This document shows positions 1 to 64,000 of a DNA stretch of 64,000 nt, piece after piece. Under the pieces are notes generated by a model. It saw only the letters and a program-made list of their open reading frames with translations. It had not been told where the DNA came from and did not search any database. A program made the translations under genes and the position numbers. Numbering within the stretch: position 1 is the stretch's first letter; each line of letters opens with the position of its first letter. The stretch spans positions 1,136 to 65,135 of the forward strand of contig JBBIGW010000001.1 in assembly GCA_037447355.1 (NCBI GenBank). Reading direction: 5' to 3'. The stretch is from Bacteroidia bacterium. Lineage in GTDB: Bacteria; Bacteroidota; Bacteroidia; Chitinophagales; Chitinophagaceae.

Positions 1-190
1 CGATATAAACGGTGTCCACCCCGTATTTACTGATTTCGTTTTCAATCCCGGCCAGGCCTTCGCCTAACACGAGGGCTTCCAGTTTACAGTTCAGCTGGTT
101 GGCCAGGGAGCGGCCCTTGGTCAGTAATTCAAAACTGACATCCTGGATCCTTCCTTCTTCAAACTCGCAGTAAACACAAACATTATTCAT
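1..190 (-). CDS. etfA: Electron transfer flavoprotein alpha subunit, N-terminal part (runs off the window edge)
   Basis: My translation from ATG at 190 gives MNNVCVYCEFEEGRIQDVSFELLTKGRSLANQLNCKLEALVLGEG..., a typical EtfA N-terminus. It lies directly downstream of etfB and is open to position 1. Confidence 0.88.
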   Translation of the reverse strand, partial: MNNVCVYCEFEEGRIQDVSFELLTKGRSLANQLNCKLEALVLGEGLAGIENEISKYGVDTVYI

Positions 191-219
191 GGTTCATTTT
201 TTGGGGAATAAGCAATGGA

Positions 220-1089
220 TTAGCCGATGGTATGCTGGGTGATCAGTTCCTGCATCAGCCATTCAATATCGGCATCACCGGCTGTGAGTACCTTGGATTC
301 CTTGGCCTGGAAAACAATATTTTCCACCTGCCTGACTTTCGTGGGGGAACCGCCTAATCCCAGTTGCACCAGGTCACTGTTTACATCTTTGGCACACCAC
401 TCGGTGATGGCGAGGTAGGATTTCTCCAGGTGTGAAGCAAGGTAATCATCGGAAGCACTATGCCGTTCGGATAAGGTGGTGGCCCGCTTGTACTTCATCA
501 GCCTTTTCGCATTACGCGGCCTGCATTCAGGGGCGGTACTGTGCGCCGTGATCAGAACTGGCAGGGGACATTCCACTAATTCAAAGCCTCTTTCCAGCCG
601 GCGTTTTACGCGGATCGTTTTTTCTACCAGGGAAATGATCTCTTCAGCGTAGGTGATTTGCGGGATACCGAGTTTTTCGGCCACCTGGGGTCCTACCTGC
701 GCGGTATCCCCGTCAATCGCCTGGCGGCCGGCCAGGATCAGGTCGAATTCCCCGATCTTGCGGATCGCACAGGACAGTGCATAGGAAGTAGCGAGGGTGT
801 CGGAACCTGCAAATGCTTTATCGGTGAGCAGGACGCCTGCATCTGCGCCCCGGTACATCCCTTCCCGCAATATTTCTGCGGCCCGCACCGGTCCCATTGT
901 CAGCAGGGTAATCCGGGTGCCGGGGTACCGGTCCTTGATCTCCAGTGCCAGCTCGAGTGCATTGAGGTCTTCGGGATTAAAAATGGCCGGCAGGGCCGCA
1001 CGGTTCACCGTCCCATCGGCCTTCATCGCGTCTTTACCAACATTCCGGGTATCCGGAACCTGTTTGGCCAAAACAATGATTTTATACAT
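220..1089 (-). CDS. etfB: Electron transfer flavoprotein beta subunit (FixA/EtfB family)
   Basis: Motifs KQVPDT, NPEDLNALE, TMGP, AFAGSDTLATS, GRQAIDGDTAQVGPQVAE, GSPTKV. Confidence 0.96.
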   Translation of the reverse strand: MYKIIVLAKQVPDTRNVGKDAMKADGTVNRAALPAIFNPEDLNALELALEIKDRYPGTRITLLTMGPVRAAEILREGMYRGADAGVLLTDKAFAGSDTLATSYALSCAIRKIGEFDLILAGRQAIDGDTAQVGPQVAEKLGIPQITYAEEIISLVEKTIRVKRRLERGFELVECPLPVLITAHSTAPECRPRNAKRLMKYKRATTLSERHSASDDYLASHLEKSYLAITEWCAKDVNSDLVQLGLGGSPTKVRQVENIVFQAKESKVLTAGDADIEWLMQELITQHTIG

Positions 1090-1143
1090 TTCCCAGTAAG
1101 GTTGTTGAAGACTACAAACCTTGGAAAACCTGTTGTGAGAAAA

Positions 1144-1159
1144 CCTGATATTAATCAGG
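1144..1159 (-). promoter_or_regulatory. CRP/FNR-like palindrome CCTGAT-N4-ATCAGG upstream of etfB
   Basis: Perfect 6-bp arms with a 4-nt spacer, 55-70 nt upstream of the etfB start. It has the TGAT-N4-ATCA core of the FNR box. Confidence 0.45.
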
Positions 1160-1270
1160 GAGGGGAATGTTTTAGCACCGAAATGCAGGCGGGGAATTCA
1201 AAATTCAAAAGTAAAAAACCTAAAGCAGGAAAAGTTCCTGATGATTTTCAACAGCAAAACGGTCAACGAA

Positions 1271-1303
1271 AAAAGGGCTGTACCGCTTCAGGACAGCCCT
1301 TTT
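1271..1303. terminator. Intrinsic terminator downstream of fabI
   Basis: AAAAGGGCTGT...ACAGCCCTTTT, 11-bp arms with A/T tracts on both sides. Confidence 0.75.
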
Positions 1304-1325
1304 GACTTTTTATTTTTTACTTTCC

Positions 1326-2135
1326 TCACATTTTATCAATCACTCCCTGTGTAACACCGGTAAAACTGAAGCCACCGTCATGGAAGAGATTCTGCATGGT
1401 TACATACCGGGTGAGGTCACTGAAGAGGGTCACGCAATAATTGGCACAATCATCGCCTGAGGCATTGCCCAGGGGACTCATTTGTTCCGCATAGGTCAGG
1501 AAGCCGTCGAAACCTTTTACACCACTGCCGGCAGTCGTGCGGGTGGGTGACTGGGATACCGTATTCACCCTGACCTTATTTCTTACGCCATAATGGTATC
1601 CGAAATTGCGGGCCACACTCTCCAGCAGGGCCTTGGCATCCGCCATTTCATTGTAATCGGGGAATACCCGCTGGGCGGCGATATAGGTTAAGGCCACCAC
1701 GCTGCCCCATTCGCTGATGGCATCCATATTCCAGGCGGTATGAAGGACCTTATGCAGGCTCAGGGCGGAAATATCCAGTGTCTTGTGATTGTGGATATAA
1801 CTGATCTCCGTATAATGATGCCCTTTCCGGACATTCATGCTCATCCCCACGGAATGGAGAATGAAATCGATCTTACCACCGAAATGATTCATTGATTCCT
1901 GGAACAGGTTCTTCAGGTCATCCAGGTGCGTGACATCCGCGCCAATCACCGGCGCGTTCCCGCAAAGTTCAGACAGTTTATTGATCTCCCCCATCCGGAG
2001 GGCCACCGGTGCGTTGGTCAGTACCAGCCTGGCACCTGCTTCATGGCATTTCAGGGCGGTTTTCCAGGCAATGGATTTTTCATCCAGTGCACCAAAGATG
2101 ATTCCTTTTTTCCCTTTCAGTAATTTAATCGGCAT
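1326..2135 (-). CDS. fabI: Enoyl-ACP reductase (NADH)
   Basis: LLKGKKGIIFGALDEKSIAW, HSVGMS, YNEMADAKALLE, RVNTVSQSPTRT, QNLFHDGGFS. I prefer the start at 2135 (MPIKLL) over the ORF-track start at 2183. Confidence 0.93.
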   Translation of the reverse strand: MPIKLLKGKKGIIFGALDEKSIAWKTALKCHEAGARLVLTNAPVALRMGEINKLSELCGNAPVIGADVTHLDDLKNLFQESMNHFGGKIDFILHSVGMSMNVRKGHHYTEISYIHNHKTLDISALSLHKVLHTAWNMDAISEWGSVVALTYIAAQRVFPDYNEMADAKALLESVARNFGYHYGVRNKVRVNTVSQSPTRTTAGSGVKGFDGFLTYAEQMSPLGNASGDDCANYCVTLFSDLTRYVTMQNLFHDGGFSFTGVTQGVIDKM

Positions 2136-2222
2136 ATCAGTTGATTTTGTGGCGGTAAAAATAAGGAGATATGAGGATTGCACCTTAAAATATTGAGCGA
2201 TTACAGTCCTCCGGAACCGTCG

Positions 2223-2435
2223 TCAGGCTCCCGGAAAAATCATTTTGATACAAAGGACCAGCAGAAAGGTATAGGCAAAAATAACCCCGAACATGACCAG
2301 CAGGAAAAACAGGAACCGCCGCATGGAGGCACGGGGCCGCAGTACGGTTTGCAGGAATTTATATATTCCGCTGACCGGCAGCAGCGAGACCAGGATCAGC
2401 CCCAGGATGATAAAGGCTTTCAGTTTCAATGGCAA
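2223..2435 (-). CDS. Small two-helix membrane protein (70 aa), unknown function
   Basis: Two hydrophobic stretches separated by a basic linker (LRPRASMRR). Fills the gap upstream of fabI on the same strand. Confidence 0.6.
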   Translation of the reverse strand: MPLKLKAFIILGLILVSLLPVSGIYKFLQTVLRPRASMRRFLFFLLVMFGVIFAYTFLLVLCIKMIFPGA

Positions 2436-2549
2436 CAGATTCTTTATTGAGGAAACGGAGGTAAAATTATTATATCAGCGGATTAATTCGCAAGTAATCC
2501 TATATTAGCCGGAGAAACTAATCCCCCCTGGTTCACCAATTTTATTATT

Positions 2550-3626
2550 ATGGGCGTTCGAACAATCATTACCGGTACCGGCTGTTTCATTCCCCCTGTT
2601 ATTAAAACAAACAGGGATTTTTCTATCCAGACCTTCTATGGCGAGGATGCCAGCCGGATTGAAACCCCGACTGAAGATATCGTAAATAAATTCCAGGACA
2701 TCACGGGTATTGAAGAGCGCCGTTATGCTGCCGATGAAATGAATTCCTCCGATATGGCCACGATCGCGGCCCGGCTGGCCATTGAAGACAGCGGGGTGAA
2801 TCCCGAGGAACTGGATATGATCATTGTTGCCCAGAATTTCGGCAATGTGATCAAGCATACCATTCAGACCGATGTACTGCCGGCCATCGCTTCCCGGGTC
2901 AAACATGACCTGGGTATTAAAAATCCCAACTGCGTGGCCTACGATATTCTCTTTGGCTGCCCGGGCTGGGTACAGGGAGTGATCCAGGCCGATACCTACT
3001 TCAAAGCCGGGGCCGCAAAGAAAGCACTGGTGGTGGGCACCGAAACCCTTAGCCGGGTGATTGATATGTATGACCGCGACAGCATGATTTTTTCAGACGG
3101 GGCGGGCGCTACCGTACTGGAAGCGAAGGAAGCGGAAGGGAATGAAAGCGGCATCCTTTCCTGGAGCGTGCAGAGCCATTGTATCGACGAAGCTTACTAT
3201 CTCTACCTGGGAAAAAGCAATTTCCCCGGCAGTGATCCCCGGGTCCGGTATATTAAAATGAAAGGCCGGAAAGTATATGAATACGCCATGCTGCATGTAC
3301 CGGCTGCCATGAAAGACTGCCTGGACAAGGCCGGTGTTTCCATCACGGATGTAAAAAAAGTATTCATTCACCAGGCCAATGAAAAAATGGATGAGGGCAT
3401 TGTCCGCCGTTTATACAAACTCTGCGGCATCAAAGAGGTACCCGAACATATCATGCCGATGAGTATCCATAAACTGGGGAACAGTTCTGTGGCCACCATT
3501 CCCACCCTGTTTGATATGGTTAAAAAAGGGCTCTGGGACAATCATGACCTCTCTAAAGGAGATATCGTACTCTTTGCTTCCGTGGGCGCCGGGATGAATA
3601 TCAATGCTATTTGCTACCGGATGTAA
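2550..3626 (+). CDS. fabH: 3-oxoacyl-ACP synthase III
   Basis: Catalytic FGCPG, FIHQAN and GNSSVATIP motifs; ends ASVGAGMNINA. Confidence 0.95.
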   Translation: MGVRTIITGTGCFIPPVIKTNRDFSIQTFYGEDASRIETPTEDIVNKFQDITGIEERRYAADEMNSSDMATIAARLAIEDSGVNPEELDMIIVAQNFGNVIKHTIQTDVLPAIASRVKHDLGIKNPNCVAYDILFGCPGWVQGVIQADTYFKAGAAKKALVVGTETLSRVIDMYDRDSMIFSDGAGATVLEAKEAEGNESGILSWSVQSHCIDEAYYLYLGKSNFPGSDPRVRYIKMKGRKVYEYAMLHVPAAMKDCLDKAGVSITDVKKVFIHQANEKMDEGIVRRLYKLCGIKEVPEHIMPMSIHKLGNSSVATIPTLFDMVKKGLWDNHDLSKGDIVLFASVGAGMNINAICYRM

Positions 3627-3692
3627 GCCCCGGTCAGCAGGCACTTCCCCCGTTTCCATTATCTTCGCAGCTATTAAAAGAAGCAGATTACC

Positions 3693-6137
3693 ATGACGAT
3701 TTCGTATAAATGGCTGAGTGAATATTTACCCGCGGGGCCGGCAGGACAACCCGTTGTTGACCCGGAACGGTTGAGCCGTATCCTGACCTCCATTGGCCTG
3801 GAAGTGGAAAGCATGGAGACCTATGAAGAAATAAAGGGCGGGCTGAAAGGCCTGGTGATCGGGGAAGTATTGCATACCGAAAAACATCCCAATGCCGATA
3901 AACTAACCCTGACCCGTGTTTCTGTTGGCACCGGGGAGCCCCTGCAGATCGTGTGCGGGGCACCCAATGTGGCGGCCGGTCAGAAAGTGGTCGTGGCTGT
4001 TGTGGGCACCACTATTTATCCCTCTTCGGGTGAACCGCTGACCATGAAAGTGGCAAAGATCCGCAGTGTGGAAAGCTATGGTATGATCTGCGCGGAGGAT
4101 GAGATTGGTCTTGGCAGCTCCCATGCCGGGATCCTGGTATTGCCCGCGGATGCCAAAGTGGGTACCCCTGCCGCAGACTACTTCAAACCGTATAGCGATA
4201 TCATCTATGAGATCGGGCTTACGCCCAACCGGATGGACGCCATGAGTCACTGGGGGGTGGCCCGGGATGTTTGCGCTTATTTAAGCCACCACGATAAAAA
4301 AGATTTCAAACCCAGGCTCCCGGTAGCCAATGGCTTCAAAGCGGATACCCTTTCCTTTCCCATCGAAGTAAAAGTAGAAAACGAAGCGGCCTGTCCCCGT
4401 TATTCCGGTGTGAGCATTGACAAAGTGACGATTGGCGAATCCCCGCTCTGGTTAAAACAAAAATTAAAAGCGATCGGGTTGCGACCGATCAATAATATTG
4501 TCGATATCACCAATTATATCCAGCACGAAACCGGCCAGCCCCTTCATGCGTTTGACGCGGAACGGATCAGTGGCCGGAAAATAGTGGTGAAAAACCTGCA
4601 GGAAGGAACCCTGTTTGTGACGTTAGATGAAAAAGAAAGAACCCTGGGTGCCGACGACCTGATGATCTGTGATGAAAAAGAAGGAATCTGTATTGCCGGT
4701 GTATTCGGGGGACTGCACAGCGGGGTAACAGAAAAAACAAAAACCATCTTTCTCGAAAGTGCTTTTTTTGAAGGGATCGGCATCCGCAAAACTTCCTTTC
4801 GTCACAACCTGCGGACCGATGCGGCCAGCCGCTTTGAGAAAGGAACAGACATATCCGCTACGGTCCTGGTCTTAAAAAGAGCCGCCCTGCTGATCAAAGA
4901 AATCTGCGGCGGGGAGATTGCTTCAGAAATAACAGATAGCTACCCGAACAAAAAAGAGAAAACAGAAGTCCTGGTCAAATGGCATTATGTAAAAAAGCTG
5001 AGCGGCAAGAATTACCACCCGGATACAGCAAAAAATATACTGACCGGGCTGGGCTTTGAGATCATCAAAGAGGGAATTGATGAACTGCGGGTGTCGGTCC
5101 CGTATCACAAGCCGGATATCAGTTTACCGGCCGATATCGTGGAAGAGATCGTACGGATTGACGGGCTTGACAATATCGATATACCGGAAGCGATCACCCT
5201 TACGCCGGCGGTGGAAGAGCACTATGCCGGGGAAGTATTCCGGGAAAAAACAGCCAACTACCTGGTCGGGCTCGGCTATCATGAGATGATGACCAACTCC
5301 ATTACCAATGCGGCTTATTTTTCAGCCGGAGAACTGGAATCAATGGTCAGCATGAAGAACAGCCTTAGTGCCGAATTGAATATCCTGCGCAATTCGCTTT
5401 TTGAAACTGCGCTGGAAGTCGTGGCCCATAACCTGAACCACAAAAACAATTCCCTCCGTTTGTTTGAATTCGGGAAGGCCTACAGCACACAGGGCCCCGG
5501 TAAGTATGCGGAGCACGAACAGCTTTGTATCCTGCTCTCCGGGAATACGAGAGAGGATCACTGGAAAGAAAAAGCAATCGCTGCCGATTTTTTTGCACTG
5601 AAAGGGACCGTGGAGAATGTCCTGCGTGCACTGGGTGTGAGACCGGACCTGGGGGAAAACCTGCCGGTCCCCAAAATGCGGCATCATATCGTTTACCGGG
5701 TCAACAACCAGGTGATCGCCGGGGCGGGAGAAGTCAGCAAACAGCAGCTCGATAAATTCGGCATCAGGCAACCTGTATTTTATGCAGGCCTCAACTGGGA
5801 ATTACTGCTTACCCTTGCCGCCGCGGGCAGTTCCCAAATCCGGGAGATCCCCAGATACCCTGCTGTGCAGCGGGACCTGGCGATGATCGTGGCGAAAGAA
5901 CTGCCCTGGGCCGAGGTAGAAAAAACCGTGCAAAAGATAAAGCTGGACAAACTCCGTGACATCAAACTCTTTGATATATTCGAGAGTGAGAAACTGGGAA
6001 CGGGGAAAAAATCCGTGGCGATCAATTTTACATTCCTGGATGAAGAAAAAACCCTGACGGATAAAGAAATTGACGGCTGGATGAACCGGATTATGGGCAC
6101 CCTGGAAAAAGACCTGCAGGCCGAAATCAGAAAATGA
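3693..6137 (+). CDS. pheT: Phenylalanine--tRNA ligase beta subunit
   Basis: KHPNADKL, QIVCGAPNV, GLTPNRMDAMSHWGVARD, NNIVDITNY, RFEKG, and a C-terminal anticodon-binding domain (RYPAVQRDL). Confidence 0.98.
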   Translation: MTISYKWLSEYLPAGPAGQPVVDPERLSRILTSIGLEVESMETYEEIKGGLKGLVIGEVLHTEKHPNADKLTLTRVSVGTGEPLQIVCGAPNVAAGQKVVVAVVGTTIYPSSGEPLTMKVAKIRSVESYGMICAEDEIGLGSSHAGILVLPADAKVGTPAADYFKPYSDIIYEIGLTPNRMDAMSHWGVARDVCAYLSHHDKKDFKPRLPVANGFKADTLSFPIEVKVENEAACPRYSGVSIDKVTIGESPLWLKQKLKAIGLRPINNIVDITNYIQHETGQPLHAFDAERISGRKIVVKNLQEGTLFVTLDEKERTLGADDLMICDEKEGICIAGVFGGLHSGVTEKTKTIFLESAFFEGIGIRKTSFRHNLRTDAASRFEKGTDISATVLVLKRAALLIKEICGGEIASEITDSYPNKKEKTEVLVKWHYVKKLSGKNYHPDTAKNILTGLGFEIIKEGIDELRVSVPYHKPDISLPADIVEEIVRIDGLDNIDIPEAITLTPAVEEHYAGEVFREKTANYLVGLGYHEMMTNSITNAAYFSAGELESMVSMKNSLSAELNILRNSLFETALEVVAHNLNHKNNSLRLFEFGKAYSTQGPGKYAEHEQLCILLSGNTREDHWKEKAIAADFFALKGTVENVLRALGVRPDLGENLPVPKMRHHIVYRVNNQVIAGAGEVSKQQLDKFGIRQPVFYAGLNWELLLTLAAAGSSQIREIPRYPAVQRDLAMIVAKELPWAEVEKTVQKIKLDKLRDIKLFDIFESEKLGTGKKSVAINFTFLDEEKTLTDKEIDGWMNRIMGTLEKDLQAEIRK

Positions 6138-6421
6138 ACCACACCGGGCAACAACTGAAAAACATACAGGACAAGCTCCAGCAATTGCTGAAGCAGTATA
6201 CGGCTGTGCAGAAGGAAAATCAGCAACTGAAAAAGGAACTGGACTCCGTGCAGGAGAGATTATCGCAACAACATAAAAATGCAGAAGAGCTGAGACAACA
6301 GGTCAGCGTGTTAAAGATGAATGCAGGGGGGATGAATGAGACGGATAAGAAAGAGTTTGAAAAAAGGATCAGCCATTACCTGAAAGAGATCGACCGTTGC
6401 ATAGCTTTACTGGGAGAGTGA
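6134..6421 (+). CDS. Coiled-coil protein, ZapB-like, overlapping the pheT stop
   Basis: All-helical heptad pattern ending EIDRCIALL; ATGA overlap with pheT; usual position before zapA in Bacteroidota. Confidence 0.8.
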   Translation: MNHTGQQLKNIQDKLQQLLKQYTAVQKENQQLKKELDSVQERLSQQHKNAEELRQQVSVLKMNAGGMNETDKKEFEKRISHYLKEIDRCIALLGE

Positions 6422-6422
6422 A

Positions 6423-6680
6423 TCATACCCTTTTTACCAGGTTCATTTTCATTTCATCCTCGCCGTGCGAAAGTTCAAGGGTGTACCGGCCATAGGGCAG
6501 GTCATTCAGCCCGGCCCAGATGAGTTCTTCCTTGTCCCGGGTGAATTTTTTTTCGAGAGTGCGGCAAACACAACCCCGCTCATCTCTCAGTACCCCGCGC
6601 AGGGGATGAAAGCCTTTGATGGCGGTTAACTGAAACTGTAATGCATCAATAAATATTGATGACCTGACTTTAACAAACAT
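6423..6680 (-). CDS. 85-aa protein resembling a stand-alone T9SS type A C-terminal domain
   Basis: C-terminus LNDLPYGRYTLELSHG...NLVKR aligns by eye with [16 protein letters not shown]...KLIKL of the CTD at 27583. No signal peptide. Confidence 0.6.
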   Translation of the reverse strand: MFVKVRSSIFIDALQFQLTAIKGFHPLRGVLRDERGCVCRTLEKKFTRDKEELIWAGLNDLPYGRYTLELSHGEDEMKMNLVKRV

Positions 6681-6806
6681 GCTGGCAAACGTTTTGGTTG
6701 TAATCGTTTCCCACAGTGGTCCTTAACCTCTTAGCTTTCAATCAGGTAGCCGGAATGTTAATAATGGCACCGAATGTAGATAAAATATTCAGAAATTGCA
6801 AGTTTT

Positions 6807-7100
6807 ATGATTGAATTAATTCCTATATCTGCCCTTATCGGTGACCGTACCTACCGGATCAAGATCGACCCCAAAGACGAGGAACTGGTCCGGAAAACAC
6901 TGAGAACCGTCAATGAGAAGATTGTTGAATTTAAGACCCAGTTTGCAGGCAAGGACATGCAGGACTATATTGCCATGGTCATGATCTGGTTTGCCACCGA
7001 GATCCAGTCCGGCCAATCCGACCAATTATTGAAAGAGGAAATCAACGGGCAACTGGAGCAATTGGAGAAAATGATCGATGCCCGGCTATCAGGGAAATAA
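6807..7100 (+). CDS. zapA: Cell division protein ZapA
   Basis: IGDRTYRIKI...DEELVRK...FAGKDMQDYIAM; located between the zapB-like gene and rny. Confidence 0.88.
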   Translation: MIELIPISALIGDRTYRIKIDPKDEELVRKTLRTVNEKIVEFKTQFAGKDMQDYIAMVMIWFATEIQSGQSDQLLKEEINGQLEQLEKMIDARLSGK

Positions 7101-7138
7101 AATTTAAGCCCCAAACCCGGCCATCTTATTCTTCTCAT

Positions 7139-7194
7139 CTTCCGGACTTCCCGACTTCCGGTCTTCCCGACTTCCCAACTTCCGGACTTCCCAA
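7139..7194. repeat. Tandem array of seven 8-bp CTTCCNNN units
   Basis: cttccgga cttcccga cttccggt cttcccga cttcccaa cttccgga cttcccaa, abutting the TlpA stop codon. Confidence 0.9.
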
Positions 7195-8340
7195 CTACCT
7201 AACCACCTCCTCAATCTTTTTCTCCAACTCCTCCCCCCTTATATTTTTTGCAATGATCTTTCCTTCCGGGTCCAGCAGCAGGTTTTGGGGAATAGCCCGG
7301 ATGCCGTATAGTTTGGCCACCGCATTGTCCCAGAATTTCAGGTCGCTTACATGCGTCCATTCCAGTTTGTCATCATGAATCGCCTTCATCCATTTTTCTT
7401 TCTGGCCGGGACGATCCAGTGATATCCCGATTACCTGGAAATTCCGGTCTTTGTATTTGTTGAATACTTTAACCACATTCGGATTTTCAGCCCGGCAGGG
7501 GCCACACCAGCTCGCCCAGAAATCAATCAGTACATACCGGCCCCGGAGGGAAGAAAGGGAAACCGGTTTATCAAGCGTATCATTCTGCGTAAACGCAGGC
7601 GCCATTTTTCCAATACCGGTTTTCTTCGCGGTCTCCAGGCTTTCCCCGAATGCTGCGGCAGAAGGATAGTTCCTGTTGGCTGACGACAATGCATTGAACA
7701 GGGGTTCCACCTTATCGGCATTAATATCCCAGCCGGCATATTGCTTCAGGGCGTATAAAGCCAGGGGGGAGGATGGGTTCGCTTTCACAAATTCACCATA
7801 CACTTTTTCATTCTTCTCCAGGTCAATGGCATCAATCTCTTCTTCCAGTTTGTTTTGATTCCCGAGGTCCTTTGCTTTTGCATACTCCCGGTATTTCTCC
7901 ACCAAAGGTTTCATTCTTTCTTCAAATGGCTTTTCCTGCTCCTGCAGTTTTGCATACTCCTTGTGAACGGCAGAGCCCGATACGGTGATATGGCTGAAGG
8001 AATCCACCGAGGTAATGCTGATCTTACCCGGCTGAATAAAGACAGCCGCCATATCCCGGCCTGAAACCAGCGGGATTTTTATCCCTTTTTCATCCACCTT
8101 GTATTTTACCCGGATCCTTGCCAGTACCGGCTCGGCGATCTTACCGGTAAACTGGTATTTCCCTTCTTTCACTTGAGTACTGTCCGTTTTCCAGTCGTCC
8201 CCCGCCTGGTATTGCAGGAATACCCATTCCGGCTGCATTTTCAGGTCGATCAGTTTACCGCTCAACCGAAAGGGTTTCCCGCTTACCTGGGCCCCGGCCA
8301 GCAGGGGCAGCAAAAGGAACCATACTATTCCGTGTCTCAT
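7195..8340 (-). CDS. TlpA-family disulfide reductase (N-terminal DUF4369-like plus AhpC/TSA domain), exported
   Basis: Signal peptide; DFWASWCGPCRAENP CxxC motif; YGIRAIPQNLLLDPEGKII. Confidence 0.92.
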   Translation of the reverse strand: MRHGIVWFLLLPLLAGAQVSGKPFRLSGKLIDLKMQPEWVFLQYQAGDDWKTDSTQVKEGKYQFTGKIAEPVLARIRVKYKVDEKGIKIPLVSGRDMAAVFIQPGKISITSVDSFSHITVSGSAVHKEYAKLQEQEKPFEERMKPLVEKYREYAKAKDLGNQNKLEEEIDAIDLEKNEKVYGEFVKANPSSPLALYALKQYAGWDINADKVEPLFNALSSANRNYPSAAAFGESLETAKKTGIGKMAPAFTQNDTLDKPVSLSSLRGRYVLIDFWASWCGPCRAENPNVVKVFNKYKDRNFQVIGISLDRPGQKEKWMKAIHDDKLEWTHVSDLKFWDNAVAKLYGIRAIPQNLLLDPEGKIIAKNIRGEELEKKIEEVVR

Positions 8341-8547
8341 ACAGATTTTTTAAGGCGGCAAATTAAGGTTTTGAGAGCGCGCATCCGCAATAATTACACG
8401 GGCGGAGATTTCCCGGAAAGCCCCTAATTCCGGATTTCCTGCTTTTCCTCCGGTTTTGTATCTTCGCTGATTACATATACCCGGGCCCTTCGGGGCTGGA
8501 ATCGTATGATTAAAAAAGCATTGTGCAACACCTAAACAAAAAAATTC

Positions 8548-10113
8548 ATGGATCCGAATATATTATCCGTCGTCATTGGCGCAGGAGCCCTTATTTTGGG
8601 TATCCTGCTGGGTAAATTTTTATTTGCCAGGAATTCCCGCAAACAAATCGAGGAAGCAGAATTACAGTCACAAACCATCCTGAAAGAAGCCGAACTGAGG
8701 GCGGAGACCATCCGTAAGGAAAAGGAACTGGAAGCAAAGGAGAAATCCGTGCAGCTGAAAGCCGCGCACGACAAGGAAGTCTTTGAGAAGAACAAAAAGA
8801 TCAATGACGCGGAAAACCGTATCCGCCAGAAAGAGCAGACCATCAACCAGAAAGAAGGAAACATTGACAAGCAGCTCAAGGAAAATGAGGTGATCAAAGA
8901 AAACCTCAACCGCCAGATCGAACTGATCAATATCAAAAGAACGGAGCTGGAAAAACACCAGGAAGAGCATATACGCCGCCTTGAAAAAATTGCCGGTCTC
9001 TCTGCCGATGAGGCCCGGACTCAACTGGTCGAAAGCCTGAAACACGAGGCCCAGACCCAGGCCATGGCCCTGCAACAGGAGATCATCGAAGACGCCAAGC
9101 AAAAAGCCAATAAGGAAGCCCGTAAGATCATTATCCAGACCATCCAGCGGACTGCGGCGGAACAGGCTATTGAAAATTCCATTACTGTTTTCAACCTGGA
9201 AAGCGATGAGATCAAAGGACAGATCATCGGTCGTGAAGGACGAAATATCCGGGCCATCGAAGCCGCTACAGGGGTTGACCTGATCGTGGATGATACGCCT
9301 GAAGCCATTCTTTTATCCAGCTTTGACCCGCTCCGCCGGGAGATTGCCCGCCTGAGCCTGCAACGGCTGGTGGCAGATGGCCGTATCCACCCGGCCCGTA
9401 TCGAGGAGGTGGTGGAAAAAACCCGCAAGCAAATCGAAGAACAGGTCATGGAGATCGGGGAAAGAACCGTAATCGAACTCGGAATTCATGGACTTCATAA
9501 AGAACTGGTGCGGATGGTGGGAAGAATGCGTTTCCGTTCTTCCTACGGGCAAAACCTGCTGATGCACAGCCGCGAGACAGCCAATCTCTGTGCTACCATG
9601 GCCGCAGAACTGGGACTGAACCCCAAGCTGGCCAAAAGGGCTGGTCTTTTGCACGATATCGGGAAAGTGCCTGATGAGGAAAGTGAACTGAGCCACGCCC
9701 TGCTGGGTGCCAAGCTGGCTGAAAAATACGGGGAGAACCCGGCCGTAGTGAATGCGATCGGCGCTCACCACGATGAAATGGAAATGCAGTACGTGATCTC
9801 CCCCATTATCCAGGCCTGCGACGCGATCAGCGGTGCCCGGCCGGGTGCCCGTCGCGAGATCATGCAGCAGTACCTGCAGCGGATCAAGGACCTGGAAAAC
9901 CTGGCCATGGCTTATAACGGGGTGGAAAAAGCCTATGCTATCCAGGCCGGTCGTGAACTGAGGGTGATCGTGGAGGCCGATAAAGTAACCGACCAGGATT
10001 CTGACCGCCTTTCTTTTGAGATTGCCCAGAAAATCCAGACCGAAATGACCTTCCCCGGCCAGATTAAAGTAACTGTGATACGGGAAAAGAGGGCGGTGAA
10101 TGTAGCCCGTTAA
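8548..10113 (+). CDS. rny: Ribonuclease Y
   Basis: N-terminal TM helix, coiled coil, KH domain ([11 protein letters not shown]), HD domain (LLHDIGK), [11 protein letters not shown]. Confidence 0.98.
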
Positions 10114-10114
10114 T

Positions 10115-10186
10115 GGGTTGAAAGTTAATAGGTTGATGGATTGATAAGTTCCTGTAGCAAACTGTCAGCTTATCAACAAATCAACC
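10115..10186. repeat. 8-bp-period RGTTGA array with inverted counter-arm (hairpin) after rny
   Basis: ggttgatggattgataag (10131-10148) pairs imperfectly with cttatcaacaaatcaacc (10169-10186). Confidence 0.75.
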
Positions 10187-10220
10187 GGATTTATTTTTTT
10201 TAACAACCGGGTCAAAGGGA

Positions 10221-10252
10221 TTTGGAAGTTCAGGCCCACAATCCTACCTTTG
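10221..10252 (+). promoter_or_regulatory. Bacteroidota housekeeping promoter for rplS
   Basis: TTTG (10221-10224), 20-nt spacer, TACCTTTG (10245-10252); matches the established -33/-7 consensus TTTG-N19-21-TAnnTTTG. Confidence 0.8.
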
Positions 10253-10274
10253 CCCTCCCTAAAAATCAGGAATT

Positions 10275-10643
10275 ATGAACGCTATCGCATACGTACACGA
10301 GCAGTTATCCGGCAAGAAAGAGTTTCCTGCTTTCAAACCCGGTGACAATATTACCGTGAATTACAAGATCATAGAAGGTAATAAGGAAAGGATCCAGTCT
10401 TTTAAAGGCGATGTGATCAAAAAGCAGGGCAACGGTCATACCGCCAGCTTTACCGTTCGTAAGATCTCTGACGGAGTGGGTGTGGAAAGGGTATTTCCCT
10501 TTTACTCTCCCAATATCGAGTCTATCGAAGTAAATAAAACCGGTCATGTTCGCCGTGCGAAGCTGTTTTACCAGCGTACCCGCAGCGGTAAGAGCGCAAG
10601 GATCCGTGAAAAGAGAATGGCCGTTGCTGAATCAGCAAAATAA
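10275..10643 (+). CDS. rplS: 50S ribosomal protein L19
   Basis: PAFKPGDNITVNYKIIEGNKERIQSF, FTVRKIS.GVGVERVFP, VRRAKLFY. Confidence 0.98.
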   Translation: MNAIAYVHEQLSGKKEFPAFKPGDNITVNYKIIEGNKERIQSFKGDVIKKQGNGHTASFTVRKISDGVGVERVFPFYSPNIESIEVNKTGHVRRAKLFYQRTRSGKSARIREKRMAVAESAK

Positions 10644-10659
10644 AAATATCCGGATATTG

Positions 10660-10695
10660 AAAAGGCTGTACCCGCACGGTACGGCCTTTTTTATT
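10660..10695 (+). terminator. Intrinsic terminator after rplS
   Basis: AAAAGGCTGTACC...GGTACGGCCTTTTTT. Confidence 0.75.
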
Positions 10696-10842
10696 TTGCC
10701 GGGGACCTATACAGTCATTCGTGCGAATCCGGGGGGATTACCCGTCCCGGGCCGGTACTTTTCCCGGGAGAACTATTTTCCCCAATTATTATTCCCCGTT
10801 TTTTAACTAGTTCCTATCTTTGATTTCTAATTCTGTCAGATT

Positions 10843-11052
10843 ATGATACAACCTACATTACTGGGTATGCTGGGCACCAACGAAATCATCATCATCCTGG
10901 TGATTGTCCTCCTTTTATTCGGAGGCAAAAAAATCCCCGAACTGATGCGCGGTCTCGGCAAAGGTGTACGTGAGTTCAATGATGCAAAAAGCAATGTGAA
11001 GCGGGAAATTGAAGAAAGCGCCACCGATGTGAAAAACTCTGTAAAGGAGTAA
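10843..11052 (+). CDS. tatA: Sec-independent translocase TatA/E subunit
   Basis: [32 protein letters not shown]; TATCTTTG -7 motif at 10815-10822. Confidence 0.95.
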
Positions 11053-11098
11053 TCTTTTTTCACCGGATACTTATTAACCTCTCAAAAAGCATTCGCTT

Positions 11099-12523
11099 TT
11101 GTTTCACTATTCTTCCATTGAGCAATATCATGCTCAATTACAGGATGCAACGATCAGTTGTGTTCAGGCAGTTGAGCATTACCTGCAGCAGATCGGTTTG
11201 TGCCGGCATTTAAATGCTTTTACCGAAGTATATGCGGAAGAAGCCCTGGCGAAAGCCCGGCTCCTTGACCAGCAGCGTGCCGCCGGTAAACCCATGGGCA
11301 AACTGCACGGGGTGGTTACCGGGATCAAAGATGTGATCTGTTATAAGGACCATCCCCTCACGGCCGCTTCGGGTATCCTGGAAAATTTTAATTCCATTTA
11401 CTCCGCCACCGCGGTGGAAAGGCTTTTGCAGGAAGAAGCGATCATTATCGGGAACCTGAACTGTGATGAATTTGCCATGGGATCCACCAATGAAAATTCG
11501 GTCTATGGCAAAGTGCTGAATGCCCGGGACGAAACCCGGGTTCCCGGCGGTTCCTCCGGGGGATCGGCGGTGGCAGTACAGGCTGGTCTTTGCATGGTTT
11601 CCCTGGGCAGCGATACCGGCGGATCCGTTCGCCAGCCGGCCGATTTCTGCGGCATCATCGGTCTAAAACCCACTTATGGCCGCATTTCCCGGTATGGGCT
11701 GATCGCTTATGCCTCCTCCTTTGACCAGATCGGTATCTTCGGAAATACCATTCCCGATGTAGCGCTTTTACTGGAGATCATGGCAGGAGCGGATGAATAT
11801 GACAGCACGGTTTCGCAACAACCCGTTCCGCCGTACAGCAGCTTGTTAAGCGGGAAAAAGAAATACCGGATCGCCTGGCTGGATGAAGCGCTGAATCATC
11901 CCAGCCTGGATCCCGAGATCGCCTCCGGGATCCGGAAGCAATTGGAACAACTGGAAGCAGCCGGTCATGAAGTAAAGGCTGAACGGTTTGATTTGTTCGA
12001 CTATATTGTACCCGCTTATTACGTCCTGACCACGGCCGAAGCTTCGTCCAATCTTTCCCGTTATGACGGGATTAAATTCGGCCACCGGGCAAAAACCGGG
12101 GATGCCGATCTGACCGGGCTTTATAAAATGTCGCGCAGTGAAGGATTTGGGAAAGAGGTCAAGCGCCGTATCATGCTGGGTACTTTTGTCCTGAGTGCCG
12201 GCTATTATGATGCGTATTTCACACGGGCCCAGCAGGTCCGGCAACTGCTCTGCAGCAAAATGAACGGGCTCTTTGAATCTTATGATTTTATTATCATGCC
12301 CACTTCCCCGGTAACTGCCTTTAAAGCCGGGGAAAAGATGGAGGACCCGATAGCCATGTATCTCGCTGATATTTACACGGTAATGGCCAATCTCGTGGGA
12401 TGCCCCGCTATTTCCCTTCCGCTTTTTACGCATAGCAATGGTATGCCCTTCGGCCTGCAGGTCATGGCAAACCGTTTTGATGAGGTATCTTTGCTCCGGT
12501 TTTCACATGAACTTCTCTCCTGA
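11099..12523 (+). CDS. gatA: Asp/Glu-tRNA amidotransferase subunit A
   Basis: Amidase signature GGSSGGSA, LGSDTGGSVRQPA, SSNLSRYDG, EVKRRIMLGTFVLSAGYYDAY. TTG start. Confidence 0.96.
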   Translation: MFHYSSIEQYHAQLQDATISCVQAVEHYLQQIGLCRHLNAFTEVYAEEALAKARLLDQQRAAGKPMGKLHGVVTGIKDVICYKDHPLTAASGILENFNSIYSATAVERLLQEEAIIIGNLNCDEFAMGSTNENSVYGKVLNARDETRVPGGSSGGSAVAVQAGLCMVSLGSDTGGSVRQPADFCGIIGLKPTYGRISRYGLIAYASSFDQIGIFGNTIPDVALLLEIMAGADEYDSTVSQQPVPPYSSLLSGKKKYRIAWLDEALNHPSLDPEIASGIRKQLEQLEAAGHEVKAERFDLFDYIVPAYYVLTTAEASSNLSRYDGIKFGHRAKTGDADLTGLYKMSRSEGFGKEVKRRIMLGTFVLSAGYYDAYFTRAQQVRQLLCSKMNGLFESYDFIIMPTSPVTAFKAGEKMEDPIAMYLADIYTVMANLVGCPAISLPLFTHSNGMPFGLQVMANRFDEVSLLRFSHELLS

Positions 12524-12562
12524 ACACCACATACACCCGGTAAACCCTTATCAGTACCGCAA

Positions 12563-13615
12563 GTGCATTTATTCCGCAACATATCAACTCTTTGCGCCAT
12601 AGCGCTGGTATGGGTTCCCGTAATCGTCAGGAGCCAGTCTCCGGCCGGCATACCCAATCCGTCAGCAACAGGAGCCTCCCGGCAGCAGGATACTTTGTCC
12701 CTTCCCGCTAATCCGACGGATGAACTCAAGGGATTTAAAAATCTCTTTGAAACATCAACCGTTGGCGGGGTTACCGGGACGAGGCTGAACCCGATGGCCA
12801 TCAGTTTTGTGGAGAGCTATATGCGGAAATATGGAAAGGGGCTGCGGGATATGAAAAAATGGGCCACTCCCTATTTTACCCTGATCGATAATATCCTGAC
12901 CCAGCATGGCCTGCCCAGGGAACTGAAATACCTGGCGGTCATTGAATCAGGACTCCGTTACAATGCCATTTCCTGGACCGGTGCCGTGGGGCCATGGGCT
13001 TTTATGCCTGCAGCCGGCCGCCAATACGGGCTGACTGTAACAAACGGTTATGACGAGCGGCTGGATTATTATAAAAGCACCCATGCCGCCGCAAGGATGC
13101 TCACCGATCTTTATTCAAAATACCAGGACTGGTTATTGGTGATCGCGGCCTATAACTGCGGAGCAGGCAACGTGGACAAAGCCATTAAGCGAAGCAGTAG
13201 CCGGGACTTCTGGAAGCTGCAGTATTTCCTTCCCACCGAATCCATGAACCATGTCAAAAAATTCATTTCCACCCATTATGTATTTGAAGGAGAGGGAGGC
13301 ATTACCACGGTGACCAAAGAAGAAACAAAGGAATTATTGCTGAACAAAGCAACCGCGCTGAATGAAGAAGAACTGAAGAACAGTACCACCCATAAAATCA
13401 CCGGCCGTTTTCATTCGGCCGTCATCCTGAAATACATTGAAATGGAACCGGCCAGTTTCAATAAATACAATCCCGGCTTTGATGATTCTATATCACTGAA
13501 CGGAACCTATGAACTCCGGCTTCCCATCGCGCAAATGAACCGGTTTATTGCCAAACGTTACGAGATCCTTGATGAAAGTATAAAGCGGATATTAAATCCT
13601 TCCGGTCAGCGCTGA
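12563..13615 (+). CDS. Lytic murein transglycosylase (SLT/MltD-like), exported
   Basis: YLAVIESGL, AVGPWAFMP, LVIAAYNCGAGNV; signal peptide; no clear LysM repeats. Confidence 0.9.
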   Translation: MHLFRNISTLCAIALVWVPVIVRSQSPAGIPNPSATGASRQQDTLSLPANPTDELKGFKNLFETSTVGGVTGTRLNPMAISFVESYMRKYGKGLRDMKKWATPYFTLIDNILTQHGLPRELKYLAVIESGLRYNAISWTGAVGPWAFMPAAGRQYGLTVTNGYDERLDYYKSTHAAARMLTDLYSKYQDWLLVIAAYNCGAGNVDKAIKRSSSRDFWKLQYFLPTESMNHVKKFISTHYVFEGEGGITTVTKEETKELLLNKATALNEEELKNSTTHKITGRFHSAVILKYIEMEPASFNKYNPGFDDSISLNGTYELRLPIAQMNRFIAKRYEILDESIKRILNPSGQR

Positions 13616-13619
13616 GGTT

Positions 13620-14921
13620 TTATTCTGTTGCACCCAGTACTTTTTTAATGGCGGCTACTTTTAGCAGGCATTCCTCCCATTCGGCTTCTGCCTGGCTGTA
13701 ATGGGTGATTGCTGAACCAGCTGGAACTGAAAGGTATTGGTTTGTGGCATTGTACAGGATACTCCGGATCACCACGTTAAAATCAAAATCCCCTTCGGGG
13801 TTGATATAGCCCAATGCTCCTGAAAAAATGCCCCGCCGGGTTTTTTCATACTGCTCAATCAGCTGCATCACACTTTTCTTGGGCGCTCCCGTCATGGAGC
13901 CCATGGGAAAAACAGCCCGGATGATATCAGAAAACAAGGTTCCCGCTTTTAATTCACCACTGACCGTGGAAATCATCTGGTACACCTGCGGAAAAGTATA
14001 GATTCCATACAACTCATCCACTTTTACACTGCCTTCCCTGCATACCCGTGACAGGTCGTTCCGTACCAGGTCGACCACCATTACATTCTCCGCCCGCTCT
14101 TTGGCACTCTGGTAAAGCCGCTGTTTGTTTTCCTGGTCTGCTTTTTCATCATTCCGGACACGGGGGGCCGTCCCCTTGATGGGCTGGGAAATAATTTTAT
14201 TGCCCGTTTTTTTGATAAACCGCTCCGGGCTGGCACAGATCAGCCATTTATCCTCTACCCGGTATAAAGCGGAAAAAGGGTTGGGGGATACCGCACTGAG
14301 TTTTTTATAGACCTGCAGGGGATCAATGACCGCCCCCTCCGCAAAAAATTCCTGGCAGAAATTGATCTCATAACAATCGCCCCGCAAAATATGCTGCTGC
14401 AGTTCCCGGATCACCGGGAGGTAGGTTCCCCTGGTAAAGCGGCTTTGCACCGTTAAGGGCCCCGTTGTATTTCCGGCCTGTTGCGGTTCCGGTTGTTCCC
14501 GTATGGCCCTGTAAACCGCTTCCGGGTCCGCGGCTTCAATCATCAGCTTATCAGCCGTTAAGCGGATCAGGATCTCCGGCTCAAAGAAAAAAAGGTCGGG
14601 AAATTGAATATGATCGGGGTGACCGGAGCATAAGGCTTCTGTTTCATTCTTGAGATCATACCCCAGGTGACCGAATATCCAGCTTTTTTTTTCATCGAGG
14701 AACGATTGCAGGCTTTGCAGCGCCTGGCCAGCTGGAAGCGACAATTGTCTTTTCACACCGGCTGCCAGCAGGCATTCCACCGCATGCGGTCCGGCGGGGT
14801 AGCGATGATTATCCAGAAAACAAAAAGTGCTGAAGGCCTGCGCCCAGTTCAGCACTTTTTCTTTTATCTGTTCAAAATCACTTACAGGATATACATCATG
14901 CCAAAGTTCAGATGGGTTCAA
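13620..14921 (-). CDS. pabB: Aminodeoxychorismate/anthranilate synthase component I family
   Basis: SPERF, SQPIKGT, KERAENVMVVDLVRNDL, FPMGSMTGAPK, RRGIFSGALG. Confidence 0.85.
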   Translation of the reverse strand: MNPSELWHDVYPVSDFEQIKEKVLNWAQAFSTFCFLDNHRYPAGPHAVECLLAAGVKRQLSLPAGQALQSLQSFLDEKKSWIFGHLGYDLKNETEALCSGHPDHIQFPDLFFFEPEILIRLTADKLMIEAADPEAVYRAIREQPEPQQAGNTTGPLTVQSRFTRGTYLPVIRELQQHILRGDCYEINFCQEFFAEGAVIDPLQVYKKLSAVSPNPFSALYRVEDKWLICASPERFIKKTGNKIISQPIKGTAPRVRNDEKADQENKQRLYQSAKERAENVMVVDLVRNDLSRVCREGSVKVDELYGIYTFPQVYQMISTVSGELKAGTLFSDIIRAVFPMGSMTGAPKKSVMQLIEQYEKTRRGIFSGALGYINPEGDFDFNVVIRSILYNATNQYLSVPAGSAITHYSQAEAEWEECLLKVAAIKKVLGATE

Positions 14922-14944
14922 TGGAGTTGATCGTAAGTGGACAG

Positions 14945-15376
14945 TTAATAATCATCATCCTCTTCATCATCATAATCCTTGTCGTCAAAGAGGTCTTTGA
15001 ATTCATCGTCTTCAAATTTGAAATCTTCCTCCTCCCCCTTTTTCCCGGGGACGGCAGGAGCTTTCTTTCCCTTTGATTTGGGAATATCGAATTCGTCGAA
15101 ATCAGGATCCCATTCTTCCTCTTCTTCGGGTTTATCCCAATCATCGGCCTCGTCCTCCAGGTCATCCTCCTCATCGTCGTCGTCTTCCTTTTTTGAGGGC
15201 ACGGCTTTACCACCTTTTTTTGAAGGCTTCACATCCTCCTCGTCATCAAAATCATCCTCATCCTCCTCTTCCTCCTTTTTGCTGGGTTTGGGTACGGCTT
15301 TTTTTGCCGCTTCCTTTTCAGCAGCAGCACCCGCCTTACCGGTGGTCTTTTTTTCCTTTACTGGTTTTATCGCCAT
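14945..15376 (-). CDS. Low-complexity Lys-rich/Asp-Glu-rich protein (143 aa), unknown function
   Basis: ATG after an A-rich leader; alternating K and D/E blocks; one aromatic motif WDPDFDEFDIPKSK; fills the gap between purA and pabB on the same strand. Confidence 0.8.
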   Translation of the reverse strand: MAIKPVKEKKTTGKAGAAAEKEAAKKAVPKPSKKEEEEDEDDFDDEEDVKPSKKGGKAVPSKKEDDDDEEDDLEDEADDWDKPEEEEEWDPDFDEFDIPKSKGKKAPAVPGKKGEEEDFKFEDDEFKDLFDDKDYDDEEDDDY

Positions 15377-15482
15377 AGTTTAACAGGATTAATATTGTAA
15401 AATTTCAGCGAAGTTTTTAATTCGCCAAATTTTTAAAAAAATTTTTTTTCAATGATCCGCGCCCGGTCCGCCGGCGCGGTTT

Positions 15483-16748
15483 TTATTTTACCTGTATGAG
15501 CTGGTCCCTACCCGGGCCATTGGAAATATAGTGAATATCCACGCCCAGGTATTCATTGATAAAACTAACGTAGGTTTTCATAGTTGCAGGTAATTCATCA
15601 ACTGTTTTGACCTGGCTTGTAGTGGTATTCCAGCCGGCAAATTTTTTATACAGCGGAACCGGTTTCCGGTGTCCCATCTGGAAAGGCACTTCCCGGCTTT
15701 CTTTTCCATCCACCTGGTAAGCCGTACAGACTTCCAGCTCGGCAAAAGCGTCCAGTACATCGGCTTTTGTCATGACAATTTTGGTCACCCCATTGATCAT
15801 ACAGGCAAAATTCAATGCCACCAGGTCAATCCAGCCGCAACGGCGTGGCCGGCCGGTGGTGGCGCCGAATTCATTCCCTGTCTTTCTTAATTCCTCACCG
15901 GTCTCATCCTCCAGTTCTGTAGGGAAGGGACCGCTGCCGACCCGGGTGCAATACGCCTTGGTCACCCCGATCACATCACCGATATGCTGCGGTGCCACAC
16001 CCAGCCCGTTGCAAACACCGGCTGAAATGGTATTGGAAGAAGTGACATAGGGGAATGTTCCGAAATCAATATCCAGCATACTGCCCTGTGCCCCTTCGGC
16101 GAGGATCCGCTTACCGGCTTTGATTTTGTTGTTGATGAAATATTCGCCATTTACAATATTGAGCTGCTTCAGGAATTCAAGCGCCTCAAAGAATTCCTCT
16201 TCCCAGGCCGTGATATCTTCCTGGAAATTGTAATTATCCAGCAGGCGCTGGTGTTTCATGCGCAGTTTAATATACTGCGTGGTGAAATTCTTGTCCAGCA
16301 GGTCGCCCACGCGCAGGCTGTTCCGGCCTGTTTTATCCATATAAGTAGGCCCGATCCCTTTCAGGGTGGAGCCGATCTTCTGGTTTCCTTTTGAAATTTC
16401 GGCGGCCTTATCCAGTGCCCGGTGAGTGGGCAGGATCAGGTGGGTGCGCTCCGCGATAAAAAGATTTTTCTTCAGGTCAATACCAAAGGAAGCCACGGTA
16501 TCACATTCTTTTTTCAGGGTAACCGGATCCAGCACCACCCCATTCCCGATGAAGTTGATGATTCCCGGGTGAAACACCCCGGAAGGGATCTGGTGGAGCA
16601 CTACTTTTTTATCCTGTACATACAAGGTGTGCCCGGCATTGGGACCACCCTGGAAACGGGCCACCACATCGTAGTCCTTCGCAAAAAAATCAACGATCTT
16701 TCCCTTTCCTTCATCGCCCCACTGGAGGCCTAGTATTACATCAACCAT
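15483..16748 (-). CDS. purA: Adenylosuccinate synthetase
   Basis: GLQWGDEGKGKIVD, RFQGGPNAGHT, EGAQG, DFGTFPYVTSS, EFGATTGRPRRCGW. TATTTTTG -7 motif on the minus strand at 16824-16831. Confidence 0.98.
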   Translation of the reverse strand: MVDVILGLQWGDEGKGKIVDFFAKDYDVVARFQGGPNAGHTLYVQDKKVVLHQIPSGVFHPGIINFIGNGVVLDPVTLKKECDTVASFGIDLKKNLFIAERTHLILPTHRALDKAAEISKGNQKIGSTLKGIGPTYMDKTGRNSLRVGDLLDKNFTTQYIKLRMKHQRLLDNYNFQEDITAWEEEFFEALEFLKQLNIVNGEYFINNKIKAGKRILAEGAQGSMLDIDFGTFPYVTSSNTISAGVCNGLGVAPQHIGDVIGVTKAYCTRVGSGPFPTELEDETGEELRKTGNEFGATTGRPRRCGWIDLVALNFACMINGVTKIVMTKADVLDAFAELEVCTAYQVDGKESREVPFQMGHRKPVPLYKKFAGWNTTTSQVKTVDELPATMKTYVSFINEYLGVDIHYISNGPGRDQLIQVK

Positions 16749-16935
16749 GAGTCAGTTATCTGTTATTTTTTAGCCGCTTTGAAATGGGCGGGCCTGCCCT
16801 CCCCTGCTGTAGCAATGGCTGGGCAAAAATACGGGTTCAACAAAAAGCCACCGAATTAAATCCGGTGGCCTTTCTATATATTTTATTCCCATTTCCCTAA
16901 AACATATCAACTGAGGGGAATTCGTTACCCATCCA

Positions 16936-19900
16936 TTACCTGATCAGCATCACGGTGCCCTTTTTTGTAACCAGCCTGTCATCTTTTGTCAGTCCTTCGA
17001 TCATCCAGACATAGACTCCGGAGCCCTGTTCCACGCCGCCAAAACGGCCGTCCCAGCCCTCATTCAGCTGGCGGGTGGAGAATACCAGCTGGCCCCAGCG
17101 GTTGAAGACCCGGAAATAGTTATAACTCTTCATGCCCACGGGGAAAGGGGTAAACCTGTCATTTTTGCCGTCATTATTGGGTGAAAAGCCGGTTGGCACA
17201 TAAATATCGGGGCCTTTGTAGATCCGTACTGTTATATATCCCTCCCCAATACAACCGGCAATCGTGGAGGCAAGCACCTGGTATTGCACATCCTGTCCGA
17301 TCGCGCCAACGGTCACTACCGGGTTGGGAATATTCAGGTTGCCGGTACCCACTGTTGAATTCGGGTTACTCAACCCGGTGACCGGGGTCCAGGCGTAATT
17401 GATCACATCACTGTCTGAGGGCACCGCCAGTAACTGGAATTTGTCACCGGGATAGCCGATGGTATCATAGGGATAGGTCTTCACTTTGATCGGGGGCGTT
17501 ACATCAATCCGCATATCATCCGTCACGAGGGACGCACAACCATTCGCATCAGATAATATGGAAACGGTGTAAACCACATCCTTGGCCGGGGTGGAAACCG
17601 GGTTCCCCACATTGGCATTATCCAGGTAAGTGGAGGGCGTCCAGGTATAGTTGGTACCTCCTGTTGCCTGCAGATGGTAACTCTGCCCGTAACAAATAAA
17701 GCCATCGGGACCGGCATCGGGTATGGGCGCTGCATTCACATTCACGATCACCGTATCCTCATGCACACAGCGGCCCAGGGTGGCGGTAACAATATATTGG
17801 GTGGTGATCACGGGATTGGCCACCGGGTTATAGATCGTGGTATCGCTGAGGGCCGTTGCCGGGGACCATCGGTATTGAGTGGCATTGGAGACCAGTTGCA
17901 GCTGAACGGATTTGCTCTCACAGATCGTGGGATCCGCCTGCGGGGTCATGGTCATATTATCGGTCAGTCCCACGATGGCGGGGAAACTGGTCGTACATCC
18001 CAGGTTATCTTTTACGGTAACAGTATAATTGCCCGGCGCCACATTGAATTGATTGGCGGCCTGGAAATTTGTTCCGTCAATGGAATAGGTATAATTGCTG
18101 TTGCCGCCATTGGCAGTAACCAGGATCACTCCATCAAGGCCGCCGTCGCAACTGGCATTGGAATTGGCGGAGTTCGCAGTGAGTGCCGCAGGTTCTGTAA
18201 CCGTGATATCGTAACTGCTGTTACAGTTATTGGCATCCCGGATACGAACGGTATAGGTGCCGGCAGGCACATTAAATATATTGCTGCCCTGCCAGAACAG
18301 TCCGTCAATCGAATATTGATAGGGTGCAATACCCCCCGTGCCGGTGGCGGTGATAATTCCATTTCCCTGGCCATTACAAACCACTGGGACCATGGCGGCC
18401 GTGGTAGTAAGTAAGGCCGGCTCGGAAACTGTTACAGGAATACTACCCTGGCAGCCGTCTCTTTCCCTGAACCAAACCGTATATAATCCGGCGGGGAGAC
18501 CAGTAAACACATTACCTGCCTGCCAGTTAACCCCATCGAGGGAATATTGGTACGGTGCATTCCCCGCCGCTGGCTGGTTTACGGTAATTGAACCGGTGGA
18601 GCCGCCATTACAAAGAGCATCTGAATGGATGGCAGTAGTAGCAAGGGGCGGGCCAAATCCAATTGTAACGGGAATAGCAGGAGTAAAACATCCAAAAGCA
18701 TCCTGTACTGTAACAGTATGGGCGCCTGCCGTTAAATTTGTAAACGTATAAGGTACAGATGAAATAACAGGTACTCCTCCGTCAAGTGTAAAAATAAAAG
18801 GAGCGGAACCGGTGGTGGGTGTTACCAGGATGGATCCGTTATTCGCCCCGTTACAAGAAGTAGATGTGGGTGTTACATCAGCCTGCATCTGGTTCAGGTT
18901 AACAGTAAATGTATCCAATGAAACCAACTGTGATGCAGAGCCATCACAGACCGAAAAGGTTGTTTTTACTACAAATTGTGTGGAGCTTGTGGAAACACAA
19001 ACATTGGGAAAATTGAGATCGAGCAGCCCTGCCGTTGTGGTGGCTGTATCCGCAGCAGCTACCAGTACGCCCCCCATAGTGTATAATTCGGAGGAGACAT
19101 ATCTCGAAGCGCCTGAAGACGGAATAAATTTATACCCGGTATTGTTCTCCGTCCATACTGCATTATTTTTCCCGACACCCCAGACAGCCTGGTTCTGATT
19201 CCAGTTCTGAATCCCCAGAATCCCTCTTCCGGCGTTTGTAGAAGAATTACAGGATTTCCGCTCAAAAAACATTTCAACAATACCTGTTGACTCATGAATC
19301 ACCATCTGAAATGTATTTGCCGGGGCCGGGCATGAACCGGAAGAAACACCAAATACACCTACATGATAATAACTGACTACAAATTTCCTGCATGGGGCAT
19401 TCCCAAAAACTTCCCATTGTATTTTCCTGTCACCAGCACTGGCTCCGATACGCGGGTCCAGATCTGAATAGGCGGCCATTATAGATGCCTTGGGATAATA
19501 AGTAGAGAAAGAACTACAAATGGATCCGCCAGAATAGGGAATAGATTGTGTTATTGGCCAGGCATTACTGCAACTTGCATTAGCCGGATCAAAAGTCATT
19601 ATTCCATTGGACCCAACAACGGTACTGTTATAGGTACTCCCATAAAAACAAAAAGGGAAGGGTAAACTGATCAGATAACTGTAAAAATCATCAGCGTAAA
19701 GTGCAGGATCTATCGAACCAGTTGCTGTATTATAAGGATAAGGGGTATATGGAACGGATACCAGAGTATAATCATTGGTGGATTTGATATGAGGTATCTG
19801 GAAACTCACCGGTGCACAAAGCTGGCCACATGACCGGTTGATTACAGCCCCGTTAATATTGGTAGGGATACAATTTTGCGCAGAAACAGTTTCCTCCAAA

Positions 19901-19950
19901 AAGAAAAAAAAGCCTGCCAGGGCAAAAACTTTCAGCAGTTTTAGTCTCAT
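16936..19950 (-). CDS. T9SS type B CTD (gliding-motility-associated C-terminal domain) protein with SprB-like repeats
   Basis: Signal peptide; FPFCFYG N-terminal domain; repeated C.G...G.I.V....G..PY.YS.DG units; CTD IYVPTGFSPNNDGKND...VFNRWGQLVF...WDG...KKGTVMLIR. Confidence 0.93.
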   Translation of the reverse strand: MRLKLLKVFALAGFFFFLEETVSAQNCIPTNINGAVINRSCGQLCAPVSFQIPHIKSTNDYTLVSVPYTPYPYNTATGSIDPALYADDFYSYLISLPFPFCFYGSTYNSTVVGSNGIMTFDPANASCSNAWPITQSIPYSGGSICSSFSTYYPKASIMAAYSDLDPRIGASAGDRKIQWEVFGNAPCRKFVVSYYHVGVFGVSSGSCPAPANTFQMVIHESTGIVEMFFERKSCNSSTNAGRGILGIQNWNQNQAVWGVGKNNAVWTENNTGYKFIPSSGASRYVSSELYTMGGVLVAAADTATTTAGLLDLNFPNVCVSTSSTQFVVKTTFSVCDGSASQLVSLDTFTVNLNQMQADVTPTSTSCNGANNGSILVTPTTGSAPFIFTLDGGVPVISSVPYTFTNLTAGAHTVTVQDAFGCFTPAIPVTIGFGPPLATTAIHSDALCNGGSTGSITVNQPAAGNAPYQYSLDGVNWQAGNVFTGLPAGLYTVWFRERDGCQGSIPVTVSEPALLTTTAAMVPVVCNGQGNGIITATGTGGIAPYQYSIDGLFWQGSNIFNVPAGTYTVRIRDANNCNSSYDITVTEPAALTANSANSNASCDGGLDGVILVTANGGNSNYTYSIDGTNFQAANQFNVAPGNYTVTVKDNLGCTTSFPAIVGLTDNMTMTPQADPTICESKSVQLQLVSNATQYRWSPATALSDTTIYNPVANPVITTQYIVTATLGRCVHEDTVIVNVNAAPIPDAGPDGFICYGQSYHLQATGGTNYTWTPSTYLDNANVGNPVSTPAKDVVYTVSILSDANGCASLVTDDMRIDVTPPIKVKTYPYDTIGYPGDKFQLLAVPSDSDVINYAWTPVTGLSNPNSTVGTGNLNIPNPVVTVGAIGQDVQYQVLASTIAGCIGEGYITVRIYKGPDIYVPTGFSPNNDGKNDRFTPFPVGMKSYNYFRVFNRWGQLVFSTRQLNEGWDGRFGGVEQGSGVYVWMIEGLTKDDRLVTKKGTVMLIR

Positions 19951-20105
19951 AATACAAATGCAGTTGGTATGGGTAAACTCAGGTCCTTAACAAGCCTTCA
20001 AGATAAGAAAAATATCGCTTGGACCCTGTCTGCGGGGAAACTAACCTGCCAAAAACCGGGAGGGGAAATTTACTAATTGTCACGGATCAATGATTATCAA
20101 CTGTC

Positions 20106-22349
20106 TCAGGAGGGTATATCTTCCATATCGTACCGTTCTACGGACTCAATCCCCGGCAGTTTCAACAGGCTCTGTACCAATATATCCAGCTCCTCCTTAT
20201 CGTGCACATAGAGCCGGATATTGCCTTTAAACAATCCCTCATTGGCTTCAATGGTCAGGGCCGCGATATTGATCTTCAGTTCGCCGGAGATCAGGTTGGT
20301 GATCTTGTTGACCACACCCACATCATCCATCCCGATGATCTTGATACCGGTCAGGAAGGAGATCTCCTTGTTCTTGGCCCATTTGGTCTTGACCACCCGG
20401 TGTCCGTAGTTGGCCAGCAGTTTTGCTGCATTGGGACAATTGGTCCGGTGGATCGTCAGGCCCTTTCCCGTGGTAACAAAACCAAACACATCATCCCCCG
20501 GGATGGGCTTACAGCAATTGGCCAGGTTATACACGATCCGGTCGCTGCTTTCGCCGAAGATCACCAATTCAGCGTCTTTCTTCCCGGTAACATGGTGCGG
20601 AAGGAATTCGTGTTTCTCGGGATGAATTTTTACCGGCCTCGGCGCTTCGAGCCGGTCACCGGTGACTTTGAAATCCTTTAATTCCTTCAGGTCAATATTC
20701 TTCACTGCCACCTGGTAAAACAGGTCCAGGTTGGAACCCAGTTTATACCATTGCACCACTTCATCAAGATTGTGCTGCGACATAGCGGCTCCCATGCCTT
20801 CGAGTTTACGCTGCACCGCATATTTGCCTTCATCGGCTACTTTTCTTTTTTCTTCTTTCAGCGCATCCCGGATCCGGCCTTTGGCTTTGGAAGTGACCAC
20901 AAACCCCAGCCAGTCCTCCGATGCTTTTTGCTTATTGCTCGTAATGATCTCCACCTGGTCCCCGCTGTGCAGTTTATGACTGATCGGCACCAGTTTGTGA
21001 TTGACCTTGGCCCCGATAGTCTTGACCCCGATGGCACTGTGGATCGCGAATGCAAAATCAAGAGCAGTGGAACCTACGGGCAGCATCTTCACATCTCCTT
21101 TCGGTGTGTACACATAGATCTCCTCTGCCAGGAAACTGGTCTTGAAATCCTGTAAAAAATCAATACTGTCGGTTTCCTGGTTACTGATCACTTCCCGGAT
21201 TTGCTGGAACCATTTATCGAAGCGGCTTTCATCCGTAGTGCCTTCCTTGTATTTCCAGTGGGCCGCCAACCCCTTTTCGGCAATCTCGTTCATCCGCCGT
21301 GTACGGATCTGGACTTCCACCCATTTCCCCTGCGGTCCCATTACGGTCGTATGCAGGGCCTCATATCCGTTCGCCTTTGGATTGCTCAGCCAGTCCCGCA
21401 GCCGCTCCGGGGAAGGACTGTATTCATCCGTGATCATGGAATATACTTTCCAGCAATCCTCCTTTTCCTTTTCAGGAGGTGAATCGAGGATGGCCCGGAT
21501 GGCAAAGAGGTCATAAACTTCTTCAAACTCCACGGACTTTTTTTTCATTTTATTCCAGATGGAATGGATACTCTTGGGACGGCCGAAGATTTCCGCGTTC
21601 AGACTGGCTTTTTCTAATTTGTCCTTAATGGGTTTGATAAATTCATTGATGTATTTGGTCCGCTCCTTTTTGGTTTCGGCCAGTTTGCGGGCAATCTCCT
21701 TATAGGTTTCCGGCTCCATGTATTTCATAGCCAGGTCTTCCATTTCCGTTTTGATGGTATAGAGTCCCATCCGGTGGGCCAGCGGGGCATAGATATAAAC
21801 CGTCTCCGAAGAAATCTTGAGTTGTTTTTCCCTTTTCATGCTGTCAAGGGTGCGCATATTGTGCAGCCGGTCGGCCAGTTTGATCAGGATCACCCGGGGA
21901 TCATCCGTAAGCGTCAGTAAGATTTTCTTGAAATTCTCCGCCTGCTGGGAGGCATTCACATCGATTACGTTGGCGATCTTGGTCAGTCCGTCCACGATCC
22001 GGGTGATCTCCTCCCCGAATTCCCTTTTTACATCTTCCAATGAAATATCGGTATCCTCGACGGTGTCATGCAATAAGGAGCAGATGGTGGACCGAACCCC
22101 CAGCCCGATCTCTTCGGCGCAGATCTTGGCCACCGCGATAGGATGCAGGATATAGGGTTCCCCGCTCTTGCGCCGCATGGTTTTATGGGCGTCGGCGGCC
22201 ATTTCAAAAGCGGTGCGGATCAGGGTTTTGTCGCCCGGTTTTAACTTGGTCTTGATCACTTTCAGCAGGGAACGGTATTCCCGCAGGATGAGTTTCTTCT
22301 CTTCCTCCTCGTTCAGGTTATATTTCGGCGACTGTGCAACGGTTTCCAT
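20106..22349 (-). CDS. rel: Bifunctional (p)ppGpp synthetase/hydrolase (long RSH)
   Basis: RRKSGEPYILHP, LLHDTVED hydrolase motif, KLADRLHNMRTL, PKANGYEALH, EVQIRT, TGS domain (YVYTPKG), ACT domain. Confidence 0.97.
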   Translation of the reverse strand: METVAQSPKYNLNEEEEKKLILREYRSLLKVIKTKLKPGDKTLIRTAFEMAADAHKTMRRKSGEPYILHPIAVAKICAEEIGLGVRSTICSLLHDTVEDTDISLEDVKREFGEEITRIVDGLTKIANVIDVNASQQAENFKKILLTLTDDPRVILIKLADRLHNMRTLDSMKREKQLKISSETVYIYAPLAHRMGLYTIKTEMEDLAMKYMEPETYKEIARKLAETKKERTKYINEFIKPIKDKLEKASLNAEIFGRPKSIHSIWNKMKKKSVEFEEVYDLFAIRAILDSPPEKEKEDCWKVYSMITDEYSPSPERLRDWLSNPKANGYEALHTTVMGPQGKWVEVQIRTRRMNEIAEKGLAAHWKYKEGTTDESRFDKWFQQIREVISNQETDSIDFLQDFKTSFLAEEIYVYTPKGDVKMLPVGSTALDFAFAIHSAIGVKTIGAKVNHKLVPISHKLHSGDQVEIITSNKQKASEDWLGFVVTSKAKGRIRDALKEEKRKVADEGKYAVQRKLEGMGAAMSQHNLDEVVQWYKLGSNLDLFYQVAVKNIDLKELKDFKVTGDRLEAPRPVKIHPEKHEFLPHHVTGKKDAELVIFGESSDRIVYNLANCCKPIPGDDVFGFVTTGKGLTIHRTNCPNAAKLLANYGHRVVKTKWAKNKEISFLTGIKIIGMDDVGVVNKITNLISGELKINIAALTIEANEGLFKGNIRLYVHDKEELDILVQSLLKLPGIESVERYDMEDIPS

Positions 22350-22636
22350 GGTCTACGAATTTACTGAATATTGGGGAGAGTAGAGCGCTGCCGGGGAAGC
22401 TTTTGATTCCGGCTAAGCGTTCACAAGGAAAAAGCCAGGGAGGGGATTTTTTTAACCTGAGAACTCCCCGGGGTCCCTGTTCCCGGTTATCTGTAAAACG
22501 ACAGCTCGTTTGCCCTTCCTGCGGGAGAACTGCAATCTTTCACCAATGAATATTCAAATTCCCGGTGTCAAATCAAACGAACGGCCCGCTTAAAAACTTA
22601 AGCAGGCCGGTTGTATTATTCAGACTTGTTCAATCC

Positions 22637-23533
22637 CTATTTCAGGAAATCATACCGGAGCATGATCTCATGGGCATTGGCACCTTTGTCATACACGCTC
22701 AGGGGCGAGCTGTAGATATCAAAGCAATAGCCAATATTAAATTTCTTCTGGATCCGTACACCGGCCGAGAGCATCCAGCTCTGGTGCGCCCGCATAGCCA
22801 GTCCCCACCAGAATACATTGTTATGATCCACCCGGGCACCGGCCTGGAATTCCGTGGGGGCATTGGGCAGAAAGATCAGCAAAAAGTTGGGGATGATCTT
22901 TGTGGTCCCGTCCACATTCCACTGGTAACTGCCGTGCAGGTAATAGTGGCGGTACTGGCGGGCTTCTTCGCTGCGGGTGAGGTTACCGCTGTACACATCC
23001 AGTTTGGACTGGATCAGCTGACTAACGGAAGCGCCTGCCTGTAATTTCTTACCGGTGTAGGCCACGCCCAGCCCGGCATCGCCTTTGAAGCGGTTCTCCG
23101 CCGCTCCCATCACGGGGTCATTCCCCAGGGAGGCCTGCAGTTTGGTCTTGTCAATGGAGAATTGCTGAAAACGGGCTTCCAGGCCCACTGAAAAACTGGC
23201 GTCGTTTTTAAGAGCGATATGATAAGCGTAAGCTGTTTGCAGCCCGGTGCGGCGGGTGGGGCCGGTCACATCATTAAAAATATAACCGCCGATACCGATT
23301 TTAGCATGGGGCAGGTAGCCGGAGCCAAATAACAAAGTAGTCTGCGGGCCACCCTCGATCCCGTCCCACATTGACCGGTAGGATGCACCGATGCTTCCGT
23401 ATTTCAGGGCGCCGGCAGTGGCGGGGTTATGCAGGTTGCCCTGTTGCTCGTACAGGGAGGCGGTCATCAGTTGCTGGGCTGATACAACAGCCCCGGCAGC
23501 TATAAAACAGGAGAGCATTATGATTCGTTTCAT
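22637..23533 (-). CDS. PorP/SprF family T9SS outer-membrane protein
   Basis: NPATAG, YRSMWDGIEGGPQT, YAYHI, GYCFD, AHEIMLRYDF; directly downstream of a type B CTD gene. Confidence 0.92.
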   Translation of the reverse strand: MKRIIMLSCFIAAGAVVSAQQLMTASLYEQQGNLHNPATAGALKYGSIGASYRSMWDGIEGGPQTTLLFGSGYLPHAKIGIGGYIFNDVTGPTRRTGLQTAYAYHIALKNDASFSVGLEARFQQFSIDKTKLQASLGNDPVMGAAENRFKGDAGLGVAYTGKKLQAGASVSQLIQSKLDVYSGNLTRSEEARQYRHYYLHGSYQWNVDGTTKIIPNFLLIFLPNAPTEFQAGARVDHNNVFWWGLAMRAHQSWMLSAGVRIQKKFNIGYCFDIYSSPLSVYDKGANAHEIMLRYDFLK

Positions 23534-23552
23534 ACAATTTCTTTTTTACAGG

Positions 23553-25559
23553 TTAACGCAGAATGGTCACATTTCCTTTCAGGTATTCGGTTTTGCCATT
23601 TAGGAGAGTATAAGTAATCACATAATAGTAGGTACCATCGGGCAGCGGTTTGCCTTCATACGTACCATCCCATGTATTTTTATAATCACCCGACTCAAAC
23701 ACTTTGGCACCATAGCGGTTAAAGACCTGGGCTTTGGCGCTGGACAGGCAGTTGCCGTTTGTCACCAGCCATTTTTCATTGATGCCATCCCCATTGGGTG
23801 TAAAGGCATTCATGGGTTTGATGCAATACGGGATCACGGTTACAGTGACATCATCTGTTGCCACACAACCCAGCGGCGTGGTCACCTGTAAACTGTACGT
23901 GGTGGTTCCTGCCGGTGTGGCTTTGGGTGACAGGATGGTTGCGGAGCTCAGGCCGGTGGACGGTGTCCACAGGTAACTTCCGGCAGAGCCCGTTGCATGC
24001 ATCTGGTAACTGTCACCGGCAATAATGATCGCATCTGCCCCGGCATTGGCCGTGGCACCGGGTACGACGGTCACGGTAACCGCCCCTTGCTTGGTACAGG
24101 TGCCCAGCGTGGCCGTAACGGTATAAGTTGTGGTGGTCTGCGGTGATAATACCGGGTTCGCAACAGCCGTATTGCTGACCCCGGCAGCAGGGGACCAGCT
24201 ATAATAAGCGGCATTACCCTGTACGGCAGGTGTAAACGAAGCACCAAGACAGATTGTACCCCCGTTTCCTGTGGCCAATGTAAGGTTATCACTTAACAGG
24301 ATAGCGGCCTGTTGTGTGGCGGAAGCGCAGGTGGAACCCGTATTGCGGACTTTCAGGTTATAGGTCCCCGGGGCCAGGTTGGAAAAAGTATTGGAAGCCT
24401 GGTAGGTGGCACCGTTATCGATACTGTATTCCTTAGTAGCCGCTCCGCCTCCTGTGGCAGTAATAGTAATACTGCCGGTGCTGGTGCAGGTGGCATCCGT
24501 TTTCGTAAAAGTCAGTGAAGGCGCCAGGTCCCTTTTTACATACACGGTATCTGAAAACACCACATCGGCGGCGGGGTTATTGCACTGTCCGTAGGTAACC
24601 CGTACCTCATAGGCGGTGCTGTCACCTGCCGGGCAAACATCCGGGAAACTGAGATTCAGGATACCGGGAGAAGCGGTGCTGGTATCCGCATTGGCCACTA
24701 CCGTTCCGTTGACCAGCAATTGGGCAGTTTTTAAACGGGAAGTTCCCCCACTGGGAGTAAAGCGCCAGCAGGAATCCATCCCGGTGCTGCCCCATTGTGT
24801 GGCATTCTTTCCGGGAGCGGCTACAGCGGCAGTACGGGTTTGGTTCTGCATCCCCAGGATGGTCATTCCGCTGTTCCAGCCGGTACAAAAAGGCTTATCC
24901 TTTATATAGACTTCCACAATACCGGTACTTTCATACAATACCATCATATGGGTGGCGATATTACCCCCGCAACCGGATCCGAAATAAGGAACTTCATTAT
25001 AACTTACTATGAACCTTCTGCGGGGAGCGGTGCCCTCAATGCGGTATTCAATCCGTTTATTGGGAGCGGGTTCATCAATATCAATATCATGATAGGGGCC
25101 GAAGATCATCGAAGGAGCATAGGTGGTTTTGGGAATGCCACCGTTGGTGGCACTGATGGAATAACCACTGTTGGAACTGGCCCTGGAAGTATCGAAGGTT
25201 ACAGCTGAATTGGTCCCGATCAGCAGGGTCGGGTAGGTAATCCCGTAAAAGCAAAAAGGGAAGCTGACCGGCACTTTTGAAGTCCACTGGTCATCATAAT
25301 AAGAACCGCTGATCAGGGTCCGGACGTCAATACCGGTGGCGGTTACAAAAGCAAATGGCAGGTAAGCCGGGTTGGTAACCACATAATCATCCGTTTGTTT
25401 GATATGCGGAACCTGCGCACTGATCGACACGCAGGATGTGCCACAGGGCAACTGGATCAAACGATTGGGAATGGTAAAGGTGGTGGCAGGGTTCTGGCCA
25501 TAAGCAAACAGGCCAGCCATAAACCCCATAAGGAGTAGATACGACTTTCTCATCAACAT
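23553..25559 (-). CDS. T9SS type B CTD protein, paralog of 16936..19950
   Basis: Signal peptide; FPFCFYG domain; CTD PMNAFTPNGDGINEKW...VFNRYGAKVF...WDGTYEGKPLPDGTYYY...KGNVTILR. Confidence 0.93.
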   Translation of the reverse strand: MLMRKSYLLLMGFMAGLFAYGQNPATTFTIPNRLIQLPCGTSCVSISAQVPHIKQTDDYVVTNPAYLPFAFVTATGIDVRTLISGSYYDDQWTSKVPVSFPFCFYGITYPTLLIGTNSAVTFDTSRASSNSGYSISATNGGIPKTTYAPSMIFGPYHDIDIDEPAPNKRIEYRIEGTAPRRRFIVSYNEVPYFGSGCGGNIATHMMVLYESTGIVEVYIKDKPFCTGWNSGMTILGMQNQTRTAAVAAPGKNATQWGSTGMDSCWRFTPSGGTSRLKTAQLLVNGTVVANADTSTASPGILNLSFPDVCPAGDSTAYEVRVTYGQCNNPAADVVFSDTVYVKRDLAPSLTFTKTDATCTSTGSITITATGGGAATKEYSIDNGATYQASNTFSNLAPGTYNLKVRNTGSTCASATQQAAILLSDNLTLATGNGGTICLGASFTPAVQGNAAYYSWSPAAGVSNTAVANPVLSPQTTTTYTVTATLGTCTKQGAVTVTVVPGATANAGADAIIIAGDSYQMHATGSAGSYLWTPSTGLSSATILSPKATPAGTTTYSLQVTTPLGCVATDDVTVTVIPYCIKPMNAFTPNGDGINEKWLVTNGNCLSSAKAQVFNRYGAKVFESGDYKNTWDGTYEGKPLPDGTYYYVITYTLLNGKTEYLKGNVTILR

Positions 25560-25789
25560 TTAGTTTGGTTGCAGTAAATAATTAGGCGCGGGTTTACGCA
25601 CCAGTTGTTCCAGGATTCAAATTTTATGGGGAAGACAGAGCCTTCTGCAGATTTTCAGCGGATACAGACTCAAAGCCAGGTGTCCAAACGTACAAATAAT
25701 TTAAAACTATTTAAAATGTATTTGAAGCTTTTTTGTCAACTTGATCCAAATTAAGCCTTCCCCCTCTCCCCCTATAAGCCAAAATGCCC

Positions 25790-25797
25790 TACCTTTG
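25790..25797 (+). promoter_or_regulatory. -7 promoter element for tRNA-Leu/tig
   Basis: TACCTTTG about 70 nt upstream of the tRNA. Confidence 0.65.
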
Positions 25798-25867
25798 CTG
25801 CCCGTTTGGAAAAGGGATTGCTGCGAACTGAAGGCTAAGAACTAAAAGCTATTCCAAACGGCAAAAA

Positions 25868-25949
25868 CCGGATGTGGTGAAATTGGTAGACACGTCAGAC
25901 TTAGGATCTGATGCCGTAAGGTGTGGGGGTTCGAGTCCCTCCATCCGGA
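25868..25949 (+). tRNA. tRNA-Leu (UAG)
   Basis: Acceptor CCGGATG/CATCCGG with discriminator A; D-loop TGGTAGAC; anticodon arm TCAGA-CTTAGGA-TCTGA; long variable arm; GGTTCGAGTCC; CCA not encoded. Confidence 0.96.
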
Positions 25950-25960
25950 CACATAAAAGA

Positions 25961-26042
25961 AAGTTGACAGGTTAAAAGGTTGACAGGTTTACATGGAAGA
26001 ACCTCAGCTTTTCAACCTGTCAACTGGTTAACTTATCAACTA
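25961..26042. repeat. 8-bp-period inverted array between tRNA-Leu and tig
   Basis: aagttgac aggttaaa aggttgac aggtttac ... ttcaacct gtcaactg gttaactt atcaacta. Confidence 0.85.
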
Positions 26043-26048
26043 TTAAAA

Positions 26049-27425
26049 ATGGCTACAGTAACGAAAGAGAACATCGGCCAGCTGCATGAAAAGCTGACCG
26101 TAAAACTGGAAAAGACCGATTACCTCCCCACGTTTGAAAAAGCGCTGAAAGAGTATGGGAAAAAAGCGAATATCCCCGGGTTCCGGAAAGGGATGGTACC
26201 GGCCGGCCTGATCAAAAAAATGTATGGCCCCTCCTTATTCACGGATGAGGTACTGAAATCAGTGGACCGCGAACTGATCGGTTACCTGCAAAATGAAAAG
26301 CTGGATATTTTCGCCCAGCCCCTGCCTTTGGAATCCGATTTCCACCAGCTGGATGTAAACAATCCCGCTGATTATACCTTCCATTTCGAAGTAGGTATGA
26401 AACCGGCATTCGGATTGCCGGACCTGGGCAAAGCCCCTACCACCCGCTATGTGGTAACGGTGACCGATGAAATGGTGGACAGCGAGATCACCCGTTTACA
26501 GAACCGTTACGGCAATATGAAAGATGAAGAAACGGTAAGCTCTGAAGAAAATGTACTGAACCTGCTGTTTACTGAAACAGATGCAGCGGGAACGGAACTG
26601 GAGGGTGGTATTAAAAAAGACAATTCCATCCTTGTCAAATACTTTACTGAAGGTTTCCGCAAAAAATGGACCGGTAAGAAGACCGGGGATGCAGAGATCA
26701 CAGCGCTGAAAAATGCATTTGACGAAAAAGAAAGGGAATGGATCATTGGCGACCTCGGGCTGGATAAAGCAGATGCCACCGCGGCTGACAAAACCTTCAA
26801 AATAGAAATCACCAAAGTAGGTTTACTGGAAAAAAGAGAACTGAATGAAGAATTCTTCACCCAGCTCTACCCCGGCCAGGAAGTAAAAACAGAAGCCGAT
26901 TTCCGGCAGAAGATCCGGGAAGAAATACAGGCTTACTGGAACGGCCAGGCTATGAACCAGATCCACGACCAGGTTTTTCACCAGTTAGTGGATCATACCC
27001 TCATTGAATTCCCCGAAGGGTTCCTGAAAAAATGGGTAAAGACACAGGGCGAAACGGCCAAATCCGATGAGGAAGTGGAAGCCGAATTCCCCAAATTCCT
27101 CAGCCAGTTAAAATGGACCCTTATTTCCGACAAGATCGTACAGGATTATGCGATCCAGGTAAACCCGGATGAGATCCGCGCTTTTGCCAAACAGCAACTA
27201 TTCGGCTATATGGGCGGCGCCAACCTCAGTGATGACCAACCCTGGGTTGCGGATTACGTGGAGAAAATGATGAAGGACCGGAAATACGTGGAAGATGCTT
27301 ACAACCGCCTGCAGACCCAGAAGATCTTTGAATGGGCGGCCACCCAGGTTAAGCCCGCTGACAAAGACATCAGTGCCGATGATTTTGCCAAACTGGTGGA
27401 AGAACACCAGCACCATCACCATTAA
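26049..27425 (+). CDS. tig: Trigger factor
   Basis: MATVTKENIG (true start 26049), ANIPGFRKGMVP ribosome-binding signature; follows tRNA-Leu. Confidence 0.96.
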   Translation: MATVTKENIGQLHEKLTVKLEKTDYLPTFEKALKEYGKKANIPGFRKGMVPAGLIKKMYGPSLFTDEVLKSVDRELIGYLQNEKLDIFAQPLPLESDFHQLDVNNPADYTFHFEVGMKPAFGLPDLGKAPTTRYVVTVTDEMVDSEITRLQNRYGNMKDEETVSSEENVLNLLFTETDAAGTELEGGIKKDNSILVKYFTEGFRKKWTGKKTGDAEITALKNAFDEKEREWIIGDLGLDKADATAADKTFKIEITKVGLLEKRELNEEFFTQLYPGQEVKTEADFRQKIREEIQAYWNGQAMNQIHDQVFHQLVDHTLIEFPEGFLKKWVKTQGETAKSDEEVEAEFPKFLSQLKWTLISDKIVQDYAIQVNPDEIRAFAKQQLFGYMGGANLSDDQPWVADYVEKMMKDRKYVEDAYNRLQTQKIFEWAATQVKPADKDISADDFAKLVEEHQHHHH

Positions 27426-27457
27426 TCAACCTGTTGCTTTAACGCAACTGATCCTAT

Positions 27458-27487
27458 AGCCCCGCTTTTCACCGCGGGGCTTTTTTA
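27458..27487 (+). terminator. Intrinsic terminator after tig
   Basis: AGCCCCGC...GCGGGGCT followed by a T tract. Confidence 0.8.
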
Positions 27488-27582
27488 TGCTGTTATATGC
27501 AGTGCAAAAGGGCATATAAAAAGGGGCATATATCCCCGATATATGCCCCGCCTGTCAGCAGCCATGGGTGGCTGTTTTTCTA

Positions 27583-30500
27583 TTACAACTTGATCAGTTT
27601 AGCGCTGTACAGTTTCACGTTGCCTGCCATTACTTCCACCAGGTAGACGCCACTGACCAGCCGGTCCAGTTTTTGGGTCACCCGGATCGTATTGCTGCCG
27701 GTATATCCCGGTTGTTTTTTCAGGAGCAGTAACCTGCCCTGTGTAGTATAGATCCTCAGTTCCAGGCCGGCATTCGCGGCCAGTTCCACCTGCAGGTTAA
27801 GCTGGTTTTCGAAGGGGTTGGGCCAGCTATACACCTGTTTGCCCGGGTTGGGCCGGAGGGCCACGATATTGGAGTACCGGAAGTCCCCATCGTTATCCAT
27901 TGCTTTGACCCGGTAATAAACCACCGGCCTGCATGCTGCCGCCCCGAGTTCATCCAGGGCTGAATAGTTACCATTTGTACCGTTGGTACCGGCAGCCGGC
28001 ACTTCTGCACAAGCCATGAAATGGATACCATCTGTACTTCTCTCCACGATGAACCGGCTGCATTGCTGTTCATTTTCGGTTGTCCATTTCAGTTGTACCA
28101 GCGTATTGTCCAGAACGGCACTCAGTTCGATCGCACTCAGCGGAAGCGGGTAGAGTATGGCAATCCCCCCGAATAAAGCCGGTTTGGTATCCAGGCCATC
28201 ATTATTGGCAATACCATCTCCCTCCGGGTCGGAAGGATTATCTATCATCCCGTCATTGTCGCCATCCATTGAACTGCGGTAACCGGAATCAATATCATCA
28301 GAAACCCCGTTACTGGTCAGGTCAATATAATTGGGCGTACCATCCGTATCGGTATCAGCCACAGCCGGGTCGGTCGCATCGCCGAATTTTGCGGGGGCAC
28401 CGTCGGCACTGTTCATAATGCCATCCCCGTCTGTATCCGCGCCATCGATCACCCCGTCATTGTCCACATCACTCAGGCCGGGTGTTCCGCTTTCCTGCAA
28501 ATCACCCATCGCATCGTTATCGCTGTCCAGATCCCGGAAATCAGGCACGCTGTCGCCGTCTGTATCCCGCGGGAACAGGTCCGCCGCATCCCCAAACGAT
28601 GCATCATTTCCGTCCGCGCTGTCCATAATTCCGTCAAAGTCCGCATCCGGTCCGTCCACCACCCCGTCACTGTTGGTATCCGCTATGGCAGCATGCCCGC
28701 TTTCTTTGATATCATTGATGCCATCATTGTCACTGTCCAGGTCGAGAAAGTCCTTATGGGTATCCCCATCCGTATCCCTTACGGTATAATTATTGGTGGC
28801 GGTACCGTCATCGGATGTTTCAATTGCATCCGCCATCCCGTTGCTTCCTTTGGCCACGGCCCCATCGATCACCCCGTTATTGTCCGCATCCATCGCTGCA
28901 ATATTTGCCGCGGAGATACCGGATTCATTGAGATCATTGATCCCGTCGTTATCACTGTCCAGGTCCTTGTAATTGGGTACCCCGTCCCCGTCAAAATCAT
29001 CATTATTAAAATCACCGTCCCCGTTGGCATCCTCCACCGCATCTGCAATACCGTCGTTATCACTGTCTGCATCACAGGCATTGCTGACACCATCGCCGTC
29101 CCTGTCCAGTACGGAAGACTTGCTGTTAACGACGGAACAACCGTCGCAGGCATCCGGGAGGCCATCCGAGTCTGTATCGATCGCATCATTCCCGGCCCCG
29201 CATACTTCCACACAATCGGCCACACCATCATTGTCATCATCCCGGATCACATAAGCGTTATAAATCCGGAACGTACCGCCAATCGTTGCATTGATGAGAC
29301 CGTCATTGAAAACGATCTGTACTTCATCAAATGCCACCGTCGATTTAATCCCGATAAAGGTTTTGCCGGAAGAAGGGTTCAGCAAGCCCAGGTCCAGTAA
29401 GCCGGCCCCTGTGGAGCTTTGTACCGGGGTGCCATTATCATCCTTATACAGGTTGATGGTGATCGCATCCAGGATGCCCAGGTCCAGCAGGGTCGCATCT
29501 CTTGCAATCACAAAGCCGGCAAAGGTATTGGCCGGTAAGTCAACCCCATCGTTTTTAACAGCGATCCGTCCGCCGCATCCCACACTCAGCAATGCAGGCG
29601 TATAGCTGGCATAGTTCGTAAGGTTTGCATCCACCACGTTAGCGGTTCCGCTAAGCGACTGACCAATGCATATTGCACCAAAGGTTCCTGTCCGGGAAGC
29701 CTGGAGGGATCCGGTATAGGGAGAAGCCTGCCCGGCAATAAGTGCCAAGCTGCAGTCGGTGCAGCCCGGGGCACTTTCAAATGCATAATATATTTTAATG
29801 GCGTTTACGTTTACACCAAGGGTATTGTCGGTAACCAGGCGAACTTCATTGAAACTTTTCGTCGTGGTAATGGATACCTCCTGTTTTTCCGTACCGGCAG
29901 TGGAAAGGGCAGCTATATTCACACCCGCTCCACCGGTGCCCAGCAGTACGGTTTCCTGCAGTTCGCCATGAAGATAAGTGGCGATGGATAAGGCATTCAG
30001 CACATCCGCTGTCAGCAATGAGGGTGTGTACCCGATCATAAAGCCGGCTTTGTTACCGGCGGGATATACCAGTTGCTCGTCCAGCACAGCGGCATAAACC
30101 GGTTCGCTGAGCAAGGGGGTACCGACGGGAACGGTGAATGTTCCGAAAGTCGTTTTATCGCCATCCGTAATGTTAGCGGGGTTTGTCAGTGTAACCAGTG
30201 CATCTACCAGGCCGCCGTTAAAATTCACGGAACTGCCAACACCCCCGATTTGCTTATAACAATAGGAACCGGTAAAATCAGTCCCGCAATCAGGTGCAAA
30301 AGCCATCGCATAGTAAATCCGGTAATCCTGGGTAACCGCGACCACCGCGTTAAAAATAAACCGCACTTCATCAAAAGCCGCTGTTGTTTTAAAACTCAGG
30401 TAGGCTTTGCCGGTTCCCCCGCTCAATAAGGTAACACGGATATTCGCCAGGCCTGTCTTAAATTCCTGGCGGACACCATTGTTCCAGGTTTCCAGCCGGA

Positions 30501-30885
30501 ATGAATTCAGCACATCGGCAGAAAGGACCTCGCTGCCCAGGTCGATCACATAACCGGCGATCCAGCCGGAGGGATAGGTAACGGTGTTGTCCGCAATAGA
30601 AATACCATTTTCCGCCAGCAGACCGAGCGCCCGGACATAAGTGGCGTAATTTGTCGTACTGGCATCCGTTGCATTATCAATATTGCTGACAAAGGAACAG
30701 CCGGCGCACAATAGTCCATTCTCCACCGGAGTGGCGGTCTTTCCAAATCCCGCCATGGGTGTATAACAGGGCGCACCGGATTGAGCAAGGACCTCGATGC
30801 CTGCAAAAACTGAAAAATAAAAAACCGTTAAGGAAGGAAAGAATAAACGCAGTTTTCTGAATAACAGGATAGCATGATTTCTCAT
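27583..30885 (-). CDS. T9SS type A CTD secreted protein with thrombospondin type-3-like Ca-binding repeats
   Basis: Signal peptide; three tandem ~170-aa beta-rich domains; many DxDxDGxxD/DLDSDNDG repeats; [11 protein letters not shown]...F.VERS.DG..F Ig-like module; [11 protein letters not shown]...GVYLV...KLIKL. Confidence 0.92.
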
Positions 30886-31383
30886 AACAATTATTTTAAA
30901 CGTCCAAAAAATTGTTTATGACCTCTCACGAGAAGGTAGCTAATTCAGGAAGAGGACTTACATTGTCGCAAGTCAGGTGAGGAACGGCAATGAGAATAAT
31001 TACAGTATAAAGGTACTCTGCCAAAAATCCGGATAGAAATGGCGGGTGAAACATCTTACTGACTTTTTTGAGAAATTAAGTGCTAACCTCTACTTATTTT
31101 TTAGCTTTTACATATACTTATAAAAGCCACTCCGGCATCTTTTTTTTTAAAAGAGCAGGGCAGCTTTTTTGGTTATTCATCTTAAAAAAACCGGTATCCC
31201 TGGCCCTGTTCTTTTCTTACCCCGGTCTGTCCTGCCGGCCTTGTCATATTAACCGGATTAAAATGAAACAACCGGTACTCGCCTATGGCAACTGACGTAA
31301 TGTCCTGGTTTTTACCCTCGCACGGTATTTGAAACCCCTTTATTTCAATAGATTCCTTACCTTCAAACCGGAAAAAAAAGATT

Positions 31384-32076
31384 ATGCACCTGAACTCAGA
31401 ATTTGAAAAATATGCGGTTAAACACCGCGGATTGTCCAGCAATACCCTGAATAGCTACGCTTCTCACCTGGTAACAGCCATGACGCCGAATATCATTGAG
31501 GAACGTTCCCTGAATGTGGCCGTGATGGATGTGTACAGCCGCCTGATGATGGACCGGATCATATTCCTGGGATACCCGATCAATGATGAGATTGCCAATA
31601 TCGTCACCGCCCAGTTGCTGTTCCTGGATTCCACGGACCGCACCCGCGATATCAACATGTACATCAACAGCCCCGGGGGCAGTGTGTATTCCGGCCTGGG
31701 GGTCTATGATACCATGCAGTATGTAAGTCCCGATATCGCCACCATCTGTATCGGTGTGGCGGCTTCGATGGCCTGTGTATTGCTGGGTGCCGGTACGCAT
31801 GGTAAACGCGCCGCATTAAAGCATGCCCGCATCATGATGCACCAGCCCAGCGGCGCGATCGGGGGGCAGGCCAGTGATATTGAAATCACGGTAAACGAGA
31901 TCCGCAAACTGAAAAAGGAACTCTACGAAGTGGTGAATATCCATACCGGCAAACCGCTGGAGCAGATTGAAAAGGATTTTGACCGCGACAACTGGATGAC
32001 AGCGGCAGAAGCCAAGGAATACGGGCTGGTGGATGAAGTGCTGCTGGTCAATCCCCGCAAACAGAAAAAAGATTAA
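31384..32076 (+). CDS. clpP: ATP-dependent Clp protease proteolytic subunit 1
   Basis: MDVYSRLMMDRIIFLG, YINSPGG, AASMA (Ser), MHQP (His), DRDNWM (Asp). Confidence 0.97.
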   Translation: MHLNSEFEKYAVKHRGLSSNTLNSYASHLVTAMTPNIIEERSLNVAVMDVYSRLMMDRIIFLGYPINDEIANIVTAQLLFLDSTDRTRDINMYINSPGGSVYSGLGVYDTMQYVSPDIATICIGVAASMACVLLGAGTHGKRAALKHARIMMHQPSGAIGGQASDIEITVNEIRKLKKELYEVVNIHTGKPLEQIEKDFDRDNWMTAAEAKEYGLVDEVLLVNPRKQKKD

Positions 32077-32104
32077 TTCCCTACACTTATTTTAAACCTG
32101 CTAC

Positions 32105-32749
32105 ATGAACCGTAAGAATACTTTATACACTGACCCGAAAATTTCCGGGTGGCGAATGGATGATGAAGAGGAAAAAGAAGAACAGCCCAAGAGTGACCTG
32201 GGGATGTTCAGTAAAAAACTGGAGCGCTATTTCTTTGAGAAAAGAGCGGTGTATCTCTGGGGCGTGGTGGATGATAAAAGCGCCAAGGATGTGGTCAGCA
32301 AACTGTTGTTGCTCGATGCGGACAAACCGGGGGAAGAAATCAAGTTCTATATTAACAGCCCGGGTGGGGTGGTCACCAGCGGCATGGTGATGTATGATAC
32401 CATGCAGATGATCAAGAGCCCGGTCAGTACGGTTTGTATGGGACTGGCGGCTTCCATGGGCAGTATTTTACTGAGCGGCGGTAAAAAAGGCAGCCGGTAT
32501 ATTTTCCCGCACGGGGAAGTGATGATCCACCAGCCTTCGCTGGGTGGCTATATCCAGGGCGTCAGTGCGGATCTTGAGATCCAGGCCGAACAAACCCGCC
32601 GGGTGAAGGAGATCGGGGCCGGGATCCTGGCAAAAAACTGCGGGAAGACCGTTGAGCAGGTGATGAAGGACTTTGACCGCGACTACTGGATGAACGCCAG
32701 CCAGGCCATTGAATATGGAATTGCGGACCATTTGGTCGATTCACTTTAA
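32105..32749 (+). CDS. clpP: ATP-dependent Clp protease proteolytic subunit 2
   Basis: YINSPGGVVTSG, AASMG, MIHQP, DRDYWM; acidic N-terminus (DDEEEKEE). Confidence 0.95.
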   Translation: MNRKNTLYTDPKISGWRMDDEEEKEEQPKSDLGMFSKKLERYFFEKRAVYLWGVVDDKSAKDVVSKLLLLDADKPGEEIKFYINSPGGVVTSGMVMYDTMQMIKSPVSTVCMGLAASMGSILLSGGKKGSRYIFPHGEVMIHQPSLGGYIQGVSADLEIQAEQTRRVKEIGAGILAKNCGKTVEQVMKDFDRDYWMNASQAIEYGIADHLVDSL

Positions 32750-32788
32750 TTAATTTATTATCAATAGATTAACTTAGTACCTGAAATA

Positions 32789-32822
32789 AAAACCGCCTTT
32801 TCCGGGCGGTTTTATATTTTTG
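32789..32822 (+). promoter_or_regulatory. Terminator hairpin after clpP2 followed by a -7 element for clpX
   Basis: AAAACCGCC...GGCGGTTTT, then TATTTTTG at 32815-32822. Confidence 0.6.
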
Positions 32823-32876
32823 TATGTTACGTATTGGCCCGATTGACGTTACAGATTAAGTTAAGGTTAAGAAAAT

Positions 32877-34121
32877 ATGGCAAAAAACCCATTACATTGT
32901 TCATTTTGCGGACGAAGCCGCGACGAAGTGAAGATCCTGATCGCCGGACAGGAAGGGCATATTTGTGAGAATTGTGTGGAGCATGCCCGGGAGATCATCG
33001 AGCAGGAACTGACCGTGAAAGATGACCGGACCAGTTCTTCCTTCAAGCTCTCTGTAAAGAAACCCATCGAAATCAAGAAATTCCTGGACGAGTATGCGAT
33101 CGGGCAGGACGAAGCCAAGAAAGTACTGGCTGTGGCGGTTTACAATCACTATAAGCGTTTGCAGCAAAAATCACCGGATCTCAATACCGGAACTGAAGTC
33201 GAGATTGAAAAAAGCAATATCATCATGGTGGGTGAGACCGGTACGGGTAAAACCTTACTGGCCAAGAGTATTGCCCGGATGCTGAATGTTCCCTTTGCCA
33301 TCGTGGATGCTACCGTATTTACCGAAGCCGGTTATGTAGGCGAGGATGTGGAAAGTATCCTGACCCGGCTGCTGCAGGTTTGTAATTATGATGTGGCGGC
33401 TGCCGAGCGTGGTATCGTTTATATTGATGAAATTGATAAGATTGCCCGGAAAGGAGACAATCCTTCCATTACCCGGGATGTGAGCGGGGAAGGAGTACAG
33501 CAGGGGATGCTGAAACTGCTGGAAGGTACGGATGTACTCGTACCGCCGCAGGGAGGCCGCAAACACCCCGAGCAGAAACTCATCAAGATCAACACCCAGA
33601 ATATTCTCTTTATCTGTGGCGGTGCTTTTGACGGGATTGATAAGATCATTGCCCGCCGGGTACAGACCAATACCATTGGCTTTAACGTGGACAAGGAACT
33701 GCAGGACAATATGAAGAAGAACCTGCTGAACTATGTGAATGCGACTGACCTGAAAGCCTTCGGACTGATCCCGGAATTACTGGGCCGTCTGCCCGTAGTA
33801 ACCCACCTGGATCCGCTGGATGCCGCTACCCTGAGGGCCATCCTGACCGAACCGAAGAACGCCCTGATCAAACAATATACCCGCTTGTTCGAACTGGAAG
33901 GTATTTCCCTGACCATCGAGGATGAAGTACTGGATTTTATGGTGGAGAAAGCCATGGAATACAAATTAGGCGCCCGCGGTCTCCGTAGTATTTGTGAAGG
34001 AATCCTGACCGATGCCATGTATGAGCTTCCGTCCTCCAAAGAAACACAGTTTGTGCTGGACCTGGAATATGCCAAACGGAAATTTGATAAGAGTAAGCTG
34101 AGTTTGCTGAAAGTGGCGTAG
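32877..34121 (+). CDS. clpX: ATP-dependent Clp protease ATP-binding subunit ClpX
   Basis: CSFC...ICENC zinc finger, [42 protein letters not shown]. Confidence 0.98.
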
Positions 34122-34169
34122 GGGTCGAGAGGTTGAGAGGTTGAAAGGTTGAAAAGTTTAGAAGTTTTA
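34122..34169. repeat. Six 8-bp RGGTTGAR-like tandem units right after the clpX stop
   Basis: gggtcgag aggttgag aggttgaa aggttgaa aagtttag aagtttta. Confidence 0.8.
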
Positions 34170-34229
34170 AGATAATAAGAGGTTCGGGTAATACCGGGCC
34201 TTTCTTATTTTGCAGTTAAATAAAAAGCC

Positions 34230-34376
34230 ATGCAGGAATTAATAGAAAAATTGAAAGCAGAAGCCGGGCTGACAGATGAGCAGGCAAAAAAAGCCATTGC
34301 AGCCATAAAAGGGTTTGTCGTGGAGAAATTCCCGATGCTGGAAGGAGCGGTCAATAATGTATTCGGTGGTGCGTAA
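34230..34376 (+). CDS. 48-aa helical hypothetical protein (below ORF-track cutoff)
   Basis: MQELIEKLKAEAGLTDEQAKKAIAAIKGFVVEKFPMLEGAVNNVFGGA; A-rich leader and TATTTTGC motif upstream; amphipathic helical pattern. Confidence 0.75.
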   Translation: MQELIEKLKAEAGLTDEQAKKAIAAIKGFVVEKFPMLEGAVNNVFGGA

Positions 34377-34391
34377 CCCAATGCATTGGGA

Positions 34392-34517
34392 TTACCGGAT
34401 CACCGCGCATTTTCTGCCACGGGGATTATTGGCTGCCTCGTAAGGCGACATCACGCGGGTGCAGGATTGCAGGAGAATAGTTCCGATGACCAGTGCTAAC
34501 AAATATTTCCCTTTCAT
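34392..34517 (-). CDS. 41-aa putative lipoprotein (below ORF-track cutoff)
   Basis: MKGKYLLALVIGTILLQSC-TRVMSPYEAANNPRGRKCAVIR: basic n-region, h-region, lipobox LQSC. Confidence 0.72.
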   Translation of the reverse strand: MKGKYLLALVIGTILLQSCTRVMSPYEAANNPRGRKCAVIR

Positions 34518-34643
34518 AGTGTCGAATTTGAATGCGAAATTAATCCGCCTGCTGAATTATGCAAGCCGGATTTACCAGTGAAATTTGCTTGTTCCGGGTG
34601 CGTGCTTTCACGGCACTGATCCCTGTTTTTATACGCGCACTCT

Positions 34644-35660
34644 TTATTCCGCCAGGATCGCTTCAATGGCCGACAGCTCAGCCCCGGTAAAATCTGCCTT
34701 CTGCAATGCCCCGATATTATCATCCAGTTGCTTCACGGAACTTACACCCACGAGTACCGAGGTAACGCGTTTATCTTTGAGCAACCAGGCAACGGCCATC
34801 TGGGCGAGTGTCTGTCCCCGTCTTACCGCGATCTCATTTAATTTACGTACCTGTGCGATCAGCCCGGCGGGAATATCGGATGCCTGGATCGCTCCATTGC
34901 TCAGGCCCCGGCCAATCCTTGAATTGGTGGGCACCCCGCTGATATATTTATCCGTTAAACGTCCCTGCGCCAGGGGGGAAAATGCAATCGACCCCACCCC
35001 TGCTTCTTCAATAACATCCAGCAGGGACTGCCCCCCTGCCGTTCCGGGTTTTTCCACCCAGCGGTCGAGCATGGAATAACGAGGCTGGTGGATCAGGCAG
35101 GGTGTTCCCAGTTGCTCTAAGATGGATACCGCCTGCTGGGTTTGCTGGGCTGAATAACTGGAAATACCGGCATACAGGGCCTTTCCACTTCTTACCAGCT
35201 GGTCCAGGGCTCCCATGGTTTCTTCTAAGGGTGTATTCGGATCAGGACGGTGTGAATAGAAAATATCAACATAATCCAGTCCCATCCGTTTTAAACTCTG
35301 GTCCAGGCTGGCCACAAGATATTTCTTAGAACCCCATTCCCCGTAAGGACCGGGCCACATATAATAACCGGCCTTGGTGGAAATGACCAGTTCATCCCGG
35401 TAGGGTTTTAAATCCTGCCGCAGGATCTTCCCGAAATTATTTTCCGCTTCCCCCGCAGGTGGTCCGTAATTATTCGCCAGGTCAAAATGCGTGATCCCCC
35501 GGTCAAAAGCCCGGTACACGATGCTTTGCATATTGGTATAATCATCCACGGAACCGAAGTTGTGCCAGAAGCCCAATGATATTGCGGGCAATAAGAGACC
35601 ACTTTTACCACAGCGGTTGTATTTCATGGAATCATACCGGGAGGGAACAGGGGTGTACAT
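34644..35660 (-). CDS. mgrA: Aldo/keto reductase, L-glyceraldehyde-3-phosphate reductase (YghZ/MgrA) family
   Basis: LGFWHNFG, FDLANNYGPP, ISTKAGY.MWPGPYG, YVDIFYSHR, HQPRYSMLDRW. Confidence 0.92.
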   Translation of the reverse strand: MYTPVPSRYDSMKYNRCGKSGLLLPAISLGFWHNFGSVDDYTNMQSIVYRAFDRGITHFDLANNYGPPAGEAENNFGKILRQDLKPYRDELVISTKAGYYMWPGPYGEWGSKKYLVASLDQSLKRMGLDYVDIFYSHRPDPNTPLEETMGALDQLVRSGKALYAGISSYSAQQTQQAVSILEQLGTPCLIHQPRYSMLDRWVEKPGTAGGQSLLDVIEEAGVGSIAFSPLAQGRLTDKYISGVPTNSRIGRGLSNGAIQASDIPAGLIAQVRKLNEIAVRRGQTLAQMAVAWLLKDKRVTSVLVGVSSVKQLDDNIGALQKADFTGAELSAIEAILAE

Positions 35661-35933
35661 GCTTTTTTTTCAAAATTCCGTATTCTTTTTTATATGCCGG
35701 TATTTTGTTCACCGGTGAGGATACCCAGAGCTTTTTTTCTTTCCGGTACCAGCCTGATCAACCCTGTCGCGGCAACCGCCTGTTTATTAAAATAAAACGT
35801 ACCCGGGAAATCCGTGGAAAGCCGGGTACAGGAAGCCAGGTGTTTATGCAGCATGAGATACGGCAACTACCGGGAAATATAAGAAGGCCAGGTTCCCGTT
35901 TGATTTTCACACAACTGTAATTTTTTATATTCC

Positions 35934-36017
35934 AAATCGGATATTTTCCGAATAATAGTATAATTTTTTACATATTTATGCTATATTTGTGAGTAAAAGT
36001 CGGAAAATATCCGATTT
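35934..36017 (+). promoter_or_regulatory. AbiE promoter/operator: perfect 18-bp inverted repeat flanking a -7 element
   Basis: AAATCGGATATTTTCCGA (35934-35951) is the exact reverse complement of TCGGAAAATATCCGATTT (36000-36017); TATATTTG at 35982-35989 lies between them. Confidence 0.8.
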
Positions 36018-36040
36018 AACAACAATAATTTTACACATAA

Positions 36041-36679
36041 ATGCATATCCAGGAAGCGATAGCACCTTATGCCGGCCAGCCGCTCACTCAACAGCTGCTG
36101 CAGGAGATCCTGAAGGATTATAAGAGACCCTTTGATAAGATCACCGAGCTGGTGAAACAGGACTTGCTGATCCAGGTAAAAAGGGGCCTGTATATTCCCG
36201 GTGAAAGACTGAGGCTTTCCCCGCCTGTGTCTTTTCTGCTGGCGAACCATCTCTATGGCCCCAGTTATGTGTCCCTAGAATCGGCCCTTTCCTTCTGGGG
36301 ATTGATCCCGGAGCGGGTATATGAGACCAGTTCAGTTACCCCCCGGACAAACAAAAAATACAATACGGAGGCCGGGAGGTTTAGCTACACCCATTTACCC
36401 CTGCCCTATTACAGCTATGGCATCCGGCTGGTGGAAGTGACAACGAACCAGACCGTCCTGATGGCCTCCCCGGAAAAAGCACTCTGCGATAAGATCATAA
36501 CCACTTCAAAAATATTATTGCGCAGTATGACGCAAACCAGGGATTTATTAACAGAGGATTTTAGAATCGAAAAAAGCAGTTTGCAAAAGCTGGATGCAGG
36601 GGCCATCAGCCGATGGACGAAAATAGCCCCGAAGAAAACCAGTTTAACCATGCTGGTCAAAACATTAAACAGTTTATGA
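36041..36679 (+). CDS. abiEi: Type IV TA antitoxin, AbiEi family
   Basis: N-terminal wHTH-like part (LIQVKRGLY), PSYVSLESALSFWGLIPE, ASPEKALCD; coupled to the toxin. Confidence 0.85.
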   Translation: MHIQEAIAPYAGQPLTQQLLQEILKDYKRPFDKITELVKQDLLIQVKRGLYIPGERLRLSPPVSFLLANHLYGPSYVSLESALSFWGLIPERVYETSSVTPRTNKKYNTEAGRFSYTHLPLPYYSYGIRLVEVTTNQTVLMASPEKALCDKIITTSKILLRSMTQTRDLLTEDFRIEKSSLQKLDAGAISRWTKIAPKKTSLTMLVKTLNSL

Positions 36680-37527
36680 TTAAAGAATGGCTGGAAGAAT
36701 ATAAACCGGCAACAGCGGAAGAAGCCCAGCAGGCCCTGCGGGAGATCATGCAGGAAATTGCACTGGCCGGATTACAACGAAGCGGTTTTTTTTTAGTGGC
36801 CGCTTTTTACGGAGGCACCGCCCTGCGGGTTTTTCACGGGTTGCCCCGTTTTTCGGAAGACCTTGACTTTTCCTTATTAAAGAAAGATAGAGGTTTTTCG
36901 CTGTCGCCCTACCTGGAAAGAGTGGAAAAGGAATTTGAAGCACTGGGTATTAAAGTCAGCGTCCGGGAAAAACTGAAAACGGCCGTTACTGCTGTTGATT
37001 CTGCCTTTCTCAAACCGGAAACCACCTGGAAAGAACTCATTATAAAGGAAGTACTGCCGGATGAGCGGGTAAAACTGATGCCAGAAATAAAGATCAAACT
37101 GGAGGTAGATACACTCCCTCCACCCGGTTTTAAAACGGAGGAAAAACTTTCGTTGAAACCATTCTCCTTTTATACCAAATGTTTTACCCTGCCGGATCTT
37201 TTTGCCGGGAAAATGCATGCCTTACTGTTCAGAAAATGGAAGGGGCGGGTGAAAGGGAGGGACTGGTTTGATATGGAATGGTATATTCAAAAAGGAGTTC
37301 CCTTACACCTGGACCATTTCCTGCAACGGGCCATTGACAGTGGCGACTGGCACAAAACGGCTATCATTGAAAAACTATTTAAACAACTGTTGCACGACAA
37401 AATAAAAGCTGTTTCTTTCAAAGCTGTCCGGGAAGACATCATACGTTTTATTCCGGATGCGAATGTGCTGGATATCTGGTCACCAGACTATTTTAGTGAT
37501 TTAGCGGAGAAAATCAGGTTTCAATAA
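36676..37527 (+). CDS. abiEii: Type IV TA toxin, AbiEii nucleotidyltransferase
   Basis: FYGGTALRVFHGLPRFSEDLDF, KIKLEVD, LFAGKMHA, RVKGRDWFD; start 36676 forms an ATGA overlap with the antitoxin stop. Confidence 0.9.
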   Translation: MIKEWLEEYKPATAEEAQQALREIMQEIALAGLQRSGFFLVAAFYGGTALRVFHGLPRFSEDLDFSLLKKDRGFSLSPYLERVEKEFEALGIKVSVREKLKTAVTAVDSAFLKPETTWKELIIKEVLPDERVKLMPEIKIKLEVDTLPPPGFKTEEKLSLKPFSFYTKCFTLPDLFAGKMHALLFRKWKGRVKGRDWFDMEWYIQKGVPLHLDHFLQRAIDSGDWHKTAIIEKLFKQLLHDKIKAVSFKAVREDIIRFIPDANVLDIWSPDYFSDLAEKIRFQ

Positions 37528-37568
37528 TCCGGCCGCTTACTCTCTCTATTACAGATTTTGGCTTTGCA

Positions 37569-37594
37569 TAAAAAGACCCGCTTTTCAGCGGGTC
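37569..37594 (-). terminator. Intrinsic terminator for nrdJ
   Basis: GACCCGCT...AGCGGGTC with an A tract on the left (U tract on the minus strand). Confidence 0.65.
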
Positions 37595-37691
37595 CTGCTT
37601 TAATGGGTACACTCTTTATTTGGTTTTCCGTCCTAGGCTAAGTTTACAAACTGCGGAGTGATTTTCTCCTCCTTCAGGGGACGAGGGGGCA

Positions 37692-40600
37692 TCAGCCACA
37701 ACCTCCCTGGTTGCCGCAGTTCAGGCATTTGTAGCAGGCCCCGCTGCGCATCATGATATTGCCGCAGACATTACAGGCCGGCGCATCACTCTGCATATTC
37801 TTGGCCACCGCGTTCATGGCATCAATGCTGGATTCCGACTTCACCGGTTGTGCGGCGCGCTGGCTGCGGGCCGGTTGGGGGGCTACGGACCCGGAAGAAG
37901 GTGTTACCCGTACACTGGAGAGCTCGGGGTCCTTCGCATATTCCAGGGGGTTAGAGGGCACTTCGTCCCAGTCATCCCCGCCGGTATTCATCACTTCGGG
38001 TTTATCCAGTACATGCACGAGGTCAGTACGGCCGAGGTATTCATATCCCAGTACCCGGAAGATAAAGTCAACAATGGATGTGGTGGTCTTGATATTCGGA
38101 TGCTCCACGAAACCGGAAGGATCGAAACGGGTAAAGGCAAACTTATCCACGAACTCTTCCAGGGGCACACCGTACTGCAGGCCGATGGATACCGATATCG
38201 CAAAGCAGTTCATCATGCTGCGCATGGTGGCTCCTTCCTTTGCCATATCCACGAAGATCTCACCCAGTGTACCATCCGCGTATTCACCGGTGCGGAGGAA
38301 TACGGCCTGTCCGCTGATCTTGGCTTTTTGTGTAAAGCCGCGGCGTTTGGCCGGCAGGGTGCGGCGCTCCACGATGCTGGCGAGTTTACGTTTCAGCTTG
38401 GTATCCGGAGAAGCCTGTACCCTTTTCTGCACTTCTTCCAGCAGTTCTTCCACGGTCAGTTTACCCAGGTCCACGATATTGGACTCGGTGACCGTTTCGG
38501 CCACCGGGGCCTTTTCCTCTTCCACCACGGTCTCCGCTTTTTTCTTCTTGTCGGATTTGTTGCTGAGCGGCTGGGAAAGTTTGGAACCATCACGGTAAAG
38601 TGCATTCGCTTTTAGGCCGAGCTTCCAGCTCAGGTAATACGCATCTGCGATCTCATCTACTTTGGCCTCGTGGGGCAGGTTGATGGTTTTGGAGATGGCG
38701 CCACTGATAAAGGGCTGGGTGGCTCCCATCATACGGATATGACCGTGGGCATGGATATACCGCTGGCCTTTTTGTCCGCATTTATTGGCACAGTCAAAAA
38801 CGGGCAGGTGTTCCTCTTTCAGTCCGGGCGCCCCTTCGAGCATCATGGTACCGCATACATAATCGTTGGCGGCTTCGATCTGCTCATCGGTATATCCCAG
38901 GGCTTCCAGGAGGTTCCATTCAAAATTGTTATACTGTTCCGGGGTAAAGCCCAGGCGTTGCAGGCACTCCTCCCCCAGGGTGTATTTGTTGAATACAAAT
39001 CCCACTTCAAATGCCGTGGCGGCCGCCGCATCGAGGCGTTTGATCTCATCGGCAATAAATCCTTTCTCACTTAAGCTCTGGTGATTGATAAAGGGGGCAC
39101 CGGCAAAGCTGGCCGCTCCTACCGCGTATTTAATGATCGCGTCCGTTTCTTTTTCACTGTACCCCAAGTTTTTCAGGGCCGCGGGCACTGACTGGTTGAT
39201 GATCTTGAAATAACCGCCGCCGGAAAGTTTTTTAAATTTCACGAGGGCGAAGTCGGGTTCCACGCCGGTGGTATCACAATCCATGACCAGGCCGATCGTA
39301 CCGGTCGGCGCGATCACTGTAGCCTGTGCATTGCGGTAACCGTATTTCTCACCCAGTTCCACCGCATCATCCCAGGCCTTGCAGGCGGCTTTCAGCAGGT
39401 AATCCGGGCAGTATTTTACCTTGATCCCCTGGGGCTTCAGGCTCAGGTTCTCGTATTCATCGGCATCATAAGCGGCGAGACGGTGATTCCGCATGACCCG
39501 CATCATGTGCTGTTTGTTTTCTTCGTATCTCGGGAATGCACCCAGGGCACGGGCCATTTCCGCGGAGGTTTTGTAAGAAGTTCCGGTCATGATGGCGGTG
39601 AGCGCACCGGCAATAGCCCTTGCTTCTTCACTGTCATAGGGAATACCGCTTACCATCAGCATGGTACCGAGGTTGGCATAACCCAGTCCCAGTGTCCGGT
39701 ATTCGTAACTCAGTTGCGCCACTTCTTTGGAAGGAAACTGGGCCATCAGCACCGACACTTCCAGCACGACAGTCCAGAGCCGGCAGTTGTACTCATATCC
39801 TTCCACATCAAACTGGTTCTTGTCCGCATCGTAGAACTTCATCAGGTTGGCGGAAGCCAGGTTACAGGCCGTGTTGTCGAGGAACATATACTCAGAGCAG
39901 GGGTTAGAAGCCCTGATCTCTCCTCCCTCTGGACAGGTATGCCATTCGTTGATGGTGGTATTGTATTGGGTGCCGGGGTCTGCACAACGCCAGGCTGCAT
40001 AGGCAATCTGGTTCCACAATTCACGGGCGGGAATTTTCTTCATTACCCGTCCGTCCATACGGCCGGTCAGTTCCCAATCCTCATTTTTTTCCAGTCTTTC
40101 AAAGAAAGCGTTCGGGATACGGATGGAGTTATTGGAATTCTGCCCGCTGACTGTTTTATAGGCTTCATCCTCGTAACCGGAGGGATAGCCGGCAGCGATC
40201 AGCGCGCCTACTTTCTTTTCCTCTTCCACTTTCCAGTTGATAAATTCAACGATCTCGGGGTGATCCAGGTCCAGGCAGACCATTTTGGCAGCCCGGCGGG
40301 TAGTACCCCCAGATTTAATGGCGCCGGCAGCCCGGTCACCGATCTTCAGGAAACTCATCAGGCCGGAGGAACTGCCACCGCCGCTCAGTTTCTCACCCTC
40401 TCCCCTGAGGTTGGAATAATTGGTACCCACACCGGAACCATATTTAAAGATCCGGGCTTCCCGGACCCAGAGGTCCATGATACCGCCCTCGCTCACGAGA
40501 TCATCTTCCACACTTAAGATAAAGCAGGCATGGGGCTGGGGGCGTTCGTAGGCGTTCTGGGATTTTTTCAGCTGGCCATCAGCCGGGTCCACATAATAGT

Positions 40601-41072
40601 GTCCCTGGGGTTTGCCGGCGATGCCATAGCTTTCATACAAACCGGTATTGAACCATTGGGGGCTGTTGGGCACACACATCTGGTTCAGGATGGAATAGAC
40701 TAATTCCTCGTAGAACACATTTGCATCTTTTTCAGAAGCAAAATATCCGTAGCGCTCTCCCCATACCTTCCAGCAATTGGCCATCCGGTGGGCCACCTGT
40801 TTGGCGGAGGTTTCACGTCCCAGGCTGCCATCGGTTTGCGGCACACCTGCTTTGCGGAAATATTTCTGGGCTAAAATATCTGTGGCAATCTGACTCCACT
40901 GTTTGGGAACTTCCACATTGTTCATTTCAAAAACCACTTCGCCGGAGGGATTGCGGATAATGGATGTCCGGTAGTCATACTCGAACATTTCATACACACT
41001 TACATCTTCCTTAGTGAAGCGACGACTAAACTGCAAACCGCCCCGGGCGGATGCCTGCTTCTTATTTGCCAT
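37692..41072 (-). CDS. nrdJ: Adenosylcobalamin-dependent (class II) ribonucleotide reductase
   Basis: PNSPQWFN, HACFI, ASNPCSEY, TLGLGYAN, VIAPTGTIG, ISGAISKTIN, TSCPD-like domain and C-terminal CxxC...CxxC. Confidence 0.96.
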   Translation of the reverse strand: MANKKQASARGGLQFSRRFTKEDVSVYEMFEYDYRTSIIRNPSGEVVFEMNNVEVPKQWSQIATDILAQKYFRKAGVPQTDGSLGRETSAKQVAHRMANCWKVWGERYGYFASEKDANVFYEELVYSILNQMCVPNSPQWFNTGLYESYGIAGKPQGHYYVDPADGQLKKSQNAYERPQPHACFILSVEDDLVSEGGIMDLWVREARIFKYGSGVGTNYSNLRGEGEKLSGGGSSSGLMSFLKIGDRAAGAIKSGGTTRRAAKMVCLDLDHPEIVEFINWKVEEEKKVGALIAAGYPSGYEDEAYKTVSGQNSNNSIRIPNAFFERLEKNEDWELTGRMDGRVMKKIPARELWNQIAYAAWRCADPGTQYNTTINEWHTCPEGGEIRASNPCSEYMFLDNTACNLASANLMKFYDADKNQFDVEGYEYNCRLWTVVLEVSVLMAQFPSKEVAQLSYEYRTLGLGYANLGTMLMVSGIPYDSEEARAIAGALTAIMTGTSYKTSAEMARALGAFPRYEENKQHMMRVMRNHRLAAYDADEYENLSLKPQGIKVKYCPDYLLKAACKAWDDAVELGEKYGYRNAQATVIAPTGTIGLVMDCDTTGVEPDFALVKFKKLSGGGYFKIINQSVPAALKNLGYSEKETDAIIKYAVGAASFAGAPFINHQSLSEKGFIADEIKRLDAAAATAFEVGFVFNKYTLGEECLQRLGFTPEQYNNFEWNLLEALGYTDEQIEAANDYVCGTMMLEGAPGLKEEHLPVFDCANKCGQKGQRYIHAHGHIRMMGATQPFISGAISKTINLPHEAKVDEIADAYYLSWKLGLKANALYRDGSKLSQPLSNKSDKKKKAETVVEEEKAPVAETVTESNIVDLGKLTVEELLEEVQKRVQASPDTKLKRKLASIVERRTLPAKRRGFTQKAKISGQAVFLRTGEYADGTLGEIFVDMAKEGATMRSMMNCFAISVSIGLQYGVPLEEFVDKFAFTRFDPSGFVEHPNIKTTTSIVDFIFRVLGYEYLGRTDLVHVLDKPEVMNTGGDDWDEVPSNPLEYAKDPELSSVRVTPSSGSVAPQPARSQRAAQPVKSESSIDAMNAVAKNMQSDAPACNVCGNIMMRSGACYKCLNCGNQGGCG

Positions 41073-41619
41073 AACTCGAAAGAATTTACTGGGTTTTGGT
41101 CCTGGTTACTATCTCAACATCCCTGGCGGGAGGTCGTTTACGAAAGTATTTTTATTAAAAGGAAGTTCAAACCTCCAAATATTAACATCCTGTGGAAAAT
41201 AGCACCGTAAAATCCCGAAAGGCTTGCCAGTCCTGAATTAGCTGATTTTTACACAATCGCCAAAAAATATATGGGCAAATTATTTTTGGAAAATTCAGCC
41301 ACTTCTATTAATAAATCCTTAACACTGATTTCCGGCCAAATCCTGCACCCGCGAACCGTCCTTTTCACCAATGAAAGATAATCTAAACTTAATATTTTAC
41401 TCCTGATTTATTCATAGGCAACTATTATTTCAGTTCAGGTTTTAACCCCGGAGGGCTGCCCCGGTTTTCCGGCAATAGTCCCCGGTTCAGGACCCATTGA
41501 AAAAGAGCTATCCACGCCTGTTTATCATAAACAGCTCCTTATCCTTCAAAATTAGCGGGCGGATACCGGCCTCAAAGCCAACTATTTTTCGCATTTTTGC
41601 ATGAACCAACCGGTTCCGG

Positions 41620-42381
41620 ATGAAACTCTCGATCTATCAAACACTCACGGATAAAAAAAAGCTGGGGAAAAAGTCCTTTGCGGTGCTGATCGACCCTGAT
41701 CGAGTCGATACCGGAGTACTGGACGAACTGATCGGTCTCTCCCTCGAAGCCAAAGTGGATTATTTCCTGGTGGGCGGAAGCCTTGTCATTTCCAATCACC
41801 TGGATGAATGCATACAGCATGTGAAACAGCATTGTTCCATCCCGGTCATTTTGTTTCCCGGCAGTCCTTCCCAGGTAAGCCGCTATGCCGATGCCTTATT
41901 GTACCTGTCCCTGATTTCCGGCCGCAACCCCGAATTACTGATCGGGCAGCATGTGGTTTCCGCTCCTTTTGTCAGACAAAGCGGCCTGGAGATCATGCCC
42001 ACCGGTTATATAGTAGTGGACGGCGGCGCCCCGACAACGGTCTCTTATATCAGTAATGCCGCACCCATACCGGCTGATAAAAACGATATCGCCATGTGTA
42101 CGGCCATGGCCGGCGAAATGCTGGGAATGAAACTGATTTATATGGATGCGGGCAGCGGCGCCAAACGACCGGTTACCGAAAGCATGATCAAGGCCGTGGC
42201 CGACAATATTGAATCTCCTCTTATCGTGGGCGGCGGTATCATACACCCCGAAAAAGCTTACCTCAACTGCAAGGCCGGTGCCGATGTGATCGTGGTGGGA
42301 AATGCAATTGAAAAAGACGCGTCGCTGATTAAAGAGATGAGTGATGCGGTGCACAGTGTGCCGGTGAAGGCGGGTTATTAA
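41620..42381 (+). CDS. Geranylgeranylglyceryl/heptaprenylglyceryl phosphate synthase (PcrB/GGGPS family)
   Basis: AVLIDPD, LVGGS, ILFPGS, LSLISGRNPELLIGQHV, TGYIVVDGG, YMDAGSGA, IVGGGI. Confidence 0.93.
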   Translation: MKLSIYQTLTDKKKLGKKSFAVLIDPDRVDTGVLDELIGLSLEAKVDYFLVGGSLVISNHLDECIQHVKQHCSIPVILFPGSPSQVSRYADALLYLSLISGRNPELLIGQHVVSAPFVRQSGLEIMPTGYIVVDGGAPTTVSYISNAAPIPADKNDIAMCTAMAGEMLGMKLIYMDAGSGAKRPVTESMIKAVADNIESPLIVGGGIIHPEKAYLNCKAGADVIVVGNAIEKDASLIKEMSDAVHSVPVKAGY

Positions 42382-42485
42382 TTATTGATTACTGATTATT
42401 GCAAGCAGTACTTCAATTCGCAGCAATCTTACAATTTATTATTATCCATAAGCCTGATGACTCCCGTCTATAAAAATTTCCATTT

Positions 42486-43193
42486 ATGAAATATGCCGGT
42501 CTGCTGATTGTCCTGCTGCTACATTATGCAGCGGGGGCACAATCATTTGAATACCCTATTATCAAAGCGGAAGCAGGCACACCCCTTCAGTTTATCCCGG
42601 AGAAATGGATTTTACGAGACAGCGCAACTGGCGATCTTAATAAAGATGGTTTAAAGGATGTTGTGCTGATAATTCAATTAAGGGACAGTATCCCCATTTA
42701 TACTATTGAAGGAGATAACGCAGATACCGTTATTACTCAACCCAGGATGCTGCTGATACTTTTCCGTCTATCTGATCCGGATATGTACCGTTTAGTGGTT
42801 CAGCAAAATTCATTTATACCGCTCCATGACTCCCCTTTAATGGAAGATCCGCTGGACGGAATTACGATCAGGAATTCAGTGATCAGTTTTCAATTCCATT
42901 ATTTTCAAAGTATGGGTAGCTGGTACATTAGTAACAATGTTTACCGGTTCCGATACCAGCACGGGCAGTTTGAGCTGATTGGCGCAGATGAAATGACAGC
43001 AAACCGGGCATCAGGCGAAATGGAAACACGCAGCATTAATTTTATTACGGGGAAGGAAAATTATGTCACTGGAAAAAATTTTACCGGAAGAAATGAGCAT
43101 ATAAAAAGTACCTGGAAGAAAATCCCGGATTCCAAACCGGTCCTTTTGCAAGCTTTAAAGAACAGTGAGCTTTACAAACTGTTTAGTTATTAG
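42486..43193 (+). CDS. Exported hypothetical protein with one FG-GAP-like motif
   Basis: Signal peptide; ATGDLNKDGLKDVVLII; YRFRYQHGQFELIG; about 40% GC in sampled lines. Confidence 0.8.
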   Translation: MKYAGLLIVLLLHYAAGAQSFEYPIIKAEAGTPLQFIPEKWILRDSATGDLNKDGLKDVVLIIQLRDSIPIYTIEGDNADTVITQPRMLLILFRLSDPDMYRLVVQQNSFIPLHDSPLMEDPLDGITIRNSVISFQFHYFQSMGSWYISNNVYRFRYQHGQFELIGADEMTANRASGEMETRSINFITGKENYVTGKNFTGRNEHIKSTWKKIPDSKPVLLQALKNSELYKLFSY

Positions 43194-43250
43194 CCGGTCT
43201 CCTTGCTCCTGAAAAGCGAAAAATCCCAGGCTGAACCCGGAGTTTTAATT

Positions 43251-43565
43251 ATATCACCCCTCCCACCTACGCTAGCCCTGTCTGCCGGACAGGCTGGGCT
43301 ATGGAGTGCAGGCCGGGCCGTGTTGCCAATTGTGTAAGGTATATGACTGTTGTAAATTACCCTAAGCACGAGACCTCCAACATCCAACCTTCCAACTTTT
43401 ATTGTGTCACCCTTCCCTCCTTCGCTAAACCTGCCCAACGAACAGGCAGGGCTACAAGGGCAGGCCGGGTCTGCCACCTTATAGCAGAAAGAAACTAATT
43501 GAAGTAAGTTTACCCTAAACACGAAACCCCGAACCCCGAACCTGCAACTTCTCACCTCCAACCTT
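43251..43565. repeat. Two tandem copies of a composite intergenic repeat, each with a 21-nt palindromic insert
   Basis: Host hairpin CCTCCTTCGCTAAA^GCTAC..., inserts at 43277-43297 and 43430-43450; shares 26 identical bp (43352-43377) with 45133-45158. Confidence 0.85.
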
Positions 43566-44851
43566 TACCTCAGTTCCTCCACCTTTACCCGGGATGGAGT
43601 TTCATTTCCCGCGATAATACTTTTGGAACTGAGCGCAATGGCTTTGATCACTTCCGTCATATTCTCCATATCGAGCGTCTCCACCTGGTCCGAGAGTTTA
43701 TGGTAATGCGGCTCCACATCCATCTTTGACGTGGAGATCGTATGGGCCGGCACACCCAGTCTCGCCAATGTGGCATTATCAGAACGGTAGAATAATTGCT
43801 GCGCGGGATACGGATCGGGATAAAACGTGAAGGCCGTTCCCTGCAGATCTTTTGCCAGGATCTCTCCCATATTGGTCTTTTCGTAACCGGTTATATAGGC
43901 CGAATTCTTCCCCCACCTGCTTTCGGTACCGATCATTTCAATATTGAACATGGCCACGACTTTGTCCGCGTCCATTTGCCTGGAAAAATACTGGGAACCG
44001 AAACCACCTACTTCTTCTGCAGTAAAAGCTGCGAAGACCAGGGTTCTTTCGTTATCACCGCGTTCTTTAAAATATTTTGCCAGCATGATCACCGCGGTGG
44101 TACCGGCCGCGTCATCATTAGCGCCGTTGTAAATGGAATCTCCCTCTACTGGTTTGCCGGTACCGAGATGATCATAATGCCCGGAAAATACCACGTATTC
44201 ATTTTTCCTGCTTTTCCCGGGAATAACTCCCACCACATTGGCCATTTTCTGTTCCGTGATTTCGTGCACGGCTTCGATCGCATACGTTACAGGCACTGTA
44301 TCAGTGAGGATAAAAACAACAGAGGTATTGGTCTTGAACAGGGAAGATTTCAACCGGACCAGGTTGCCGAAACCGTTGGCAAAGCTTTTCTCCACCCACG
44401 CGATCGTATTCTTATTACTTCGGACCAATTTGCGGGCTTCGGTCTGCAGGTTGGCGCCCGTTTTAATAAATGCCGTTTCATATCCGGAGGTCTGATCGAT
44501 CCTTAACTGAGGCTGACAGGTGATCACCATCACTGATTTTTGTCCGATAGCCTGCCCGTCAAGGGTGGCAGACGCACTGATAAACTTCGGGCGCACCATC
44601 GCGAATTCCTGGCGGTAGCTGCCGCTGTTGCCGGGTGTGCCGAGACCAATCGCTTTAAATTCTGCAGTAATAAAATCAGCCGCTTTATCGATATCCGGGG
44701 TAAAAGTGCGGCGGCCGCGCATGTCATCGGAAGCAAGGGTTTTTTCAATGCGTCCTACTTCTTTTACATTAATTACTTCAAGACCTTTTTGCGCGGAGAG
44801 GGTTAATCCTGCTGTAATAAACAGGAAAAATGAAATGGATTTTTTAATCAT
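43565..44851 (-). CDS. M28 family metallopeptidase, exported
   Basis: SGHYDHLG, NGANDDAAG, FTAEEVGGFGS, NIEMIG, RSDNA, HYHK..D. Confidence 0.93.
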   Translation of the reverse strand: MIKKSISFFLFITAGLTLSAQKGLEVINVKEVGRIEKTLASDDMRGRRTFTPDIDKAADFITAEFKAIGLGTPGNSGSYRQEFAMVRPKFISASATLDGQAIGQKSVMVITCQPQLRIDQTSGYETAFIKTGANLQTEARKLVRSNKNTIAWVEKSFANGFGNLVRLKSSLFKTNTSVVFILTDTVPVTYAIEAVHEITEQKMANVVGVIPGKSRKNEYVVFSGHYDHLGTGKPVEGDSIYNGANDDAAGTTAVIMLAKYFKERGDNERTLVFAAFTAEEVGGFGSQYFSRQMDADKVVAMFNIEMIGTESRWGKNSAYITGYEKTNMGEILAKDLQGTAFTFYPDPYPAQQLFYRSDNATLARLGVPAHTISTSKMDVEPHYHKLSDQVETLDMENMTEVIKAIALSSKSIIAGNETPSRVKVEELR

Positions 44852-44880
44852 TCGGTTTTTGTTCTGAATATGACGCTTTT

Positions 44881-45290
44881 TATAATGTCACCCCTTCGGG
44901 GTTTGTAAATTGTTTGCTGCCTGTTTCTATAATAATTTCAGCCCTTCGGGCTTATTTTCCTATACCGGGAAGAAGCCTATCACTAAACATCCAACCTTCC
45001 AACCTTTATTGTGCCACCCCTACCTCCTTCGCTAAACCTGCCTGCTCGCCTCGCGGCGAAGCGGGCCGGACAGGCGGGGCTACGGAGGGCAGGCCGGGCT
45101 TTGTGCCAATTGTGTTAGGTATTATGTCTTTAGTAAATTACCCTAAGCACGAGACCTCAAACAATCAACCTTCCAACATCCAACCTCAAACATCCAACCT
45201 CCAGCCCACCTGTAAACCTCTCCCCTTATCACGAGACTACCTGCCTACCGTCCCGCTTCGCCGCGAGGCGAGCTGGCAGGCAGACTACTG
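44881..45290. repeat. Composite intergenic repeat cluster with nested palindromes
   Basis: Two SCCC-TTC-GGGS hairpins, a third copy of the composite unit with a 42-nt nested insert (45037-45078), 7-8-bp AACMTCC arrays, and a second 42-nt nested insert (45241-45282). Confidence 0.85.
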
Positions 45291-45296
45291 ACTAAC

Positions 45297-46025
45297 TCAG
45301 AGGCTCATCATCTCCTTAAACTTCACCGTCTGCCTCCGGCTTACTTCAATTTTCTCGCCGCCTTTCAGGTCCAGTAACAGGCCTCCGTTAAAATAGGGTT
45401 CGATTTTATCGATCATGCGCAGGTTGACAATATGTTTGCGGTTGGCACGGAAAAATACTTTCTCGTCCAGCCGTTCTTCCAGGGCATTGAGTGATTTTAA
45501 GATCAGGGGCTTGTTGGATCCGAAATAAACTTTGGCATAATTGCCCACACTTTCAAAGAGGCGGATCTCGTTCAGCTTTACAAACCAGCAGCGCTCCCCG
45601 TCCTTTACAAATACCTGGTCGTGCTCGGAGAGAATACTGTTGTTGACAAACTCTGTATCGGTCCGTTGTTCCCGGTTTTCAGACTGCTGCAATTTCTGAA
45701 TCGCATCCGCCAGCCGTTTGGGCTCCACCGGTTTCATCAGGTAATCCAGGGCATTGACCTCAAAGGCTTTTAAGGCAAACTCATGGTGCGCCGTGGTGAA
45801 GATGACCTGCGGAGCTTTGTCCAACTCGGCCAGCATATCAAAGCCGGTTTTTCCCGGCATCTGGATATCCAGGAAGATCAGGTCGGGTTGCAGGGATTCG
45901 ATCTTGGCCAGCGCGTCTTCCGCGTTGACCGCTTCATCAATCACTTCCACTTCAGGGAAATCCTGCAACAGTTTTCTTAATTCCAGCCTGGCAAGGCGTT
46001 CGTCATCAATGATAATTGCTTTCAT
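45297..46025 (-). CDS. LytTR-family response regulator
   Basis: IIDDERLAR, FLDIQMP, FTTAH, DYLMKP; C-terminal FFRANRKHIVN...VSRR. Confidence 0.95.
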   Translation of the reverse strand: MKAIIIDDERLARLELRKLLQDFPEVEVIDEAVNAEDALAKIESLQPDLIFLDIQMPGKTGFDMLAELDKAPQVIFTTAHHEFALKAFEVNALDYLMKPVEPKRLADAIQKLQQSENREQRTDTEFVNNSILSEHDQVFVKDGERCWFVKLNEIRLFESVGNYAKVYFGSNKPLILKSLNALEERLDEKVFFRANRKHIVNLRMIDKIEPYFNGGLLLDLKGGEKIEVSRRQTVKFKEMMSL

Positions 46026-46062
46026 GAATCTTAGTTTTGTGTGGCAATAATTTATCGTTTCC

Positions 46063-47130
46063 TCAGGGTTGAACAGGCATCAGCACCCGGGCCTCCACCA
46101 GTGATCCGTTGACCTGCCGGATCTCAAACCGGGCTTTATCCCCGTACAACAGGTTTAACCGGTTCGTGGTACTGGAAAGCCCGAATCCTTCCTCTGTACT
46201 TACCTGTCCGCTGAGCTGACCGGTATTCTGTACCACCAGTTCGTGGTAATCCCCGCTGAAATCAGAAATCACTTTTACCAGGCCCCCGCTGATCTGCCGG
46301 CTGATCCCGTGTTTGATCGCATTCTCCACCAGGGTCTGCAGCATCATGGGAGGCACCGGCTGGTTCAAAGTGTCTTCGTCAATGTCATACTCCACTTTCA
46401 GGCGGTCTTCAAAACGCATATTCTCCAGGGCCAGGTAGTCCTTTATGATATGCAGTTCTTTCTCCAGCGGTACGGTCTCCATTTTTTCGGTCTGCATACT
46501 GCTGCGCAGGATATTGCTGAGCTCGGTAACCGCCTTACGGGCCCGCTGCGGGTTTTCATCCACCAGGGCCCGGATACTATTGAGCGAATTAAAAATAAAA
46601 TGAGGGTTGATATGCGCCTTGATGGTTTTAAGCTCAAGCTCTTTTACCATGGACTCCAGCTGCAGTGTATCCAGCTGCTGTTTCCGGCTCTTGGTAACGT
46701 AGTGGTAAATGAAATAGATCAGGTTCCAGATAAAGAAATACACAAAGAAACTAAAGACCCCGCTGGCGATCAGCAGGACCTTGTTTCCCAGGAATTCATG
46801 TTCCCTTTTGTTCAGCAGGTTATTGTTCTGCAGTACCTGCATGTAGATCACGGAACCCACCAGGGAAAAGAGAAAAGTGATCAGCAGGAAATAAAAGAAC
46901 TGCCGTTCGAGTCTCTTTTGCAACAGGTCAATACTCAGGATGAAGGAACGCATCAGGTGGGTCAGTAACAGGCCGAGTATCACAAAGATCCCGAGCCGCC
47001 CAAACACCTGGATCAGCTGCTCCCGCGTATTCAGCTGGTCAAAGGAATAGGCAAAGAAAATGCTGATCAGCGTAAAGCCTCCCCAGCCAATTGTCTGGAA
47101 CAACCAATACCTTGAATTTGCAAACCACAT
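46063..47130 (-). CDS. LytS-type membrane sensor histidine kinase
   Basis: Four TM helices, LKAHINPHFIFNSLN-type H-box, QTLVENAIKHG, GFGLSST. Confidence 0.94.
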   Translation of the reverse strand: MWFANSRYWLFQTIGWGGFTLISIFFAYSFDQLNTREQLIQVFGRLGIFVILGLLLTHLMRSFILSIDLLQKRLERQFFYFLLITFLFSLVGSVIYMQVLQNNNLLNKREHEFLGNKVLLIASGVFSFFVYFFIWNLIYFIYHYVTKSRKQQLDTLQLESMVKELELKTIKAHINPHFIFNSLNSIRALVDENPQRARKAVTELSNILRSSMQTEKMETVPLEKELHIIKDYLALENMRFEDRLKVEYDIDEDTLNQPVPPMMLQTLVENAIKHGISRQISGGLVKVISDFSGDYHELVVQNTGQLSGQVSTEEGFGLSSTTNRLNLLYGDKARFEIRQVNGSLVEARVLMPVQP

Positions 47131-47340
47131 TTGCTACAAATCTAATGATTCCAGTCTCTTATCCACCCGATTTAATATACCAGTGGCCGATAATGCCTGT
47201 AAATGGAACCCCCGATTAGACCGGCCTGTGGCAGGCGGGTTAAGCCCTGCGGGAAATTAATGTTAAACCCGTTTTTCCAAAACCGGCCATTATGGCGATC
47301 TGCCGGAAAACTGTACTTTTACAGCAGCAAACCCTGAACT

Positions 47341-49275
47341 ATGCAGATCACCCCCGGGCCCCTGTTACAAACTATTGATTCTCCGGCTGATTTAAAAAAG
47401 CTATCACGCGAGAAATTGCACCAGCTCTGCGATGAGCTCCGGCAGTATATTATTGACGTGGTGAGTGTGCATGGCGGGCATTTCGGCGCCAGTCTCGGTG
47501 TGGTGGAACTGACCACGGCCCTGCATTATGTTTACAATACGCCGTATGATCAATTGGTATGGGATGTGGGTCACCAGGCATACGGACATAAAATACTGAC
47601 CGGCCGGCGTGATATTTTTCCCAGTAACCGGAAATACAAAGGCATCAGCGGTTTTCCTAAAAGAAGTGAAAGTGAATATGACACATTCGGTGTGGGACAT
47701 TCCTCCACTTCCATATCAGCTGCCCTGGGCATGGCCATGGCGGCCAAATACAAAGGCGAAACAGACCGGAAAGTCGTTGCCGTGATTGGCGACGGATCCA
47801 TGACGGCCGGTCTTTCTTTTGAAGGCATGAACCATGCAGGTGTGGCGGATGCGGATATGCTGATCATCCTGAATGACAATGGCATCAGCATTGACCCCAA
47901 TGTGGGCGCCCTGAAAGAATACCTGACGGATATCTCCACTTCGCCGGCTTACAATAAAGTGAAAGATGATGTTTGGAAACTGATGGGTAAATTACCCGTG
48001 GGTAAAAACTTTACCCGGGCCATGGCCCATAAACTGGTTGAAGGAATGAAAGGGATGGTGAGCAGCAGTGCCAACCTCTTTGAATCCCTGAAACTTCGTT
48101 ATTTCGGACCGATCGACGGGCACAATGTGGCGAAGCTGGTGGATACCCTGCGCGACCTGCGAGATATCCCCGGTCCAAAGATCCTGCATATCATCACCAC
48201 CAAAGGCAAAGGCTATGCGCTTGCTGAAAAAGACCAGACCAAGTGGCATGCCCCCGGTTTGTTTGATAAGATGACCGGCGAGATCCGGAAGAAAAAATTT
48301 GACCTGCCCCAGCCCCCCAAATACCAGGATGTATTCGGGCACACGATGATCGAGCTGGCGGAGCAGAATGATAAAATATTCGGTATCACCCCGGCGATGC
48401 CTTCGGGCTCTTCGCTGAAATTCATGATGGAGAAGATGCCGGACCGGGCTTTTGATGTGGGTATTGCCGAACAACATGCGGTAACCCTGAGCGCCGGTAT
48501 GGCCACCCAGGGACTGAAGGTCTTCTGTAATATTTATTCCTCCTTTATGCAACGGGCCTTTGATTCGGTGGTGCATGATGTGGCCATACAGAAACTACCG
48601 GTGGTGTTCTGCCTGGACCGTGCCGGACTGGTGGGAGATGACGGGCCTACCCATCACGGTTGTTATGATATCGCTTATTTCCGCTGTATTCCCAATATGG
48701 TTATCAGTTCCCCGATGAACGAAAGTGAATTGAGGAACCTGATGTTTACCGCCCAGCTGAAGACAACAAAATTCCCCTTTGTGATCCGCTATCCAAGGGG
48801 AGAAGGCATGCTGCCCGACTGGAAAACACCGATGAAAGAAATCGAGATCGGGAAAGGACGAAAACTGAGAGACGGGCAGGATATCGCTGTTCTTTCGTTC
48901 GGGCACCCCGGCAATTTTGCCGCCGCCGCGATCCGCGACCTGAAAACTGATGGCCTGAATCCCGGTCATTATGATCTGCGTTTTGCAAAGCCGCTGGATG
49001 AAGCTTTGTTACACGAAGCCTGCCAGCGCTATGAAAAGCTGGTTACCGTGGAAGACGGGACCGTGAGAGGCGGATTCGGCAGCGCCCTCCTTGAATTCAT
49101 GAACCGGAACGGCTATAAGAATGAAGTGCGGATCCTGGGGATCCCGGACCGGCTGGTGGAACATGGCACCCCGAAAGAACTGCAACGCGAATGCGGGTAT
49201 GATGCGGAGGGAATTGCAGCAACAATAAGAGAAATGATGAAAGACAAAATCAGGGTATCCCGTTTGCTGGGTTAA
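47341..49275 (+). CDS. dxs: 1-deoxy-D-xylulose-5-phosphate synthase
   Basis: GGHFGASLGVVELT, WDVGHQAYGHK, GHSSTSIS, IGDGSMTAG, GIAEQHAV, DGPTHHG. Confidence 0.98.
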   Translation: MQITPGPLLQTIDSPADLKKLSREKLHQLCDELRQYIIDVVSVHGGHFGASLGVVELTTALHYVYNTPYDQLVWDVGHQAYGHKILTGRRDIFPSNRKYKGISGFPKRSESEYDTFGVGHSSTSISAALGMAMAAKYKGETDRKVVAVIGDGSMTAGLSFEGMNHAGVADADMLIILNDNGISIDPNVGALKEYLTDISTSPAYNKVKDDVWKLMGKLPVGKNFTRAMAHKLVEGMKGMVSSSANLFESLKLRYFGPIDGHNVAKLVDTLRDLRDIPGPKILHIITTKGKGYALAEKDQTKWHAPGLFDKMTGEIRKKKFDLPQPPKYQDVFGHTMIELAEQNDKIFGITPAMPSGSSLKFMMEKMPDRAFDVGIAEQHAVTLSAGMATQGLKVFCNIYSSFMQRAFDSVVHDVAIQKLPVVFCLDRAGLVGDDGPTHHGCYDIAYFRCIPNMVISSPMNESELRNLMFTAQLKTTKFPFVIRYPRGEGMLPDWKTPMKEIEIGKGRKLRDGQDIAVLSFGHPGNFAAAAIRDLKTDGLNPGHYDLRFAKPLDEALLHEACQRYEKLVTVEDGTVRGGFGSALLEFMNRNGYKNEVRILGIPDRLVEHGTPKELQRECGYDAEGIAATIREMMKDKIRVSRLLG

Positions 49276-49295
49276 ACACAGATAAATCTCCGTAG

Positions 49296-49330
49296 AAAGG
49301 ACCGTGCCGGTAACCGGCACGGTCCTTTTT
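49296..49330 (+). terminator. Intrinsic terminator after dxs
   Basis: Perfect 15-bp arms AAAGGACCGTGCCGG/CCGGCACGGTCCTTT, 3-nt loop, T tract. Confidence 0.85.
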
Positions 49331-49416
49331 GTTTTCAGAAAGCTTTAACAGCAGCAGCCTAAAGAAGCGTATGGAATTCCGTTACTCTTTCATCTCAACG
49401 GATCAACTGCTGTTTT

Positions 49417-50058
49417 ATGAAACATGTACTCCTTCTCTTTTCAGTCCTGGTGCTGCTGGCCGGCATTACCTGGTTTGCCAACAGTACCCCCCGGAAGAAT
49501 ACAAAGGCCCTGGCCGGCATATACAGGGAAATAAAGACAGCAGCCCCGTCGCCTGACCTGGAAAAACTCCGCACAAAGGCAGTCACCGCAAAAAGCTTTG
49601 TCCATAAAAAAGGGTACAACGAGGAAACCTGTTTCTTCATTGATATGAGCCTGCCCTCGGGGAAAAACCGGTTTTTTATCTATGACCTGAAAAAAGACAG
49701 CCTGCTCCGGGCCGGGCTCGTGGCTCATGGAAATTGTTATCAATACTGGCTGGAAGGGAGAAAGTACAGCAATGCAGTGGGCAGCGGCTGTACATCTCTT
49801 GGGAAATACCGGGTCGGGGTTCCGTATACCGGTAAATGGGGGTATTCCTATAAACTGCACGGGCTGGACAGCAGTAATAACAATGCCTTTGAACGGACCG
49901 TTGTTTTACACGGTCACTCCTGCGTTCCCTCCGGAGAAGCACCGGAGGATATTTGCCAGAGCAATGGTTGTCCCACCGTAGCGCCGGATTTTTTAGTACA
50001 CTTAAAAGCATTGATCAATGCCTCCCCAAAACCGGTCCTGCTCTGGATCTATGAATAA
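49417..50058 (+). CDS. Murein L,D-transpeptidase catalytic-domain family protein
   Basis: N-terminal anchor; FIDMSLPSGKNRF, VAHG, TSLGKY, VVLHG...QSNGCP (His/Cys catalytic motif). Confidence 0.88.
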   Translation: MKHVLLLFSVLVLLAGITWFANSTPRKNTKALAGIYREIKTAAPSPDLEKLRTKAVTAKSFVHKKGYNEETCFFIDMSLPSGKNRFFIYDLKKDSLLRAGLVAHGNCYQYWLEGRKYSNAVGSGCTSLGKYRVGVPYTGKWGYSYKLHGLDSSNNNAFERTVVLHGHSCVPSGEAPEDICQSNGCPTVAPDFLVHLKALINASPKPVLLWIYE

Positions 50059-50061
50059 CAG

Positions 50062-50766
50062 CTACTGCAGTTCATTATTGAGGTGAACAAAGAGTTCAGT
50101 CAGCTTCGCTTCATTTTTCAGTTTGAGATGCTCTTTTTTCAGGATCGCTGCAATCTTCGCAGCGTAATCCGGCATACTCGCTTTGATCCGGTCCGCATCC
50201 AGTGGCAGCATCTGTAGTTTATTACCGGGCAGGTATGCAAAATACAATTCCTTCAGTTCAGTTCTTTTTTCCTCCGGCAGCTCCGTATCCCGGATCAGTA
50301 AAATGGATTTGGCCCGGCATTTCAGCAACTGAAACTTACCATCCACCAGTAGCTGGTAAAAAGTTTCAGTGGTATTGGCCTGGAATGCGGGTAAACCGCT
50401 CCGGTAGTGAAGTAAGAGGCTGTCAGATTTATACGGTACTTTCAGGGAAAATGCGGAAACCGTATCCACAAATTCCATGATGACCTTTCCCTGCAGGTAA
50501 TACAGGGAATTATTATACATATCAAAAATCAGGGGTACCTGCATTTCAGGACGGCCACTCCGGAATTTTACCACACCCGGCATCCATTGCTGCTCCAGGA
50601 AAAATTTCTGAACATCGGACACCTGTTCTTCTTCCGGTCGTCCGGCCCAACTGTAGACTTCCATGCGTCTCTGCACGTTGCTGCGACCACCAAGGCCGGT
50701 CCCGCTCGCCTGAGCGAATACGTGGATGCTGAGGGCCATAAAGGCCGAAAGGAAAATGAATTTCAT
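50062..50766 (-). CDS. Exported hypothetical protein
   Basis: Signal peptide from MKFIFLSAF (start 50766 preferred over 50844); FYQLLVDGKFQLLK; LKLKNEAKL ending. Confidence 0.75.
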   Translation of the reverse strand: MKFIFLSAFMALSIHVFAQASGTGLGGRSNVQRRMEVYSWAGRPEEEQVSDVQKFFLEQQWMPGVVKFRSGRPEMQVPLIFDMYNNSLYYLQGKVIMEFVDTVSAFSLKVPYKSDSLLLHYRSGLPAFQANTTETFYQLLVDGKFQLLKCRAKSILLIRDTELPEEKRTELKELYFAYLPGNKLQMLPLDADRIKASMPDYAAKIAAILKKEHLKLKNEAKLTELFVHLNNELQ

Positions 50767-50827
50767 ATCGGTCAGTTTAAGGTATTCCTTTTCACAGATC
50801 ATCCCGAAGACAACCGGAAGTCCCGGA

Positions 50828-51238
50828 TCAGGCCAGCCTGGCATCCAGGGTAATTTCGGTGTTCAGCAGCTTACTTATAGGACAATTTGTTTTGGCTTCC
50901 GCTGCACAGTCCGCAAATTTAGCCGCATCAATACCCGGAACAGCCGCTTTCACTTCCAGGTGACTGGAGATAATGGCCCCGGCCTCGAGGGTAATCGTGC
51001 ATTTGGTATCAATACTGCCGGGAGTAAAACCCGCTGCGCCCAGTACAAAGCTCAGTTTCATCGAAAAGCAACCGGCATGCGCGGCGGCCACCAGTTCTTC
51101 CGGGTTGGTAAAAGTGCCATCTTCAAAACGGCTCCTGAAATCGTAGGAGGTGTTTTCCAGCACTTTTGATTTGGAACTCAGGGTTCCGCTTCCTTCTTTC
51201 CCGGTGCCTTTCCAGTTGGCTGTTGCAAAACTTTTCAT
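50828..51238 (-). CDS. osmC: OsmC family peroxiredoxin
   Basis: ANWKGTGKEGSG, TNPEELVAAAHAGCF, NCPISKLL. Confidence 0.95.
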   Translation of the reverse strand: MKSFATANWKGTGKEGSGTLSSKSKVLENTSYDFRSRFEDGTFTNPEELVAAAHAGCFSMKLSFVLGAAGFTPGSIDTKCTITLEAGAIISSHLEVKAAVPGIDAAKFADCAAEAKTNCPISKLLNTEITLDARLA

Positions 51239-51265
51239 CGCTTGATTTTTTTAGAGGAATGTGTT

Positions 51266-52051
51266 TTATTGTTGGTTTTGTTCTTCCAGTTCGGCCAGCC
51301 GGTTTTCCGGTTCATTGAATTCAATGATGAAATTGTTCTTTCCCTCCCCGATCATGATCTTCAGAAATTTCTGTTGTACCAGTTCCAGTACAGACAGGAA
51401 CAGGAAAATGGCCTGTACCCGGTTCTCACTCCTTTCGAAGATCCTTTCGAAGGGCACGGTTTTTTCCTCCCGCGCCAGGGAGAGCAGCTGGTCCCGGCTT
51501 TGTTCCATGGTGTATTTGTAATGCACCACGGTATGTACCGGTTTATTCAGCCGGTCACTGTATTTCTGCATGGCTTTTTCAAAGGCCCGCATCAGTTTAA
51601 ACAGGGTGATATGCTGGATCTCCGTTCCTTCACTGCCCTCTTCCCCGATCTGCGACAGTTCTTTCTGGATATTGCCCCGTTTCACCATCAGCATCCGCAG
51701 GGCCTCCATTTCGGCCATCTGTACCGAGGCTTCTTTAAACCGTTTGTATTCGAGGATCTTGTTGACCAGTTCCTGTCTTGGGTCGATCTCATTCCCCTGG
51801 GCATCCACTTCTTTACGGGGCAGGAGCATTTTGGCCTTGATCCGCATCAGGGTGGATACAAAAAGAATGAATTCACTGCTCAGTTCGATATTCAGCTCCC
51901 CGCTCTGGTGGATATAATCCATGAAATCGCTGATGATGCGGGTGATGGGAATATTATAGATATCCAGCTCATCCCTTTCTATAAAGAACAATAAAAGATC
52001 GAACGGGCCTTCGAACTGGGGCAATTTGATCTGGTACGAGGAATTCTGCAC
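51266..52051 (-). CDS. scpA: Segregation and condensation protein A
   Basis: FEGPFDLLLFFI...LDIYNIPI, DPRQELVNKILEYKRFK, FLSVLEL. Confidence 0.92.
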   Translation of the reverse strand: MQNSSYQIKLPQFEGPFDLLLFFIERDELDIYNIPITRIISDFMDYIHQSGELNIELSSEFILFVSTLMRIKAKMLLPRKEVDAQGNEIDPRQELVNKILEYKRFKEASVQMAEMEALRMLMVKRGNIQKELSQIGEEGSEGTEIQHITLFKLMRAFEKAMQKYSDRLNKPVHTVVHYKYTMEQSRDQLLSLAREEKTVPFERIFERSENRVQAIFLFLSVLELVQQKFLKIMIGEGKNNFIIEFNEPENRLAELEEQNQQ

Positions 52052-52150
52052 GTTGAAACGGTTTAGTCAAAAATAAAGTCCTGTTCTCAAACAGGACTTC
52101 ACAAAAATAAGGGAATCGGGCCGGAGGGAATCCCCCGGTTTTCCCCAAAA

Positions 52151-52528
52151 TTATTTCTTCAGGGCGTCCCGGATCTCGCGGAGCAGGGCGATATCCTCCG
52201 GAGTGGCTGCCGGGGCGGCAGGGGCAGCTTCCTCTTTTTTCTTTGCACTGTTGACCGCCTTGATCACCAGGAATAAGAAAAAAGCAATGGCCAGGAATTT
52301 TACAAGAGCGGAGATAGCCATTCCATATTTCAACTCGGCATCCCCCACTTTAACGGCCAGGGAATCAAAGTTGATGCCTCCCGTGATTATTCCTACTATG
52401 GGCATCAGGATATGATCGACAACCGCAGACACGATCGCGCCGAAAGCAGCACCGATCACCACACCCACCGCGAGGTCAATTACATTGCCCTTCATGGCAA
52501 ATTCTTTGAATTCTTTAAGCATTCCCAT
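52151..52528 (-). CDS. mscL: Large-conductance mechanosensitive channel
   Basis: LKEFKEFAMKGNVIDLAVGVVIGAAF, LLREIRDAL. Confidence 0.97.
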   Translation of the reverse strand: MGMLKEFKEFAMKGNVIDLAVGVVIGAAFGAIVSAVVDHILMPIVGIITGGINFDSLAVKVGDAELKYGMAISALVKFLAIAFFLFLVIKAVNSAKKKEEAAPAAPAATPEDIALLREIRDALKK

Positions 52529-52604
52529 AAAATTTGATTTAGGTTTTTTAGATTTTTTCAGCAGATTCCACTCAAGATATTATTTATTACAATAATTCAT
52601 TAAA

Positions 52605-53351
52605 CTACTTTTTCATCCCCGGGAACTGCATATCCAGTCCCTTCAGCAGGTCCCGGAGTGCGGATGCAATGATATATTCCTTGTACCAGTTCTGGTCGGC
52701 TGGTACAATGGTCCAGGCCGGGTTATTACAGTTGGTAAAGCAATCTTCGTACATCTCCATATAGACATCCCAGAGTTTGGCCTCTTCAAAATCCTTTTCA
52801 TTGTACTTCCACATTTTGGCCGGGTCCTTCATCCGTTCACTCAGGCGTTCGTGCTGCTCTTCTTTTGACACATGCAGGTAAAATTTCAGGATATGGGTAT
52901 TGTTATGCTGCTGCAGCAGTTTTTCAAAATCATTGATCGCCTCCATTCGTTTCCGGGCGGTATCATCATCGCACCATTTATGTACCCGGGTCACCAGGAT
53001 ATCTTCGTAATGGGAACGGTTGAATACCTGGATCATTCCCCGGCCCGGGGTATGCAGGTGAACCCGCCAGAGAAAATCGTGGGACAATTCCTCAGCGGTG
53101 GGCGCTTTGTAGGATTTCACGGTAACACCCTGGGGGTTCATATTGCCCAGTACGTTGCGGATCACGCCATCCTTCCCGCTTCCATCCATCCCCTGAATCA
53201 CTATCAGGATGGAATGTTTCCCTTCCGCGAACAGGAGGTTCTGTAACTCATCCAGTTCTTCCAGTATTTTACCTGTCGCCTCTTTGGTTGTTTGCTTGTC
53301 GAGTTTCCCGGGGGCGCGGGTATCGAGGGCGGATAATTTTATTTTACTCAT
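52605..53351 (-). CDS. ppk2: Polyphosphate kinase 2 family (class III-like)
   Basis: QGMDGSGKDG (Walker A), HDFLWR, FNRSHYEDIL (Walker B), KMWKY. Confidence 0.92.
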   Translation of the reverse strand: MSKIKLSALDTRAPGKLDKQTTKEATGKILEELDELQNLLFAEGKHSILIVIQGMDGSGKDGVIRNVLGNMNPQGVTVKSYKAPTAEELSHDFLWRVHLHTPGRGMIQVFNRSHYEDILVTRVHKWCDDDTARKRMEAINDFEKLLQQHNNTHILKFYLHVSKEEQHERLSERMKDPAKMWKYNEKDFEEAKLWDVYMEMYEDCFTNCNNPAWTIVPADQNWYKEYIIASALRDLLKGLDMQFPGMKK

Positions 53352-53363
53352 GGTGTTTTTTTT

Positions 53364-53469
53364 AAGTTGAAAAGTTAACAGGTTGAAAAGTTAACAGGTT
53401 GAAAAGTTGACAAGGAAGGCTTCTTAGAAGATCCCTTGTCAACTTTTCAACTTATCAACCTGTTAACCC
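53364..53469. repeat. 8-bp-period inverted array (six plus four units) upstream of ppk2
   Basis: (aagttgaa aagttaac)(aggttgaa aagttaac) aggttgaa aagttgac ... gtcaactt ttcaactt atcaacct gttaaccc; perfect 12-bp inner stem AAGTTGACAAGG/CCTTGTCAACTT. Confidence 0.9.
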
Positions 53470-53533
53470 CTATGCCTGTAAATGTAAAAAATATCGCCAA
53501 CTCTGCCCCTGATTCCGGAACTTTGCCGCTTTT

Positions 53534-54445
53534 ATGAGCAGTAAATTTCTCAGCTGGGGGTTATTTATCACCCTTTGTATCATCTGGGGCAGTTCCTTCA
53601 TCCTCATGAAATGGGGGATGTATGATGCCTACCAGCAACCGGTATTATCGCCTTACCAGGTAGCGGCACTCCGGATGTTTTCATCGGGACTGGTCATGCT
53701 GCCCTTCCTGTCCCGGTCGCTGAAAGATTTACCCCGCCCGGTACTCCGTTATGTTTTGCTGAGCGGATGGCTGGGCAGTTTTTTTCCGGCCTTCCTGTTT
53801 TGTATCGCTGAAACAAAAATAGACGGCGCCCTCACCGGCAGCCTGAATTCCCTGACTCCCTTATTTGTGATCATTACCGGTACTTTGTTTTTCCGGATGC
53901 GTACCAGCCGGCAGAAAATCGCGGGTGTGCTGGTTGGCCTGGCCGGCAGCGCCCTGCTGCTTTATTCCAATACCGGCAAACCGATGGGATACCTGGCTTA
54001 TACCGGTTTTGTGGTGCTGGCGACCATCTTCTATGGTTTCAATGTAAATATGGTGCATGAAAAATTAACCGGGGTCAGTTCTGTGCAGATCGCCACTATT
54101 GCCTTTACCGGGCTGATCCCCCCTTCCTTCCTCGTACTCCTCGTCACCGGTTATTTCAAACTTCCGCTAACCGAACATGCCTATGCCATGAGTACCCTGG
54201 CCAGTTCGGTACTCGGTATCCTGGGAACCGCCCTTGCATCGGTATTGTTTTACCTGCTGGTGAAAAAAGCCGGCGGGCTTTTCGCTTCGCTGGTTACCTA
54301 TGGCATTCCTTTTATTGCCATACTTTGGGGGGTCTATTACGGGGAAAAAGTCACCGGTATGCAGGTGATCGCCCTGAGTGTGATCCTGCTGGGTGTGTAT
54401 CTCGCTAACCGGCCGGAAAAAAAGAAAGCAACACCCGCTGACTGA
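53534..54445 (+). CDS. DMT/EamA family transporter
   Basis: IWGSSF, ten TM helices, SLVTYGIPFIAILWG. Confidence 0.92.
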   Translation: MSSKFLSWGLFITLCIIWGSSFILMKWGMYDAYQQPVLSPYQVAALRMFSSGLVMLPFLSRSLKDLPRPVLRYVLLSGWLGSFFPAFLFCIAETKIDGALTGSLNSLTPLFVIITGTLFFRMRTSRQKIAGVLVGLAGSALLLYSNTGKPMGYLAYTGFVVLATIFYGFNVNMVHEKLTGVSSVQIATIAFTGLIPPSFLVLLVTGYFKLPLTEHAYAMSTLASSVLGILGTALASVLFYLLVKKAGGLFASLVTYGIPFIAILWGVYYGEKVTGMQVIALSVILLGVYLANRPEKKKATPAD

Positions 54446-54475
54446 TGTTGCTTTCCCTGTATAACCGGCAGCGGT

Positions 54476-55039
54476 TTATACAGACATAATTTCTTTTTCT
54501 TTAGCAGCGAGGTGTTTTTCCACGGCTGAAATGAATTTATCCGTTGTTTCCTGCACGCCGGCTTCCGCGTCTTTAGCCACATCTTCACTCAGCCCGTTTT
54601 TCTGCAGCCGCTTGATATGCTCGATTGCTTCCCGGCGGATATTCCGGATGGCTACTTTTGACTGTTCCCCCTCACCCTGGCATCGTTTGACCAGTTCTTT
54701 TCTTCTTTCCTCCGTCAGCGGGGGCAGGAAGAGGCGGATCAGCACCCCGTCATTCTGCGGGTTGATCCCGATATTGGCAGCGATGATCGCCCGCTCAATC
54801 GGCTGGAGCATATTCTTTTCCCAGGGCTGAATAGTCAGCGTGCGGGCATCCATCACACTGATATTGGCCACCTGGCTAATGGGCATCGGCGAACCATAAT
54901 AATCCACCACGATACCATCCAGCATCTGGGGGTTGGCCTTACCGGCCCTGATCTTAATTAATTCTGTTTCCAGGTGACCGATCGCTTTTTTCATGTGCTC
55001 TTCCGCACCTGACCGGATGGATGAAAGTTCTTCTGACAT
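54476..55039 (-). CDS. frr: Ribosome recycling factor
   Basis: IRAGKANP, DYYGSPMP, IQPWEK, PPLTEERRKELVK, AIRNIRR. TAGCTTTG -7 motif on the minus strand at 55096-55103. Confidence 0.98.
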   Translation of the reverse strand: MSEELSSIRSGAEEHMKKAIGHLETELIKIRAGKANPQMLDGIVVDYYGSPMPISQVANISVMDARTLTIQPWEKNMLQPIERAIIAANIGINPQNDGVLIRLFLPPLTEERRKELVKRCQGEGEQSKVAIRNIRREAIEHIKRLQKNGLSEDVAKDAEAGVQETTDKFISAVEKHLAAKEKEIMSV

Positions 55040-55121
55040 AATGATTCGGTTTTAGTCGTTCCCGTCCTTAAATATACGCTTTGCACTGCGGGACGCAAAG
55101 CTAACAAAACTGGTGAATACC

Positions 55122-55156
55122 AAAAAAAACGGCCGGACTTATCGGGTCCGGCCGTT
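55122..55156 (-). terminator. Intrinsic terminator after the MraY-family gene
   Basis: AACGGCCGGAC...GTCCGGCCGTT with an A tract on the left. Confidence 0.75.
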
Positions 55157-55180
55157 GAATATTTTATAAAAAATTCCCGG

Positions 55181-56323
55181 TTAGTCCACTGCCGACTGGG
55201 CTTCTTTTTCCTTGGTCAGTGTAACCACCTTGGTGGAAGTCTGCTGAATCGTTGTCATTCTTTCACTGCGCTTAGCAATAAGGATAGCCCTCTTCGGTCT
55301 TTTGTAATAGTAGAGCAGTCCCAGCCCGGAAAAAGCGATCGCGAGCATGAGCAGCATGAGGTAATTGGGACCCAGGTAACGGCCGAACCAGGCCAGTACG
55401 ATGAAACTGATATTCACGCTTACACAGGTCAGCGTTACAGCCGCATGATCCATTCCCCGGTCCAGCAACAGGTGATGCACATGGTTCCGGTCCGGTGTAA
55501 AGGGGGAAACCCCGTTGAGTATCCGGATACTGAAGACCCGGAGGGTATCAAGCAGGGGTACGATCAGGATGGCAAACCCGATGGCTACCGCGGAAGGCAC
55601 CGGTACGGTCACGAGCGGATCATTGGCCACGTTGATGAATTTGATCACCAGGATCGCATTGATCAGCCCGATCATCAGCGATCCCGAATCGCCCATAAAG
55701 ATCCGGGCGGGATGATGGTTGAATATCATAAATGCGCCGAGGCTGCCGGCCATGGCAAAAGCCAGTAAAGCATAGGCCTGGTAACCGATCGCAAAGAAAT
55801 AGCTGCCGAAAACCAGCATGGTCAGGATTCCCAGGCTGGCGGCCAGGCCATCCACCCCGTCAATCAGGTTGAAGGAATTGATCACCACGATGATCGTCAG
55901 GTAAGACAGGGCCAGCCCGAATGCTTCGGGTAATTTTTCAAAGCCCAGCAGACCGTGCATGCTGTCGAGACGGATACCACCCAGGTGAATCAGGATGGAA
56001 GCCGCAATAAGCTGGCCGATGAATTTCTTGGTGGCGGACAAGATGATAAGATCATCTTTCAGCCCGAGGAAGAAAATAACCAGTGCCGCCGCAAAAAAAT
56101 ATTGAAACTCGTAATTAAGATGCCCCTGGATGGATAAAAGAGAGGCCAGAATAAAGCCACCGAAAATCCCCACACCCCCTAAAGAAGCAACTAAACGGGT
56201 GTGCACTTTACGCTCGTTGGGGATATCAAACAACTTCTTTTTTTCAGCCACTTCCAGTACAACAGGCACCGCCAGAAACGTAATTATAAAAGAGACAGAG
56301 GCCGTCAATAATATATCAAGCAT
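55181..56323 (-). CDS. MraY-family (WecA/TagO-like) undecaprenyl-phosphate sugar-1-phosphate transferase
   Basis: GGVGIF, LKDD, NSFNLIDGVDGL, IFMGDSGS, PDRNHVHH. Confidence 0.93.
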   Translation of the reverse strand: MLDILLTASVSFIITFLAVPVVLEVAEKKKLFDIPNERKVHTRLVASLGGVGIFGGFILASLLSIQGHLNYEFQYFFAAALVIFFLGLKDDLIILSATKKFIGQLIAASILIHLGGIRLDSMHGLLGFEKLPEAFGLALSYLTIIVVINSFNLIDGVDGLAASLGILTMLVFGSYFFAIGYQAYALLAFAMAGSLGAFMIFNHHPARIFMGDSGSLMIGLINAILVIKFINVANDPLVTVPVPSAVAIGFAILIVPLLDTLRVFSIRILNGVSPFTPDRNHVHHLLLDRGMDHAAVTLTCVSVNISFIVLAWFGRYLGPNYLMLLMLAIAFSGLGLLYYYKRPKRAILIAKRSERMTTIQQTSTKVVTLTKEKEAQSAVD

Positions 56324-56563
56324 CTAAGCAGTTTTATATGGTACATAAATAGCATCAAACTTTTGGTTTTTTGCATTACATAGATTGATTGTCCAATGCA
56401 TCTGACAAGGATCTGTGTAACCAGAAGGATATTTAGATACTATTGCCAGATTAAATTTATTACAACTGTTTTTTGCATTAAAAAACAATGCATTTTTGCA
56501 ACTAATCTGACCCTTTGAGGCAGCAAGATACGAAAAGTTTAATTACAACCTATTTTATTAATT

Positions 56564-57397
56564 ATGAACGAACTAACAACCACCGCAACCCAAATAAGAA
56601 GGGATATTGTCCGGATGGTACACGGGGCCAGCAGCGGCCATCCCGGGGGTTCCCTGGGCTGCACCGACTTCCTCACCGCTTTGTATTTCAGGGTCATGAA
56701 GCACAACCCCGCTTTTGACATGAATGCCGCAAATGAGGATGTTTTTGTATTGTCTAACGGGCATATTTCCCCGCTCTTTTATTCCACCCTGGCCCGTTCC
56801 GGCTATTTCGATATTAAAGAGCTGGCCACTTTCCGCAGGCTGAACAGCCGGTTGCAGGGGCACCCGGCAACGCATGAACACCTGCCCGGTGTACGGATTG
56901 CATCCGGATCCCTGGGACAGGGACTCAGTGTGGCCATCGGGGCGGCGCTGAGCAAAAAATTGAACGGGGATAAAAACCTGGTCTTTTCCCTGCACGGGGA
57001 CGGGGAACTGGATGAAGGACAGATTTGGGAAGCCGTGCTTTTTGCCGCCCACCACAAAGTGGATAACCTGATCAGTACGGTTGACTGGAACGGGCAGCAG
57101 ATTGACGGCCCTACGGATAAAGTGATGGGATTGGGTAATATCCGGCAGAAATTCGATGCATTTGGCTGGACCACCCTTGAAATGAACGGCAATGATATGG
57201 ATGAAGTGGTAGCCACGCTTGAAAAAGCAAAATCCCTGACCGGCCAGGGAAAACCCATTGCCATAATGATGCATACTGCGATGGGCAGGGGTGTTGACTT
57301 TATGGAAGGCACGCATGAATGGCATGGCATTGCACCGAATGACGAGCAATTGGCCAAAGCCCTGGCCCAGTTGCCGGAAACCCTGGGAGATTATTAA
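56564..57397 (+). CDS. Transketolase, N-terminal (TPP-binding) subunit of a split enzyme
   Basis: GHPGGSLG, LSNGH, LQGHP, GSLGQG, GDGELDEGQIWE, HEWHG. Confidence 0.93.
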   Translation: MNELTTTATQIRRDIVRMVHGASSGHPGGSLGCTDFLTALYFRVMKHNPAFDMNAANEDVFVLSNGHISPLFYSTLARSGYFDIKELATFRRLNSRLQGHPATHEHLPGVRIASGSLGQGLSVAIGAALSKKLNGDKNLVFSLHGDGELDEGQIWEAVLFAAHHKVDNLISTVDWNGQQIDGPTDKVMGLGNIRQKFDAFGWTTLEMNGNDMDEVVATLEKAKSLTGQGKPIAIMMHTAMGRGVDFMEGTHEWHGIAPNDEQLAKALAQLPETLGDY

Positions 57398-57420
57398 TAC
57401 AACGGCTATCCCGAAAAATA

Positions 57421-57457
57421 AAAGGGCTGTACCGCTATACCGGCACAGCCCTTTCTT
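57421..57457. terminator. Bidirectional terminator between transketolase and ABC permease
   Basis: AAAGGGCTGT...ACAGCCCTTT between convergent genes. Confidence 0.75.
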
Positions 57458-57512
57458 TATCAGAAGCATCTCCTGTGTTTATACAGTATCGAGAATATTG
57501 AACCGGAGCAGC

Positions 57513-58742
57513 TTATTCACTGCGCAGTGAGAATTCCTGCCGGGCCGCTTTCCGGGAAGGGATCCAGGATGCCAGGAACGAAATAAAGAAAACGGTTCCG
57601 CCCACCAGTACGAAATCCCAGGCCCTTAGTTTGACGGGATAATAATCGATCAGGAAGGAGCCCCCCTGTAAAGGGATCAAATGATAATTCACCTGCAGCC
57701 AGACCAGCAGCAGGGCCAGCAGCATACCCATTCCCCCGCCGACCCCGGCCAGCAGCAATCCCTCACTTAAAAAGACCCGCTGGATAAATCCCTGGTTGCC
57801 GCCCAGTGCATGCAGGACACTGATATCTTTTTGTTTTTCCAGCACCAGCATGGTCAGCGCCCCGATCATATTAAAAGCGGCCACAATCAAAATCAGACAA
57901 AGCACCCCGTAAACGATCCATCGCTCCACGTTCATAATGGAATACAGGGAGCGGTTCTGCTGGTACCGGTCCTGCACCAGGTAATCCGGGCCAAAGATCT
58001 TTTCCACCGCCTGCTTCGACTGGTCCAGTGTACCCGGATCTTTGAGTGAGATTTCGATCCCGCTGTATTCATCCGGCCCCAGCCGCAGGGCAAGGCGCAG
58101 GAAATCAATATTGGTAATACCGTATTTGTTATCAAAATCCTGCTGGATCATGAAGGCGGCGGAAGACCAGGCGGAGTCGATGCTGATATCTTCCAGTAAA
58201 TCGAGCTGTTTGGAGTGGGTTTTCCGGGGCAGGTAAATATTCAGGGGCAGCAGGTTCCGGTCGGCATAGATCCCCAGCGCATCCTCCACCCCTGCTCCCA
58301 GCACCAGGCGGGGTTCATCAGCCGTACCCGTATTGTATTCCCCGTTGATCAGGTGACCGGCCACCCCGGTTACATAGCGGTAATTTTCATCCACGCCTTT
58401 CAGGTAGATCACCGTCTGGTTATCGCCGTTCTGCAGCATGGCTTTTTCTTCCAGCACCCTGGCAAAATTGCGGACAGACGCCACTCCTTTGAGTTGCTCC
58501 ACCTGCGCGGCAGTAACTGTCATTACTTTTCCGGAAGCCGGGGAGACTCTCAGGTCGGTATAAAAAGTGGAATAGAGGGATTTGACCAATCCTTCAAACC
58601 CATTGAAGACACTCAGCACCAGGATCAGCGCCGTGGTGCCGATGATAATGGCGGCAATGCTGGTCCAGGCAATGATATTGATGGCATTGGTGGACTTTTT
58701 TGCTTTAAAATAACGCCAGGCAAAAAGAAAGTTCAACAGCAA
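57513..58742 (-). CDS. ABC transporter permease, LolC/E (FtsX-like) family
   Basis: FAWRYF, LSVFNGFE, FNMIGALTMLVLEKQKDISVL, YYPV. Confidence 0.9.
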   Translation of the reverse strand: MLLNFLFAWRYFKAKKSTNAINIIAWTSIAAIIIGTTALILVLSVFNGFEGLVKSLYSTFYTDLRVSPASGKVMTVTAAQVEQLKGVASVRNFARVLEEKAMLQNGDNQTVIYLKGVDENYRYVTGVAGHLINGEYNTGTADEPRLVLGAGVEDALGIYADRNLLPLNIYLPRKTHSKQLDLLEDISIDSAWSSAAFMIQQDFDNKYGITNIDFLRLALRLGPDEYSGIEISLKDPGTLDQSKQAVEKIFGPDYLVQDRYQQNRSLYSIMNVERWIVYGVLCLILIVAAFNMIGALTMLVLEKQKDISVLHALGGNQGFIQRVFLSEGLLLAGVGGGMGMLLALLLVWLQVNYHLIPLQGGSFLIDYYPVKLRAWDFVLVGGTVFFISFLASWIPSRKAARQEFSLRSE

Positions 58743-58773
58743 AAGATTTTATCAGTTAACCGGGGTTCCCGGG

Positions 58774-59157
58774 TCATTCCGTTTTACCAGCAGGGCCGCT
58801 GCGGCGTTCCTCTTCAATTTTTTTAAAGAGTTCTTCCATTTTGAACACATGATCCAGGGTATCGTCATGAAAAAACTTCAGCACCGGGATGCTGCGGAGC
58901 TGGTGCCTCACCCGGCTGGCCAGTTCTTTCTTGATATCATGGTGCCTTTCTTCGATCCGGTGCAGGGCGGCTTTTACGTCTTTAACCTGGAAAAAACTTA
59001 CATAAAACCGGGCTTCCAGTAAATCCGGTGTCACTTTCACCGAAGAAATGGATACCATTCCCCCGCCGATCATATTGAGGCCCAACCGTTGAAAAATGCC
59101 GTTCATCTCCTCATTCAGCAACCCGGCGATCTGTTTCTGTCTTTTACCTTCTTCCAT
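58774..59157 (-). CDS. rbfA: Ribosome-binding factor A
   Basis: KRQKQIA, VKVTPDLLEARFYVS, LRSIPVLKFFHDDTLD. Confidence 0.95.
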   Translation of the reverse strand: MEEGKRQKQIAGLLNEEMNGIFQRLGLNMIGGGMVSISSVKVTPDLLEARFYVSFFQVKDVKAALHRIEERHHDIKKELASRVRHQLRSIPVLKFFHDDTLDHVFKMEELFKKIEEERRSGPAGKTE

Positions 59158-59249
59158 ACGTAATCGATTGTGTACCGCCGGCCTTTATAAACTTCGGCAG
59201 ACGCTGTAAAATTAGTTACTTTGCCCCGTTTACGCATCCAAATAAACCG

Positions 59250-61073
59250 ATGAAACAATATTCCCGCATTTTCCAGTATATGGGCCCGTTCAGGGGCAAG
59301 ATCGCTCTCTATTTTCTGTTCATCCTGCTGAGCATCGTTTTTTCCATTGTCTCCATCGGTATGCTGATGCCCTTTCTCCAGGTGATCTTTACGGATTCCC
59401 GGCCGGAGTGTATCAGTTGCAGTCCCTTAACCCGTTCCAGCAGCAATTTCCTGATCCAGTCCATCAATGATTTCCTGAACCAGTCACTGGATACCCGGGG
59501 TAAAATACCGACCCTTGGTTTTATCTGTTTTTTCCTGATCGGATTTATCTTCCTTAAAAACCTTTTCCTCTACCTGTCCTACTACGTTTTGAATCCATTA
59601 AAGAACAGGGTGGTCAACCAGCTGAGAGAGGACCTCTACGATAAAGTGCTGCGGCTGCCCATCGGTTTTTTCAATGAAAAAAGAAAAGGCGACCTGATGA
59701 GCAGGATGACCAATGATGTGAATGAAGTGGAAACCTCTGTGGTCGGCACCCTGGAAGGCTGGATCCGGGATCCGATGACGATCCTTATCACCCTCACGGC
59801 CTTGTTTCTGATCAGTTACCAGCTCACGCTTTTTATCCTGGTGCTCATCCCCGTACTGGGACTGGTCATTGGCCGGATCACCCGGTCCCTGAAACGACAT
59901 TCACAGGATGTGGCCAATAAATACGGGGAGACCCTGTCCACCCTGGATGAGACCCTGGGCGGGCTGCGTGTCATCAAGGCCTTTAACGTGGAAAAGATGC
60001 TGAGAGCAAAATTCTTTAAAGGAAATGATGAATTACTGCATTCCAAGAATAAGATCAGTTACCGCAGGGATCTCGCTTCTCCCTTATCCGAAGTAATGGG
60101 GGTGGCGCTGTTCACAGCTGTATTGTATTACGGGGGTATGCTGGTACTGCAAAACCAGTTCCTGCAGGCATCGGCCTTCCTGATGTTCCTCGGCGTGTTT
60201 TATAATATCATCAACCCGGCCAAAACCCTTTCCACTTCCTTCAGCAATATGCGCAAGGGTGCCGCGGCCATCGGGCGAATCGAGGAAATATTAAAAACCC
60301 CGGTGACGGTGGATGATAATCCCAACGGAAAATTATTACCGGCCTTTTCCAGTAAGATTGAGTTCAGGAATGTGCGGTTTGCCTACGAGGATGTGGTGAT
60401 CCTGGAGGATATCAACCTGGTCATTGAAAAAGGAAAAACAGTTGCCCTGGTAGGTTCTTCCGGGGCCGGCAAGTCCACCCTGGCCGACCTGGTACCCCGC
60501 TTCCACGATGTAACCGGCGGGGAAGTGCTGATCGACGGGGTGAATATCAAAGATTATTCACTGAGCTCGGTCCGGAGCCTGATGAGTATAGTAACGCAGG
60601 AGCCCATTCTCTTCAATGATACCATAGCAAGCAATATCGCACTGGGACAACAGGGTGCATCGCCCGAACAGATTGAAGCAGCAGCGGAGATAGCCAATGC
60701 GCATGATTTTATCCTGAAAAAGGAAGATGGCTATAACAGCAATATCGGCGACCGGGGTTCCAAACTCAGTGGCGGGGAAAGACAAAGGCTGACCATCGCG
60801 AGAGCGGTATTAAAAAATCCCCCGATCCTGATCCTGGATGAAGCCACTTCCTCCCTCGATACCGAAAGCGAAAGGCTGGTACAGGACGCCATCAACAATA
60901 TGATGCAGAACCGCACCAGTATCGTGATCGCTCACCGGCTGAGTACGATCCGTCATGCAGATGAGATTGTGGTGTTGCAGAAAGGCCGTATTGTTGAGAG
61001 AGGTAATCACGAAGCATTGATGCAACAAAACGGTTTCTATAGAAAATTAGTTGACATGCAGGAAGTACGGTAG
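59250..61073 (+). CDS. ABC transporter ATP-binding/permease (MsbA-like)
   Basis: TM domain; GSSGAGKST, LSGGERQRLTIARA, ILDEATSSLD, IAHRLST. Confidence 0.95.
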   Translation: MKQYSRIFQYMGPFRGKIALYFLFILLSIVFSIVSIGMLMPFLQVIFTDSRPECISCSPLTRSSSNFLIQSINDFLNQSLDTRGKIPTLGFICFFLIGFIFLKNLFLYLSYYVLNPLKNRVVNQLREDLYDKVLRLPIGFFNEKRKGDLMSRMTNDVNEVETSVVGTLEGWIRDPMTILITLTALFLISYQLTLFILVLIPVLGLVIGRITRSLKRHSQDVANKYGETLSTLDETLGGLRVIKAFNVEKMLRAKFFKGNDELLHSKNKISYRRDLASPLSEVMGVALFTAVLYYGGMLVLQNQFLQASAFLMFLGVFYNIINPAKTLSTSFSNMRKGAAAIGRIEEILKTPVTVDDNPNGKLLPAFSSKIEFRNVRFAYEDVVILEDINLVIEKGKTVALVGSSGAGKSTLADLVPRFHDVTGGEVLIDGVNIKDYSLSSVRSLMSIVTQEPILFNDTIASNIALGQQGASPEQIEAAAEIANAHDFILKKEDGYNSNIGDRGSKLSGGERQRLTIARAVLKNPPILILDEATSSLDTESERLVQDAINNMMQNRTSIVIAHRLSTIRHADEIVVLQKGRIVERGNHEALMQQNGFYRKLVDMQEVR

Positions 61074-61114
61074 CCCCTTGCTGGTCGCCCGATCCCTGTA
61101 TTTCATACCTATAC

Positions 61115-62545
61115 TCACCATCCACCTCCCAATGAGCGATAGATATTGGTGACCGCATTGAATTGCCGGAGTTTTGTTTCGATCAGTTCCAGTTTTGACG
61201 CCAATGCATCGCGTTGCGTCATCAGCACTTCAAAATAATCAGCCCTGGCCGACTTGAACAGTTCATTGGAAATAGTAACGGATGAAGTCAGGGTCTCCAC
61301 TTCCTTTGCCTTCAGGTCGTATGCCTGTTGAAGATTGGTGATGGCGGACATCCCCGTTGACACTTCATTACAGGCATTCAGCATCGTCCGTTCATAATTA
61401 TACAAGGCCTGCAGTTGTCGTGCATTGGCACTGCCGAATTCCGCTTTTATCGCATTCTTATTGATCAGGGGACCGGCCAGGTCACCGGCCAGGGAAAAGA
61501 TCAATGACACCGGCAAGCGGACCAGATAGGTTGGCTTAAATGCATTTAACCCGATGGCGGATGAAATTTCAACAGAGGGGTAGAACTCAGCCCTCGCCAC
61601 TTTCACATCCAGTTTTGCCGCAGTCAGTTCCAGTTCAGCCTGCCTGATATCCGGGCGATTGGATAACAGCTGCGCGGGAATACCTGCTTGTACCTGGCGG
61701 GGAATCAGATTCAGAAAAGCCGTTTTATCGCGTTCTATTGGCTGTGGGTATCGACCCAGCAGAAAGTTGAGTTCGTTTTCCCTTTCTTTAATTTTCTGAA
61801 GGATGTCAAACTCCAGGCTTTGGGAACTCAATACTTCCGCTTCAAACTTTTTCACCGCTAACGCTGTAGCTCTTGCGGCCTGCTGCTGAATACGTACCAC
61901 ATCCAGGGCATTCTTCTGCAATGCTATTGTTTGGCGTACAATTTCCAACTGGTTATCCAGTGCCAGTAATTCATAATACCCATTGGTGATCTCTGCAATC
62001 AGATTAGTGACGACAAAATTCCGTCCTTCTATTGTTGACAGATACCGGGTTACGGCGGCTTTTTTTGCATTGTGTAACTTCTTCCAGATATCCAGCTCCC
62101 AGTTGGCATAGGCCCCGACACGCTGGTCGGTCAGCCACTCCGGCACTCTCTTCCCCGGCGTTATATCTGCCGATGCATCACCGGCACCCTGGCTGGTGTA
62201 CAGCCCCACTTTATCCACTCCCGCCGCCGCACCGCCTATAACGGAAGGCAGCAGTTTACCCTGCCTGACCCGGATATCGTTACGGGCGATTTCCGTTTCC
62301 TGCAAGGTGATTAATAGTTCCTGGTTGTTCTTCAGGGCTGTATCAATCAGGCCAACAAGGTATTTATCGGCAAAAAAGTCCTTCCACCTGATCGATGCTG
62401 CATTCACGGTATCCGTAGATCCGCTGTAGGTTACCGGCATTGCTTTAGGTGCCGGTGGCTGAATCAGCGCCGGCACTTTACAATCAGCATAGATGAAAGC
62501 GCTGCCGATAAGTACAGCGATAATGTATTTTTTATTTGGGTTCAT
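61115..62545 (-). CDS. RND efflux outer-membrane factor (TolC/NodT lipoprotein)
   Basis: ALKNNQEL, WELDIWKKL, LLSNRPDIRQAE, YFEVLMTQR, YRSLGGGW; overlaps the RND stop. Start may be 62545 or 62554. Confidence 0.93.
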   Translation of the reverse strand: MNPNKKYIIAVLIGSAFIYADCKVPALIQPPAPKAMPVTYSGSTDTVNAASIRWKDFFADKYLVGLIDTALKNNQELLITLQETEIARNDIRVRQGKLLPSVIGGAAAGVDKVGLYTSQGAGDASADITPGKRVPEWLTDQRVGAYANWELDIWKKLHNAKKAAVTRYLSTIEGRNFVVTNLIAEITNGYYELLALDNQLEIVRQTIALQKNALDVVRIQQQAARATALAVKKFEAEVLSSQSLEFDILQKIKERENELNFLLGRYPQPIERDKTAFLNLIPRQVQAGIPAQLLSNRPDIRQAELELTAAKLDVKVARAEFYPSVEISSAIGLNAFKPTYLVRLPVSLIFSLAGDLAGPLINKNAIKAEFGSANARQLQALYNYERTMLNACNEVSTGMSAITNLQQAYDLKAKEVETLTSSVTISNELFKSARADYFEVLMTQRDALASKLELIETKLRQFNAVTNIYRSLGGGW

Positions 62546-64000
62546 TGTCGTCAAATTCTTCTGTTAAGGGATTTTCGTATTGGTCTTCTACAATAGGTTT
62601 ATTCTCTATCATCTTCGCGAAGAGATAATATAGTCCGGGGATGACAAGTACACCGGCCAGGGTGCCAATCAGCATTCCCCCTGCTGCTGCAGAGCCGATC
62701 GTTCTGTTTCCAACCGCACCGGGTCCGCTCGCCAGCACCAGTGGGACCAGTCCTGCAATAAATGCAAAGGAGGTCATCAGGATCGGGCGGAAACGGCTGG
62801 CGGCACCTTCAATGGCCGCTTGTAGTACTGTTTTCCCGGCTGCGTGTTTCTGCACCGCAAACTCAACGATCAATACCGCATTTTTACCCAGCAACCCGAT
62901 CAGCATAACCATGGCCACCTGCGCATAGATATTATTCTCCAGTCCCAGCAACTTCAGGAATAAAAACGCACCGAAAATACCCGCAGGCAATGAAAAGATC
63001 ACCGGGAGTGGCAGAATGAAACTTTCGTACTGTGCAGATAACAGCAGGTAAACAAACAACAGACTGATCATGAAAATGTATATCGCCGTATTGCCTTGTG
63101 CCACTTCATCTTTTGATATACCCGCCCAGTCAATACCAAATCCCCTGGGCAATGTTTTCTGCGCCACTTCATTTACTGCTTTAATAGCAGTGCCGCTGCT
63201 GTAACCGGCTCCTGCCCCACCACTTATTTCTGATGCGTTATATAAGTTATGCCGGGTAATTTCCGAAAGGCCATACACTTTTTCAATCTTCATAAAAGCT
63301 GAAAACGGCACCATTTCACCTTTGTCGTTCTTCACATAAAGTTTCAGCAGGTCTTCCGGCAATGCCCTGTACTCCGGCGAGGCCTGCACCATGACTTTAT
63401 ATTGCCGGTCGTAGCGGATAAAATTGGTTTCGTAGTTACTGCCCACCAGTGTTGACAAGGTACTCATCGCATTCTCGATCGTTACCCCTTTCTGTTGTGC
63501 AATATCATTGTCGATATTCAGCATATACTGGGGAAAACTGGCACTGTAAAAACTGAATACCGAAGAAAGTTCCGGCCGTTTATTCAATGCTGCCACAAAA
63601 TCATTGTTCACTTTTTCCATCATCTTATAGTTCCCTGAGCCTGCTTTATCGAGTAACCGCAGTTCAAATCCGCCGGCTGCTCCGTATCCCGGCACTGCAG
63701 GTGGGGGGAAGAATTCAATGGTGGCGCCTTTGATATCCTTCACTTTCTCTTCCAGTTCCGCCATGATCTCTTTTACCGAATGCTTTCGCTCACTCCAGTC
63801 TTTCAGATTGATCAGGCAGGTACCTGTATTCGAACCTGTACCTTCAGACAATATTTCAAAACCTGCCAGAGAAGAAACTGACTTAATTCCGTCAATGGTA
63901 ACAGCGATTTTCTGTAACTGATCCACGACATCATCTGTACGCTCCAGCGTAGCGCCGGGCGGCGTCTGCACAATGGCATAAAACGTGCCCTGGTCTTCAT
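62532..64000 (-). CDS. RND efflux permease (HAE1 family), C-terminal part; begins beyond the window
   Basis: EDQG.FYAIVQTPPGA, LSAQYES, IGLLGKNAVLIVEFA, RFRPILMTS; open to the window end. Confidence 0.95.
   Translation of the reverse strand, partial: EDQGTFYAIVQTPPGATLERTDDVVDQLQKIAVTIDGIKSVSSLAGFEILSEGTGSNTGTCLINLKDWSERKHSVKEIMAELEEKVKDIKGATIEFFPPPAVPGYGAAGGFELRLLDKAGSGNYKMMEKVNNDFVAALNKRPELSSVFSFYSASFPQYMLNIDNDIAQQKGVTIENAMSTLSTLVGSNYETNFIRYDRQYKVMVQASPEYRALPEDLLKLYVKNDKGEMVPFSAFMKIEKVYGLSEITRHNLYNASEISGGAGAGYSSGTAIKAVNEVAQKTLPRGFGIDWAGISKDEVAQGNTAIYIFMISLLFVYLLLSAQYESFILPLPVIFSLPAGIFGAFLFLKLLGLENNIYAQVAMVMLIGLLGKNAVLIVEFAVQKHAAGKTVLQAAIEGAASRFRPILMTSFAFIAGLVPLVLASGPGAVGNRTIGSAAAGGMLIGTLAGVLVIPGLYYLFAKMIENKPIVEDQYENPLTEEFDDNEPK

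Follow-up and report, generated by a model that had tools for sequence, protein, structure and literature searches.

We consider it likely that the intergenic DNA described here is a nest of tiny non-coding hairpin insertion elements, four levels deep, which would be non-autonomous, recognised by their fold and mobilised in trans. The nest lies within the window, by which we mean the whole stretch of 64,000 nt that was analysed, and its parts are three families of short palindromes, here called A, B and C, and a resident hairpin, H0 (Table 1). The three copies in the window consist of H0 with C and B, and A is added in copy 3; therefore, there are four levels (H0 < C < B < A). An earlier note on this DNA, whose quoted sequences and coordinates all proved exact on recheck, had recognised that hairpins are nested there and had counted three levels, which is too few, as H0 forms a further outer level. 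For every level of the nest, empty and filled versions are known from close relatives or other genomes.

Table 1. Positions in the window of the elements, their hosts and the neighbouring genes (^ marks a point of insertion; / separates the two parts of a split element)
Feature	Positions	Strand	Remarks
Hairpin H0 (CACCCCT..CGGGC), loop holding C	45015-45103	+	Outermost level
Element C, 30 nt, CCTCCTTCGCTAAA / GCTACGGAGGGCAGGC, split by B + A	45023-45094	+	Covariance-model score 31.7 bits
Element B, 21-nt palindrome CCTGCCTG / CCGGACAGGCGGG, split by A	45037-45078		
Element A, CTCGCCTCGCGGCGAAGCGGG, 21 nt	45045-45065	+	Innermost insert, in B at CCTGCCTG^CCGG
Copy 1: diverged C with 21-nt B (43277-43297)	43263-43313	+	
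Copy 2: C with 21-nt B (43430-43450)	43416-43465	+	
Two empty H0 hairpins: TCACCCCTTCGGGGTT (44888-44903), TCAGCCCTTCGGGCTT (44938-44953)	44888-44953	+	Repeat family D4
GACTACN heptamer array	45229-45296	+	Downstream of the LytTR gene; host to the second B + A insert
Element B, 20 nt, CCTGCCTACCGT / CTGGCAGG, carrying A	45240-45280		Between GACTACN array units
Element A, second copy, reverse complement	45252-45272	-	
Repeat of about 150 nt, copies 1 / 2 / 3	43225-43400 / 43385-43570 / 44975-45215	+ (copy 3)	
M28 peptidase gene	43565-44851	-	Palindrome nests occupy both its flanking spacers
LytTR response regulator gene	45297-46025	-	Near the M28 gene
Look-alike palindrome	47220-47240		Outside the A, B and C families; relatives' sequence equally long and diverged; no clean indel

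Setting of the locus

The window has a GC content of 49% and belongs to a Bacteroidota MAG that was assembled from a subsurface (groundwater) metagenome. Its placement in this phylum is based on the type IX secretion genes SprB, PorP/SprF and CHU_C and on LytTR homologues that bear the names Sphingobacteriales or Chitinophagaceae. The three C hairpins are parts of three copies of an intergenic repeat unit of about 150 nt, every copy of which ends in a tandem array of 7-8-nt units (CCAACNT), and at the position of copy 3 this unit is not present in relatives. Both A copies and the region around them were recovered in a Logan assembly of the same sample, made independently. The sole difference of the Logan contig from the window is a run of 14 extra bases (GACTACTGATTACC, two heptamers) at 45282/45283, which reflects either a length polymorphism in the population or a difference in assembly; Logan contigs break in this region. 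A scan of the whole window with Rfam 15 at the gathering score matched only a tRNA, and a permissive Rfam scan of 43150-45350 gave a single match at chance level and no RNA family.

The orthologous M28-LytTR region was compared in three relatives (L162, which is JACRJO010000032.1, L164 and L165) whose LytTR sequences are 95-99% identical to that of the window, and empty alleles were found there. About 35 nt upstream of the M28 start, an empty H0 (ACCCCGAAGGGGTGGCA) is present in the window, L162 and L165, and in L164 it holds a 30-nt C without B. The GACTACN array after the LytTR gene is unbroken in all three relatives, and in the window a 20-nt B with A stands between its units. The GACTAC direct repeat flanking this block, which the earlier note had pointed out, is thus the host array itself and not a target duplication, since the array is uninterrupted in the relatives. 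The block, given there as 42 nt, measures 41 nt (45240-45280) if B is delimited by its canonical ends, with 20 nt belonging to B and 21 nt to A. The look-alike in the last row of Table 1 is a stretch that varies among orthologs and not an insert. At the place homologous to that of the window's C, L162 holds a 28-nt A-like hairpin with a long loop (4350-4380; CTCGCCTCGC-TAAGCCAGG-CGCAGCGGG, reverse strand).

Several other features of the region may be recorded here. The spacer between the M28 and PcrB genes measures 1183 nt in the window and 49, 287 and 190 nt in L162, L164 and L165, respectively. About 1.1 kb of this spacer (42382-43564) is an insert specific to the window, the spacer of the 98% relative being 49 nt long, and contains an ORF (42486-43193, 235 aa, no Pfam family) together with repeat copies 1 and 2. 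An AbiEii nucleotidyltransferase toxin gene (36613-37527) is preceded by an overlapping ORF of 212 aa with no Pfam hit, and the two (36041-37527) probably form a toxin-antitoxin pair of the AbiE type. Repeats of 8 nt (of the GTTGACAG / AGGTTGAA type) make up inverted arrays, which would form long hairpins, at 25963-26041, with a tRNA (25868-25949) on one side and the trigger factor gene on the other, and at 53364-53459; direct repeat arrays are located at 7139-7203 (CTTCCCGA, seven times) and 34114-34172. Two ClpP paralogues side by side, followed by ClpX, occupy 31384-32749, an ordinary arrangement.

Element A and its distribution

A consists of a bulged 17-nt hairpin with a CGGG tail, and its ends are CTCG and CGGG. 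It occurs exactly twice in the window, for which 0.01 matches would be expected by chance. The inverted match around the two copies extends over 33 nt (45037-69 versus 45248-80, 94% complementary) because both occupy the same point in similar palindromes. Read off the sequence, the reverse strand as RNA would be CCCG-CU(U)CGCC-GCGA-GGCGAG, with a GNRA loop, and the fold of A is not significantly more stable than that of shuffled sequence (z = -1.0).

The 21-mer is not confined to this locus. A scan with one genome per species found exact A in more than 114 MAG stretches from about nine phyla among the matches listed. By record label, the hosts are Patescibacteria, Bacteroidota, Planctomycetota, Nitrospira, Omnitrophota, Elusimicrobia, Margulisiibacteriota, WOR-1 and Actinomycetota, and finer labels include many Patescibacteria classes, Sphingobacteriales, Lentimicrobiaceae, Bacteroidales, Phycisphaerae, Pirellulales, Sedimentisphaerales and an actinobacterial family. 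The 'uncultured Gammaproteobacteria' labels of several TPA records (L004, L009, L015, L090 and others) look wrong for such AT-rich contigs; the ribosomal protein L1 of L090, which has a long Lys-rich N-terminal extension, is close to the protein of a Patescibacteria MAG (L098). At least 28 copies are present in the Sphingobacteriales MAG JACRJO01, the 98% relative, and the Levyibacteriota MAG JACPAR01 has five among the matches listed.

In 0.9 Mb of DNA flanking A, there are 122 exact copies and 13 with one to four mismatches, and length variants are few (24-33 nt, with the added bases in the loop, among them a 27-nt variant). Continuously varying insert lengths, which the earlier note had named as a refuting observation, are not seen for A, whose length is fixed at 21 nt. 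The claim that all inserts are exactly 21 nt long holds for A but not for B (16-24 nt) or C (30 nt). At orthologous sites, A is identical at 21 of 21 positions, while the flanks are only 57-78% identical; judging from the sequences compared, such identity amid diverged flanks is not what simple selfish insertion followed by neutral decay would predict. A is also found nested within itself, at two loci (L043 and L059).

All genome matches to A are MAGs of uncultivated lineages, so there is no confirmation from an isolate. Exact copies are also present in single-contig 'chromosome' records (OY970292, OY969116 and CP070837) from many studies and in assemblies made with IDBA, MEGAHIT and SPAdes, as read from the contig names. 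A had no match in the viral contigs of IMG/VR, and thus a phage vector cannot be claimed for it. Searches of PLSDB and INPHARED for the 41-nt composite of B and A gave either nothing or partial matches at chance level.

Elements B and C

B is a palindrome of 16-24 nt, mostly 20 or 21, with the ends CCTG and CAGG; inside C, it measures 16 nt in one case, 20 nt in 13 and 21 nt in six. Several variants of B are found both empty and filled with A in the genome of one relative (L108, L109), and a 31-nt element in L171 occupies the site of A within B. The exact 20-mer CCTGCCTGCCGGCAGGCAGG is present in 35 stretches of IMG/VR viral contigs, at sites that include heptamer arrays and tRNA genes. For instance, B lies within tRNA genes in L141 (2239-2330), L148 (515-534) and L118 (8616-8635); in L141, ARAGORN calls a 92-nt tRNA-Met of which B is the extra variable arm, and in L148, B is in the D-loop and no tRNA is called.

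C is an imperfect 24-nt hairpin with a 6-nt tail and the ends CCTCC and RCARGY, and its TAAA loop receives B. The notion that one host hairpin is found three times holds as far as the number of copies is concerned, but the exact arms CCTCCTTCGC and GCTACGGAGG are present in copy 3 alone, those of copy 1 (CCACCTACGC...GCTATGGAGTG) and copy 2 (CCTCCTTCGC...GCTACAAGGG) having diverged. C itself is placed in the TTCG loop of H0, a resident CCCC-TTCG-GGGG hairpin. Elsewhere, empty C (CCTCCTTCGCTAAAGCTWCGGAGG) is present in eight viral stretches of IMG/VR, the junction of C with an inserted B is present in 49 metagenome stretches with about 35 contexts, and at one locus (L178) two C copies that share their 3' flank stand in tandem, one of them empty and the other filled with B.

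A covariance model of C gave 87 hits in 1.56 Mb. By length, 43 of these are empty (29-31 nt), 17 have other loop sizes, and 23 are B-filled (50-51 nt), a number that is inflated by the choice of loci; the deepest nest among the hits is the 72-nt C < B < A of the window. In an alignment of 72 hits (A4), 94% of the cells are paired and two-sided changes are found in five of the seven pairs, which was matched by none of 500 shuffles; one pair, for example, is U-A in 46 hits and G-C in 11. This alignment was fitted to the model, and the result concerns the C superfamily rather than A alone. A, its 24-33-nt variants and C have one common architecture, and the 30-nt variants of A and the 31-nt element of L171 resemble the layout of C; on these resemblances, A may be a shortened member of the C superfamily.

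Some viral contigs are particularly rich in C. The contig L155 (IMGVR_UViG_3300037755_001324) has seven hits of the C model in 11.9 kb and encodes a 5-hmdU DNA kinase domain, DUF5131 and DUF2303, and L153/L157 (IMGVR_UViG_3300017528_000210), also viral, has many copies of the C family. The ten ORFs of a C-rich viral contig have phage-type domains only and no transposase.

Insertion sites

A is found in B palindromes, between tandem heptamer units, in the loops of other small hairpins and in long ORFs. The proposal in the earlier note that mobile micro-palindromes target hairpin loops in either orientation is borne out with respect to dispersal, nesting and the two orientations, but loops are not the only targets, as heptamer arrays and coding sequence receive these elements too. 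Insertion into B, at CCTGCCTR^CCGG(N)CAGGCAGG, accounts for 32 of 119 sites. Outside B, the flanks have G or T at position -2, G or A at -1, and C (58 of 87), T (25 of 87) but never G (0 of 87) at +1, and positions -3 and +2 show no enrichment. The target is a weak [G/T][G/A]^[C/T] step, which in hairpin loops takes the form CYTN^Y, and microhomology on the left is lacking at some sites, for example ...AAAGTT^C.

Pairs of empty and filled sites, such as TCCTGAACTTG^TTTCAGGA (19 versus 40 nt) and TTCCCGCCTT^CGCGGGAA (18 versus 39 nt), differ by exactly 21 nt and show no target duplication; within heptamer arrays, the insertions are in phase. Apart from GACTACN, the heptamer arrays that host elements include caaagtt, cagaatt, caatttc and ctgacaa. 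Two other accounts were rejected: a restriction site would explain the ^CCGG position in B, but other A sites lack CCGG, and the 42-nt composite of B and A cannot be the sole mobile unit, as A is carried by several B variants that are also found empty.

A within protein-coding genes

Read off the sequence, A is free of stop codons in every frame. In ORFs of at least 150 aa, it lies in the sense direction in 56 cases and antisense in 24, and in 35 it is in phase to encode xSPRGEAG; among at least 64 copies in long ORFs, co-orientation with the gene prevails by 50:14. Host proteins include RpoC, ValRS, LepA, DnaJ, L1, GyrB, SecA, UvrA, DnaN and RF1, and the sites used within proteins are loops that tolerate an insert. 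For instance, in an alignment with solved LepA sequences, the gap falls exactly at the SPRGEAG insert. The insert is present in 10 of the 120 nearest Curtissbacteria DnaJ homologues and absent from the other 110, in the form GSPRGEAG or, from the 27-nt variant, GSPRFAGEAG, and one carrier, P0169, stands amid non-carriers, which indicates that the site gained the insert a second time. The complete DnaJ locus with A was recovered in at least nine independent runs from several studies, and a related dnaJ contig is shorter by exactly 21 nt across the A site.

In intergenic DNA, A is not biased towards either orientation with respect to the genes beside it, which serve as a proxy for the replication strand in pieces of 8 kb; a replication-strand-specific mechanism therefore gains no support from this comparison.

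Possible mechanisms

The sites of A, B and C favour looped or single-strand-prone DNA. H0 received C, the TAAA loop of C received B and B received A, and a separate B with A lies in the heptamer array. In the scenario that we prefer, A, B and C would be mobile but non-autonomous, and their fold would be what is recognised. An enzyme acting in trans and cutting without stagger would insert them while the target DNA is transiently single-stranded, and an HUH/Y1-type transposase or a structure-specific recombinase would be, by analogy, the candidate type of enzyme. Spread between phyla would occur through the horizontal transfer of carrier DNA. Pfam scans of the 47 ORFs of the window found no transposase, integrase, reverse transcriptase, HUH or RAYT domain, in agreement with the earlier note, which had seen no mobiliser in this DNA. 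All-against-all clustering of 1,939 ORFs from 114 A loci yielded no gene family in more than four loci, and the locus was absent from the sole metatranscriptomes of the relevant studies.

Going further, A might propagate across phyla with neither an element-encoded nor a linked enzyme, parasitising a universal activity of replication or repair, or else an unrecognised but widespread enzyme. No smaller mobile element with horizontal spread would then be known, and A would be causing ongoing insertions of seven residues in essential CPR proteins. B and C, as sister families, would nest in one another and in this way give rise to modular intergenic DNA. We advance this wider reading tentatively, and it is probably too bold.

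It has also to be asked whether any enzyme is needed. A nascent strand could switch to another hairpin copy and back through 1-2 nt of microhomology, so that no dedicated mobiliser would be involved and any host could propagate the element. The left flank, GG/G, mimics the 3' GGG of A and the right flank, C, mimics its 5' C; target duplication is absent, no linked gene was found at the 114 loci, and host polymerases alone would suffice for spread across phyla. However, template switches are normally local, whereas here identical boundaries recur at more than 100 unrelated sites with 1-2 nt of homology, and neither the sites that lack left microhomology nor the unenriched positions -3 and +2 fit such a process well. 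We regard templated insertion as unlikely.

Elhai and colleagues reportedly proposed, in 2008, that cyanobacterial small dispersed repeats move through an RNA intermediate, and transcription followed by reverse transcription or retro-homing could be envisaged for A as well. Although the co-orientation of A with long ORFs is in keeping with such a route, selection on the encoded peptide explains this bias equally well, and both orientations are found, in genes and in the window. The GNRA-loop fold of the reverse strand of A and the covarying stems of C can also be counted in its favour, but a reverse transcriptase is neither present in the window nor recurrent near A copies, and we give this route little credence.

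Rather than being mobile, A could be a selected signal that acts in DNA uptake, in the binding of a protein or as a terminator, whose identity is kept by selection and which spreads by recombination. Its intactness at orthologous sites with diverged flanks, its preferred reading frames inside genes, which recall uptake sequences, and the inverted pair of A copies downstream of a gene in the window would all suit this idea. The copies nevertheless originate as clean 21-nt insertions and not as substitutions, their density is low even in the MAGs with at least 28 and five copies, the same sequence is common to about nine phyla, and the location of sites inside essential proteins argues against a regulatory role, which leaves a selected signal only a slim chance of being correct. 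Finally, a purely local origin by slippage, quasi-palindrome correction in place or misassembly, to which the broken Logan contigs, the differing number of heptamers in two assemblies of the same sample and the restriction of A to MAGs might seem to point, is hardly credible given the identical 21-mer across assemblers, studies and 'chromosome' records, the repeated recovery of the DnaJ locus, the conserved in-frame positions in orthologs and the existence of both point and length variants.

If A, B and C are indeed mobile, as we think likely, the lower size limit of transposable DNA would be around 20 nt, and such small elements would not be a cyanobacterial peculiarity. Their mobility would also explain the origin of modular hairpin-rich spacers and the link of these spacers to heptamer arrays, provide a source of short in-frame insertions in essential CPR proteins, and account for the breaks of short-read assemblies at such sites. 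That one sequence is found unchanged in about nine phyla suggests that horizontal spread makes use of a route or machinery not yet recognised. Moreover, the plentiful empty and filled sites make the movement of REP- and SDR-like repeats, a question long open, directly testable.

Comparison with known systems

Literature searches by sequence string and by keyword found no publication describing A, B or C. By analogy, the best reading is that they would be non-autonomous micro-elements of the cyanobacterial SDR or REP type. REP and REPIN sequences, which are associated with RAYT (Y1 HUH) transposases (PMC3116915, PMC3733652), are likewise imperfect palindromes, 20-40 nt in length, in which a short head or tail stays unpaired, and they too have a high copy number and neither terminal inverted repeats nor a target duplication. 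In contrast to REPs, the ends of A, B and C have no GTAG or CGTC tetranucleotide, and A is not extragenic, with at least 64 copies in long ORFs. No cognate RAYT is found among the 47 ORFs of the window or among recurrent neighbours, and the elements are not lineage-specific, A being found in about nine phyla, and are mostly singlets, not inverted doublets.

Members of the IS200/IS605 family, such as IS608 and ISDra2, move as single strands by 'peel and paste', depend on two ends that differ from each other and on a strictly defined target of four or five nucleotides, and are no shorter than 600 nt, their derivatives no shorter than 100 nt. They share with A hairpin-defined ends, the absence of a duplication and of terminal inverted repeats, and insertion beside a short motif. 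A would also, like them, require DNA in single-stranded form, and this could be supplied by hairpin loops and slipped repeats. Nevertheless, A is much smaller, its target is only a weak [G/T][G/A]^[C/T] step, and a TnpA gene was not found in the scanned ORFs. IS1397 and ISKpn1, as well as the IS110/IS621 family, target REP hairpins and are autonomous insertion sequences of about 1.4 kb, which encode the transposase or recombinase that they use. Insertion in both cases favours the loops of small palindromes, but A, B and C are tiny and non-coding. MITEs differ in their size of 50-500 nt, their terminal inverted repeats and their target duplication, as opposed to 20-30 nt and no duplication here. 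Likewise, DUS and USS sequences occur at about one copy per kb, are species-specific and arise by substitution, whereas A is sparse, crosses phyla and arises by insertion.

Palindromic elements are also known from organelles and from Rickettsia. Fungal mitochondria contain 'byp' elements and double-hairpin elements. The mobile palindromic GC clusters of yeast mitochondria (PMC4478555) are likewise tiny GC-rich palindromes in AT-rich genomes, with rapid turnover and transfer between species. They merge or nest into new elements, occupy coding sites on occasion, and have a mechanism that is similarly obscure. The parallel is looser in that these clusters are organellar, measure 30-60 nt, have a putative AG target duplication and do not cross phyla. 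Rickettsia palindromic elements, as Ogata and colleagues are said to have found in 2000, are inserted in frame in genes and tolerated as an extra surface peptide. The in-frame insertion of a palindrome into protein genes is common to both cases, but the Rickettsia elements measure 100-150 nt and belong to a single genus.

The closest resemblance is to the cyanobacterial small dispersed repeats. In 2008, Elhai and colleagues reportedly described SDR1-8 in heterocystous cyanobacteria as repeats of 21-27 nt that are nested, located in heptamer arrays and marked by compensatory changes in their hairpins. We know of no mobiliser of SDRs. A (21 nt) and B (20-21 nt) are similarly short and dispersed, they nest (H0 < C < B < A, C < B and self-nested A) and are embedded in heptamer arrays, and SDR5 sits precisely in the HIP1 palindrome, as A does in B. 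A shared hairpin with compensatory changes, here that of the C superfamily, and the lack of a mobiliser complete the likeness, which is one of description. The hosts, however, are Bacteroidota, CPR and others instead of cyanobacteria, and here one element is identical across phyla and often in frame within essential genes. The cyanobacterial SDR work is cited in passages of PMC4390886 and PMC3116915. Thus, SDRs would be the nearest precedent for A, B and C, which differ from them in that the same sequence recurs in many phyla, in that essential genes are often entered in frame and in that the nest is four levels deep.
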